Origin: Lytechinus pictus
Taxonomy: Eukaryota
Length of the DNA stretch: 64,000 nucleotides
NCBI RefSeq assembly: GCF_037042905.1
Contig: NC_087251.1
Span: 17,050,001 to 17,114,000 of the forward strand
Direction: 5' to 3'
The stretch's first letter is position 1. Every line of letters starts with the position of its first letter. Below the pieces are notes generated by a model. The model was not told the origin of the DNA and did no database searches. It worked only from the letters and a program-made list of their open reading frames with translations. Both the position numbers and the translations under genes were made by a program. This document shows, piece after piece, positions 1 to 64,000 of this stretch.

Positions 1-3000
1 TCGATGGTGATGGCGTGGCTGACATCATGGATGCCTGTCCAGAGAATGCTATGATCCAACGGACCGATCTCTCAGCATTCCAGATGGTGCCCATGGATCC
101 TTCCGGTGCATCCCAACTGGAACCGAACTGGATGGTCAGGAATCATGGTCTTGAGCTTGTCCAAACTATCAACAGCGATCCTGGATTAGCAGTCGGTCAG
201 TTTCATATTCCTCTCCCTTTTCCTTCTCCGATGTTCTACCTATACTCTTCTTCCTCACCTCGATTACCCCCTCCTCTACTTCTTCGTCTTCTTCTTTACC
301 AGCCACTTGTTTCTTCCATATCTTCCTATCATTTTCCATCACATTCTCATTTTTCGATGTCCCCCTAACATCTTCACCTTGTTCACGCCTCCTTTCATTA
401 CTTTCCCTAAACATTTAACCTCCCTCAATTTTTTCCCCATCTTATCTTTTCTACCTTAAGTCAGATCAAAGATTTATTTTCATATTTTACATAATTATTT
501 GGAAGAGAGAAAATTTCTTAAGTCTTATATTTATTGGCTGTTACGTATGCTGTGCGTCCAAGATTGTTGTACATAAATATGAACCAGCTTTCTAAATATC
601 TTGCTGTACGGCATGACATCCAGTCTCTCATAATGCAAGCAACATGGAGAGAAGGAAACGCGCCCAGATTACAATTTTGGCAGAACTACAACAAATATAT
701 ATCGAAAATAATGATGCAAAAAAGTTGACATCATAATCAGGATATGATTATGATCTTTGTCACAAATTGACCATGTAAACACCACCCATCATATGGTTTG
801 CTCAGACCTTTTTGCGGTTTCCTGAAGTTAAAATTAAAAACAGGATTTACAGTCAGACACAATGCCAGATGGCCGAACACCTGAAATAACTCACGAAACA
901 TCTAGCTAAATATTGATGAAAAAGGAGTCAATGAACTTGAAACAAAATGCTATAATTGAAATAGTGCGTTTGGAGACACTGCCCTGTCAATTGTTACTTT
1001 TTTCTTTGTTTTGTATTTACTGATACCTTTCATAAATATGACAAAATAATTAAATATAAGTTCTTGCATTGAAGTAGAACTCTGTGACAAGGAGATTTGT
1101 CAGTTAAACCCAGAATACATTTTCAAAATATTTATTCCAACATATTTATTTCTTTTAAAAATCTTCACTGCAGGTTACGACGAATTCGAGAGCGTCGAGT
1201 TTAGTGGTACCTTTTACGTGAACACAGCAAAAGATGACGATTATGCAGGTTTTATTTTTGGTTACCAATCTAACCATCGATTCTATGCTGTCATGTGGAA
1301 ACAGGTCACCCAGAAATACTGGCAACCGGACCCAAGCCCTGCTGAAGCTACCGCTGGTCTACAACTCAAGGTAACCTTTGCCATTTTAGAAGGAACTTTG
1401 TTCTTCAGCCATGTTAGCTGCTTCATGATGCTTGAGGAATTCCCAAACGCAGACCCTCTTGAAACTATTCAAAATTTCAAATGAAACACAAAGTAGCATG
1501 CTCGTTTTGAACGGAAGGAAGAACTATAAAGAATTAATCCGAACAGTACTTTGTGTAATTCGCTTCACAATACTTTTGGAATCATAGGTCATCATTATTT
1601 TAAACTGTTTTAAGAATTCAAACGAAGCACAAAACATTTACTTATTAATGATATGGGTCTTTTGAAGGTGTGATGAATAAATTGACGCAGAAATACAAAT
1701 TTCGGTAATCACTTTCCTTCGATTCTATTTTCAGCTGATCAACTCAACCACTGGCCCTGGAGAATACTTGAGAAATGCTATGTGGCACACTGGAGATACA
1801 GAAAATCAGGTGAGGTTATTACAATTCAAACATTCTTCATATAACCATCAAGATCAACCATACAATCAATTGATCTGAATAATTATTAAGAGTTGTATAT
1901 AAAGAGGAAAATCATTTAGCATTAATTCAATCAAATCGGATGTAAAATGATGCAATTGTGACATTGTAGATTAATATTCATTTAAAAAAATTAGTTATGC
2001 ACAACGACATAAAAGCTCTTGTCAAATAATAAGTTACAGTGTTAAATGGTGATTTCACTGTCGAACCAATGTCAAATTAAGCAGAAATTAGATTTTACAT
2101 CCGATTTTCATGAAATTCTCATTGCTATGCTTGTATGATTTTCTCGGATTCATATCAGCTTATCGGGCTTTTGGTTTGGTGATTTTGGCTTTAAAGATCA
2201 TTGTTCATCAAAAATGTTATGCCTTGGGATGGCTATTTTTTCATTCCAAAGAACAATGTCTTTTTAAGAAAATTCTAGAATTTAATTGTTCATACTTGAG
2301 GTGTGTTCGAAGGTGGCAGTTTTCCAAGGTCAATATTCCTTCCTTTTCTTTTTGAAGCCAAACCGGAAGTCAAAATAAAATTCTCTAGAGGCTGAGTCAT
2401 TTTGTCCAAGATTCGTCGTGTCACCCTCCAACATTTTTTGATCCCCTCCCCCATCCTCTAAACCTTTTTTGCCTTCCATCCAAGAAATCAGATCGGAAAT
2501 CGAAACATTTGCGAGCGATCTTGAAACTTTATCCTAACTTAATTTCCGTAGTGATCTCAAAAAAGAAAATAATGCTACCTTGGGAATTCTTTTTTAACTT
2601 TAGGGCAAATTTCAAGTTCATAAACTCAATTTTTCTTTTAAGATATTGAGAGCTGCCAAAGGCTTGAAATATTGCTATGTCATTGCATCTTGCTGATCTT
2701 GTTTAAACGAAAAAGTAAGGCTCAGAATCGGTAATAGAAATACTGATAAAACTTAATGCATTTCTTCCACGAAAAGAAAAAAGAAAACATCTTTCTTTTC
2801 TGGACCTTATTAAAAATAAATATTCATCTGCTAACGTTATAATTACAAGAAGGATAGTTTCTCTACCATCGAATCTTAGCAGTAAACGAAATAAGATTTC
2901 TTGTATTACAATTAATATTTTTTTAGAATGCCTTTAACAATAATGTTTTAATGAAAAATGAATGAAATGAGTGCATATATTTCAGCCAGGCTGCATTCTG

Positions 3001-6000
3001 ATAAAAAACATGACTTGATAATAATAGTAATGATGCATCTTTCTTACATCTTGCATTTTTTGTTAATACACTTCAGTAAAATAAAAGTAGGCATCAGCAG
3101 AGTAATAAATCGAACAGTTCTAAAAGAGTGAAATGAATATTGAATGAAAAGGAAACTAGGACAAACTAGGCGTATTAAATGAGGAACTTCCTTGGTTTAG
3201 AGTGACCTATAAGATTACATGGGGAGTGGAGGACATGGAAGAGGGGGCAGGGATAGCGCCCTTAGAAACCAACAGGTTGGTTTGTTGGTGCCTGTCGGGG
3301 GTAACTAGGATGGGAGAAGGGGTGCCAAGAAGGGGTCCCTGCCAATTCATAGGGGATTTATAGGGTGTCCAATGTGATCCCATGCAGGATTTAGAGGGTG
3401 TTGAAGATTTCCATATCCCCATGGGATTTCTCAAAAGCTTTCTGATCGGATCAATTCAGAAGACAACCACGCAGCAAGCGGAAGGAAGATTGGTTTTTAA
3501 TGATATTAGGAGATCTGAACAACATGTCATTTAACATTAATGTTATCCAGCTAATTTTTTTCAAACATACAATGATAGGCTATTTCTGCCTATTTTCTCC
3601 ATATTTTATCAGGATATCAGTAAACTGTTTTTTTCTTCTTAAATGACGTCTTGGTGAATATAAACTTTTATGGATATCCTGTTTAAAGTATTAACAAATC
3701 TCATGTTTCTCGCATTTTACAGGTGAAGTTGATTTGGAGTGATCCAAATAAAATTGGATGGAAAGATTTCACTGCTTACAGGTGGACCGTTACACACAGA
3801 CCCATCGATGGTTTTATGCAGTAAGTAATTCTGTGGTTAATTCAGATATTGTCTTCTCGGCCTCGCCCATTGAGCTACTTTCATTTTATTTAAATATTAA
3901 GATTTATGCCAGAACGCAGGCATCCCTCAGTATCTTTCCCACTCACTCGCTGTCTGTGACAGGAGCTCATGTGATAAATATTCTAAATCGGTCTCTCAGA
4001 ATGTCTCATCGGTATGGTGAAGTAGCTCGAATAAATGTCGAAAGGATACCATATGACAAGAGCAACGGAGACGTGATTCGAATTAGAATAGCAAAAGGAA
4101 GGGTATCCCATAACACATCTTAAATTGATCGCGAAAGCCAAGGGGAGTAGATATATTATTAGACACTGCGTTTGGTGAGAAGTATGGCACATTCATTCAT
4201 GTTTGACAGTGATGGGTGTGATGGTAGTATAAACCCTCGCCAAAGTCCTCGTCAATTGTCACTGGTTGTCACCGAGCGGAACAACCCCCGTCTTCACCTC
4301 CTTCCTCTCCCCCTTCCTGTCATCCATGTCTGAGGGATGTTGTTTGCTTCAGACAATAGCTCTATGTGGGACAGGAAAAGCCCAAAGCGACTGGGATGAA
4401 AAGACATGGAGACATGGCTTAGCATAACGCTCCAACGCCTGGATTGCCGGATTGCCGTGACGTGAAAATTCTTACGGACTGTGTATGAAACAGAAGTTTA
4501 AGATGAATGGCGACAAGTAGTCTAAAATAACTTTATTTCCGGTGCCATAATTCATTATGCTTTAGGGCAGGCGACGTCCATTCACTAATGATTAAAGGCC
4601 AATGTCCTCTCGATATTTCTGCACATAATTCATAGATATTTGAGGAGGTTTGTTCTTGTGTCGTCTAAGAAACCATAATTGATAAAAGAGAGAAATAAAG
4701 TTACAGTTCTACAATTTATTGTTATTTCTCATTCTTAGTCCAGTGTCAAAATATAATTCTTTCTAAAAAGGGGAGATTGTGAAACGAATTAAAAGCGGGT
4801 ATTACTTTCCTTTAAACATAATTTTCACATCCCTTAGGTTAGGATCGTTTCTATGTTCATTGGGATGAGACGCATGTCGACAGATGGCGCACTTCTTCTC
4901 TGTGAAACGACGTTGATAACAAAAAATCGTGTCTTTGAAAGTTTTGCTTTTGATCCTTCATATTTTCGCCTGCTACAGCATTCAAATAATGTACGTTGTC
5001 ACCTTCTCGGGTGCCTATGTGTTTTGTTGAAATACAGTTGTTGTCATTTCCATTTACTATTTCTTTTGTTGTAGAATTTGTCTTAAAAAGAATCATCATT
5101 GTGTGATTAGAATGTGACTAAAAGTAGTTTTAACGAAGACGATTCATTATGTTACTTTGTTTTTTGATTTTTTATTTATCGAGCGATCTTTTTGTTTTTC
5201 TTGTTTGTTGTAGGGTTACAGCGTGGGAAGGTAGTAATGTTTTGGCAGACTCCGGCCCCCTCTACGACTCAACGTTAAGAGGAGGACGATTGGGACTCTA
5301 CTGCTTCTCTCAGGAAATGGTCTTCTTCTCTGACATGGAATATAGATGTCTATCAGGTAATAAGCTTGCCAAGTATTGTTTTCAATTACAAATTAACATT
5401 TTATATAAGCCCCTTGCAGGCATAGCTCGTGTTAGATTTTAAAAGCATAATGCGATCAGAGGATCATATTAAATAGAAGTCATTAATTTCGGTTTTTATG
5501 ATTTAGTTCATTAATATCAATTTCAATAGAATGTCCAAAATCTGCACTGTAATATCGGTGAGAGACAAAGAAAAAAAAATCCGGATTAAAAGTAAACACG
5601 CCTGGCTGTCTTTATTCATTTTTTTGGTCAGACATTACTCATTGTAAATGTTTTAAGGTGAAAATGTGGAAAATGAGTATACTACATGCAACATTAAATC
5701 ATTACCAGACATGCATGCTCGATGTTACCCAATATTTAGTTAACGAAATTTTATAGTATATCTTTAAAGATGAAATGAAACTTAATCCATTTTTAGTGAA
5801 GTTTAAAAAGCCTTTCCAGTAATGACATAAAGTGTTATAAATGTCAGTATTTATTTATGGAATAATGCTCATATTTCTATACCGAATCTGTTATATACTT
5901 CATGCATCTAATAGACCTACGTTGCACTTATACAGTCTTATATAACCCATTACCATTTGTCAAAGTAATAATAATAAATGAATTTAAATGGATATCCTTC

Positions 6001-6016
6001 TCTTTCAGATTACTAA
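1..6016 (+). CDS. Thrombospondin (TSP3/4/COMP-like), 3' part: last type-3 repeat and C-terminal L-lectin domain; 5' end lies outside the window
   Basis: Exons <1-195, 1174-1370, 1735-1809, 3723-3820, 5214-5356, 6009-6016, all GT-AG and frame-consistent. The translation has TSP hallmarks: [85 protein letters not shown] and [24 protein letters not shown]. The last 8-nt coding exon (..LSDY*) is less certain. Confidence 0.93.
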
Positions 6017-8639
6017 GAATAGAGCGATACATTAAAGCTTGACTTCTACAACAAATCGGAATGTTAACGAGATACTTGATACTTCTCGTGTACAAGGAGT
6101 ATACGTAAAACGAACTTGTCCCTTCCTTTACAATGAAAATGTATTCATCATCGGAGTTCAATCGCTAGAAAAAAAAAGACGATTATTGAAATGAAGGAGA
6201 ACATTTACTGGTGTGTGCTAACAGTGAGGGAAGAGCCACCGACAGAGCTGCATATTCAGGGAAGATTTCTTTGAAATAGGGAGACTTGGTGAGCGATCTT
6301 GATGGAGAAACACACATAAAGATGAGAGAGATGTCCCGATGTGGTGAAATCATTCAAGAAGCAGTCTATTAAAACACGTCTCATGAGTTTGAAGGAGAAA
6401 CTATAGGACATGTAGGAGGCGTCTACTATAAAAGATGTGTTGAAGTGAGAATGTGTTTGTAATAAAGCCGTGGAAAATATCATGAATTATGACAAAATGA
6501 AATCCTGACCGAATGGAAAACGCGACTTATTTCATTTTTTAATTATTACTTTACAGCATTGTGTATGCCTCTTCATTTCTCACTCGGGTCATCATCACGT
6601 GACCGACGTTATGTTATCGATAGAGTGTCACTTGGATTTATTATTATTCAAATACTAATGGTGTATTTTAACTTATGTACAGAATGATTATGCATGGCCT
6701 TAGTGAATACTTCGCTTATCTGTAAGTCTGTAACGTCAGCAGTATGACCGACCCAGTGGTCATGTGACACTCCGTTTTCAGAAACAAAATTGTTTCCATA
6801 ATCAGTTAATATAGTTAGAAAATAAACTCTACTGTGGCTTCCAAGTCAACGAGGATAATATTGATTGTTGTGATTCTATTTGTTTGACTATTTATGGTGT
6901 ATGTAAGACTAAAAGTAACATAAAGCAAGGCAACTGAATTTATGCAATGATGTGTCTGTGTATTTCGTATGTGTGTGCCAAAGTTGTGACTGTGTCTATG
7001 TGATGTTGATGGTGGAATGCGCATGCGTTGTGCTTTTAGTCTGTATAGTAATATGCTTATTTGTACTCTTTTCTAAAATTATGAACGAATAGATTAATCG
7101 TTCATTCTACTTTTCGGTACTTTTTCTTAAAATAATGAATGATTGAATATTACTAAACCCTGACCATTGTCAAAATGTGAATTCTCTGCAACTCTAGTCA
7201 CATTTATATAACCACAATGATTACGTTCTCACTGAAAAAAGGGTCAGTAATCAGTGAAATAATAAATCATTATGTTTCTATGATATTAAAATTCGATATT
7301 TAAAAGTTGCCCCAATTCAGATTTAGAAATTTATGAATATTTAAAGGTTGAGAACCTCTTTTGAGATTAATATCGTATCATATGATATCATCAACGCTGT
7401 CATATAATACGATTTTGATAATGTCAAATTTCGAATTTTTGTAAATATTTATCATTAAAACTATTAACTTGAGGTAATTTTACAGTTTCTATATTGTGTA
7501 AGTAAAACAATTTATCACCAATATGCTACTTATTGTACATACGAAAAAAAATATTGTGTTAATGAATATCGATTATATGATTTCAATGAATAATTTTTTC
7601 ATTGGTCCTCGTTCTTACATGACATCTATGAATTAAAATAGTTAGATGTGATTTAATGAAGTAAGGTTTTTAAAAGTGTGAGTTTCAAGCTCATCAAATG
7701 GGTGAATGTTAAACATTTCTTCAAATGAAAGTGCATTTGACAACACGGATCCATTAAATGCATCGATAATTATAAGTCAACAAAACATTCTTTCCTTATG
7801 TTTTCACCATTATGATTATGTTTTCTTGCCAAACATCTTACTAGAAAATTTCTGACATAATATTTTGAGAAGAATATTATATACGTTTATAGAGTGAAAA
7901 GATAACATAAAGGTTTTTAAAAATGTTTTCTCTATCTCAAATGATTAGGAAGCAAAGAAGAGATAGAAATGATTATCAACATGATAAATGCAACAGATAA
8001 AAGTCGATATTGGAAAATATTAAGAGATACTATAAGAACATGGTTTACAAATTAAACAGTTATGCTGATGAATGACAAAACTTTGTGAAAACTAATTGGA
8101 GAATCGATGATTATATGGGAGACCAAAATCACTTGTTTCTATCGATATGGAAAATTTGATGGCAAAAGCGATGTTGAAAATGTTGAAAGATAAATAAATA
8201 TTTACCTCGGTAAGTTTTAAGTTAATGTTTGTATCATGTAGCTTTATTTCATTACGAGTTGGAGAAAATCTCTAATCACGCAAGGCCGTAAGATTTTTTT
8301 TCTAATAACCCTTTTTAAAAGGGGTTCATTTTGCCCCAAATTTTTGTCTCGTGTATACTGCCTTCTTCTAAATTGATCAATTGAAATAGGTTATCATCTA
8401 CCCCCCCTAAAAATGACTGTTTCCCAAAACGCCCCCTTCCCCTTACCATATAAAGATATTGCGTTTGTTCGAATGAAAGTAAAGGACTTAAAGATAAAGA
8501 CATACTGTATAGAGGGAGGGAGAGAGAGAGGGAGGGAGGGGGAGAGAGACTAGAAAGGTGAGACGGAGTGAAGGTGAGAAAGAGAAGAGAAATAGATATC
8601 GGAAGTGCACTTTGTAAAAAAGGGTGATTTTGTATTTCC

Positions 8640-10060
8640 TATTAAAACTGCACTAAACATCTTTTTTTTTTAAATGGTTGTAATCAATATGCTGGATTTA
8701 GTGAACATTCAGACAAAAAATCATATTTAAAATCTATTTTTTGTAAAAAAAAATTAATTAAAACTGCCCCAAAGCATATCTAAAATGAACAAGTATAGGT
8801 TGTAATCGAACTTCTTAGAGTAACATTTAGAACATATAGGATAGAGAAAATATGTATTATTACGAAAAACATGAATCCCCCCTTATTCCTTTGGGTAAAA
8901 TTATGATTTTTTAAAATTAATTCATGAAAACTTCCGAAAGCCTATATTTTAACAACACAAACGAGGGTTATAACCAAACCTCTATGCTCGGAATGCATTC
9001 ATAACTAATATTTTTTACGGAAATCATGAACGAACCCCTTGTTATTTTGGTTTCGAAAAAGATTTTTTTTTTTTTTAAGAAATCTGCCCAAGTTTATTAT
9101 CTAAGTACAAATTCGGTTCGCAATAATCAAATTAGGCTGACGGAGCATTCATAACGGATTTTTTTTCATATTCAAGAAAAACTGGGCTCCTTACTAATTT
9201 TGTGTTTAGGCTGAGGGGGCATTCATAACTAAAGAATGAAAGAAAAATGGTTGATATTTTGACGAAAATCATTACTTAACTCCTTGTTCTTTATTTCTTA
9301 AAATTATGAAAAACTACCCAAAACCTATTTAGAATAAAAGTTGGTTCGTTATTAACAGTTTAGGCTGAGGGAAAATTCACAACAAAGGAAAGAAAATGGA
9401 AACATTATATTTTTACCGATAATCATTAACTAACCCCCTTTTTGGGGTAAAAACGTAAGGAGTATTGAAAATCTAATGAAATTACCTCAACCCCTTTGTA
9501 AAACACGTAAAGGTATCATAATCAATCTACGGGCTTAGAAAGCATTCGTTTTAAAATAAAAAAGCAAATCATCAATATTCATGTTTTTGACAAATATCAT
9601 GAACTAAACTTATTTTGGACAAAAAGCCAGGTTTCGAAAATGTATGAAAAATGCCCAATTCCCCTTTCAGACTGAAAGGGATCGTGATAACATGCTGGGC
9701 ATGGGAAACGTTCAAAACAAAATATTAAAGAAAATTTAAAAACATTGATATTTTTCGAAAAATCATGAACCCAATCTTTTGTCATTTTGGTCGAAAAAGA
9801 CTGTTTTAGAAAATTTCATGAAAATAATTATACTCTTAACACTACTTAAAAAGGAACCGTAATAATCTATCGAATCTTGGTGAATATTCACACACACACA
9901 CACACAAAAAGAATGTAAATCGAAAATTTTTACAATTATAAACTAACCATCAAATATTTTAGGCTTGGGGTCTACAGTGGTGATATCTAAATGTCATGAA
10001 AAACAAAGAGTGAAGAAAATTTTATATTTTTGACGAGAATCATCAACTATGCCAATGTGT
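8640..10060. repeat. Degenerate AT-rich tandem array, period roughly 160-180 bp
   Basis: The motif GAAAA(C/T)TGCCC(A/G)AA and variants recurs at about 8761, 8926, 9080, 9310, 9478 and 9647. Each is followed by similar TAATC/GCATTCATAAC/GAAAATCAT segments. Confidence 0.5.
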
Positions 10061-10171
10061 TTCTGAAGGCGGCATGCAAGCACATACTTGTCATAATGTC
10101 GTACTTGAAACGTCACCATTTTTCTTACTTTCTTACAAATGTGGTGTACGTTTTTTTTTCATGTGGATTTC

Positions 10172-10207
10172 ATCATGGACCTACTACTACTGTAGTAGGT
10201 CCATGAT
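10172..10207. repeat. Perfect 16-bp-arm palindrome ATCATGGACCTACTAC-tact-GTAGTAGGTCCATGAT
   Basis: Seen directly. Related copies occur at 10973-10986 (half) and 62892-62926. Confidence 0.8.
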
Positions 10208-10702
10208 ATCATGAAACTGCCCGAATCTTCCTTGTAACAACAAACAACCTTATTTACATGATGTGGACAGCTTATTTTCACATGGGTGAAGTCTTATTCA
10301 CGATCATCATTGAGGCAGGGGGGAAGTTAATCCCCCAAGAATGTGTTTTAATGAAACATAAAGTGAGTAAAGTGAGTGCATTCAACATCTGCATTTGATT
10401 TTAATAATTTATCCTATACTATCGTTTATACTACACTTTTATTCAAAGTAATATATTGTTTAGTATCAATCTGAATCTGAATAGGTCTGTTTATTCAGAC
10501 TATTTTCACTCTGCGCGTCTCTATACCTATAAACTTAGTGACGCATGATTCCAAAACCCATTGTGCAATCCCAATATTTAAATAATCAAAATCATCCAGC
10601 AGAGAAAGATTTGTAAATACAACTTTGAACTCACTTCAAGCCACTATACTAATAGCTCTGGTGAACACTACATGTATATTCCTCCAATGTTTAGTCGTTT
10701 GA

Positions 10703-13835
<3,133 letters not shown>

Positions 13836-13928
13836 TTTTGATTGACGTTAAAATATATCATTCCAAAGAATACCAAAACACCAAAGAAATTAATAGTGCC
13901 GTAATCATGATAATGATATACGGAAACC

Positions 13929-14905
13929 CAGTGGCATACCGTTGGTCACGGCATGGGGGGCACCAGCAAAAATTTGAGTCACTTAGCGGGCACGCAAAGC
14001 GCGTTCAATATCAATATGTAATGAAACATTTTGATACTCAGATATAAAGAAAGGATATTATAAGCAAATTTGTGTAAAATTTTGTGCAAATTTGAGCTGA
14101 AATTTTCGTATACTTTGACCCCAAACAGGGACATTTTAAGGACTGTTTATTAGGAATTTATGAAGAGCATACTTATCTCACCATAGTCAATGCGAGCGCC
14201 AAGCTCGTGCTGATTTTTATTAATAGAATGACACCTAAACAGATGAAGAACTTTTGTAGTCATTGTATTTATGAAGATGATACGTGTTTCAATAATCAAA
14301 TATTGCAAGCGAAGCACGAGCTGATTTTTTTTGATATTCAGACCTGAAGAGGGCCATTCTATAAGGCTTGTTTGTAGGAATTCAGTAAGACCATACGTAT
14401 TTCGATAGCCAAAATAATGCGAGCGCGAAGCGCCAGCTGAAATTTTTTGATATTCAGACCAGAAAAGGGGACATTTAAGGACTGTGTTTAGAAATTTATG
14501 AGGAGCAGACATATCTCACCAATTCAGTAATGCGAAAATAAGCACGGACTGGAAATAATTTGTATTCAGACCTTCAAAGGTTATAAAAAAGAAGTATAAA
14601 TTATGTCACTACATAAAATAATAAAAGCTCGAAGTGCGAGGAAATTTATTTTGTGCATATAGACTTGAAAACGGGATGTTTTAGTACCAATTAGTTTCCT
14701 TGAACAGGATTATATGTCTCAATAAAAAAGACAATGCGAGCACCAGGAATGATGAAGACATATAGGCATTAAGCAAATTATGTTTCATAAAGTTATGAAA
14801 AAATACTCATCCCCACTACGTTTCTCTATCTTTCTCCCTCCTTTTCTCCCCCCCCCCCGTTTTTTTTGTCTTGTTTTTTTGTTTGTTTTTTGCCAGCCGA
14901 TGGCT
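13929..14905 (+). mobile_element. Non-autonomous DNA transposon (CAGTGGC-terminus, hAT-like), right end truncated
   Basis: Begins CAGTGGCATACCGTTGGTCACGGCATGGGGG and is collinear with the copy at 25145-26114. Contains internal ~110-bp repeats with ATGCGAGCGCGAAGCGC. Confidence 0.7.
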
Positions 14906-15603
14906 AAAGGCTTGGTAAATGCTAAAAAAATAAAAATGTGAATTGTTGATTTGACTATCATAAAACGTTCAAATTTTACAAATGTCTGATGACAGCTGGA
15001 AATTTTTACTCTGTTGATTCTTTGTGAAAATTTCACTATTCATCTTTACTTTAAGAAAAGCTAGCGTCACTTGTGTTTTTTTAAAGGGTCCTTTGAACCT
15101 GCCTTACAATAAAGTGATTGTACATCAGTAAACTGTAAAAAAAATATATACTTTGTATATATATTAATGAAATGTCCAGCCCATTCCACGCGTGATTAAT
15201 GATTTTACATTAAAAATAATAGAATACGGGTTTTTTTGTCGGAATCCTCACCAATGAAAATTTTCATGTAAAATCGAAAAAAAAAAACGGTCAGTCACAA
15301 ACACTCATTTGTATTTCATATCATCCACACAATAACAGTTTGAGGACATGCATTTTCACTAATTTAACAGTGACAGACATTTTTTAACTTACCAAGATCT
15401 AAGAAAGGCTTTATCAAATTTATAGATCGTTTGAACTCGTGTATGCATACTCCCCCCCCCCTCCATCCAGTCAATGCAGCGATATCAACTTTTTTTTTAT
15501 CTGTATCTGTCGCTTTCTCTTTATTCTCCCTCCGTTTCTCCTTTCACGTTCTTTCATCTCGCCTCCCTGCCCCCCCCCCGTATTTCAAGCTTGGGCTCTC
15601 TTA

Positions 15604-16788
15604 AGCCCCTTTCACAATTGACGTACGACCTGTTTACGACCACCTGCAACAGTTTTTTCTTGTTGTTGCACGATCGATCCCATGGTGTCTTGCGAGCACT
15701 CGCAGTCGTTGTAGACGATCGCACAAACTCGAGGTGGTCGGAGGTGATCGTGACTGGTCGCATCTGAACTTTGAACATGTTCAAAATCCAAACGCGATCA
15801 AATACGATTGATTCACTCGCAACAGGTCGTACCATCGGTCGGGCGATCATCGTGTGAGTGTTGTTCAACGTTGTACGACTTGGTGCGAGAGGTGGCACAA
15901 CTAAGTATAGTCGAATTTAGTCGACTGGAGGTCGTACAACACTTGCACATGTGCTGGAGACCTACAGAGACCAGTCTTGCGACTGGGTGCGATAAAATGA
16001 GACTGTTGCAAGACCGATCGAAATTACGGCTTACTACATTCCACTACCGTTGCATTCGCATGTATGCGACCGTTCAGCCCCTTTCACAATTGACGTCCGA
16101 CCAGTTTACGACTGCCTGCAACAGTTTTTTCTTGTTGTTGCACGATCGATCTCTTGGTGTCTTGCGAGCACTCGCAGTCGTTGTAGACGGTCGCACGAAC
16201 TCGAGGTGGTCGTGACTGGTCACATCTGAACTTTGAACATGTTCAAAATCCGAACGCGATCAAATACGATCGATTCACTCACATCAGACCGTACCCGGGG
16301 TCGTACCATCGGTCGGGCGATCATCGTGCGAGTGTCTTTCAACGTTGTACGACTTGGTGCGAGAGGTGGCACAACTAAGTAGTCGCATTTACTTGACTGG
16401 AGGTCGTGCAACACTTGCACATGTGCAAGCGACCTACATGTACAGAGACCTGTCTTGCGACTGGTTGCGATAATAATATGGGCCATAAGACTGTTGCAAG
16501 ACCGATCGCAACGGCTTACAACATTGCACTACCGTTTCATTCGCATGTATGCGACCGTTCCACTCGCAATCCCTCGTGCAACACTCGCATGTGATCGCAC
16601 GAGCACAATAAGAGTATATGCGACTTACTCGTGCATCGGGGTTTACTGGTTGTTTTGTTGTACGACAGCTGTTGCAACTGTGAAAGCCTCTGTGCGATCT
16701 TATGAGATGACTAGCGATTGATGCCTGTTGCAGCCTGTCGCACGACCAAAAGGTCGCAAATGGTCGTACGTCAATTGTGAAAGGGGCT
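15604..16788. mobile_element. PIF/Harbinger-like non-autonomous element with duplicated left arm
   Basis: TIR AGCCCCTTTCACAATTGACGTACGACC at 15604 and its reverse complement ending at 16788, with TTA on both flanks (3-bp TWA TSD). 15604-16075 is repeated from 16076. Confidence 0.85.
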
Positions 16789-17028
16789 TTACCCAACCTC
16801 TATCCCACTTGTCTGTATATACATGGCTAACGTTGTCGATCTTGTCTACAGCCACTGCCCCTCCCTCTCTTTCTCTCTCATTAAATTCCACGCCATTGAC
16901 GAAAATCAAAGCTTCATAATCCCATATTTTAATGACTAATTTTCCTTGTTTTCTTCTATGAAGAAAGTATATCGGTTGGTATACAATTTTGTTCTCTTTC
17001 ATCATTAAGAATAAAAAAGAAAATCTTA

Positions 17029-17184
17029 GGGCCGTTTCATAAAGCTGTTCGTAAGTTAAGAGCGACTGGTGATCCTTTCTTGTGGTAAATGATATGTTCA
17101 TTGGTGATTACTTCGCGTGTAAGAGATGTTCACCAGTCGTTCTTAAAGTTGCTCTTAACTTACGAACAGCTTTATGAAAAACCC
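17029..17184. mobile_element. MITE (short hairpin element)
   Basis: Inverted arms TTTCATAAAGCTGTTCGTAAGTTAAGAGC / GCTCTTAACTTACGAACAGCTTTATGAAA. Confidence 0.8.
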
Positions 17185-17596
17185 ACCAGAAATCAAAGGA
17201 AAATTTTATAAAACTGTCTTGTTTCAAGAAAATGAAATTAAACATTTTCTGGTCATTTTTATAAGTCTTCTTTTTTATATGTCAATACAAGCTAATTGTG
17301 TTTACATGTTTTACTTTTCCTCTCTTTTTTACTTTTAATTGCTTGTTTTGAAAAATAGGAGGATCTTGATGTGATGCATTGGCAGCAATTCATTAATTAC
17401 ATTTTTTTCGTCAGCTTTCAAATTTCTGGAGGGACGGTCCCCAAATGAAATTTAAAGAGGACCGTCCCCTATCACCCTGGATCGCCAACCCTGTCGTTAA
17501 TGAGAATCCTCAAACAAAACTGTGACTGTGAAGAAAAATCAATTTCTGATCGTTTGGACGATTGCAAAATATTTCAGCATACGCTTATTATCAGGC

Positions 17597-17750
17597 CCTG
17601 GGGTCCGTTGCAGAAAGAGTTGCGTTTTTAAACGCAAGTCAAAAAATCAATCGCAAGTTCCAAATGCGCGCTGTTGATTGGTTGAAAATCAAGTTGTGCA
17701 TGATTTTTAGAGTTTCGATTGATTGCAACTCTTTCTGCAACGGGCCCAGG
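17597..17750. mobile_element. MITE (short hairpin element)
   Basis: Inverted arms CCGTTGCAGAAAGAGTTGC / GCAACTCTTTCTGCAACGG. Confidence 0.8.
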
Positions 17751-17897
17751 TGAATGTTTTCACCATTTCAGAACATTAGTGTCTCGAGCAGAGGAGCATT
17801 TCATCAACATATTTCATCAACATATTTCATCCGACAAGTTGTCAGATCTACCGACTTTCCTTGGATTTGATTTTGATTGGATGAGATGCATTGAGAT

Positions 17898-18107
17898 GCG
17901 TAATTTCCTTCAGCAAGAAACTGATCCACAGTGTGCTGCACTCAACCCAGGTGAGGTAAATGGGTACCGGTAGGAAGTAATTCCTTAAAAAGCTGTGTGC
18001 GCTATGAACGCCTAGCTTAGCCGGGTAATATAGGAGCGCCTTGAGCACCTAACAAGGTGGATATGTGCGCAATATAAATACCCTATATTATTATTATTAT
18101 TATTATT
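17898..18107 (+). mobile_element. 5'-truncated SINE with (ATT)n tail, apparently inserted into a MITE (17793-18183)
   Basis: Core shared with 11251-11493; tail GGAGCGCCTTGAGCACC..GTGCGCAATATAAATACCCTA(TTA)n. Host arms are GGAGCATTTCAT (17793) and ATGAAACGCTCC (~18182). Confidence 0.75.
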
Positions 18108-19174
18108 GTTACTATGGTAACTGTCGGATAAAACAGAACTTGTCGGGGAAATCATCCGACAAGTCCTTTAATGAAACGCTCCCAGAACGTACCTTTATGT
18201 AGTAATCATTGTTTTTTTTTTTTTGGGGGGGGCGAATGACAGAACAATTATTCAGAATTATCTTGCAAAAAGACCATCTGACTACTAGCATATGCATATA
18301 CTCTAGTTTCGTTTTCTTTTAGGTTTTGTTTTATTCACTTCTTTCATCTTTAATAATAACGGACAAAATTTACTTTCAGTGTACGAACCTGACAAATATG
18401 TTGTTTACATTTAATAAGTATGATTGATATTTGAAATTTTATGTAATATTGTAATAAACATAGTAATGGACAAATTAATGTAACCTCGTATTTATCTTTA
18501 TTTATTTCAATATGAGCGTGAGGATCATAGGTAAAACGAATGTGGATTTATAAAAAAAAAACATAAGAGGGCGAAAAGTTAGACCTAAGGGGTTGTAAGG
18601 GGGGCTGGAGACAAGCCCTTGCTTGAAGTGATGGAAACATGAATTTGCATTAACGTACAACATGTGCCATTTTTACATAAACATGGTAAATAAACCAATC
18701 TCTGTTTGATTAGACTCGATAGGCTCGTTGTCCAAACATGAATTATTAATGAATGGGATCTGTTTCTAAAAGAATACACATTATTCAAATACGAAGTCTT
18801 ATAGGTTCAAATCTAATAGAAATTACAGTCTTTACCTCATATTCTTAATGAAAATAAGAGTTTCTAAATTTTGGCACACTATGGCACACTATGTTGGGTT
18901 TCCATTCAACACTGACTCCTTGCCAAACTGCCAAAGGACGGGAGGCAGCCGTGGGATTCGAAAACACAACCTTTTGATTACAAGACAGACGGTAGTCATC
19001 ACCATTTCACCGCGACGCTTCCACTTATGTGAGGTTTTATGCACTGAAAAGCATTGCTTGTATAATGTGGATACCCCCACTACCGAAAGGGAACAAAAAT
19101 AGTATAACATATTATATTTAAAAAAAAACTTCATAATTTAAATAGGTGTGTTTAACATGAATAATGCACTAAAA

Positions 19175-22100
19175 TTAAATACTTAAAATGTAGGACGCGA
19201 GAACAATGAGACACGTGAAGGCAAGACCGTATGACGTCACAGGATGGGCATTGTTCCCGTCGTCGCTACTTTTGACGAAGCCATTGTTCTTGATGATTTC
19301 CGATATGACGCTAACAGATACTTTTGGTATTCGGGTTCGCTCGGGGACGGTGAAGTCGACAAAATGGAGACCAAATCGTTCGTTGTATCCAGCTGCCCAT
19401 TCGAAATTATCCATTAATGACCATGCGGTGTACCCTTTGACATTTGAACCATCCAGAACAATAGCTGAATGTAGGAATGAAACGAAAATTTATGAGTTGT
19501 TTGGAGACAGTTTTAGGAAATTAGGAAAAAAAATAAACTAAAAATATAAAGGGGGCGTGTGTGAGAAAGGGAGAAGAAGAGAAAGAGATAGAGGAGAAAA
19601 GGAGATATATCAGGGAATATAAAAATAGAGAGTAGTAGCGAAAGTTATAAACAACAACACAAACAAATAGTGCATTATAAACTTCATGATAGACCTAAGT
19701 CTAAATTTGAATTGTTGCATGGTAAGCGCCTACAGTATAGGCCCGTGCGATGATTTCAAGAGCACGACTTAATTTCTGGTGAAACTGTCAAAATGAGTAT
19801 TGTCAACTATCTTCTCATGCAGATCTGCTTTTATCAAATGAAATTTTTTCAATTATTCAATAGTTTTTGTCAGTTACTAGTGAAAATAATGAACCTCTGG
19901 ATTTCCTTTACGGAAACTATAAATTATCCATATCACTAACAAGATCTGTCATAGCGCAAAAAATATCTGAATATATGTGGATTTTATGTATGTCCAATAG
20001 CATTCCATACTATCAGTTTTTGTAATGTATGACAACCATCCACCTCTATAACATGTATAATGACAACCGAGTGGCTTTTATTTATTCATTAAATTTGATC
20101 TTTTTTTTCCCCATATTTTTAACATATATTGTTTATTCAATCTATATTTTATGTCCATATCATTTGTGAATTTCAATAATTTGATTGTTACATTTTACCA
20201 GCACTGTGTAAAATATACAATTCAGTCATAGTTTCGTACGATTACCCCATGATCCTTACCTTTTAAAACCTCATTGATGTATGCTCGGTAATATTTCTGT
20301 CTAATGACGTCGTTAATCTCATACTTGTCTCCTGTCGAGACGCCATTCTCTGTGACGTAGATAGGTACATTATATTCATCATCAATCCACTTAATGAGCC
20401 TGCGGATACCCCATGGAACTATCCTCAACCAGCTAGACCCAGAGCCAGGCCAGAAACCTTCTTGCCAAGTAATGATGTCAGAATCTTTCCAGTAGCTGGG
20501 AGGGTTAGATAGGTCTTCTACGTTAGCCACTACTTGGTTGGTCGTGTAGGTATTGATGCCAAAGAAGTCACCAGTGCCTTTGATGTAGTCAATCTCCTCT
20601 TGAGTGAATGCAGGTAATCGGGATTCATTCAATCCCTGGGCAGCGCTCTTCTTGGCGATCTTGGTCTTCATAATCTCAGGGTAGTCACCTTTGAAGATTG
20701 GATGGGCAAACCAACCAAGGTTGAACTGAAGAGCTCGATCGGATGCATCAAGACTGGTCTGGTTATTCCTGTCCCATGGCTCTGACCAATCAGAGTTCAA
20801 CGTGATACCTACTTGTCCATTCTGCAAAGTAAAGAACATGATAGAGCGATGGTGTGTGTGTTTAGTTTCAATTAATGATCATACTTGTCACTGGACCCCA
20901 AATTATTTTTACTTTAGCTCCTTAGCTGTAAAAACTGCACATAGCCTATACTGAATACAAATTAAGAAATCTAACACACGTATAGCCTGATCTTTTGCAG
21001 CATAACACAGTAAATTAGAAACGGATTAGTGGTTGTAATTATTAATAACTTCTTTCAAGGAAAGAACGAATCTCAATAGTAAGCAACCAGTGGGCAGACA
21101 ACTATTGGTCCTTATGCCACTTGGTAAGGATGGTGAATTGATTGGGCATGAGTTCGCGCACTTTCGTCTTTACGAACCCGGGCCGACGGGAAAGGGGAAA
21201 TTTCAATCTGCCTATAAAATGTGGGGGGGGGGGGAAATGTCCCTAAGTTTAACCATATAATTGGATGAAAGTGTAAGAATTTATGTGCTTCCTTGTTTGA
21301 CAAAATAATGATGAAGTTCTTTATTTACTACCTGTTAATATGTAAATACCTGGAAAGGTTTGTAGATGTCGTTGTAGGCATGGTAAGCTGCAGCATGGGA
21401 CTTGATGATGTTATGAGTGACTCTGTACGGAGTGTATGCGATCTCTGAAAGTCCTGGGGCAAATGCTCCTGTACCATACCCAAACAGAGACACAATCCAA
21501 GGTTCATTGAATGTGATCCACAGAGGGACTCGATCCCCGAATCTTTGAAAGCAGAGCTCGGCATAGTTCTTGAAGTGTTGCACGATGCCAGGGTTGTCCC
21601 AACCACCGACGTCTTGCAGAGCTTGCGGAAGGTCCCAGTGGTAGAGGGTGATCATTGGCTTGATACCATTCATAGCCAACTCGTCGATCAGGTTCTGATA
21701 ATAGTTTATACCTGCCTCATTGATGTTGTTGATGGTGCCTTGAGGAAGGATTCGAGACCAAGCAATTGAAAACCGGTAATATTTCAAACCCATGGCAGCC
21801 ATTAAAGCAACATCTTCCTTGTAGCTGGAGTGAAGAAAAAAAAGTAGGACCAATACTGGCATGATCTTATTTGGAAAAAAAAAAACCGTATTAACCTGGG
21901 TGCTATCTTTGAAAAAAATATGATAGATTTAAATTGAACTTAAATTAAGGTTTATTTCAGGTCATATTTAGTAAGTAGACAATTTAAGATCAATCTCAGT
22001 TTAAGTTTGTTTTTAATATATCGCAACTGCTAAGACTGGTCTTCTGTATTCCTCTCTTTTTTATTCTAAAACGCGTTTTATTATATGACATGTATGAGTT

Positions 22101-22660
22101 GTTATCATCAAACCAAAAATTTCAAATTCTAAACATAAATCAAATAGCGGTCTAAGGTTTCCATTCCCCAAAAAGTATACTGATGAAACTGTTACATTAA
22201 AAATACAATCATGCCAAAGACATTATTCATTCTTAAATCTAAAGTATTCGGAGCTCACCAACACTTTGACATTTATATGTTGAGTAGGCCACGGATTCTG
22301 TCATCCGGAAAAGTGCATCTTATTATTAAGATAACAATAATTAAAGGTAACCATCACTTACTTGTTGTAACTGTCACAAGCTATATCGCCATTATCATTG
22401 TGATTAACATGCCCTCCTTCGTGAGTAAAGTTATCCCAGATGCTTTCTCCCTTTCCATTGGCATTCCAACCTCCTTCAATCTGGTAGGCGGATGTTGCCG
22501 AACTGAATATGAAATCATCCGGAAAGGTGCCGTAAAGAAAGGCATCTCGGTTTGGATCATTCCAGTCGTTAGGGTACACAAACTCGGGATCATCTCCCAT
22601 GGTAGTACACAGGCAACCGAGGACCATCGCGACGATGGCCAGTAATTTCAGAACAGCCAT
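19175..22660 (-). CDS. GH1-2: LPH-like beta-glucosidase with signal peptide and GPI-like hydrophobic C-terminus, 541 aa
   Basis: Exons 22660-22362, 21824-21350, 20821-20260, 19464-19175 (1626 nt). Signal peptide [22 protein letters not shown]; WITFNEP and YVTENG intact; ends [31 protein letters not shown]. Confidence 0.93.
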
Positions 22661-24596
22661 TTTGAGATAGAACTTAATTTTACGTCCGCATATGGCAAGA
22701 AAGACACTAGATGTCTTCTCGTAGATGAAGCAGCTTGTATTGATGCTCAAATTCTGATGGGGGTTATTATGTCATTTGAGTTTGGTTGTGTAATTGACTA
22801 TCGGTCTATTTGAATATACTTCTTATCAACTGGCCTAACAAACACAACATTGTTGATAGTGTACCGTGAAAAAACTAGAGTAGTTATGAAACGTTGCTTA
22901 TTTTCGTTCCCATTTGTATCACTATTCCTAAAAGTTTTTCTTCCATTAATATAAATAATAAACAGAAGCAGATTATTGATAAGGTTGCAGTGAGAGAAAA
23001 AAACATATAAATTTGAGATTCATTTTCAGCATTATCAAATGATAAATAGGCTTTAACCTTGATTAGGTTGGGGTTTTCCCCACCCCCTTTCACCTCAGGT
23101 CTCGGCCATTGGGCTGGACGATTATGCCGAAAGTCGGCGCTCATGTCGACGAGACATAATACACAAAGTTGACTTCTAAATATTATGTTCATAGTATTAT
23201 CATTAATTAATATCAAATTCTACCAATTAATACATAAGTTAGATTTTTCGCTAGTCATTTCTTAAAAAATGTTGAGTCTAATGTGATACGTGATAACAGG
23301 GAGTTTTCTCCCCGCGACGCATGACGGATTAAAGAACACTGTAAATGTATTAAAAAGGCCCGTCAAATGACAATGAACAGCTGGGTCGTTTTGTCGAAAA
23401 TTAGTGTACCAGAACAGCAGTTTCGTCCTAACGTTTGGAGCTTACGAATAATTGCAAATGTGTTGTTTGTTCAGAGTCCAGGAGGAAATTGGTGTTTCGA
23501 TTCACCATTTTTCGACAAAGACTTCTTGGTTGATCTTAGTCATAAAGGGCATTTGACAATACATTTTGTGTGTTCTTGAATTCGTCGTGCGTCGTGAAGT
23601 GAAAACTCCTAATTGATTATTACGATCAAGCTTTGAAAGGCCAATGGATGTGGATAAAACGTATTCTCGTAACTTGTTACATTTGAAGGGTTGTCGTCAC
23701 GATTGCCACTGTATAGTTATTGATGATGTTAGTTTTATATCGGAGATAAAATCAGCCCAAGAATCATTCGGAAGCCATATTTCTCATTTCGCATATTCCC
23801 AGACAACATGTTTCAGACGAGGCACGGGGTTTTCTTTTGGTACGACGAATAATTTATATGGCGTACTTTTGTGTCGGGGCGCTGTTACATCAATACGGTA
23901 CATTGTTGCAATGTACTTATATCGGACATTCTGAAAGATCTTAGCGTCTGAATGATTAAGAAGGAATTTAGCCACTGGCCCCACGATTTTATTTTACTCT
24001 GCTATATTTGTGATAAATATTTATGGTTTGCTATGCTTGTGCAAGCCTCTATATTTCATAACTTTGCAGTAGATGACGAATTCCTGTGTTTTTAACAGAA
24101 TATTGATATCTTAAAACATGAGATATCGCGATTGGTTGGTTCATCACGAAAGCGGTGATTATCCTGCGTGCAACCGGTTAAACAATATAAACATGGACTG
24201 TAAACTTCTGCAATGCATTGATTCAGATAACATTGTTTACCTGAAGGGGGCGTTTCCCTAAATATGACTGAGGGGTGATAGATATAACCACAGAGGTGGT
24301 ATGTTTTTCATGTGGAAAGGTAAATGCAAGAAACCTATTTCATTCTATAAATCGGTTAAAATATCTACCTGTCTTAATATTTTGTTGTTGTTTTTTCTTT
24401 CTTCTGTTTGTCCTCTCTATATTCCTATATACACTCGGAGTGCCTTTCACAATGCTATGTAACTGTTATTACGTTGTGAATAATTTTGTAAGATATGCTA
24501 TTCATTTCTTTTATTTTTCTAATGCAGGATCATTATTACAGCGTGTGAGTTGATCGATGATCTATCCCGTTAAAAGTGTTTCGATGCACAGCATTA

Positions 24597-24796
24597 CACT
24601 CTTAAAATATTGGGCAACATACTGTCCACACAACAATTATTGGTTTCAAAAAGATTATCCAATTCTGGGTAGTTTTCAACCAATACTGTGTAGTTTTCAC
24701 CCAAAGCACACGTTATTAGTTTAAACCTACCCAGAATATAATAAACTTTTAGCAATTGTTGTGTGGACAGTATTTTGCCCAACAATTATAAGAGTG
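24597..24796. mobile_element. MITE with CACTCT termini and TA flanks
   Basis: CACTCTTAAAATATTGGGCAACATACTGTCCACACAACAATT at the left end and its near-perfect reverse complement ending AAGAGTG, with TA on both sides. Confidence 0.8.
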
Positions 24797-25144
24797 TAAG
24801 CTTTCAAAAATAATAGGAGGCCTATTTCGAGGTTCCCTTTCAAAATATACTCATGCTTCCAAACACGTGATTTTGATTTTTTTTTTTGGTAATTGGTGCA
24901 AATAAAATGGTTATCGTTATGTTTGTGGATTACTCAAATCATTATCTGTTTTTTTATTCGAATGGTTCAAAGATTACGTTATTGGTTACGAAAACACCTT
25001 AGCAATCAGGGCATAAGGGAGTTTTGATGGAGTAGATCACTGGCGTAAATCCGTGTTGATGGGTGGGGGATGACTGAAATATTTTGGCTTTTTTTTTTTT
25101 GCAATTTTTTTTAGATATGCAAGGAATTGTCATTGATATGTCCA

Positions 25145-26114
25145 CATTGGCGTACCGTGGGTCACGGCATGGGGGGGGGGGCACCAGCAAAATGTTTGAA
25201 TCACTGAGTGAGTGCGCTAGTGAGCGCGCGAAGTTGCCAGTTATACTGACCTAATAGAGACATTTTAAGGACAATGTCATTAAACGGATATGTATCTCAC
25301 TGATCAAATAATGCGAGCGCGAAGCGGGAGCTGAATTTTTTTTATATTCACACCTAAAAAGGGACATTATAATCAAATTTGTGTAATCATGATAGGTACC
25401 TGTCTCGCTAAACAATGCGAGCGCGAAGCGCGAGCTGAAAATTTAGATAATTCAGACCTGAAGTGGGGCATTCTAAGGTTTCTTTGTAGGAATTAACTAG
25501 GACCATACGTATTTCATTAACCAAATGATGCGAGCGCGAAGCGCGAGCTGAAAATTTTTGATATTCAGATCAGAAGAAGGGACATTTTAAGGACTGATTC
25601 TAGGAATTCATGAAAAGCAGACATATCTCACCAATCCACTAATGCGAACGTAATCACGGACAGGAAATGTTTTATATACATATATACGAAGACCTTAACA
25701 TGGGGCAATCACTTTTTGAGTCATGAAAAAGAAGCATATGTCACTACATAAAACAATGATAACTCATGTGCTAGGAAATATGTTTGGTTTATATTGACTT
25801 GAAAACGGGTTGTTTTAGTACAACAGGATTATATATCTCGTTAAACAGACAATGCGAGCACCAGGAACAATGAAGACGTAGGCCCTGGGCAAATTATGTT
25901 TCATAAAGTTATGATAAAAATGTTTCTTATGTAATGTAACATAACATAATTATAATATAATATAACATTACATAATGAATAATATTTTCTTCTTTCCCAC
26001 TACGTTTCTCTTCCTTTCTCCCTCATTTCTCCTTTTCCCCCTTTCCCCGTTTTTTTTTTGGTCAGCCGATGGGGGGGGGGTGTGCCCCCCATGCCCACCG
26101 TAGTTACGCCACTG
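25145..26114 (+). mobile_element. Non-autonomous DNA transposon (hAT-like termini) with internal ~110-bp tandem repeats
   Basis: Termini CATTGGCGTA / TACGCCACTG; same family as 13929-14905; several ATGCGAGCGCGAAGCGCGAGCTGAA units. No clear TSD seen. Confidence 0.75.
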
Positions 26115-27526
26115 TATATGGCAAATACCCCTCCAATATTTTTTTTTTTTTTTACCCCATGATGGTTTAATGGTTTTATTAGAGATTACATTCAAATTTT
26201 TTTGACATTCCATCTTATTCCCTTCCCAAAGACCCCAACATTGATGAATTGGAAGAAACGGGGGTTTCTCTTCAATGTTATAATACGGACATAAGTATTT
26301 CGTTTGGAAATGGTGAACTGGCTCTTTATTTGCATTTTATGATTCAATAATATTGTTTTATTTGTTAAGCGGTATTTTAGGAAGAATTTTCACCAATAAA
26401 ACAATTATCTCTTGCGATTTTTTTTTCATTTCTTTCGTAAAAAGTGGGGGGATGTTTGTACAGACCACCCCCCCCCCCCCTCCTCGAAAAGTGGGGGGAT
26501 ATATCCCTCCATCCCCCCCCCCCCCGGGGATTTACGCCAGTGGAGTAGATAATTGAGAAAAGCTAATTATGCTCGATATATCTCATCTTTCTCTTGAGCT
26601 TCATCCCCTAATACTTTAGAATCAACATTATATTGAAATCAAATAACATCTCCTACTAAGGTTAAGATCAATTATTTACACAGCTAGCTATGAATACTAA
26701 GTAATTGACATTTTGGTATATTACCAACTACTAGTATGCTAACATAACTCCGTCTGCTGGTATTTCGTCAATGAACTGTTCATCAAGTGACCAAAATATG
26801 GGTAAGTAATATTATCATGTTGAACTCAGTTTCGCCCAATAACTACTATGTGTATAACCATTTCGTCCAAACAGTCCTAATTGCACAAATGAATCCAAAA
26901 TCATAGACGGAACGGCACGATGGAAAAAGAGTGAGCATTGAGTGGATAATGACTATTGTACGACTTGTAAAACTATTGGATTGGATGGCCTAGGGTTATT
27001 CAACTTTATCATATGGAATTCATAATCGTTAGACAATGTTTCTAGAAACCAATTCGACCTCTTCCTTCCTCACTTTCTCTATATCCAGCACAATCTCTTT
27101 AATATTTAGCTCTCTCTCCTCCTCCTCCTTATCTCTCTCACACACTCTCACTCTGTCACTCTTTGTATCTTAACAAGTATGGTTGTGACTAGACTTGGAC
27201 TATATCTTAAACGTTATAGAATGCACACATACAAAAGCATAATATTTCTAAGTTGTATGTTCAAATTCAATTCTTTGCGAGAATCAAGTGAAAATTAAAC
27301 TTATATGTTGTTCTAAAACAGATTGATGCTTATTAACAGTCATCTCCAGTGTATTTTAGGCCGAAACACACAATGTCAATCACAATAGATTTACATTAAA
27401 AAACGGGGCCTTATTTTAAAGGAGACAAAAATATTCTATATTGACTTGACTTAATGCCGTCACCTTCGAGCTGCTCTTCATAAACCCTCGATGTACCTAT
27501 AATCTAATCACAGTATGATAGGTCCT

Positions 27527-27600
27527 TCATATGCAACACAATCCGATAGTCATTACCCATAGTGTGAAAACAGTCTGGGCTGTAGCTCGATATTGGGTAT
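27527..27600 (-). other. Exon-like paralog of the GH1-3 terminal (anchor) exon; encodes DTQYRATAQTVFTLWVMTIGLCCI*
   Basis: Acceptor TTCTCTCTCTCCATCGTCTGAATCAG|AT has the same phase as, and similar sequence to, the 30626 acceptor. The peptide aligns with [17 protein letters not shown]. Could be a relic or an alternative last exon. Confidence 0.45.
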
Positions 27601-28276
27601 CTGATTCAGACGATGGAGAGAGAGAATCATTTTATTATATTCACATTAACTTTTCAAGTGTTCGGTTGTCAAATGAGATTTGGTAGCAGCAGAGATTAGA
27701 ATTCGTTTATTTTATTAAGTGTTATCTAAAGTAGATGTAGAAATAGGAAAGATATTGCTTTCATCGTTTTGGGATAAGACATTGATATGTATGTCGATGT
27801 ATGTATTAATTAATATCATACACTCCTATACAGTATGTTATTATTGCATTGTTATATTAATAGCTCATATTTTGTAAATCGGTCGCCCTTAGTAAAATTA
27901 TATTTTACTTTTTGGCTGCCACCACTCAGTATTTCAGGCGTATACATCGATGTGTAATACATGTATTTTAACTTTGCATCATGTTTCTTATGTATGGTTT
28001 ACTAAGAAAATAAAACATTTTGAATTTAAATATACATAACATATGCGATATTAATATTAGTAATCCGGTTATGTCACCCCTCCCCCCCCCCCCCCACACG
28101 CGCACACATACTATTACGTATCATTGATACTTGGGAATATGTCATACATTTGAAGGCAAGTGAATGCAGCAAAAAGAAGAAGCAAGTGCTTGCTCGTATT
28201 TTGGTCCCTATCTCTGTACATAAGTTTCATTTTTTGGAGTGGGGTTGAACTTTTCACGAAGAGGTACCAACAATAT

Positions 28277-28420
28277 CCAGGTGTAGTGATTTGTTTGTCT
28301 TTGATAGAGCCAGTTTTGGATATGATCTCTGCGACTTCACAGGCTGATCGTTTGGCTTATCGGGGTCGGGCAGGATCTGGGAAGTTAACGTACGTAGTGG
28401 AGTCCGAAACGTTGTAACCC
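28277..28420 (-). pseudogene. Decayed copy of GH1 exon 4 (3' half), closest to GH1-3
   Basis: Minus strand reads GGTTAC-AACGTTTCGGACTCCACTACGTACGTTAACTTCCCAGATCCTGCCCGACCCCGATAAGCCAAACGA..GCAGAGATCATATCCAA and aligns to 34140-34000. It carries a 4-nt deletion, a 4-nt duplication and a GAA>TAA stop. Confidence 0.85.
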
Positions 28421-29084
28421 ATGCTCATTATGTCAACTCAAGTTAAAATATCTTTGAAACCTTAATCTCTGATATATTTCATATATGTGTATCTGAATTT
28501 CATTTTCATATAGTAGAATATCTTCAGTTCACCATATCTAGCAAAGTATTATCTCAGATAGTACATTTACACATATTGAAGCTTTGGGGGAATTTGTGCT
28601 TATAGAACAGGGAGGGTGCTGAGAAACAAGTGAAAACTTAATCTTGGTTTGTTTCTAATGACTTCTCAATAAACTACATGTATAATTTTATAATTAAAAT
28701 CAATTACATACTTTCGTCTTGTAATTATTTTGTGCGTTTGTATATACTGTATTTTAAGTACAGATATTTTGAATGAGAAAATTGTTTCTGATTGATTATA
28801 CTATACATTTGCACATGTGCCGGAATCGGACATGCCGGACTCGGTCTTGGACTGACTGGATTCGGACACATAACTGTGTCGTTGTTGTATTTTTTTGTCA
28901 AATGATACACGCACATTTTATCCCCTGAACAAGTGCAACCCAAGAAAATATGTTCCTCAAAATGTAATTCTTAAATCGCGCAAAATCTTTGACTATAAAT
29001 AAGAGATAATATACCATGAACCTACCAATTTCCTTCGCAAATTTTGCAGTTTTTTTTTCTAAAACACACACACACATATATATA

Positions 29085-29893
29085 CAGTGCGTCCCAGAAA
29101 AAACGATACCGAGTTTAAGCGATGATTTATCATAACTCAATCACAAATACAATAGACAAATGACCTACCAATGTAAAGCTTATAATCTGCTCTTTCATCT
29201 GATATTACCTACATTATTCCCCATTCACGCATGAGTGAGCAAAAACAATTTGAAGAAAGGATACCAAAAAATCATTTGGCGGGGGGTTTCTGAATTTCAA
29301 AAAGAAAATCACATGCCTAAAAAGTTCAATATCTGCTCTTTCATTTGATACCTTAATCACAAGAAATGGTCAAGAAGTAAAAAAGTTATGTTCCCTCGAA
29401 ACAATGCTTGTATTTCTATAATTTCATTAAATAAACGGTGACCCACAGAAACTATCGCATGGTTAACAAAAGACTTAATGCAAGGCTGATCGTCAACAAA
29501 ACGGAGTGTCAAGTGAGTTTGAACGCTAGCCTGTAGAACCTCTTAATTTTATGAAATTATTGAAATTTAAACCTTATTTCAAATAACCAGAACTTTGTTA
29601 TTTCTTGACCATTTTCTGTAATTGAGGTATCAAATTAAAGAGCAGATATTGGACTTTTCAAAAATGTGGTTTTCTTTTTTAAACCCAGATACAGCCCGTC
29701 AAATGACTTTTTGGTATCCACTCTTCAAATTGTTTTTGCTAACTCATGCGTGAATGAGAAATAATCTTAGTAGTTTCAGATGAAATAGGAGATTCTAAAC
29801 TTTACAATGGTAGGTCATTTGTCTATTGTATTTGTGATTAAGTTATGATAAATCATCGATAAATCTCGGTTTCGTTTTTTGTAGGACGCACTG
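29085..29893. mobile_element. Tc1/mariner-type palindromic MITE, ~810 bp
   Basis: TA|CAGTGCGTCCCAGAAAAAACGA ... CGTTTTTTGTAGGACGCACTG|TA; inverted similarity extends for more than 300 bp. Confidence 0.85.
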
Positions 29894-30426
29894 TATATTC
29901 TGAACGCTCATGTGCTTATCGATTTGGTTGTAATTTTCTCACCCCTCCCCCCCCCCCCGTCTTTCTCTCTCTCAACCACTCTCTTATTCCACTATCTCTT
30001 TCTCATTATTAGAATGAATAAAATGACTTCAAATTGGTTATTTACTTTTTTATTCAAAAAAATGTATCAATCCTACCTTTCATTATTCTACAAGATGAAA
30101 TTTTAACTACACTGTTCCGTTGCTTTTTTAATTGTGGGTAATCATAAAGTATTATTCATCATTTTCATAAAGATAATTGATGATGAAAAATATGTATTCG
30201 TGTTTTGGCTTTTTTTAACCAGATGTTGTAACAAACAAAAAAATCAACGGCATACGAGTTGGATGGTTATAGAACGAATATATATTTGTTGTATTTTCAG
30301 AATTTACAAACTCGCTAGTCATCCATGTGCCCAGTTGTTGTTTTAACATAATATGTATGAAAAAAAATTATGTTATTAAATTCTAAATTTGAGGATTGTT
30401 CTGATGATCGGTATGGAATGATGTCG

Positions 30427-33400
30427 TCATTCTTGGTCATCAGACAAGAGATGTGCAGACTCTTCTTTGAGGCATTCACGTCGTGAAGGTGCTGCTGTCA
30501 TTTTATTCAATTTTCGCATTACCATGAACATCATGGCAACCAATGCCATGACAACCATTGCCATGGCAGCCGAAGCGATTATCCAGGGGTTGAAAGTGGT
30601 CTGAGATGGTGCAAGACCAGGTGTATCTGTTTGAAATGGTAGAGAGGGAAAATATTGTTGACAACACAGATAATGAATACAAAATTTACAATTGAAATTA
30701 TCGTACGAGTAATCTGTACTAAAAAAGTATTATATTGTGCAAATTACTGAGTCGAGGTTAACTTGTAACAAATTCGAACAAGCATTTTTCAAATATGACT
30801 TTCCACAAGACCGTCTCGACTTTGACAATCATTTGTTTTGATGACATCAAACACGTTCGTGACTTAACAGCCTTTGCCAGATAAAAGTCCGACAAGTCAT
30901 TTCGTAAATCGTTTCCCTGATCTAGCTACACATGCAAATGTTACCGTTTTCATTGAACTGCAGACGTGAGATTGTTTTCTTCTCCGGAGCCGCACGAACG
31001 AGACGAATCGGCCCACGGGTAAAGCGTTTTGTATTTTGTTCGTTGATATTAACATCACGTCGTCTGCGACTTGCTGCATCGCTTTCACAGCTGTCATCGT
31101 TACAGACAGAATTTGTGTTCTCCGAATCACAGACCAACAGGTTGCAATGAATGTAAACCTGGACAGTTAAATATAAAGTAAAAGATCGATTACAGGTGTT
31201 AAAGAATAAGAATCTCCAACATCAATACAAGGCCATACAAACTCCCGAGAGAAGTAAATATTTTTAAAATGAAATTGTCGACCGTTGTCCTATTTTGATT
31301 AATGTCTCTTTTCGGGCTTGGCAAAGGTCTCCCCAATCTTAACTCATTGGTAGACTGTCTTTATCGATGAACCATTTTTTTTACAATGTGAACCCCTAAA
31401 AAAATGTACAGACTTGCAGTAGACGGTCAGACGCGGAAAAGTTGTTATTTGATGTCACACCAAAAAAATCAATGTAGCAAATACACATGTTCTACATTTT
31501 AAATAAAGAAAGAATTCGAGTCACAGACCCTACTATTATTATCAAGTTTTTAAAGTTGGTAGTATTGGTACGATGAAATCCATGTAGAAAGATAACATTG
31601 ATCATTGCATACTACTGTCATACTATTAAATTGTTGAGAGTTTAATTATAGTGCATGGACATCGTCCTGTCAAGGTATTGATGCGTGTTTGCATAACAAA
31701 AATCAATCGATAGCTTGGATTGACTGATTCCATGCGACTTACAAAATCTCCTTGATCGATGAACCGGAAAGTATTCATTTCGACCCCGACCCGATGTCCA
31801 CCATCTAGTCTTGTGATGTTGGTATCGATTCCATCCGCTGAACAACTGAAAGGGGGCAAAAGATTAAGAAATTTAATTTTTCGATAACATAAAATAACCA
31901 CTATAAAATAAGATATTTTTAGATGTTCTCTCTATGTATGAATTATTGGAAATGTTAATCCTACCGTTACACACAGGACAAGAATTACTTCAGTCACCTT
32001 GCTATGTATCGTTGTTTAGTTTCTTTAATGGAATTTGAACATTTTATAACTACGTTTCTTTGATCTCGTAAAAATCATTTAGTATAATAACATTGCGCGT
32101 CACATACCCGTCTACGATGAAATCATAACGAATGTCATCTTCGTATTGGGACATGGGTGTTGCCCGGCACGATCGAATGCTCAGATCAAGAGTTCCTTCG
32201 AGTGACGTCACTGATGCAGCGAAGTAGAGGTCCTCGTTGAGTCCAATCACCAGAGGATATCGTTCAACCACTTCATTGTAAGAATCATCGGTGTAGAGTT
32301 CGAAAGAGAAAGAATATTCTCCTTTCTCCTCGAGAGTCTTGTCGATGGTGTAGTCGCTCAACTGGTAGCGTACGGATTCCACGCGTTTGCTTCGGTTGTA
32401 CGAACACGTCAACGGTATATCGACGGCATACAGACGGCTGATGATCCCGTCTTCGTAACGGCTGACCACTTGATTCGTGTAAGTTTCTTCGGATGCAGAT
32501 TCCTGGAATAAAAAAAGTTACCAAGAAATGTTGGTTATTGTCTACATATAGAAATTAGATAGAAACAGAGGAAGACACAATATTTTTGACGTGCATATTA
32601 TCTAATGATTACTTGATTTCACTCCTGGACACGGTGTTTTAGGTTTTGATGGCATATCTCTTTCTCCTTACCCTTCATGGCCAGATACCAAAGAATGTGC
32701 CCCACACTGCATGATAATCTGATTATTTTAAATAGTTCCCGCAAAATGTAATGACCAACATAACTTCGATGATCGAACCGAATCAAACTAAATCAACCGG
32801 GTATTCTTCGGCATTGGTGGACCTGTCACGGCTCATACCATAAAGATCTTCAAAGCAATTAGAGGCTAATGGACGTGTATGTTCATAATTCCTTAAGCAA
32901 AAAAAAAGTAATTAAAAGAATGATCATTACCGATACTGATGTCCCACAACCTGTAAGGTTGGTAGTGAGTTCAATGATGTCCATGTTGAATTCATTGACT
33001 TCATCGATTCCCCAGCAGTCCTCATCGTCTTCAGACGCCAAAGCAAAACGAACATCGGTACCAACCATGCCACCAGTTAGGAGAGTCTTGGGAATCTCTA
33101 CGATCATCTGAGTGTCCGTACAGGTCAGGATGATTCCTTCGGTGTCAAGCTCTGAAACCGTCATGGTATGAACAGTTCATCAATAAGATTGAAATATCAA
33201 GATATCTTACACAGTAATAAGTAAATAAGCTATGGAAGTTTGCCCTTTAAAAGTACCATAGGTTGTATCACACACTCCCGTCCAACTATACCGTTTGCAC
33301 TAATCTAACATTTTCTCCACACTGTGTTTGCGGCAGGAACTCTCATGACCAAGCACGTATTGTATTTGAAGGGCAATATTTGAAATTCTTTACCATTTTT

Positions 33401-36400
33401 TAGCGAGTATCTTGAATAAAGTGGATTTATTGTATTGGTATATTCCCTGTTAGTCAGGGATAATTCGTTATGAGGCCTTCTATTGTTTTCGATTATGGCA
33501 ACTATTCCGATGACACTGTATCCTCATACAGCTCGTCGCAGTAGTAGGTGACGACGTCGCTGGTTTTCACCGCGCGATGGCGGTGGTTTACCTGGTGCAT
33601 TGATGCCATTCACTGGCGAGGAATTGATTATTCATCAAATTATTATATGTGTGTAATTCAATGTCTGTCGGGGCATATGTCATTCGGATTTCTACTCGAT
33701 GGTTTGTAGGGAGCAGGAACTGATCATGGAAGGCACTTACTTAGGACTGGGATGTTCTCGATAAATTTCAGGTTGTTTGGACACAGAATTACTAGTAAGT
33801 TCACGGTTTATGATAAGTACAAAACAGATTATTACATGCCCACTAAGTCAAAATATGACCATGCAATAACGTGAAGTAAAAGTTCCAAAATTTAGGTACA
33901 GAATTTTGAACCACATTCTACAAAGAATTAATATACGTCCTAGTCACCGATATTGAAAAAAATATCAAAAGCCAAGTCCAAGAAAATTACCATTGGCCGG
34001 TGTAGCGTCTTGTTCATCTTGAATAAAGCCATTGTTGGATATGATCTCTGCAAAAACACTAGATGATTGTTTGGCTTCTCGAGGTCGAGCTGGATCTGAG
34101 AAGTTTACGTAATGGAGTCCGAAACGTTCGCTGTAACCAGAAGCCCACTCGAAGTTATCCAGAAGTGACCACGCTGTATAGCCTTTGACGTCAACGCCGT
34201 CCATATTGATAGCTGGAATGGGAGAGGGAGATAGAGCGATGAAAAACTGTATAATGACGTGTTCAATATTCAAGAACAATATTTTCAGGGTGTTTGGGGT
34301 AGGCCCTGTATTATATTGAATTCTAAACGTAATATGCCTATAAGATATTGTTGTGTTTATTACCCTTTAGAAGTTCATTGATGTAAGCTGTGTAATAGTT
34401 TTGTCTGATTTCGTCATCAAGTTCGTAGATGTCAGATGTGGAAACGCCATTCTCCGTCACGTAGATGGGTACTCCATACTCTTCATAGATCCAGTTCACA
34501 AGATTGCGAAGGCCCCATGGAACAATCTTCAACCAGCTAGATCCAGAACCAGGCCAACTTTGATCCTGGTATGAACCCACATCTGAATCGGTCCAGTAGC
34601 TGGGAGGGTTGGAAAGGTATTCTGGGACAGCGAATGCATAGTTAGAAGTATAATGATTCAAACCAAAGAAGTCACTGGTTCCTATAATCCTTTCTATCTC
34701 TTCTGCTGTGAATTCAGGCAGTCGAGATTCGTTGAATCCTTGGGCAGCGCTCTTCTTGGCGATTTTGGTCTTCATGATCTCAGGGTAGTCACCTTTGAAG
34801 ACTGGATGAGCAAACCAACCGAGGTTGAACTGAAGGGCTCTATCAGATGCATCCAGACTGGTCTGGTTCGTCCTGTCCAGTGGTTCTGACCAATCAGAGT
34901 TCAACGTAATTCCAATTTCTCCTCCCTGTAAGAAAATATCATATTATACCGTTCAAGCAGTCGTCGTGGAATGTTTCCTTTTCAAGCGACTTGTCAAAAG
35001 TATGTTATGTTTGAAACCTCAACAAAACATCATCATATCATACCTTTTTCTGAAACAGAATAAAACAAAATGTCATCTTCATTAAAGTAAATAAAACTTA
35101 ATGATCAGAGAAAATAAAACTGGGACGGGAAAGAAATCCGATTTGTATTATACATGCAATATTGTGGTCATTGCCAAATCAAAATAACGTGAAAGTTCCG
35201 CCTGTCTTAACGAAATAATTGTGCAAATACCTGACTAAGTCTGTAGGTGTCGTTGTATACGTGGTATGCTTCGGCATGGGATTTAAGGAGATTGTGTGTG
35301 ACTCTGTATGGAGCTGTTCCAATATCTGAGATTCCTGGAGCAAACTGTCCGGTGCCATACCCAAAGAGAGACACGATCCAAGGTTCATTGAATGTGATCC
35401 ACAGAGGGACTCGATCCCCGAACCTTTGAAAGCAGAGCTCGGCATAGTCCTTGAAATGTTGTACGATGTCTGGGGTATCCCATCCACCAATGTCCTGCAG
35501 AGCTTGAGGGAGATCCCAGTGGTAGAGGGTGACCATAGCCTTGATACCATTCGCAGCCATCTCATCGATTAGGTTATTGTAGAAAGCGATACCAGGCTCG
35601 TTGATGTTGTTGATGGTTCCATCAGGAAGGATGCGCGCCCAGGAGATGGAGAAGCGATAGTATTCTAAACCCATGGCCTTCATCAGAGCAACATCTTCTT
35701 TATAGCTGCAATGTCGGGCAAAGAGAGAGGTTGGTCACTTATGGAAAAGGAGCTATACCATAATTAGGTTTCACTCAACTATAGATATACACAGTAAAGC
35801 ACGACCAGAATAAATGTGGTTCAGATTTATAAAGAAAAGGGGCGACAGTTTATTAAGGGAATAAGATATTTGTTTATTGATTTTTTTTTAATTATTATTT
35901 TCAAAATGTTGGTTTTTGTGCTATCTAGATTTTTTTAATCAGTCGGAACCTATTTAATACTTCCCATTGGAATTAAATGTATCAGAAAAAAGGTGGGAAT
36001 AGAGTACATGAATGGGCTATTTTTGACAAACCGTTTTAGGGGTCATTTTGAAAATCTTTTAGTGAGTACGTGTGTGAGAGCGGGTGTGTGAGGGTGTGCG
36101 AGGGTGGTTTTGTGTGTGTGTGTGAAACAAAATAAGTATATAGGCATTTAAAGCTGTTTTCCCTCTCAATTTACAGGACTGTATAGAACTATGTATTGAC
36201 CCGAATTTAGAATCATCTTTTATCTTAGAGAAAAAAATAGTGCTTATTTTGATATTTTGCCAGTACAACTGATCATTAGGGGGCGTTCTAAAAAGTTATC
36301 TGAAGTCATCATTGATTTTCTAAAGAACACTTTACCATCATGATCAAACAAATATAAAAGTTGTTGAATAGTGGACAATGGTGGATCGAACTTGCAAAGT

Positions 36401-38990
36401 TCTTGTTTCCTTTTTAATGATTAGCATGGGCCTTTTTTTTTTAACAAATGATGATGAATAGTTGTATAATTAAGCGGTTACCTAAGAAAAGAAAAGTAAT
36501 GTAAACTTATTTACATGCACTCTGCCGGCGCAAAAATATACACTGCCTTAAGTTCTAACTAAATGTTGTATGTTAGCATTCATCATTTTAACAATGAAAA
36601 AATGGACATTATGAAAATTACTGAACAGTTTCAAGATCTAACAAAACACGATTTATCAAATATTCGTAGCTCTCTCATCTCGCTTCCCATGTATGTCATA
36701 CCTTAATCTTGATAATGATCAACTCGTATGCTTCTTAAAATATTTGTTTTTATCCAGCGTAATTTCAACAATGTTTCAACATAAATTTTCCACTTCCCCG
36801 TTCACGTGCAACTGACTATAAGATTATCTTTGATTTCTGTTAAGTTCTGGAAATGTAAGAAATTCGTTTATCGATGTTCGCCCCCATTTAAAGTGTTTAT
36901 TCGCAAACAGATCAATGGGCGACACAGCGGATACAAATATTTACTTATTCCTCGTTTGTTACCGAACTTAACATGTAATTAATCATTGGTTAGCTGCGTT
37001 AACCATTAGTTGACAAAATAATGAAATAGTCGGACCTGGCAATAAAACATAAAGTAAAAACTACTGTTTAGTAAGGCAAACACAGCAGCACCAAATATCT
37101 AAAAACTTGTAGAGTTTTTTTTTAGTTCTTAGCGACGACGCTGTTTGCGTTGAGGGGAGTAAAACCAGTGACATGAATTTGCTTCAAGCAGTACGACTTA
37201 AAGATGAAATTTTCAAAATTTCGGGGCCAAAAAAAATTCAAGCGTTATTACGCTAAAGATGGTATAACGTACAAAAAATTAAGCGCTCTACTACCCATCT
37301 TCTTGTTTTACAACGTTTTAGTTCTATTGCATGACAGTTTTATCCATCGATCTTTGTTGTTTTATAGTTAGCTTTGATGGTACACGCAGATAAAGAACGA
37401 GTAAGCGAAGTTGCTCCAAAGCGTCTTTTTGAAGGGACAATCAGAGCTTCAAAATGTCTCTGAATAATGCTTCATGTATAGTATTAATTGCGTTTTGAGC
37501 AAGCCTTTTTATGAACAGTCGATTCAAATTAGGGATATGAATTCGAAGGAAAGGAAAATGATCACTTATCAAAAAGAGAACTGACACTTCAACAAAGAAA
37601 AGTAGCACATGTATTATGTATGTATCGTTTATCAGACGCTAACCTAAAACATCCGAAATCAGTCGAATGAATTCTATCACAGATAAAAAGCGAGACGAAA
37701 CTGGGAGGGTGTGAGTACTTTAACAATGAAGGTGGGATCTTTTCACCAAGAATAAAGGTGCCATTATACATTTATCAGATACTATTATGTCATTCTGCAA
37801 TTAATGGAAAGATGTTTTTAATCAAAGTCAAATTAAAAAGGGCAAGATTAATGGGGCTGGTGCCATGAAATAAGACACCCTTAAAAGCGGATAAGTATTT
37901 GTCTGTACCAAAAATGGTATTGCAAGCGTGAAAAGGACACTAGATGGAATTGAAAAGAGAGGTTTCGAATAATTCTTGAATGATATAAAGATCTGATACA
38001 ACCTTTAGAATTCTAGAAATAAAAAAAAAACAATTATAGAACTAGAAATTAATCGTCTTTTAGATATTTTAGAGTGTTATGGTAAAAAACTTATAGTCCT
38101 GTATAAAATGAAGAAAATCCTTTAAAAATATGGGAGGTACTATTTGGGAGTACTATCCTTAGTATTTTAGCGGAAAATCTTATTTTATCTACAAAATGAA
38201 TAACTAATACTTTTTCCTTGAAACAAAGACCATCACTTCTCCCCAAATATAAGATAGGAACAAGGGGAAAAAAAACTATTTCAGATGAGTGAAGACTTTT
38301 CATGCTGTCGTATTTTGTCATTCATAACCGAATCAGATGAACGTTTTTAAGAAATTCTGTCTGGTGACTATTCACTCTTCGATTTGGACTTGAAATTTTT
38401 ACACTTGTTCATTGTTTTTTACATCCTTTGTTTTTATTTTGTTTAATATATTCAATAATCAGAAACAAAGGGTGTTTAAGCAGTTTAAAATCATATGATA
38501 GCCAACACACTCTATCCTTTTTTCTTCATGGATAAATCAATATCACTTCCCCGTTATACGCTTGTGAAACGTTGGTGAAATTCACTGCATTATAACAGCG
38601 TTATCTCGAATCTAAATAAATCATGACATTTAGATAAGTCTCGAAAGACTTTAAATGATAATTCCAGTCGTTAACAGGTTTAAGAACTTACTTATGATAG
38701 CTGTCACATGCTACATCTCCTGTATCGTTGTTGTAGACGTTTCCTCCTTCATGAGTGAATCTATCCCAGATATTTTCTCCTTTCCCTTCTGTATCCCAAG
38801 CTCCTTCGATCTGGTACGAGGATGTCGCTGAACTCCAGATGAAATCCTCGGGGAAGGTGCCGTAAAGGAAAGCATCTCGATCAGGGTCGTTCCAGTAATC
38901 AGGGTACACGAATTCAACCTCCTGCGAAGCAGCAGAATACAACAAACTCAGAAATAAGAACAAAAGTCCTTGTAAGAATTTGAAAGGCAT
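30427..38990 (-). CDS. GH1-3: signal peptide - GH1 beta-glucosidase - ZP module - furin site - TM - cytoplasmic tail fusion protein, ~896 aa
   Basis: Exons 38990-38692, 35705-35231, 34925-34364, 34212-33991, 33151-32931, 32502-32108, 31845-31743, 31158-30945, 30626-30427 (2691 nt, all GT-AG, phases 2,0,1,1,0,2,0,1). GH1 catalytic motifs are intact. The join at 33991/33151 is inferred; without it the GH1 part stops at 33965. Confidence 0.82.
30945..33151 (-). other. Zona pellucida (ZP-N plus ZP-C) module, exons 5-8 of GH1-3
   Basis: Cys pattern [34 protein letters not shown] (ZP-N) and [59 protein letters not shown] (ZP-C). Followed by the RRRR furin site and the GPIRLV external hydrophobic patch. 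Confidence 0.92.
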
Positions 38991-39634
38991 GTTTCCGTAC
39001 TTTGATGATGCTTAATAAAACTGCGGAAATTCACCGAACTTCACATCTGATGTTAAAAGTGTTAGCACTACTTCAAACTGACCGAGTTACTTAATTATGC
39101 ACGCATGCGCGACTTCTTCTACCCTTCAAGATTTCTTCGCACGTAACTTCAGACATAATTTATGATTCACATACAGAATTTAGCTTTTTGTTAATCTTTA
39201 TAATGGTTGTCCATCATTATTATATTTACATAATTATAGAGGAATATTACACTTTGAACTTTACTGACTATAAAAACAGGTTTGGGCTGTTATTCAAAAT
39301 GGGTCAGCAGCAATTCAAGCGGTCATCCAGCACGACACACCACGAAACCACAAGGACCCCCCAATAAAAAATGGAAATTTATGAATTATTTCAAATACTG
39401 CCTCTTGTAACCATACAATGGGACCTGTAGATACTGTTTTGCAATATTGTCATGTGAACAAAATATTTCATTTCCAAATTCAACGCAGAATTGGTAGAAG
39501 CCTACATCCCAAAGTAAAAGGGTTACCATAAATGTGTTTTTGTTAATAATAATAATATTGTGCAACATATGATGAAGTGCGCATCAATACAGCACAAGGT
39601 AGTTTTTGTTTTCTATTTGCTGCGGTTAAGAGTC

Positions 39635-39637
<3 letters not shown>

Positions 39638-39668
<31 letters not shown>

Positions 39669-39702
39669 TGTGTGTGTGTATGAGTGTGTGTGTGTGGGTG
39701 TG
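39638..39702. repeat. (TA)n followed by (TG)n microsatellite
   Basis: Seen directly. Confidence 0.9.
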
Positions 39703-40330
39703 TCACATGATGCAGTTAGTGTTTGACTTGTTCCGTAGCGAACTTTGTTTCTTATCTATTTAGCTCTGAGATTTTATTCATCTTATCTAGTGTACATAGC
39801 CGCTGCGCTTATTGAAGTTATTCAACTGACTACAAAAGTACAGTAAGTAACCCCTTGCTTTCCACATTCTGTAAACTACGATAACTACGATCAACATCCT
39901 GGAACTAGAAATAAAGTCAAGAATAATAACACGCGATTACAGAACCGAAGTAAATAATGAAGATAAAAAGCAAAACTAAATTGAATGTTTTAACATAATA
40001 GTCCAAATATCGAAATGTCTTACATGATGCATTCTTTTTACACTTGGCGACATAATAATTTCGCGGATTTCGATAGTCCAAGTTTAATTACCAAACTGAC
40101 TTTTAGCCCTCAATTTTGTGACCTGAATATCTTTTCGCATTGTGAGTGGTACTTGGTTACCCTTATGTAATCCTGCAACCATTGACCCACTAAATGGTAG
40201 ACTGATAGAAATTGCTAATCGATTCAAAATAAATCAATGAAAATTGAGTAACAATTTTGATGTTCACTCCACGGCAACAAACAAAGGCGGAAAAGTGGTG
40301 CAAAAGCTATAACTTGTTTTATTATGCATA

Positions 40331-43207
<2,877 letters not shown>

Positions 43208-43286
43208 CTAGATTGAGGGACTGGATAAATCTCAACCAGTGTGGTGATGCCTGTATAATATCCTACTGATAATTTCAGCAGAAACC

Positions 43287-43294
43287 TATATATA
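43287..43294 (-). promoter_or_regulatory. Candidate TATA box of GH1-4
   Basis: TATATATA(GG) about 100 bp upstream of the ATG at 43189. Confidence 0.35.
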
Positions 43295-43939
43295 CTGCTC
43301 AGTCAGACAAAAATGATATCTGTAATGACCGAGCAGAGATATCACCTAATGAGATTGTGCTTGGTTAGGATGTACCAAACAAATGGAAGATTGGGAAATA
43401 TTTGGTGAAGAGATCGCCATTTTTTATCAGTGATGATTAGCTAATCCTTGTCCTTATCCAATCCTGACCGCGCCTGTTTGGCGTTATATCACAGTTAAAA
43501 AGATCAAAGACAAAGTCTGCAACTTAAAAAATATCTATAAATACCCCTCCCCTTATACACCAACAACTCAGTACATTTTCTAAAGACAATTGAAATAGTA
43601 TTGGTTATATACTTCTGTTTTCATGCCTATATAATTATATAAACCCCTCAAAAAAAGTTTGGAAATCTGACTTTGATCGATAATCCCTCCTCAGTTTTAG
43701 TGAATATTAATAAGTGATTGATATCAATGAATAGATCATTTAATTTTCTTTAAAATAATACCCTACATGATATGATTATGGTTCACATGGAGGTACAGTG
43801 TCTTAAAATGTGGGGCAAAGACAAAATTCAAAAGCTGCAAAATGACACAATATTGAAAGTCACTGTTCTTTTTTTCCGTAGTGATGAGTGTGTTTCTCAG
43901 CGTTTTCTTTTGTTTTCAGGCACCTAATATCAACATTAA

Positions 43940-44318
43940 AGGTATTGTTTAACTTTGTGAGCAGCCGATTAAAAAAATTCTCAAACCAAGATGAAACATG
44001 TGTACAAGTGCATGTATTAGAACTGATAACAACCTGAAAACAACCATTATTGAGAATGAAAAGCTAAAACTACAAGGCAAACCCCGATTTTGTAAATAGG
44101 CGTCTTATAGACGCCTAAATAGTACACATAAGTGTATGGGATGAAATTAAGATGGTGTTTTCGGTCACTTTATATTTCAAATTTTGAAGCACTAAATAAT
44201 TATTTTCGAACGCAATTTTTTCTGGGCTTCATTTGTGTAACATATCACAGACACAGGTGACAAGTGTGACCTTCTAGCTCAGATTTTTTAAAAGTCAAAC
44301 CAATGTTAACCAATCACT
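43940..44318. mobile_element. TTAA-flanked non-autonomous element (Kolobok/piggyBac-type)
   Basis: TTAA|AGGTATTGTTTAAC ... GTTAACCAATCACT|TTAA: imperfect TIR with TTAA TSD. Confidence 0.7.
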
Positions 44319-44450
44319 TTAACATGGAGATCTGTGAGAGAACATGGTTTGAGTAGTGTTTTGAAATACCGATGTATGTTTGTTTGTTTGTTATGTGTTT
44401 GCTTGTGCAGAGTTGTGTGTGATTCCATGTTAATGTTGAAGCTAAGGTGC

Positions 44451-47400
44451 TAGTCAGGGGCCTTAGGCCCATAATTTGAAGTTTTGGGGACAGAGTTTAC
44501 AAAAGCACCAAACTTTCCCTATGTCACTATTAGGTCAATAGCTTCATTTTTCCCCACAGAACATGGTGTTGAAAATTGCATCTTCATGCAAAAATATGCT
44601 AATTTATGTAAATTAGCAGTGATTAATTTATGCATGAAGCCATATGCCAATAGGAATTAATTAATAAAAGTTAGTAAAAAAGATACCAAACTTTAGGAAA
44701 GTCTCTATCAGGTCAATAGCTTTTATTTTTCCCACAGAACATGGTGTTGAAAATTGCATCTTCATACAAAAATATGCTAATTTATATAAATTAGCAGTAA
44801 TTTATGCATGAAGCCATATGCCAATAGGAATTAATTAATAAAAGTAAATAAAGACTAAAAGAGATACCAAACTTTAGGAAAGTCTCTTTCAGGTCAATAG
44901 CTTTAAATTTCCTTATCAAACATGATATTGAAAATTGTGTCTTCATGCAAAATAATGTTAATTTATGTAAATTAGCAGTTAATTTATGCATGAATAGTAA
45001 AAATTAATAAAAAGGAATAAAAATAAACCAAACTTAAAGAAAATCTCTATCAGATCGATAGCTTTAATTTTCCCTATCAAACGTGCTATTGAAAATTCCA
45101 TCTCCATGCAAAATATGCTAATTTATGTAAATTAGCACTTATTTCATATGTATAAATTAGTCCCATTCCAATGGATACTAACAGTGAAAAAGGGGCCAAA
45201 CTTTTGAAGTACCTCTATCAGCTCAAAAGCTTCAATTTTACCAGCAATATATTGACAGGAAAATTCAAAACTTTGGAGACACCCCACACCAAAGGCTATG
45301 TATACGGAGACATATAGCCATGTACTATCAGTTAAAGTCTGATTTTCCCAATAGCTATAAAGTATATATGGATCACAGTTCTTTGGGAAACAAAATGGTG
45401 TCCAAAAATCTCTTTCAAGTTGTGTAATAATCACATCATGGGCAATGTATACATAGGCATATTCTATAAATCTGTACATTATTACTATCTCCTTTCGGTT
45501 AGAGACCTATCCTATATTGTAATTAATTTGTTTGGATGTGAAGTAATGATTTTCAGTAAATATCAAAATCTGCAGCTTCACCGTGAGGAGGGATTGTAGA
45601 CCAAGATATAATTCAAGCAGCAAGCAACGCGTCTGATCGAGACTATACTTCAACCAGGGTTACACGAGAACCGAATTCTCCCTCATAAAGTTGGACTGAT
45701 TCTTCCCTAATATGGCCTGATTCGGATGAATTCGGTGGATGCGCAACCTATTCGTCTCTGATTCGGGGTGCTCACTGAATTAGAGACGATGAGGTCTGGA
45801 ATACGTCCCGTATCAGAGTAGAATCCCAAAGAATTTACCCGAATCAATATTGACTGTCCCGCATAAAGCCGTATGCCAACCCGAACAGTGGCAACAATCG
45901 AGCCAAAGGTGGCCAGAATCAAGCCGAATTTAGCCCGAATCCTCCGATTATTGCCAAATGACGACCTGAATAACGACCCGAATCGGAACAATTATGCCCG
46001 AATTCGCCAAGTATGCCACCGAATTTCCCGAAAATACCCCAGATTCTTTTGAAATGGGCTATAATAACCGATTCGGCAGCTATTCGGATGCCATTTTTCT
46101 ATTTTCTGGCCAATTCGTCTCACTCGTCTACATTCTTCTCTGTATTCGAGTAATGATTCGTACGATATGGGGAGGCAAGAGTCGGACCTTTACTCTACGA
46201 CTGATACGAATACGTCGTAATCTTCCCAGAATACCCCAAATGCCTCCCAAAATCCAACCGAATTCCATCGGAATACATCCCGAATGTGGCCCGAATGAAA
46301 TTTGTCATAGCCACATTCGGGAGTATTTTGGAGGTATTCGGCTGGTTTTGAACATTATCATAACGAGCCGAATTCCTCCAAGAATGTTCCCTAATTCCTC
46401 CTGAATATTCCTGCATTCGGGAGGGGAGAACAGAGTGCTCCAGAATTCATCCTTATGTGTATTTGCAGCTGATTTTAAGTAGGCAATCCGTTTCTAGACG
46501 ACAAACCAGAATAGGATGCAACTAAGGTAAACACTCTGCAAAACATTCGGAGGATAACCAAAGTACAGTCGCAAGAATACATCACGTCAGTCCTGGTTTA
46601 AGCTAGGATTACACCAAAACCAAATTCTCCCGAATAAATTCGGACTGATTCTGCCCGATTATGGCCTGATTCAGATGGATTAGGGGAGTTCCCCCAAATA
46701 GAGAAGAATGGGTCCGGAATATGTCCCGATTCAGCGCAGAATCGCCAAGAACTGACCAAATCAATTTTGGCCATCCCCCAAAAAGCAGAATGCCAACACG
46801 AATAGTGGCAAGAATCGACCCAAGCATGTCCAGAATCCAGCCGAATGTGACCTGATATCTCTGATTACAGCCAAAAGATAGCCTGAATGTTCGGGACAGT
46901 TATGTCCAGAATGATACAAATAGGTCCGAATCTGCCCAGAAAACTCTAAATGCCTCCCCTAATCCAACCGAATGTCACCCGAATAGATCCCAAATGTGGC
47001 CCGAATGAAATTTGTTGTGGTCATATTCGGGAGTATTCTGGGGGGTATTCGGCTGGTTTTGAACATTTCAAAATGAGCTGAATTCCTCAGCGAATGTTCC
47101 CGAATTTTCTCGCATTTACGAAGGCAAAACAGAATATTCCTGAAACCACCCGAATACGTATATGGATGGATTCGCAGCTGATTCGGTTCCATTCTAACCC
47201 TAACTTTAAGCAAGAGTTACACCAAATCCAAATTCTCCCGAAAAAAATTCGGACCAATTCTGCCCAAAATGGCCTGGATTCGGTACTTATTCATCTCCAA
47301 TTCGGGGAGCTCCCGGAATCAATTCGGAAGGATCCGGGACTATTCTGTTCTCCGTCCCCATATACGAAAACATTCGGGAACATTCGTGGAGGGATTCTGC

Positions 47401-48850
47401 TTGTCTTGAAATGTTTAAAACAAGCCGAATATCCTCCAAAATACTCCAAAATGTAGCCACGACAATTTTTTTTCGAGCCACATTCTGGATGTATTCGGAT
47501 GGAATTCGGTTGAGTTTGGGAAGGGAAATTTGGACAATTATTTTGGGAAGTCAATAGTGCTCTGATTCGGGACCTATTCCAGACCGATTCGACTCTGATT
47601 CGGTCTGAAATTGATTGGGAGAATTTGGTTTTGGTGTTACCCTAGTTTTAGTGATAGAGATCAATTCATAAGCCAATAAAGAAAAATCACTGAAATTATT
47701 CAGGTCACCGTCAACAAAGGGACGACAGAAAAAGAAGAATGATCAGGTCTCTTTGCTCAAATCTGATGTGTCCTTGTTTTCAAAATGTACATAGTTGCCA
47801 GAGGGGAAGACATGGACAGCTTTTACTGACATGAGAACCATCCATATACCCTCCTCTTTCTGACAGGGGAAAACTCAACTTGGGAAAGAAATCTAACCTT
47901 TTTAATTGCTTTGAAAAAAAAGGATAAAATACTGGTTTATCTTTTCCATATGATTTGGGTTTTTTTTTATTGTGAAAGGGGAATGCACAGGATTTATAAT
48001 TTGCATAAATTTGCATTTTAAACATGATACCCTCCTCTGGTCGCATGGAAAGTCACCATAATGAATGAATTGTTTAACAGTGTCTCATATGCATAGTGTT
48101 GCGCTCGTCCCTCGGTTTAAAACATCGAAATATGATAGTTAATGTGTTTTACACATATGTGCATAAATTTTGCATAAATTTGCATTAATTAACATTGAAA
48201 ATTGATTCTTATTCTGGAACTGTATCAATCTAGATTTGATGCCCCATCAAAATAAATCCCAAATCCCATCCCCTCCCCCCCCCCATAAAAAAAGGCTTCG
48301 AGAAAAGTTTAGATCTGTACTATACATATACAGTAATTTACGGTGAATTGTGTGATTTACATAATTTTGCATAAATTAGCACTATGAAATTGGATTCCAG
48401 TCATTGATATCGAGGTATCCTATCAAGAAATAATGCTTTTGGTACCAGTGACACATGTGGAAAAATAATTGTGATTTTGACAATTCTATATGTCGAGATA
48501 TGATAAAATATGTGTTTTTACATATAATTTGCATAAAATGTGCATAAATTAACCTTAAAAATTGATTCATACTCACCAATTTTATAAAAATCGACCTGCA
48601 GTTGAATATTTAGCAAAAGGAGACCCAAATACACAAAAATTGGGCATTTGAAAATTATTTTTAGTGAGATATGGTGAATTATGAGTTTTTTGCATAAAAT
48701 TTGCATAAGTTAGCATTTTAAAATAGGGTGCCCTTCACCGATTTCGAGACACCCTATCTAGAATTAATGCTTTTGATAACAGGGACCCACATGCAAAAAA
48801 TGGCGCTTTTGTAAATTCTGTCCCCAAAATTTTGCTAAGGCCCCTGACTA
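44451..48850. mobile_element. 4.4-kb non-autonomous DNA transposon with TIRs and subterminal tandem repeats
   Basis: Perfect 16-bp TIR TAGTCAGGGGCCTTAG / CTAAGGCCCCTGACTA, plus an inverted TTTTGGGGACAGA(G/A)TTTACAAAAGC. ~175-bp tandem units at 44500-45250 and inverted TGCATAAATT(A/T)GCA-rich units at 47990-48720. No transposase ORF seen. Confidence 0.8.
45655..47645. mobile_element. CCGAAT/ATTCGG-rich TIR elements (three left ends, one right end) inside the 4.4-kb element
   Basis: Head TTACACCAAAACCAAATTCTCCC and variants at ~45660, 46609 and 47217. The reverse complement GGGAGAATTTGGTTTTGGTGTTACC ends at 47641. CTAG flanks at 46603 and 47642. Confidence 0.65.
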
Positions 48851-49113
48851 TTTTGCATAAAACAAAAGAAACCGCTAAGAAACTCACTCATCACCACGGA
48901 AAAAAAGAACAGTGACTTTCAATATTGTGTCATTTTGCAGCTTTTGAATTTTGGCCTTGCCCCACATTTCAAGGCACTGCACCTCCATGTGAACCATAAT
49001 CATATCATGTAGGGTACAATTTTAAAGAAAATTAAATTATCTTTTTAGTAACATGAATTATGCATTGTGTAAAATAGGATATATATACATGTTGTACATG
49101 TATAACTTCACAC

Positions 49114-49151
<38 letters not shown>

Positions 49152-50109
49152 GAAATAGTCTGCTTCGGCATATGGAATAAAATAATCACAAATACTTTAG
49201 TAAATGCCGTAGAAATAAAATCGTAGATTTTAAAAGGAGCATAGCTTTCAAAAATGAAAGGTAAAGTCACACTCTTCGTCAGTGCCCATGATGTGACAAA
49301 AAAAGAGAATTCAAAATCCGTTTATATAAATATATATTATGTATGTATGTATTATGTATGTGTGTGTGTATGTATGTGTGTATGTAGATATGTATGCATA
49401 TTATTCTAGGTCACATTTCATAGACCAAGCTCCATCATAAAGCTAAATTATTTGAAAAATAGACAGAAATTTTAAAGAATAATGAATACCGATGTGAAAC
49501 AATTTTGTCATGTAATTTCAAGGTTTTTATTTTATTTGTATTCGACGCGATCTCGATTATTCGAATATTCTTATATTTTGATATAGATATTTTTATTCAT
49601 TTAATATCAATAATTCGAATCGATGATCGTTTTCACATTCCGGGAAGCTTTTACATTGAAATGTTGATTTCCTTGACCACATCATTCAACTACTCACTTT
49701 GGCTTGTTGTTATGAAACTACGTGATTTTGAATGAAGCTTAGTTAGTTATGCTTTCATTAAATATGTGGCATATATCTATGTCAAATACACCGTGACGCC
49801 ACCTGATTTCCAATTCATTATGGTCCATTTCCAGTATTCAAAATGGATATTTAGTAAAAGCTCTTATTGTTGCCTTTTTGTAAGTTGTCGATGTGGATCA
49901 AAGTTGAATAAATCTTTACGGAACTCACTGGAAAAAAAATGTGCGATCTTTGAGCTTTAATTATCCTTGTTGCGTAAGTCTAAGTTTACCAATAGGCCTA
50001 AACTTTATACTCTGTTATCCCTCCTAGCCAAATACTCTAGTAAACACAACGATTTGCCAGAGTATCATGCTATTGAATACAAGACGCATCTCAATCGGAG
50101 TGTTTCAAG

Positions 50110-53100
50110 ATGGATCTGCTACGAATTTCGTTAGTGTTTTCTTGTCTATTGATTCCAGTGATTGGACTCGACGACGACCCAGAGTTCGTTTATCCTGATC
50201 GTTTCAACGACCCTGATCGAGATGCTTTCCTTTACGACACCTTCCCCGAAGGTTTCATTTGGAGTTCAGCGACGTCCTCGTACCAGATCGAAGGAGCTTG
50301 GGATACAGATGGGAAAGGAGAAAGTATTTGGGATAGATTCACTCATGTAGGAGGAAACGTCTACAACAACGATACAGGAGATATAGCCTGCGACAGCTAT
50401 CATAAGTAAGAAGATAAAAAAGTTTTGAAAGTGTTGAGAAAAAATATACCCAATATGGAAGAAAAAGGGACATGCATTATGTGAAGTAAAAAGTAAATGT
50501 AATGTGTGAATTTTCACCCAACATTGCCCGAAATTTACACAGCATCAGGGGATAATTTACGCAGCAAACATACATGAATGTTTACTCTTAAACAAATATT
50601 CTTTGAATCTTTTTAGATGTATCGGTCTACTTTTGATATCCCTTGACCACATTGTATACGCCAAATTTCGTTGTTGCGTAACACTCTCAGAAAAACAAGG
50701 ACAAAGTTCTCGTCACCATGGTGAACGCAAGCACATAGAAAAAATACGTCGACTCATCTACTCATCTTGTTTTTTAGGGTATGTGTATTGGTAATTTTTG
50801 GTGTCCCGGGATTTTTCATAATAATTTGCAATGTATGCTATCCCAAATAACCTCTTTCATGATTGTATAAGAGGGGGAAATCGGAGGGTGATGGAAGTCA
50901 TAACAGACAATAAAGAAATCGTGGGTGAGGTCGATACAATAAGGGACACTCAGGAAGACAGTACGGCAAATAAAGAGAGTACAATATTCATTGAGAAGTT
51001 TGGTTCAGTTCTCTTGAAATCAGGAAAAGCATAGAGTACGAAATAATAAATCAAAACACCTTTCGAACAGTAGGCTAGTTTGTTGATTCAGTACATTGAC
51101 ACATTACAAATCCTTGTAAAATATATAATAGGTACAAGGAGGATGTTGCTCTGATGAAAGCGATGGGTCTCAAGTATTATCGCTTCTCAATCTCTTGGCC
51201 TCGAGTTCTTCCTGATGGTACTCTCAACAGCGTCAATGAAGCTGGCATCGCTTACTACAACAACCTGATCGACGAGCTCCGAGAGAACGACATCACACCC
51301 ATGGTCACTCTCTACCACTGGGATCTACCGCAGGCATTGCAGGACGTCGGTGGCTGGGCCAACGATACCATCATCGATCACTTCAATGACTACGCAGAAC
51401 TATGCTATCAAAGATTTGGTAGCCGTGTTCCTTTCTGGATTACATTCAATGAGCCGTGGATAGTCACTCTCCTAGGTCATGCAATCGGGTACTTTGCCCC
51501 AGGAGTAACAGAAGATGGTACAACCATCTATGTGGTGGCTCATAACATCATCAGGTCACACGCAAGGGCGTGGCATACATACGATGATACCTACAGGCAA
51601 CTACAGGTGAGCCATCTTCTGAATTGTAGAATCTTGGAGATTTCGGATCAGCATGGTCCAGCAAAGGTTTCATGCAGCGGTTTCAAACGGTTTTAACAGT
51701 ATTAATTTTGTTTCTGTCTTGAAATTCTATTAAAATACTTTCGAAATCTTTAATGATCCTAAGAATGTTTTGATAATTTTCTTGAGCTCTCGTAATAATA
51801 TATTTGAGGTATACACTGAGACATGTAAATAACCAATACTCAAGATAATAGCGAACCTAGGTTTACAATAGGATAATTGCGTATTACAATAATTGATGTC
51901 AAGAGACACAAAATATTTGTACATTTATTTCGTCTACCTTTTAATTTTCCGGTTGCATTATAGAATGGTCAAGTCGGCATCACATTGAACTCGGATCATG
52001 TAGAACCTTATGATCCAACCAATCAAGATCATGTCGACGCTGCTGATCGATGTTTACAGTTTCACTTTGGTTGGTGGGCCAATCCAATCTTTAAGAACGG
52101 TGACTACCCAGATATCATGAAGACATCTATTGCGAGAAAGAGTGCTGCTCAAGGTTTCGCCACGTCCAGACTCCCTGAGTTCACCGAAGAAGAGAAGGAA
52201 TATAACAGAGGTGAGAATAATTGCCCTGGCTTGGGGTTTGTCGGGGGAGTATAAAGATCCAGTCATGGGCATAATTGTCGGGGCCGGGTCCAATATGATT
52301 TTGATGACGTCTACGATCTAAACTTTAATTGAATCAATAATCAATCATGCGTCACGTCATCTTCATCGTCCACTCCTAAATCTAAAATGACGTGCTCTTA
52401 TTTTCACGCCATCTCGTTGTACGATCTAAAGATTCCCCCACCATCTATGTTGAAATCTGTAGTCAACAGGGGCACTCGACTACGATGACATCCAAGATCA
52501 TTGGACTTGGATGGCATCCATTCTATACTTTCTAAAAGTGTAAAATGACATAATCCATTTTGCTCTGCTCTTGTCTAAGGTACGGCTGATTTCTTTGGTC
52601 TGAACCAGTACACAACCCTCTATGCGAACAACACACCTGAAGATGACACCAGCCCACCTGGTTACCTTAAGGATCGTAATGTTCTGACCTTCGTGGATGA
52701 TGACTGGGAGACTGCGGGATCATCATGGTTAAAGATTGTTCCATGGGGCATTCGAAACATTCTCAAATGGATCGATTCGCAGTATCAGGTGCCCATCTAC
52801 GTCACAGAAAATGGTGTATCCACGCATGATGTGTTTGAACTTGATGACGTCATCAGACAGAAGTACTACAGGGCATATATCAATGAGGTCCTTAAAGGTA
52901 TAACAAATACTTTTTTTAGGATTGCAGTGACTCACTCCTACAAAATAATTTTTCGTATTCACATTCTGTAAATCAACATATTCTAGATTCTTTCTGTGCT
53001 CCTTTCTTCCCGCCTGTCTGTTTTTCATTCATTATTTTCTTCCTTTTTCCCCCAGCTTTATTTTCTTTTATGTCGTCTTAATGTTTGATAGTGTCGAAAT

Positions 53101-53747
53101 TGATTGTAACAGAGCAATGACATATGCAGCCTCCAACAACGTCCTTTTGTACATCATTTTGACCCTGTCTTATATTCCAGTGGTGTAGGACGCATGCCTC
53201 ATAAATGGCAGATCGTGGTTCGATGGAAACATTGCCTTTGGTGATGGGGCTATATAAAACGATTCCTTGAGATTTCTATAGTCATTTTTAAGAGGGCGAG
53301 GCGAACCTCTCTCATAGGCTACTATTCGAAATTCTAGCCCCCCCCCCCCCAGATCACCACCCATGGTTAATCGTTTTCTTTTGGTAAACAATTGTTAATA
53401 TTCTTATCATCTTAATTATGTAATGTTTCATCCTAGCAATCAAATTGGATGGCGTTGATGTAAGAGGCTACACTGCATGGTCACTTTTAGACAACTTTGA
53501 ATGGGCCTCTGGGTACAGTGAAAGGTTTGGGATGCACTACGTCGACTTCGATGATCCAGAGCGACCTCGAACGCCAAAGAGATCTGTCTCTGTATACTCC
53601 AAGATCATCGCTGACAATGGGTTCATCAAAGAGGTACCTACGACCCCTCCAACAGAATACACAACTGCAAGTGCGCCATCTCTCAGCACGCTGAGTGTAA
53701 TCATGGGCCTCTGTTTCTGCGCTCTCGCAAACATCTTGACGAAATAA
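50110..53747 (+). CDS. GH1-5: LPH-like beta-glucosidase with signal peptide and GPI-like C-terminus, 548 aa
   Basis: Exons 50110-50405, 51132-51606, 51964-52210, 52580-52897, 53437-53747 (1647 nt). Signal peptide [19 protein letters not shown]; WITFNEP and YVTENG intact; ends with a Thr/Pro stalk, then [26 protein letters not shown]. Confidence 0.93.
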
Positions 53748-56700
53748 AACTTTGTTAACACCTCGTTCCCACTGTTGTACTGTACATCCGTTGGGACTGG
53801 TTTTTCTAGCTAATCGCGAAAATTCTTGAGCCGCCCAAATCTTTTATCTCCAAAAACAAAGATTGCCATGACTGACTTCAAGATCTGGTAAGATCTGCCA
53901 CGATCACTATATACGGTTACTCCACGAATTAGAACACGGTTTCAATCGGAGTGCGAATCGTGATAGTGGGAAATAGGTATAAGCAGTTCAAAGGTAATAA
54001 CAATCGTTTTCATAATATCAAGCAGAACAATCGCCAGTCATATTGATAAACATTGATCATGCATAATTGGAATAAAATTTGAATCTATTATGATGGTCAT
54101 TTTGGATCTAATGTTTATTACTGTTTGTGGAAAAACAAGCAGGGGTGAGCTACAATAAGAGGGGGAGAGTGATTTATCTTGTAAACAGAGGTGTTAGATG
54201 TTAGAAACGACGAGAAGGGGGGGGGGTTGAGAAAGACTGGAGTGGAGAAGGTAGAAGAGGGGATGAGTTGGTGTAGAGAGGGGTGAGGGTTGTGGTGAAG
54301 GCGTTTTCGTTGGAAGGAAAAAAAAGGATGATAGAGATTGAGAGAGAGGCGCTAGAGGAAAGGGGTTATGGAGGGAGGGGTGATGATTGAGACAAGGAAA
54401 GAGGGAAATCAGACTTGAAATGGAGAGGGAAGTAGGGAAAGATAGACAGACGATGAGAAATGAAGTAGGGATAACTGGAGAGGGGGAGGGGCAGAGAGAT
54501 ATCGAGAGAGAGAAAAAATGTGCTAAAGTCTTCTTTCATCTTGGCTTTTAGTATTTAAGTTTTATTCTTATTTCCTATTTTATCATGGTAATTGGGGCAT
54601 AATAGTTTTAAAGGCACATTTAAAGGGTAATTTTATAAGAGGGAGTTGGCATTGTTTGAGTGAAGAGATACATGTTAGATGGTAGGCCCTATGACAGGAG
54701 TGGCTTTGAGAGAGAAAATATATAAGAGGGGGAGGCAGAGATTGAGGGGCAAGAGGGATAGAGAGAGATTTAAAAAAAATTGAAAGTTAGTAATTCAGCA
54801 TTGGTATGAATTATAGATTTATGTATGCATATGCGATGACTAAGAGGGCGCTAAACTAGTAAAGATCACAGACCACGGGCCTAAACATTTCCAATAGACT
54901 CGTGTGTTAAAGTGGCACTTATAAGAAATTCACTAAAAATTAGGACGAAATTCGGGGGTCGAATGTTTACTACCAATGGATATGATATATATATATATAT
55001 ATCTGACAATCCATATCTGACCAGAAAAGGGTCCCTCGACAGGCTCATTTTAAAAATAAATCGGCATTTATAAAGGCATCTCCTAAGGGATCAGATTCAT
55101 CACCTGAAACAGTAAAACAGCCCTTATCCTTCCGCCAGTCAAAATATTGTTCCAAAGTTGCTGATATTTCTTCCCAATTTAGGAAAAGGATGTTCAGTAA
55201 ATTACCAAAAATAGAATCAGTGTTAGATGGACAATCATATTCATACACTTTGTCAATCAGCCATATCAGAATATAAAAAAATGAGAATGGGTTGGTTCGA
55301 ATGAATATCTGCTGCCTTCACGTTGTTAGTAGGCCAGTTTGACCTTAAATCAGTGACTTATTATTTGACGCACGGGGCAAAAATGAAACTTGCCAACCCC
55401 CTACCCGACTGCAATAACTTCATCTTCTTTATGTTATAAAAAATAGGGCAAAGCGACGAAGCGTCGAAATTTGATTCAAATTTTGATTCGTAAAACATAA
55501 TATCTCGAAATAAAATAAATATATACAGGTATATTAAACGGTAATTAAGTGGTAAACGTCAATATTAAACGGTAAAGATTGTAAAAAAAATGATATTAAT
55601 AAACAGTTAGCTTGGTTTCTAGTTTGAAAGATTTGGAGTAAAATTAACGAATTACTTCATAATTAAACGAGACCTTATTTTTAATTAGCCACGGCAACAA
55701 ATTTGTTTAGACTTAAAAAGCTGTGAAATCTTAAAAGATCCCGAAGAGAAACATTCGTGGATGAGTAGCGAAGTGACAAAGCGCAAGTCATTTGGATATT
55801 TTGATCCTATACAGATTACAGAAAATTAATTTATAGACCATTTACCTTGTGTATGATAAAGATTGTTATTTTTCTGTATTTCACATTTTCTGTTTCTCCT
55901 TTGTATTTCCCGCGCCCGAAAAAATGCCCTCAGAGGGTAAATGTTTTTGCAAACTCAGTACCCTGATTACGACAATTAAAATAGTGGTTACAGAAGACAG
56001 GGCGCGAAATTTGACGATTCTGAAAGGAATCATGCAATTAAACAAAGCGACCGAGCTTTACAAATTGTTATCCTTATTAGCCTCAAAAGTCTAGTTCTTA
56101 TTATTCATCTTCAAGTGGATATATATGTATACACTAAAAACATATTTAAATGTTTTTATAGTTTAAAGGGTTGTGAGAATGTAAGGAAATCTTCTGTATT
56201 CGACTTTATGGTTTATGTGGTGATTGGTGCTTTATAGTGCGGTCAGTTAGACCCATCCTGTTTTGACTGCAGACCAAAAATCTACTTTGAGCTTTTATTG
56301 TAGACACATGATATGATTGTTTCCTGAATGTAGGCTATAACGGATTTCCTCGAGTATTTCTCTCACTATGAATTAACGTCTACGGGACATCAAAGCAGTA
56401 GTCTTGAATGGTTTTCCAGTTTGGGCTTTAAAAATAATAAAGCGGGAAAAAAATGAAAAAGGGGCATCCATCGGATTAGATAATGAAATGTAGGTGTTTC
56501 CATGTGATCTTAATCTTTTATTAACAGAAATTCCATTATATGGAATATTTTTTTATATTGAAAACAAAGTCTAAGAATTATACTACACTGGTAACATAAT
56601 GAGCGTGCTAGTTCAAACTAAATTGCGTGCAAAACAAATGCGTATTTCATTTAAACCAGTATAGGTTACCAACTTAATAGGTTGGTTATCAATTCTTATG

Positions 56701-57019
56701 AAGAGTATAAGAATGATAAAACTTGAAAAGTTAACTAAGCTTTAATATCTCAACCAATCAAATTAATTTACCTGTGGGATTTTAGTAATGGAGCTAAGAA
56801 CAAATTAACACTGGTATATTGATGATGAAAGTTGGTACCCATTTATGGTCGGTTGGAATGGAGAGGTAAACTGAGAGAAAATGGATTCGAAGGAGTGTTA
56901 TTACTTTGGCCTGCACTTGATTATAATATTACTGGTTCCCTTTTTATAGCTAGGCCTATCGTTATTAGGGCAAGAAAAAATGATGGTTTGTAGCTGTTGC
57001 TTGTTTAAGTTTGGCTCTT

Positions 57020-57084
57020 TGATTGATTGATTGGTTGGTTGGTTGCTTGGTTGGTTGATTGATTGATTGATTGATTGATTGATT
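57020..57084. repeat. (GATT)n/(GGTT)n microsatellite
   Basis: Seen directly. Confidence 0.9.
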
Positions 57085-58554
57085 TGTAATATATATAAAT
57101 CTTTATGTATATTACAAATAAATAATTTAGTAGCAGTATAGGCATTGAATCAATAATTTCAACAAAACGTATTACTCATTAAACAAAATGACAATTAAGT
57201 AATGCAGGAGACCTCCACCGTGAACGATTAGGCTAGATATTGATGACGGCCACGTAAAAAGGTACATATTTTTTCATTTATTTCTTCATTGTTCTACTCA
57301 TGACACAATATCTAACACTCTGCGTTGTATGCTGACGTCAAGTTTGATTGAATAATATAAAAAAAGGGAGTTGGTCCCATATCTAGCTTTACCTTGGTAT
57401 CCAGAAGACTCATATCATGGTTATGAACTTATGACGGCCGCGCCCACAATCTCTCCAAGGATTCTTGAACAGCGCCCTCATTTACTGCTCTCTGAGCAGT
57501 GATTGTAGTGCACTGATACCTGAAATGTCACTGTACTAATTACCATGATTAGAAGTTTGTCTTTGATGAATATACCTTGTTCTTCGTACCTTGAAATTCT
57601 CATCAATCTGATTCATTAAAGTGTCATGCACTGTTGGTATGAATTATTTTCATTGAAATCGGTGCGATCTCATTACGTGTGCAAATACATGTAGGAGAGA
57701 ATGCAAACGATAAAGCAATTAGATAGAGGGCTTTCCTGTCTGGTATCCTATATAAACGCTTCAACTGACAATGATTTCCTGATGAAAATTGCAAAATTGG
57801 TGACCCGCTTCTTTTATCATAGCCGAAAGTGCTCTACGTGGGAGTGATTTGATATAAACATAAGCGTCTATCTGTAGGTATTCCCCCATCATTGTAGAAT
57901 TTAATGTCAAAATAAATAATAAAGTATGTATCTGTAAACAAGAACATACATGTGTAGTCGAACAATGAAACTACCACCATGCCAGGCCAATGCGATCGTC
58001 ATTTTGTGCCCTCCTACCCATCCCGAAAAAAAAGGAAAATCCTGGATCCATCCATAGGTCAGACTGAGGCAATGTGTCGAATAAAAAATAGACGAAACGG
58101 ATGTCGAGGGTGTGATCTTCATTTCGACTGGAAGGAAGGGGAAGAGGAAGGTGAATAGGCCTTTGAAGTTAAAATAAATAACGATGGAGACGACAACGAT
58201 GACGACTAAGACAACAAGTATACAACGCAAATGTGAAAACAGACTGAGCACCCCCGCGTCTGCGTATGATTTGGTTTATCAAACTTCAAATAGAAAAGGA
58301 TGGTGTTTTTCGATTATTTCAAAGCTATTACTCTAAAGAACAACTATCATTGCTATTTTGATTAAAGACAATACAATCCTAATGAAAATTCATACAAAAT
58401 TAGTTTAGAATTATTGCAAAATATAGCAAGGTAATTTTCTTTCCTTCATTTTCATTGTGACTTCATTTTAACGAGCAAACAGGCTTTTTTCCCAGCTAAA
58501 TGCTCACACAAAGGTGTTAAAAATTTGCTCTCATTCTATGCTAGTCTACATATA

Positions 58555-59124
58555 CCGTGTGGGTTAAAAAAAATTGACACCTCAACAATCCCCAATTAAA
58601 AAAAAAAATGTCATGAACGCATAATCATTATATATGGCTAAAAACGAGTATCTTCTCCCAAATAATTTAATACCATATTTATGTGGTATGTCTTCACGCT
58701 TTTACAATCAGTAAGTATTCTTGGCAGTGATGTAAATTTTGATTTGCGCCAAAGTAAAGCATGCCTGCAATGAATGAATCATGATGTCATAATCCTACAT
58801 GAGTTAGTAAACCTATTTACAAACCCATTTTCAATGAAATTAAATTTAGAATTGATACTAAAAAGAGTTATTAGATAAGTATTATGTAAATTACTGAAAA
58901 AGTGTTTTGAAACAAAAATAATTATTTAATGCAACCCTTGTAGGATCATGGTGATGGTAGGATTGTGACATCACTGACATCTGAATTCATCCATTGCAGT
59001 CATGCCTTATTTTGGCGCAAATCAAAATGCAAAGAATACATCCTGATCATGACGTATTTTCCCCTTAAATTTGGGCTTTGTGAGGTGTCAATTTTTATTA
59101 TTATTATTTTTTTTAATCACACGG
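58555..59124. mobile_element. Tc1/mariner-type MITE, ~570 bp
   Basis: TA|CCGTGTG..AAAAATTGACACCTCA and TGAGGTGTCAATTTTT..CACACGG|TA, with an internal inverted TTTTGATTTGCGCCAAA / TTTGGCGCAAATCAAAA. Confidence 0.8.
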
Positions 59125-61670
59125 TATATTTAGGTTAGTGTTGGAAATCCTTTTGATAAGGGTATCAGTCACTTCATTCACAAAAAAATTGTAATTTTAT
59201 CAATTTGGACAAAAGGTGCTAGTCGGCGAAATATGGATGATTTTACTTATTTTACTTATTTATGACGAAGTTGTCTGAATCCTGTCTGACATGGTTTGAT
59301 TGACAAAAGGTTAAATAAAGACTAAATGTTTCGATGGCGGATTTCTGGTTTTCCAAGGTCGGTTTCACAACTATATAGAGGTATGAGACTTGTAAAAAAA
59401 AAAAAGTAATGCTGGTGTGAAACACAATTGGTCTACATTCCATCGTCATTAGGTGATAAATATATTGACCATTGTGGTTACCAGAAAAATATGTTGTCGG
59501 AGTTAATACAATTACAATTCAATAATGATATAAAAATAGATCAAATGATCATAATGAACAAAACTGAATTATGATTTAAAGTGAATGCAACGTTCCGCGT
59601 GTGATGAATAATGATTTTTTTTTTAAATACAAAATTTTGGTAATTGCATGACAACAAACAAATCCGAAACAGACAAATTGATTAATAACGACCTCAGTGT
59701 TACAGGCGATCCGTATTGTCATGATCATTAATAAACAATGAATGTGCAAAATAATTTTCAGATCAAATTGGTTTTGAGTATTTAACAAATTAAACAAAAC
59801 GAAGAGATGCCGAGATTGTTATCAGATAAATTGAATTTAGAAAAAGATTGACATTGGTAACAGATTTGTATCTGCATAATCTAAAAATTATGTGGATTAT
59901 GCATGCTTTATGGTGATGATTATTATGAGCTAGTACACTATACATGCTTTCAATAAGAAAAAAATGATCTGTACTTTGAAATGCACAAACAATTCTAGTA
60001 ATCATGTTGAGTATTATATGAAATCAAATAATAAACAATCGTCATTATCTTCAAGGAGACCTCCAAGTGCAGTATATATACAAAAAACATTGAGAAGTAA
60101 AGCAGAAGGTAAACAAATTCATCAACATCGAGGGTACCTGAAGTTTTCAAACAAGAGTAAACACAATTTAGTAAAAAAATCCCTTGAATTCTACTATTTT
60201 TTCTTTTTCCTTTTAGATCTAGAATCGTACTCACTGACTTCTCTGTGATTCTATATATGTACTCTATATTAAAAAGATATGCCCTTTTTTATATAAGAAT
60301 TGGAATACATAAAAAAAAGAACTGTTTTATTACTAAGTTTGCTGATGGTGACGAATAAAAATGTAATTAAAACTTGAACTGCGATATTTGGAATCTAATT
60401 CACTTACTGTTCATCAGCTGTTGCTATGTCAGAAATCCTCGAACGAGCTTTCATGTCAGCAAGAATATTTGTGTGAAAAGTAAAGTTTAATAAGTTGTGA
60501 GGCAAGCAGTACGGATCAATCATGCACATTTATTTTTATTTCGATTGTATGAGCCCATTTTTTTTTACATTCAGCGAATAATAATTTATGATATAAGACA
60601 TGTCAGGCGAGATTTAAAAAAATCACAATTCGTGAATTTATAAAGCCGTGTGTTTTTAAGCAATGGCTTGTTGAACTTGAGGGAAGGGGCTGGGTTCCAA
60701 CTTATTTTGAGAACATGTTTTAACAATTAGGTTATTTACATTTCCATCAAAATGTAAAGTAATTTTCAAAACAAATCTACAAAATTGTCCATTATTCACT
60801 TTTTATAAACTCGCTTTCGAGTTGCCAGATATCATAGGCCCTAATTGTGTACGAAACTAACTTCTCCAGCGGAAAGGTCTCTATCCATGTTATCCCACTG
60901 TTTCGAAGAAATTAGAAGTAAGGAACGTGTAATAAGGTTGAGTAAAAACATAAATATTGAGGGTGAGACATAACGGAGGGGGGGGGGTTGGAGAATCAAG
61001 GAGGAAGAGAGAGGGTCGATCTCGTCCCCTTCCCCACCTTTCTGTGACATTAAATCTAAAAAAATAGCAGAATATTGACTATTGTGAGGAAGAAGAGAGA
61101 CGGAGGCATAGAAAGAGAGAGACAAGAACTAATAAACAGTCAGACAGACATACTGAAAGTTAACAGACAGAGGGAGGGGGAGGGGTAAGTGTTGGTTTTA
61201 AAGCCTCAACCATGTTGAAAACTAACATACATGTATGTAACTTATTAAACAGTCAATAATTTTGATCAAACCTAGATTCTCCAACAACGACATATTATGT
61301 CAATGTATGTGTCTGATCATTCCATGGATATACCAATTTCCTATTCTGATAAAGCTGTATGTTTCCAGGGTGAGAAAACCTTGGCAACGGAGTTCTGTGA
61401 AAGGGAAAGTTCTATTGCGTGTGAAAGAGAAATTCCATGTCTTAACAACCAATCAAAACCCACTTATCAACCCGTACCGAAGCACGCACCCACATCATTT
61501 TCCCCAAATATGGAAGAAGAGGGCGGGCAATAAGTGAACAGCAAACTTTACGAGGTTCTCTGGTTATAATTGGTGACACGCGCAGTGGGCTTCTACGGAC
61601 CGGTGGCACATAAACACGGATGACACGGACCGCGATGTTTGTGTTGGGGTTTTCTTGATAGTTATTTACA

Positions 61671-61678
61671 TATATAAA
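61671..61678 (+). promoter_or_regulatory. Candidate TATA box of the CYP gene
   Basis: TATATAAA about 290 bp upstream of the ATG, with a GC box GGGCGG at ~61521. Confidence 0.3.
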
Positions 61679-61964
61679 CAACAAATAGGAACAGATTTTG
61701 GACATTGGTAACCAGTCAGACTCTTAGCTTAGAGCTATGATGCTGAACTTCATCGTTAGGAATAGAGCAACCAGATACTGATACCGAAGTGGATTCCCCA
61801 GATAGATAGCATTTCTCTTTCGTTGAGTTTATTTCACTCCAGAGCTGCATTAAGTTGGTGATATGAATCCGATGCTTCTGGAGAAACATTAATAACGGAG
61901 AAAGCACTAGATTTAGTTCATATCTTCTTTTTATTTTCATGGTGACCAGTCAAGAGTTTTCACC

Positions 61965-62313
61965 ATGATGGTTCTTGGATTACAAACGATTCTCCTCTTT
62001 GTGCTGACGACTCTCGTGACGATGCTGGCAGTGCGGTGGTACCGTCAGAGGTCTGGTTTACCCGGGAAGCTTCCGCCAGGTCCGTGGGGCCTCCCGCTGA
62101 TCGGCAGCATATTCAGCTTGGGTAAACAGCCTCATCTAACCCTGATGGATATGGCCAAGAAGTACGGGAATGTCTTCACCCTCAACCTAGCTGGCCAGCT
62201 GGTTGTCGTCCTCAATGGTTATGAATCTGTCCGGGAGGCGTTGGTCAAGAAAGCTGGAGTATTCGCTGGTCGTCCACATCTGGCACTAACTCAAGAACTT
62301 ACCAAAGGACAGG
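61965..62313 (+). CDS. Cytochrome P450, CYP2-clan, first coding exon (gene continues beyond the window)
   Basis: N-terminal membrane anchor, basic stretch, PPGPWGLPLIG proline hinge, PHLTL..KKYGNVFTL and VVVLNGYESVREALV..FAGRP. Phase-1 donor CAGG|GTAAGA at 62313/62314. Confidence 0.92.
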
Positions 62314-63213
62314 GTAAGATAGTCATCTCACATTCATTTTCAATATCAAGTGTTTTTTTTTTGTTCCGTCACATTTTTTTTTCATTAAAAGTCATCACGT
62401 AGGCCAATTTATAAATATTTTTGTCCAACATCGAATCATGTAACTTCGTAAACCAGGTTATCTCTTATTTGTGTGGACTCTGCTCAAGGGTATGCTACTC
62501 TGTCATTTTTTAAAGAAGTAAAAAAACTGAAGATTACTATCGCCAACGTCGCTAGTTCACGATAACAGTATAAAAGAACACAATGAAACGCCCCCCAGAA
62601 AAAAAGAGAAAACTACCTGTGACAAAATGTATAGATGGTACTGTACTCATATACTTGCAAACGAATTATTAACATTCTTGACTTTGTAGAGACAATTATT
62701 GACTGAGAAAAAATGAAATATTTACTCTACCCAACTCCTAGCCAATTCGCTAGTTTTTAGTCATACCAAAATCAGAATATTTTCTCAAATTCTGTAACTT
62801 CTCTGTAATCTGTCCTCGACTGTATTGTTGGAAGAAATATATAGGGATCGATAATACCTAACTGGGAGATAAACCTTTTTGTTGGTATGTTCATAGACCT
62901 ACTACTCTGAGAGAAGTAGGTCCATGGTATACTTCTATAATCACCAGAAAAGGAAGAAGATGTTTGTACACAGATTTGCAGCCGTTTCATCAAGTCTGTA
63001 TTTTGATGAATAGATAGTCGGCATGGACAAGGTGGTGATAATATTTATCTTGCACTTTCGGCACGTTTCAATACAATTTATATCGTTTTGATCACAATTC
63101 ATGAAGATGGACTTTGGCATGTATTCAATAATTCAACCGAATGTAAATGGTGTATATTAGCCCAGTAATATTTGCTATTTGATTTGAAGTGATTGAGTAT
63201 TTATTATTGAGTA

Positions 63214-63468
63214 CACTCTAAAAAATATTGGGTAAAAGTGCTCCATGAAGGTAATTGTGTGTCCAACCAACATTGGGCATTTTGGGGGGGCATTTTTTAT
63301 GTATCCAGTGTTATGACAATTCTGCCCATTCTAAAGAAATTGCTGCTTATTTTTTTAACCTTACTGGACAAGATGCTTCGCGCATTTGGTAAAATACTGC
63401 CCCAAATTGGTTGGACACATAATTACCCTCGTGGTGGTAAAAATTTAACCAAATATTTTTTTACAGTG
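63214..63468. mobile_element. MITE with CACT termini and TA flanks in the CYP intron
   Basis: TA|CACTCTAAAAAATATTGGGTAAAA ... TTTAACCAAATATTTTTTTACAGTG|TA. Confidence 0.78.
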
Positions 63469-64000
63469 TATAGTATGCGGAGGTAAATAATAAATGCTAT
63501 CTCATTTTAGGCCGATAGATCCGTGATGTCTTTATAAATGTGGCGGATGGGGGGGGGGGGGGGTAAAGGCAAAATGAAAATATGCAACAATGTCGAGAAA
63601 TTGAGAAACTATGCGTTCTAAATGTCCACTAATTGGATACGTGTTGTCCAAACTGGTTATTCACCTCTAGCTTTTCGATTTTTGTCCGGTGCTCTTAATA
63701 AATCGATAAGGCGGCTTGTTACGGAACATAGTTCCATCCCATAGCCTACTGTACAATGAACCGCAGGATAGACGTACCCACTGGTAGTACTTTCGTTAGT
63801 ATTTAAAAGTGTCATGTTAATCGATAATATTGAGTGAGTCACAAATAGCTAAAACAACTACATCGGCATGTTCGTGTAGGTAACAGCAAACTCGTTGATT
63901 ATGACAAACTGGTTGTGATTTATGACTCTACCTTGAACATAATTAATTAGACATGTGTTGGTACCATAGCTATCAATTAATCATCTCACACCATTTTGGT

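Follow-up and report, generated by a model that had tools for sequence, protein, structure and literature searches.

Zona pellucida (ZP) modules are a general animal device for extracellular polymerisation, and they build egg coats, urine filaments, the tectorial membrane and the cuticle matrices of insects and worms. The domains that ZP proteins carry are, to our knowledge, binding or structural ones. A locus of the sea urchin Lytechinus pictus, in which the exons of a GH1 barrel run into those of a ZP module, raises the question of whether an enzyme, too, can be mounted on such a polymer. An earlier note on this DNA had proposed an active glycosidase on a ZP filament. The structural half of that reading stood, with the RNA joint, the intact glutamate pair and the complete ZP module in its support, while its functional half, catalysis and filament formation by the fusion protein, is still something that we infer. 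A chimeric GH1-ZP gene that places an enzyme on a ZP filament is in our view the best explanation of the locus, and we regard this whole statement, mechanism included, as moderately probable.

The fused gene and its transcript

The gene model comprises nine exons on the minus strand, from position 38990 to 30427 of the window, as we call the whole 64-kb stretch of L. pictus DNA that was analysed. The spliced reading frame measures 2691 nt, enough for 896 codons and a stop; it has no internal stop, and all eight introns have GT-AG borders. The phase-1 donor at 33991, the phase-1 acceptor at 33151 (TTTCAG/AG, opening exon 5) and the open 896-codon frame lie where the earlier note had placed them. 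The features are listed from the start codon onwards.

38692..38990, minus strand: exon 1, start codon, signal peptide and start of the GH1 barrel (YQIEG); PF00232, E 3e-24
38925-38990, minus strand: signal peptide, aa 1-22, within exon 1
35231..35705, minus strand: exon 2, GH1 barrel with YHWDLP and TFNEP; PF00232, E 4.5e-66
35384-35386, minus strand: codon of the acid/base Glu207, exon 2, in TFNEP
34364..34925, minus strand: exon 3, GH1 barrel with NHY and TENG; PF00232, E 2.9e-39
34452-34454, minus strand: codon of the nucleophile Glu416, exon 3, in TENG
33991..34212, minus strand: exon 4, end of the GH1 barrel (NFEW) and acidic linker; phase-1 donor AATG/GTAATT
33152..33990, minus strand: intron 4, 839 nt, with the read-through stop and a decayed micro-exon inside
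33965-33967, minus strand: unused read-through stop in intron 4, 26 nt past the exon 4 donor
32931..33151, minus strand: exon 5, first part of ZP-N (Cys530, 565, 588); PF23344, E 1.5e-5
32108..32502, minus strand: exon 6, end of ZP-N (Cys626), interdomain linker and first half of ZP-C (Cys705); PF00100, E 1.1e-14
31743..31845, minus strand: exon 7, middle of ZP-C (Cys726); from the gene model and RNA joints
30945..31158, minus strand: exon 8, end of ZP-C (Cys764, 769, 778, 783), RRRR and hydrophobic patch; phase-1 exit
31057-31068, minus strand: furin-type site RRRR, exon 8
30997-31014, minus strand: GPIRLV, in the 12-residue external hydrophobic patch, exon 8
30427..30626, minus strand: exon 9, stalk, membrane helix, 28-aa cytoplasmic tail and stop codon
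30514-30591, minus strand: membrane helix, exon 9
30073..30426, minus strand: 3' untranslated region, with RNA contig depth down to about 30073
28280..28413, minus strand: partial, broken exon 4 copy, disrupted by a frameshift and an in-frame stop; 2 kb beyond the ZP stop codon

Past the ZP stop codon lie ATTAAA at 30132 and AATAAA at 30054.

RNA across the step from 33991 to 33151 had been named beforehand as the deciding check, and contigs of two studies carry exactly this joint. RNA contigs from two independent L. pictus studies span exons 3-4-5-6-7-8 without a mismatch, and one contig extends also through exon 9. Runs X15 and X1 each supply one contig with the joint 33151/33991 (839 skipped, CT..AC on the plus strand), the shorter side measuring 222 nt. 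Further contig joints lie at 34924/35230 (exon 2-3), at 34212/34364 (exon 3-4), on both sides of exon 5, and at the 3' end at 31845/32108, 31156/31741 and 30626/30945. A loose contig end at 35705 matches, as its reverse complement, the final 30 nt of exon 1 and supports the splice 38692/35705. All eight model junctions are represented in contigs of the two studies with no mismatches, where contigs assembled from 31-letter words prove single junctions but do not show that one molecule carries them all from the first exon to the last. Since every splice junction is present in RNA-derived contigs, the gene structure is more than chance.

Contig depth in intron 4 is zero (bins 33232-33819), no branching of contigs occurs at exon 5 in either study, and transcripts stopping at 33965 together with a ZP part under its own promoter and signal exon were not seen in the contigs. 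A contig retaining intron 8 appears at low depth (3 vs 159), as is typical of pre-mRNA. Exon 6 and exon 3 each occur only once at 100% identity in the genome, and hence the intron-less contigs are not explained by a retrocopy. Because the contigs carry 33991/33151 and intron 4 is without depth, the fusion mRNA is real and dominant in those samples. We are highly confident in both the fused gene and its mRNA. Two deep L. pictus RNA runs yielded no reads.

The GH1 half

Exons 1-4 cover positions 3-59, 67-216, 221-392 and 393-453 of the 453 in the PF00232 profile, with E values from 3e-24 to 5e-66, and the full barrel profile is matched. Both catalytic glutamates, which the earlier note had read as intact, are present (Glu207 in ITFNEP, Glu416 in YVTENG), and the other GH1 signature motifs accompany them: YQIEG at 59, YHWDLP at 161, NHY at 348 and NFEW at 465 occur once each. 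In GH1 structures these four are glycone-binding signature motifs. With all catalytic and sugar-binding motifs kept, the GH1 part is apparently an active beta-glycosidase. An acidic linker of 17 residues separates the barrel from the ZP module. In the sister GH1 genes the end is a simple hydrophobic tail, GPI- or TM-like.

The best solved match is PDB 8in1, a beta-glucosidase with two GH1 domains. Exon 2 aligns to both domains (combined E 1.4e-106), the alignment to the second including the NEP region; a ZP module or membrane anchor is not evident from the match to 8in1. Klotho structures are also among the best PDB matches to exon 2. Like the fusion, Klotho and lactase-phlorizin hydrolase, animal type-I membrane proteins, carry extracellular GH1 barrels on a C-terminal membrane helix. 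However, their GH1 repeats number two to four and they lack a ZP module, whereas the fusion's single barrel is separated from the helix by a ZP module and a cleavage site.

The ZP half

Pfam places ZP-N (PF23344) on exon 5 and ZP-C (PF00100) on exon 6. The four cysteines of ZP-N (530, 565, 588, 626) stand in column with the four of uromodulin, and the six of ZP-C (705, 726, 764, 769, 778, 783) follow the type II pattern, as placed via the family profile. This profile aligns over the whole ZP module with uromodulin (E 4.5e-19) and GP2 (6e-18). The uromodulin alignment pairs eight of the ten cysteines; the last two (778, 783) fall in its gap and stand in column in the sea-urchin family alignment. 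Behind ZP-C lies a predicted basic consensus cleavage site, RRRR (residues 790-793), followed by GPIRLV (808-813) in a hydrophobic patch region that is conserved across a family of stand-alone ZP proteins and may resemble the G-P-hydrophobic patch of uromodulin and ZP3. The combination of R-(R/K)-R-R and TKRFTRGP(L/I)R is found in four aligned stand-alone homologues and in the nine-homologue consensus, with R-(R/K)-R-R in the alignment column of the fusion's RRRR. The membrane helix lies at about 843-868, with the strongest hydropathy peak at 845-868 and RK directly after it, and the helix and tail of exon 9 are conserved with the stand-alone family. The complete ZP module of the earlier note, with RRRR, GPIRLV, TM helix and short tail, is thereby recovered, and it is uromodulin-like by profile. 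The hydrophobic N-terminus (signal peptide) is supplied by GH1 exon 1.

The fusion keeps 119 of 140 family-invariant columns (85%), against 53% consensus agreement at variable columns. The comparison with the closest paralogue gives saturation at synonymous sites (pS 0.79) and a dN of 0.28. These alignments show constraint on the ZP part. In the tree, the ZP branch of the fusion is long (0.59 vs a median of 0.11), which could mean a changed function. The predicted structure of the paralogue P0001 has a mean pLDDT of 47, too poor for a fold search on the immunoglobulin-like fold expected of both halves, with the patch as a ZP-C strand.

Origin of the fusion

The ZP half is collinear with stand-alone sea-urchin ZP proteins of about 400 aa, at 58-61% identity. 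The set compared comprises P0001 from L. pictus, P0144 from S. purpuratus, P0146 from Heliocidaris and P0150/P0152 from Diadema, and the collinearity runs from the first ZP-N residue to the last residue of the tail, with RRRR/RKRR, TKRFTRGP(L/I)R, helix and tail in common. Automatic annotation labels these stand-alone proteins CUZD1-like. Their genes form an old family built from phase-1 exons, and intron positions and phases are identical to those of the ZP half, the exon 5 acceptor included. The stand-alone genes have their own signal exon, one or two 15-nt micro-exons and no other domain, whereas the fusion has four GH1 exons in place of the signal and micro-exons, and a tree branch five times the median. 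Because intron 4 contains no signal exon and exon 5 joins GH1 exon 4 in the RNA contigs, the ZP half counts as a derivative of this family without the family's architecture.

Two relics point to a rearrangement. The first, at 33586-33606 in intron 4, is a decayed GINAQ micro-exon, 15 nt long in the parent ZP gene, together with its donor; 17 of 21 bases match the parent and the acceptor is lost. It is the only such site in the window on both strands, and none of 2000 shuffled introns has one. A search of intron 4 for a ZP signal-peptide exon, or a relic of one, found none; the lack of a separate ZP signal exon, remarked on earlier, holds for this intron, with the decayed micro-exon as all that is there. 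The second relic is the broken copy of exon 4 at 28280..28413, with 79% nucleotide identity over 134 bp; exon 4 is closer to it than the other GH1 last exons tested. It is likely a footprint of the rearrangement that made the fusion. In the scenario that we propose, a DNA rearrangement would have placed the stand-alone ZP exons, minus the signal exon, behind GH1 exon 4, where they would have replaced the hydrophobic GPI- or TM-like tail.

The locus is a clean, transcript-verified case of how an architecture originates, with phase-1 donor exons and a phase-1 donor site ending the recipient's last exon. Both relics, the donor's micro-exon and the recipient's displaced exon, remain visible, and the sister genes keep the simple anchor that was replaced. 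Searches of proteomes and the literature found no GH1+ZP protein or paper, and as far as these searches reach, the combination is undescribed. The fusion is missing from the annotated proteomes searched, as is the window's own protein, which makes this weak evidence either way.

A putative filament-borne enzyme and its alternatives

The filaments of uromodulin and GP2 have a core formed by ZP modules, from which the N-terminal regions protrude as branches (PMC7737619, PMC12212870). The whole ZP module of both proteins aligns with that of the fusion, the ten-cysteine pattern is common to all three, and each has, in this order, a basic cleavage site, a hydrophobic patch and a membrane anchor. 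GP2 acts in the digestive tract. The branches of uromodulin and GP2 are non-catalytic (EGF, D8C and similar) and the proteins are GPI-anchored, whereas the fusion has a GH1 branch and a helix with a conserved tail. Sequence identity between the fusion and these proteins is low, and its polymerisation is presumed from the likeness.

Once in the secretory pathway, the fusion protein would be carried to the apical surface, where it would sit as a type-I membrane protein whose enzyme faces outwards. Cleavage of RRRR by a proprotein convertase would then release the hydrophobic patch, and the ZP modules would join head to tail as in uromodulin and GP2, either by themselves or mixed with their stand-alone paralogues. 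Each GH1 barrel would stand out from the core of the filament as a branch, and the outcome would be a matrix of immobilised beta-glycosidase, most plausibly on digestive epithelium. That an active glycosidase is in this way the cargo of a uromodulin/GP2-type filament, with furin cut, self- or co-assembly and an epithelial immobilised-enzyme matrix, is a tentative proposal, for which we put the chances somewhat below even. If true, this would be the first ZP polymer with an enzyme branch, made by exon shuffling between phase-1 exons. With an intact enzyme on a ZP protein, the module would prove able to immobilise catalysis, too, at an epithelial surface, and the fusion would offer a natural model of protein filaments decorated with enzymes.

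The strongest alternative, which we consider unlikely though worth weighing, accepts the fusion protein and lets the ZP module work without filaments, as a stalk, an apical sorting signal and a device for regulated shedding. Like brush-border lactase, the enzyme would be bound to the membrane, and a cut at RRRR would free a soluble ectodomain. Betaglycan and endoglin have ZP modules that do not polymerise, and betaglycan is among the PDB matches; the best structural relatives, however, are the polymerising uromodulin and GP2. The simple hydrophobic anchors of the sister GH1 genes would make membrane tethering the ancestral need, but here some 380 residues took the place of a plain anchor, 85% of the family-invariant positions are kept in them, and the retention of ten cysteines, cleavage site and hydrophobic patch exceeds what a stalk needs. 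The long ZP branch speaks for a stalk, as does the bulky cargo close to ZP-N. A 50-kDa barrel 17 residues from ZP-N might hinder head-to-tail assembly, and the fusion bears directly on whether large globular cargo at this place permits it.

It is very unlikely that the barrel is a glycan-binding, lectin-like head on a ZP protein and not an enzyme. Klotho proteins would be the precedent, each of their domains being without one catalytic glutamate, and the solved structures closest to exon 2 include Klotho and beta-Klotho; ZP proteins also usually carry binding domains. The fusion, however, keeps both glutamates and all glycone-binding motifs, and its closest solved relative, 8in1, is an active two-domain beta-glucosidase entry.

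Least probable by a small step, and hardly credible, is a conjoined read-through transcript of neighbouring genes that yields little or no protein, with GH1 ending at 33965 and ZP separate: read-through chimeras of tandem genes are common in animals and the unspliced frame meets a stop 26 nt beyond the donor, but intron 4 is without depth, the contigs of both studies run unbranched through exon 5, the intron lacks a ZP signal exon and its sole upstream relic has lost its acceptor, and the 896-codon frame is intact with its ZP part constrained. A further point for the chimeric GH1-ZP gene comes from a close relative: it expresses near-identical ZP exons, and its RNA-like runs contain near-identical words of the GH1 half and also of the ZP half.

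Gene model of the fusion

The rebuilt model of the fusion gene has nine exons.

Exons of the fusion gene (window coordinates)
38990-38692, minus strand, exon 1
35705-35231, minus strand, exon 2
34925-34364, minus strand, exon 3
34212-33991, minus strand, exon 4
33151-32931, minus strand, exon 5
32502-32108, minus strand, exon 6
31845-31743, minus strand, exon 7
31158-30945, minus strand, exon 8
30626-30427, minus strand, exon 9

Every intron is bounded by GT-AG, and the joined frame runs over 896 codons with 0 internal stops. The fusion intron, intron 4, is 839 nt long; its donor AATG/GTAATT (33991) and its acceptor TTTCAG/AG (33151) share phase 1, in agreement with the earlier note. In Pfam, PF00232 is matched on exons 1-4 and spans profile positions 3-453 of 453, while PF23344 (ZP-N) matches exon 5 and PF00100 (ZP-C) matches exon 6. 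The protein starts with a signal peptide, followed by the GH1 motifs YQIEG, YHWDLP, TFNEP (Glu207), NHY, TENG (Glu416) and NFEW. It further contains an acidic linker of 17 residues, a ZP module with four cysteines in ZP-N and six in ZP-C, and RRRR at residues 790-793 as well as [12 protein letters not shown]. A membrane helix spans roughly residues 843-868, and a 28-residue tail follows. All sequence-level hallmarks of a GH1 enzyme are present in the first half, and all those of a polymerising ZP module in the second.

The fusion gene belongs to a tandem array of five GH1 genes in the window.

GH1 genes of the array besides the fusion gene (38990-30427, minus strand)
10679-13833, plus strand, GH1 gene
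22645-19177, minus strand, GH1 gene, last exon ends in a hydrophobic GPI- or TM-like tail
43171-40333, minus strand, GH1 gene
50131-53745, plus strand, GH1 gene, last exon ends in a hydrophobic GPI- or TM-like tail

The genes at 10679-13833 and 43171-40333 stop shortly after the barrel. With two flanking genes that encode a hydrophobic tail and two that do not, secreted and tethered forms adjoin in the array.

Transcription of the fusion

Some L. pictus runs in the run index contain 0.38-0.44 of the words sampled from the stretch, close to the exonic share of 45%. Contigs of two such runs from separate studies were aligned to 29900-35750. One contig per run (1534 nt and 1736 nt) spans exons 3-4-5-6-7-8 with 0 mismatches. 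The 1736-nt contig extends across exon 9 as far as the stop codon, and in the second run the exon 8-9 joint lies on another contig. The joints are 34924/35230, 34212/34364, 33151/33991 (skipping 839 nt), 32501/32930, 31845/32108, 31156/31741 and 30626/30945, all of them CT..AC on the plus strand and hence GT..AG on the strand of the gene. At 35705 a contig has a loose end that matches the final 30 nt of exon 1 in reverse complement, so that together with the listed joints all eight junctions of the model are observed. The earlier note had called for RNA across 33991->33151, and this joint is present in contigs from both studies. The interior of intron 4 has zero contig depth, and at exon 5 the contigs show no branch.

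The runs carry the label "guessed RNA" only, and their RNA status is argued from features of the contigs. We take them as RNA because the contigs are spliced and the introns lack depth, because a contig retaining intron 8 occurs at low depth (3 versus 159), as in pre-mRNA, and because the runs contain far fewer contig letters than DNA runs of a close relative. Exon 6 and exon 3 each have one 100% copy in the genome, hence a retrocopy does not explain the contigs. These were assembled from 31-letter words and are evidence for the junctions, not for one molecule spanning the whole transcript. Two deep raw-read RNA runs of L. pictus gave 0 reads, which is no test of transcription and suggests that expression of the fusion is restricted to some samples. 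Taken together, the fusion gene is solidly established as real.

The contig unspliced over intron 8 (30598-30974, run X15) probably represents pre-mRNA or else a minor form that keeps the intron; retention of intron 8 would terminate the frame ahead of the membrane helix. In both studies a G>A variant is found at 34743, where the contigs break; it is synonymous (Ala319, GCC to GCT). Variants at 30102, 30113 and 30133, likewise in both studies, all lie within the 3' untranslated region.

Parent family of the ZP half

In database searches exon 6 comes closest to P0001, a ZP protein of 407 aa from Lytechinus pictus, which an exon on contig C5 of the window's genome matches at 100% identity. P0001 is one of a family of stand-alone ZP proteins some 400 aa long, with members in L. 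pictus, L. variegatus, Strongylocentrotus, Heliocidaris and Diadema. Residues 519-896 of the fusion are collinear with this family, from the start of ZP-N to the end of the tail, with 58-61% identity. The parent gene on C5 and the ZP half of the fusion have the same exon blocks, and entry into the pre-ZP-N exon (G/AA in the C5 gene, G/AG in the fusion) is identical in codon position and phase. The 5' part of the C5 gene consists of a signal exon and two 15-nt micro-exons of phase 1-1, encoding GINAQ and VTEEP. The ZP half is therefore derived from a stand-alone sea-urchin family, but is placed in a different architecture.

Parent gene and exon-4 relic
C5:31553000-31572999, stand-alone parent ZP gene (P0001), two micro-exons between signal exon and ZP-N
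28280-28413, minus strand, broken exon-4 copy, 134 bp, 79% nucleotide identity to exon 4 of the fusion gene

A cluster of ZP paralogues lies at C5:31.39-32.31 Mb. The second micro-exon (VTEEP) is present in some homologues and absent in others, which suggests gain, loss or skipping of micro-exons in the family. Diadema is represented by P0150 and P0152; the Diadema homologue displayed in the family alignment has neither the Cys that follows the FI..G motif nor the final ZP-C Cys, both of which all the others have, and this looks like joint loss of one disulfide pair.

Relics and origin of the fusion

Within intron 4, at 33606-33586 on the minus strand, the GINAQ micro-exon and its donor are matched at 17 of 21 positions; strand and order agree with the parent gene. 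No second site of this kind occurs in the 64-kb window, and shuffling the intron 2000 times produced none (0/2000). The relic has lost its acceptor AG. An AG 6 bases upstream would yield an in-frame 21-nt exon (VNGINAP; 33586-33612, minus strand), which was not seen in the contigs, an assembly that would drop rare isoforms. A search of intron 4 for relics of the ZP signal exon and of the second micro-exon found none.

The broken exon-4 copy lies 2 kb beyond the ZP stop and carries a frameshift and an in-frame stop. It is nearer to exon 4 of the fusion than to the other GH1 last exons tested, and its homology stops within 8 nt of the present donor. Behind it, the frame continues into a hydrophobic stretch; this stretch and the tail of the neighbouring GH1 gene ending at 19177 have AFTCL in common, and it may be the displaced ancestral anchor. 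The interval 27610-27551 (E 0.58), considered as a candidate remnant of the membrane-helix exon, was dropped, as support at the DNA level was absent. The closest GH1 paralogue, at 46.67 Mb on contig C7, has a last exon that ends in a hydrophobic GPI- or TM-like tail. A genome search for other GH1 genes near a ZP exon found none besides the fusion gene. We infer, in part, that a rearrangement at the DNA level brought the ZP gene, from its first micro-exon on, behind exon 4 of a membrane-tethered GH1 gene. The incoming ZP exons would have displaced the old GH1 tail, and phase-1 compatibility would have made the joined frame workable.

Age and distribution

Between the fusion and its closest paralogue pS is 0.79 and dN 0.28; synonymous sites are saturated and hence no dN/dS ratio is given. 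A first tree, with distant outgroups, was unresolved and was rebuilt. In the rebuilt tree the branch of the fusion ZP is 0.59 long against a median of 0.11, and it is placed beside the Diadema proteins, outside the camarodont group (99/99), a placement that may be due to long-branch attraction. Synonymous saturation and the tree placement indicate that the donor ZP lineage is old. The divergence of the exon-4 relic, 21%, suggests that the ZP paralogues split long before the fusion event. RNA-like runs from three studies of a close relative contain, as a fraction of words, 0.09 of the ZP stretch and 0.14-0.16 of the whole stretch, so this relative expresses near-identical copies of each half, joined or not.

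The GH1+ZP architecture is unusual, and possibly only one genus carries the fusion. Exon 6 matched only stand-alone or non-enzyme ZP proteins in the representative protein library. Word-index searches with P0001, the ZP region of P0153 and the family alignment including the exon peptides of the window returned no GH1+ZP protein; such searches would miss unannotated models and models >1246 aa, and the absence is weak evidence because the window's own product was missed too. A full-text literature search returned no paper on the GH1+ZP combination, and nothing relevant was found on sea-urchin CUZD1 or sea-urchin lactase. To our knowledge, no characterised ZP protein has a catalytic partner.

Possible function

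The family profile matches uromodulin (E 4.5e-19) and GP2 (E 6e-18) over ZP-N, linker and ZP-C, whereas ZP3, ZP2 and betaglycan are weaker matches. Eight of the ten cysteines align with uromodulin in the printed profile alignment; the last two fall at an alignment gap. The predicted structure of P0001, from a 14-row alignment, has a mean pLDDT of 47, too low to confirm the fold. The ZP modules of uromodulin and GP2 form filaments once the propeptide dissociates, and their N-terminal regions protrude as branches (PMC7737619, PMC12212870). We infer by analogy that the fusion would sit in the membrane as a type-I protein exposing the enzyme on the outside, would be cleaved at RRRR and would then assemble into filaments on which the GH1 barrel forms the branch. 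The main rival reading is that the ZP module acts as a stalk, sorting and shedding device only. For the fusion itself, the most plausible role is at an apical epithelium, digestive or other, a setting favoured because the sister GH1 genes are simply membrane-tethered.

The closest solved GH1 structure is 8in1, a two-domain beta-glucosidase entry, followed by Klotho proteins and cytosolic beta-glucosidase. Since the catalytic machinery is intact, we expect activity of the beta-glucosidase, -galactosidase or -fucosidase type from the sequence; a lectin-like role of the barrel is a minor alternative.

Among the columns invariant across nine stand-alone homologues, the fusion keeps 119 of 140, and most of the 21 changes are conservative, while its agreement with the consensus is only 53% at variable columns. 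The ZP half is thus still under the structural constraints of its family. A read-through transcript without a protein product is likewise a minor alternative. Within the membrane-helix exon, a 15-nt tandem repeat (2.3 copies, 30532-30565) encodes a repetitive AMA/MVV stretch and is probably of no consequence.
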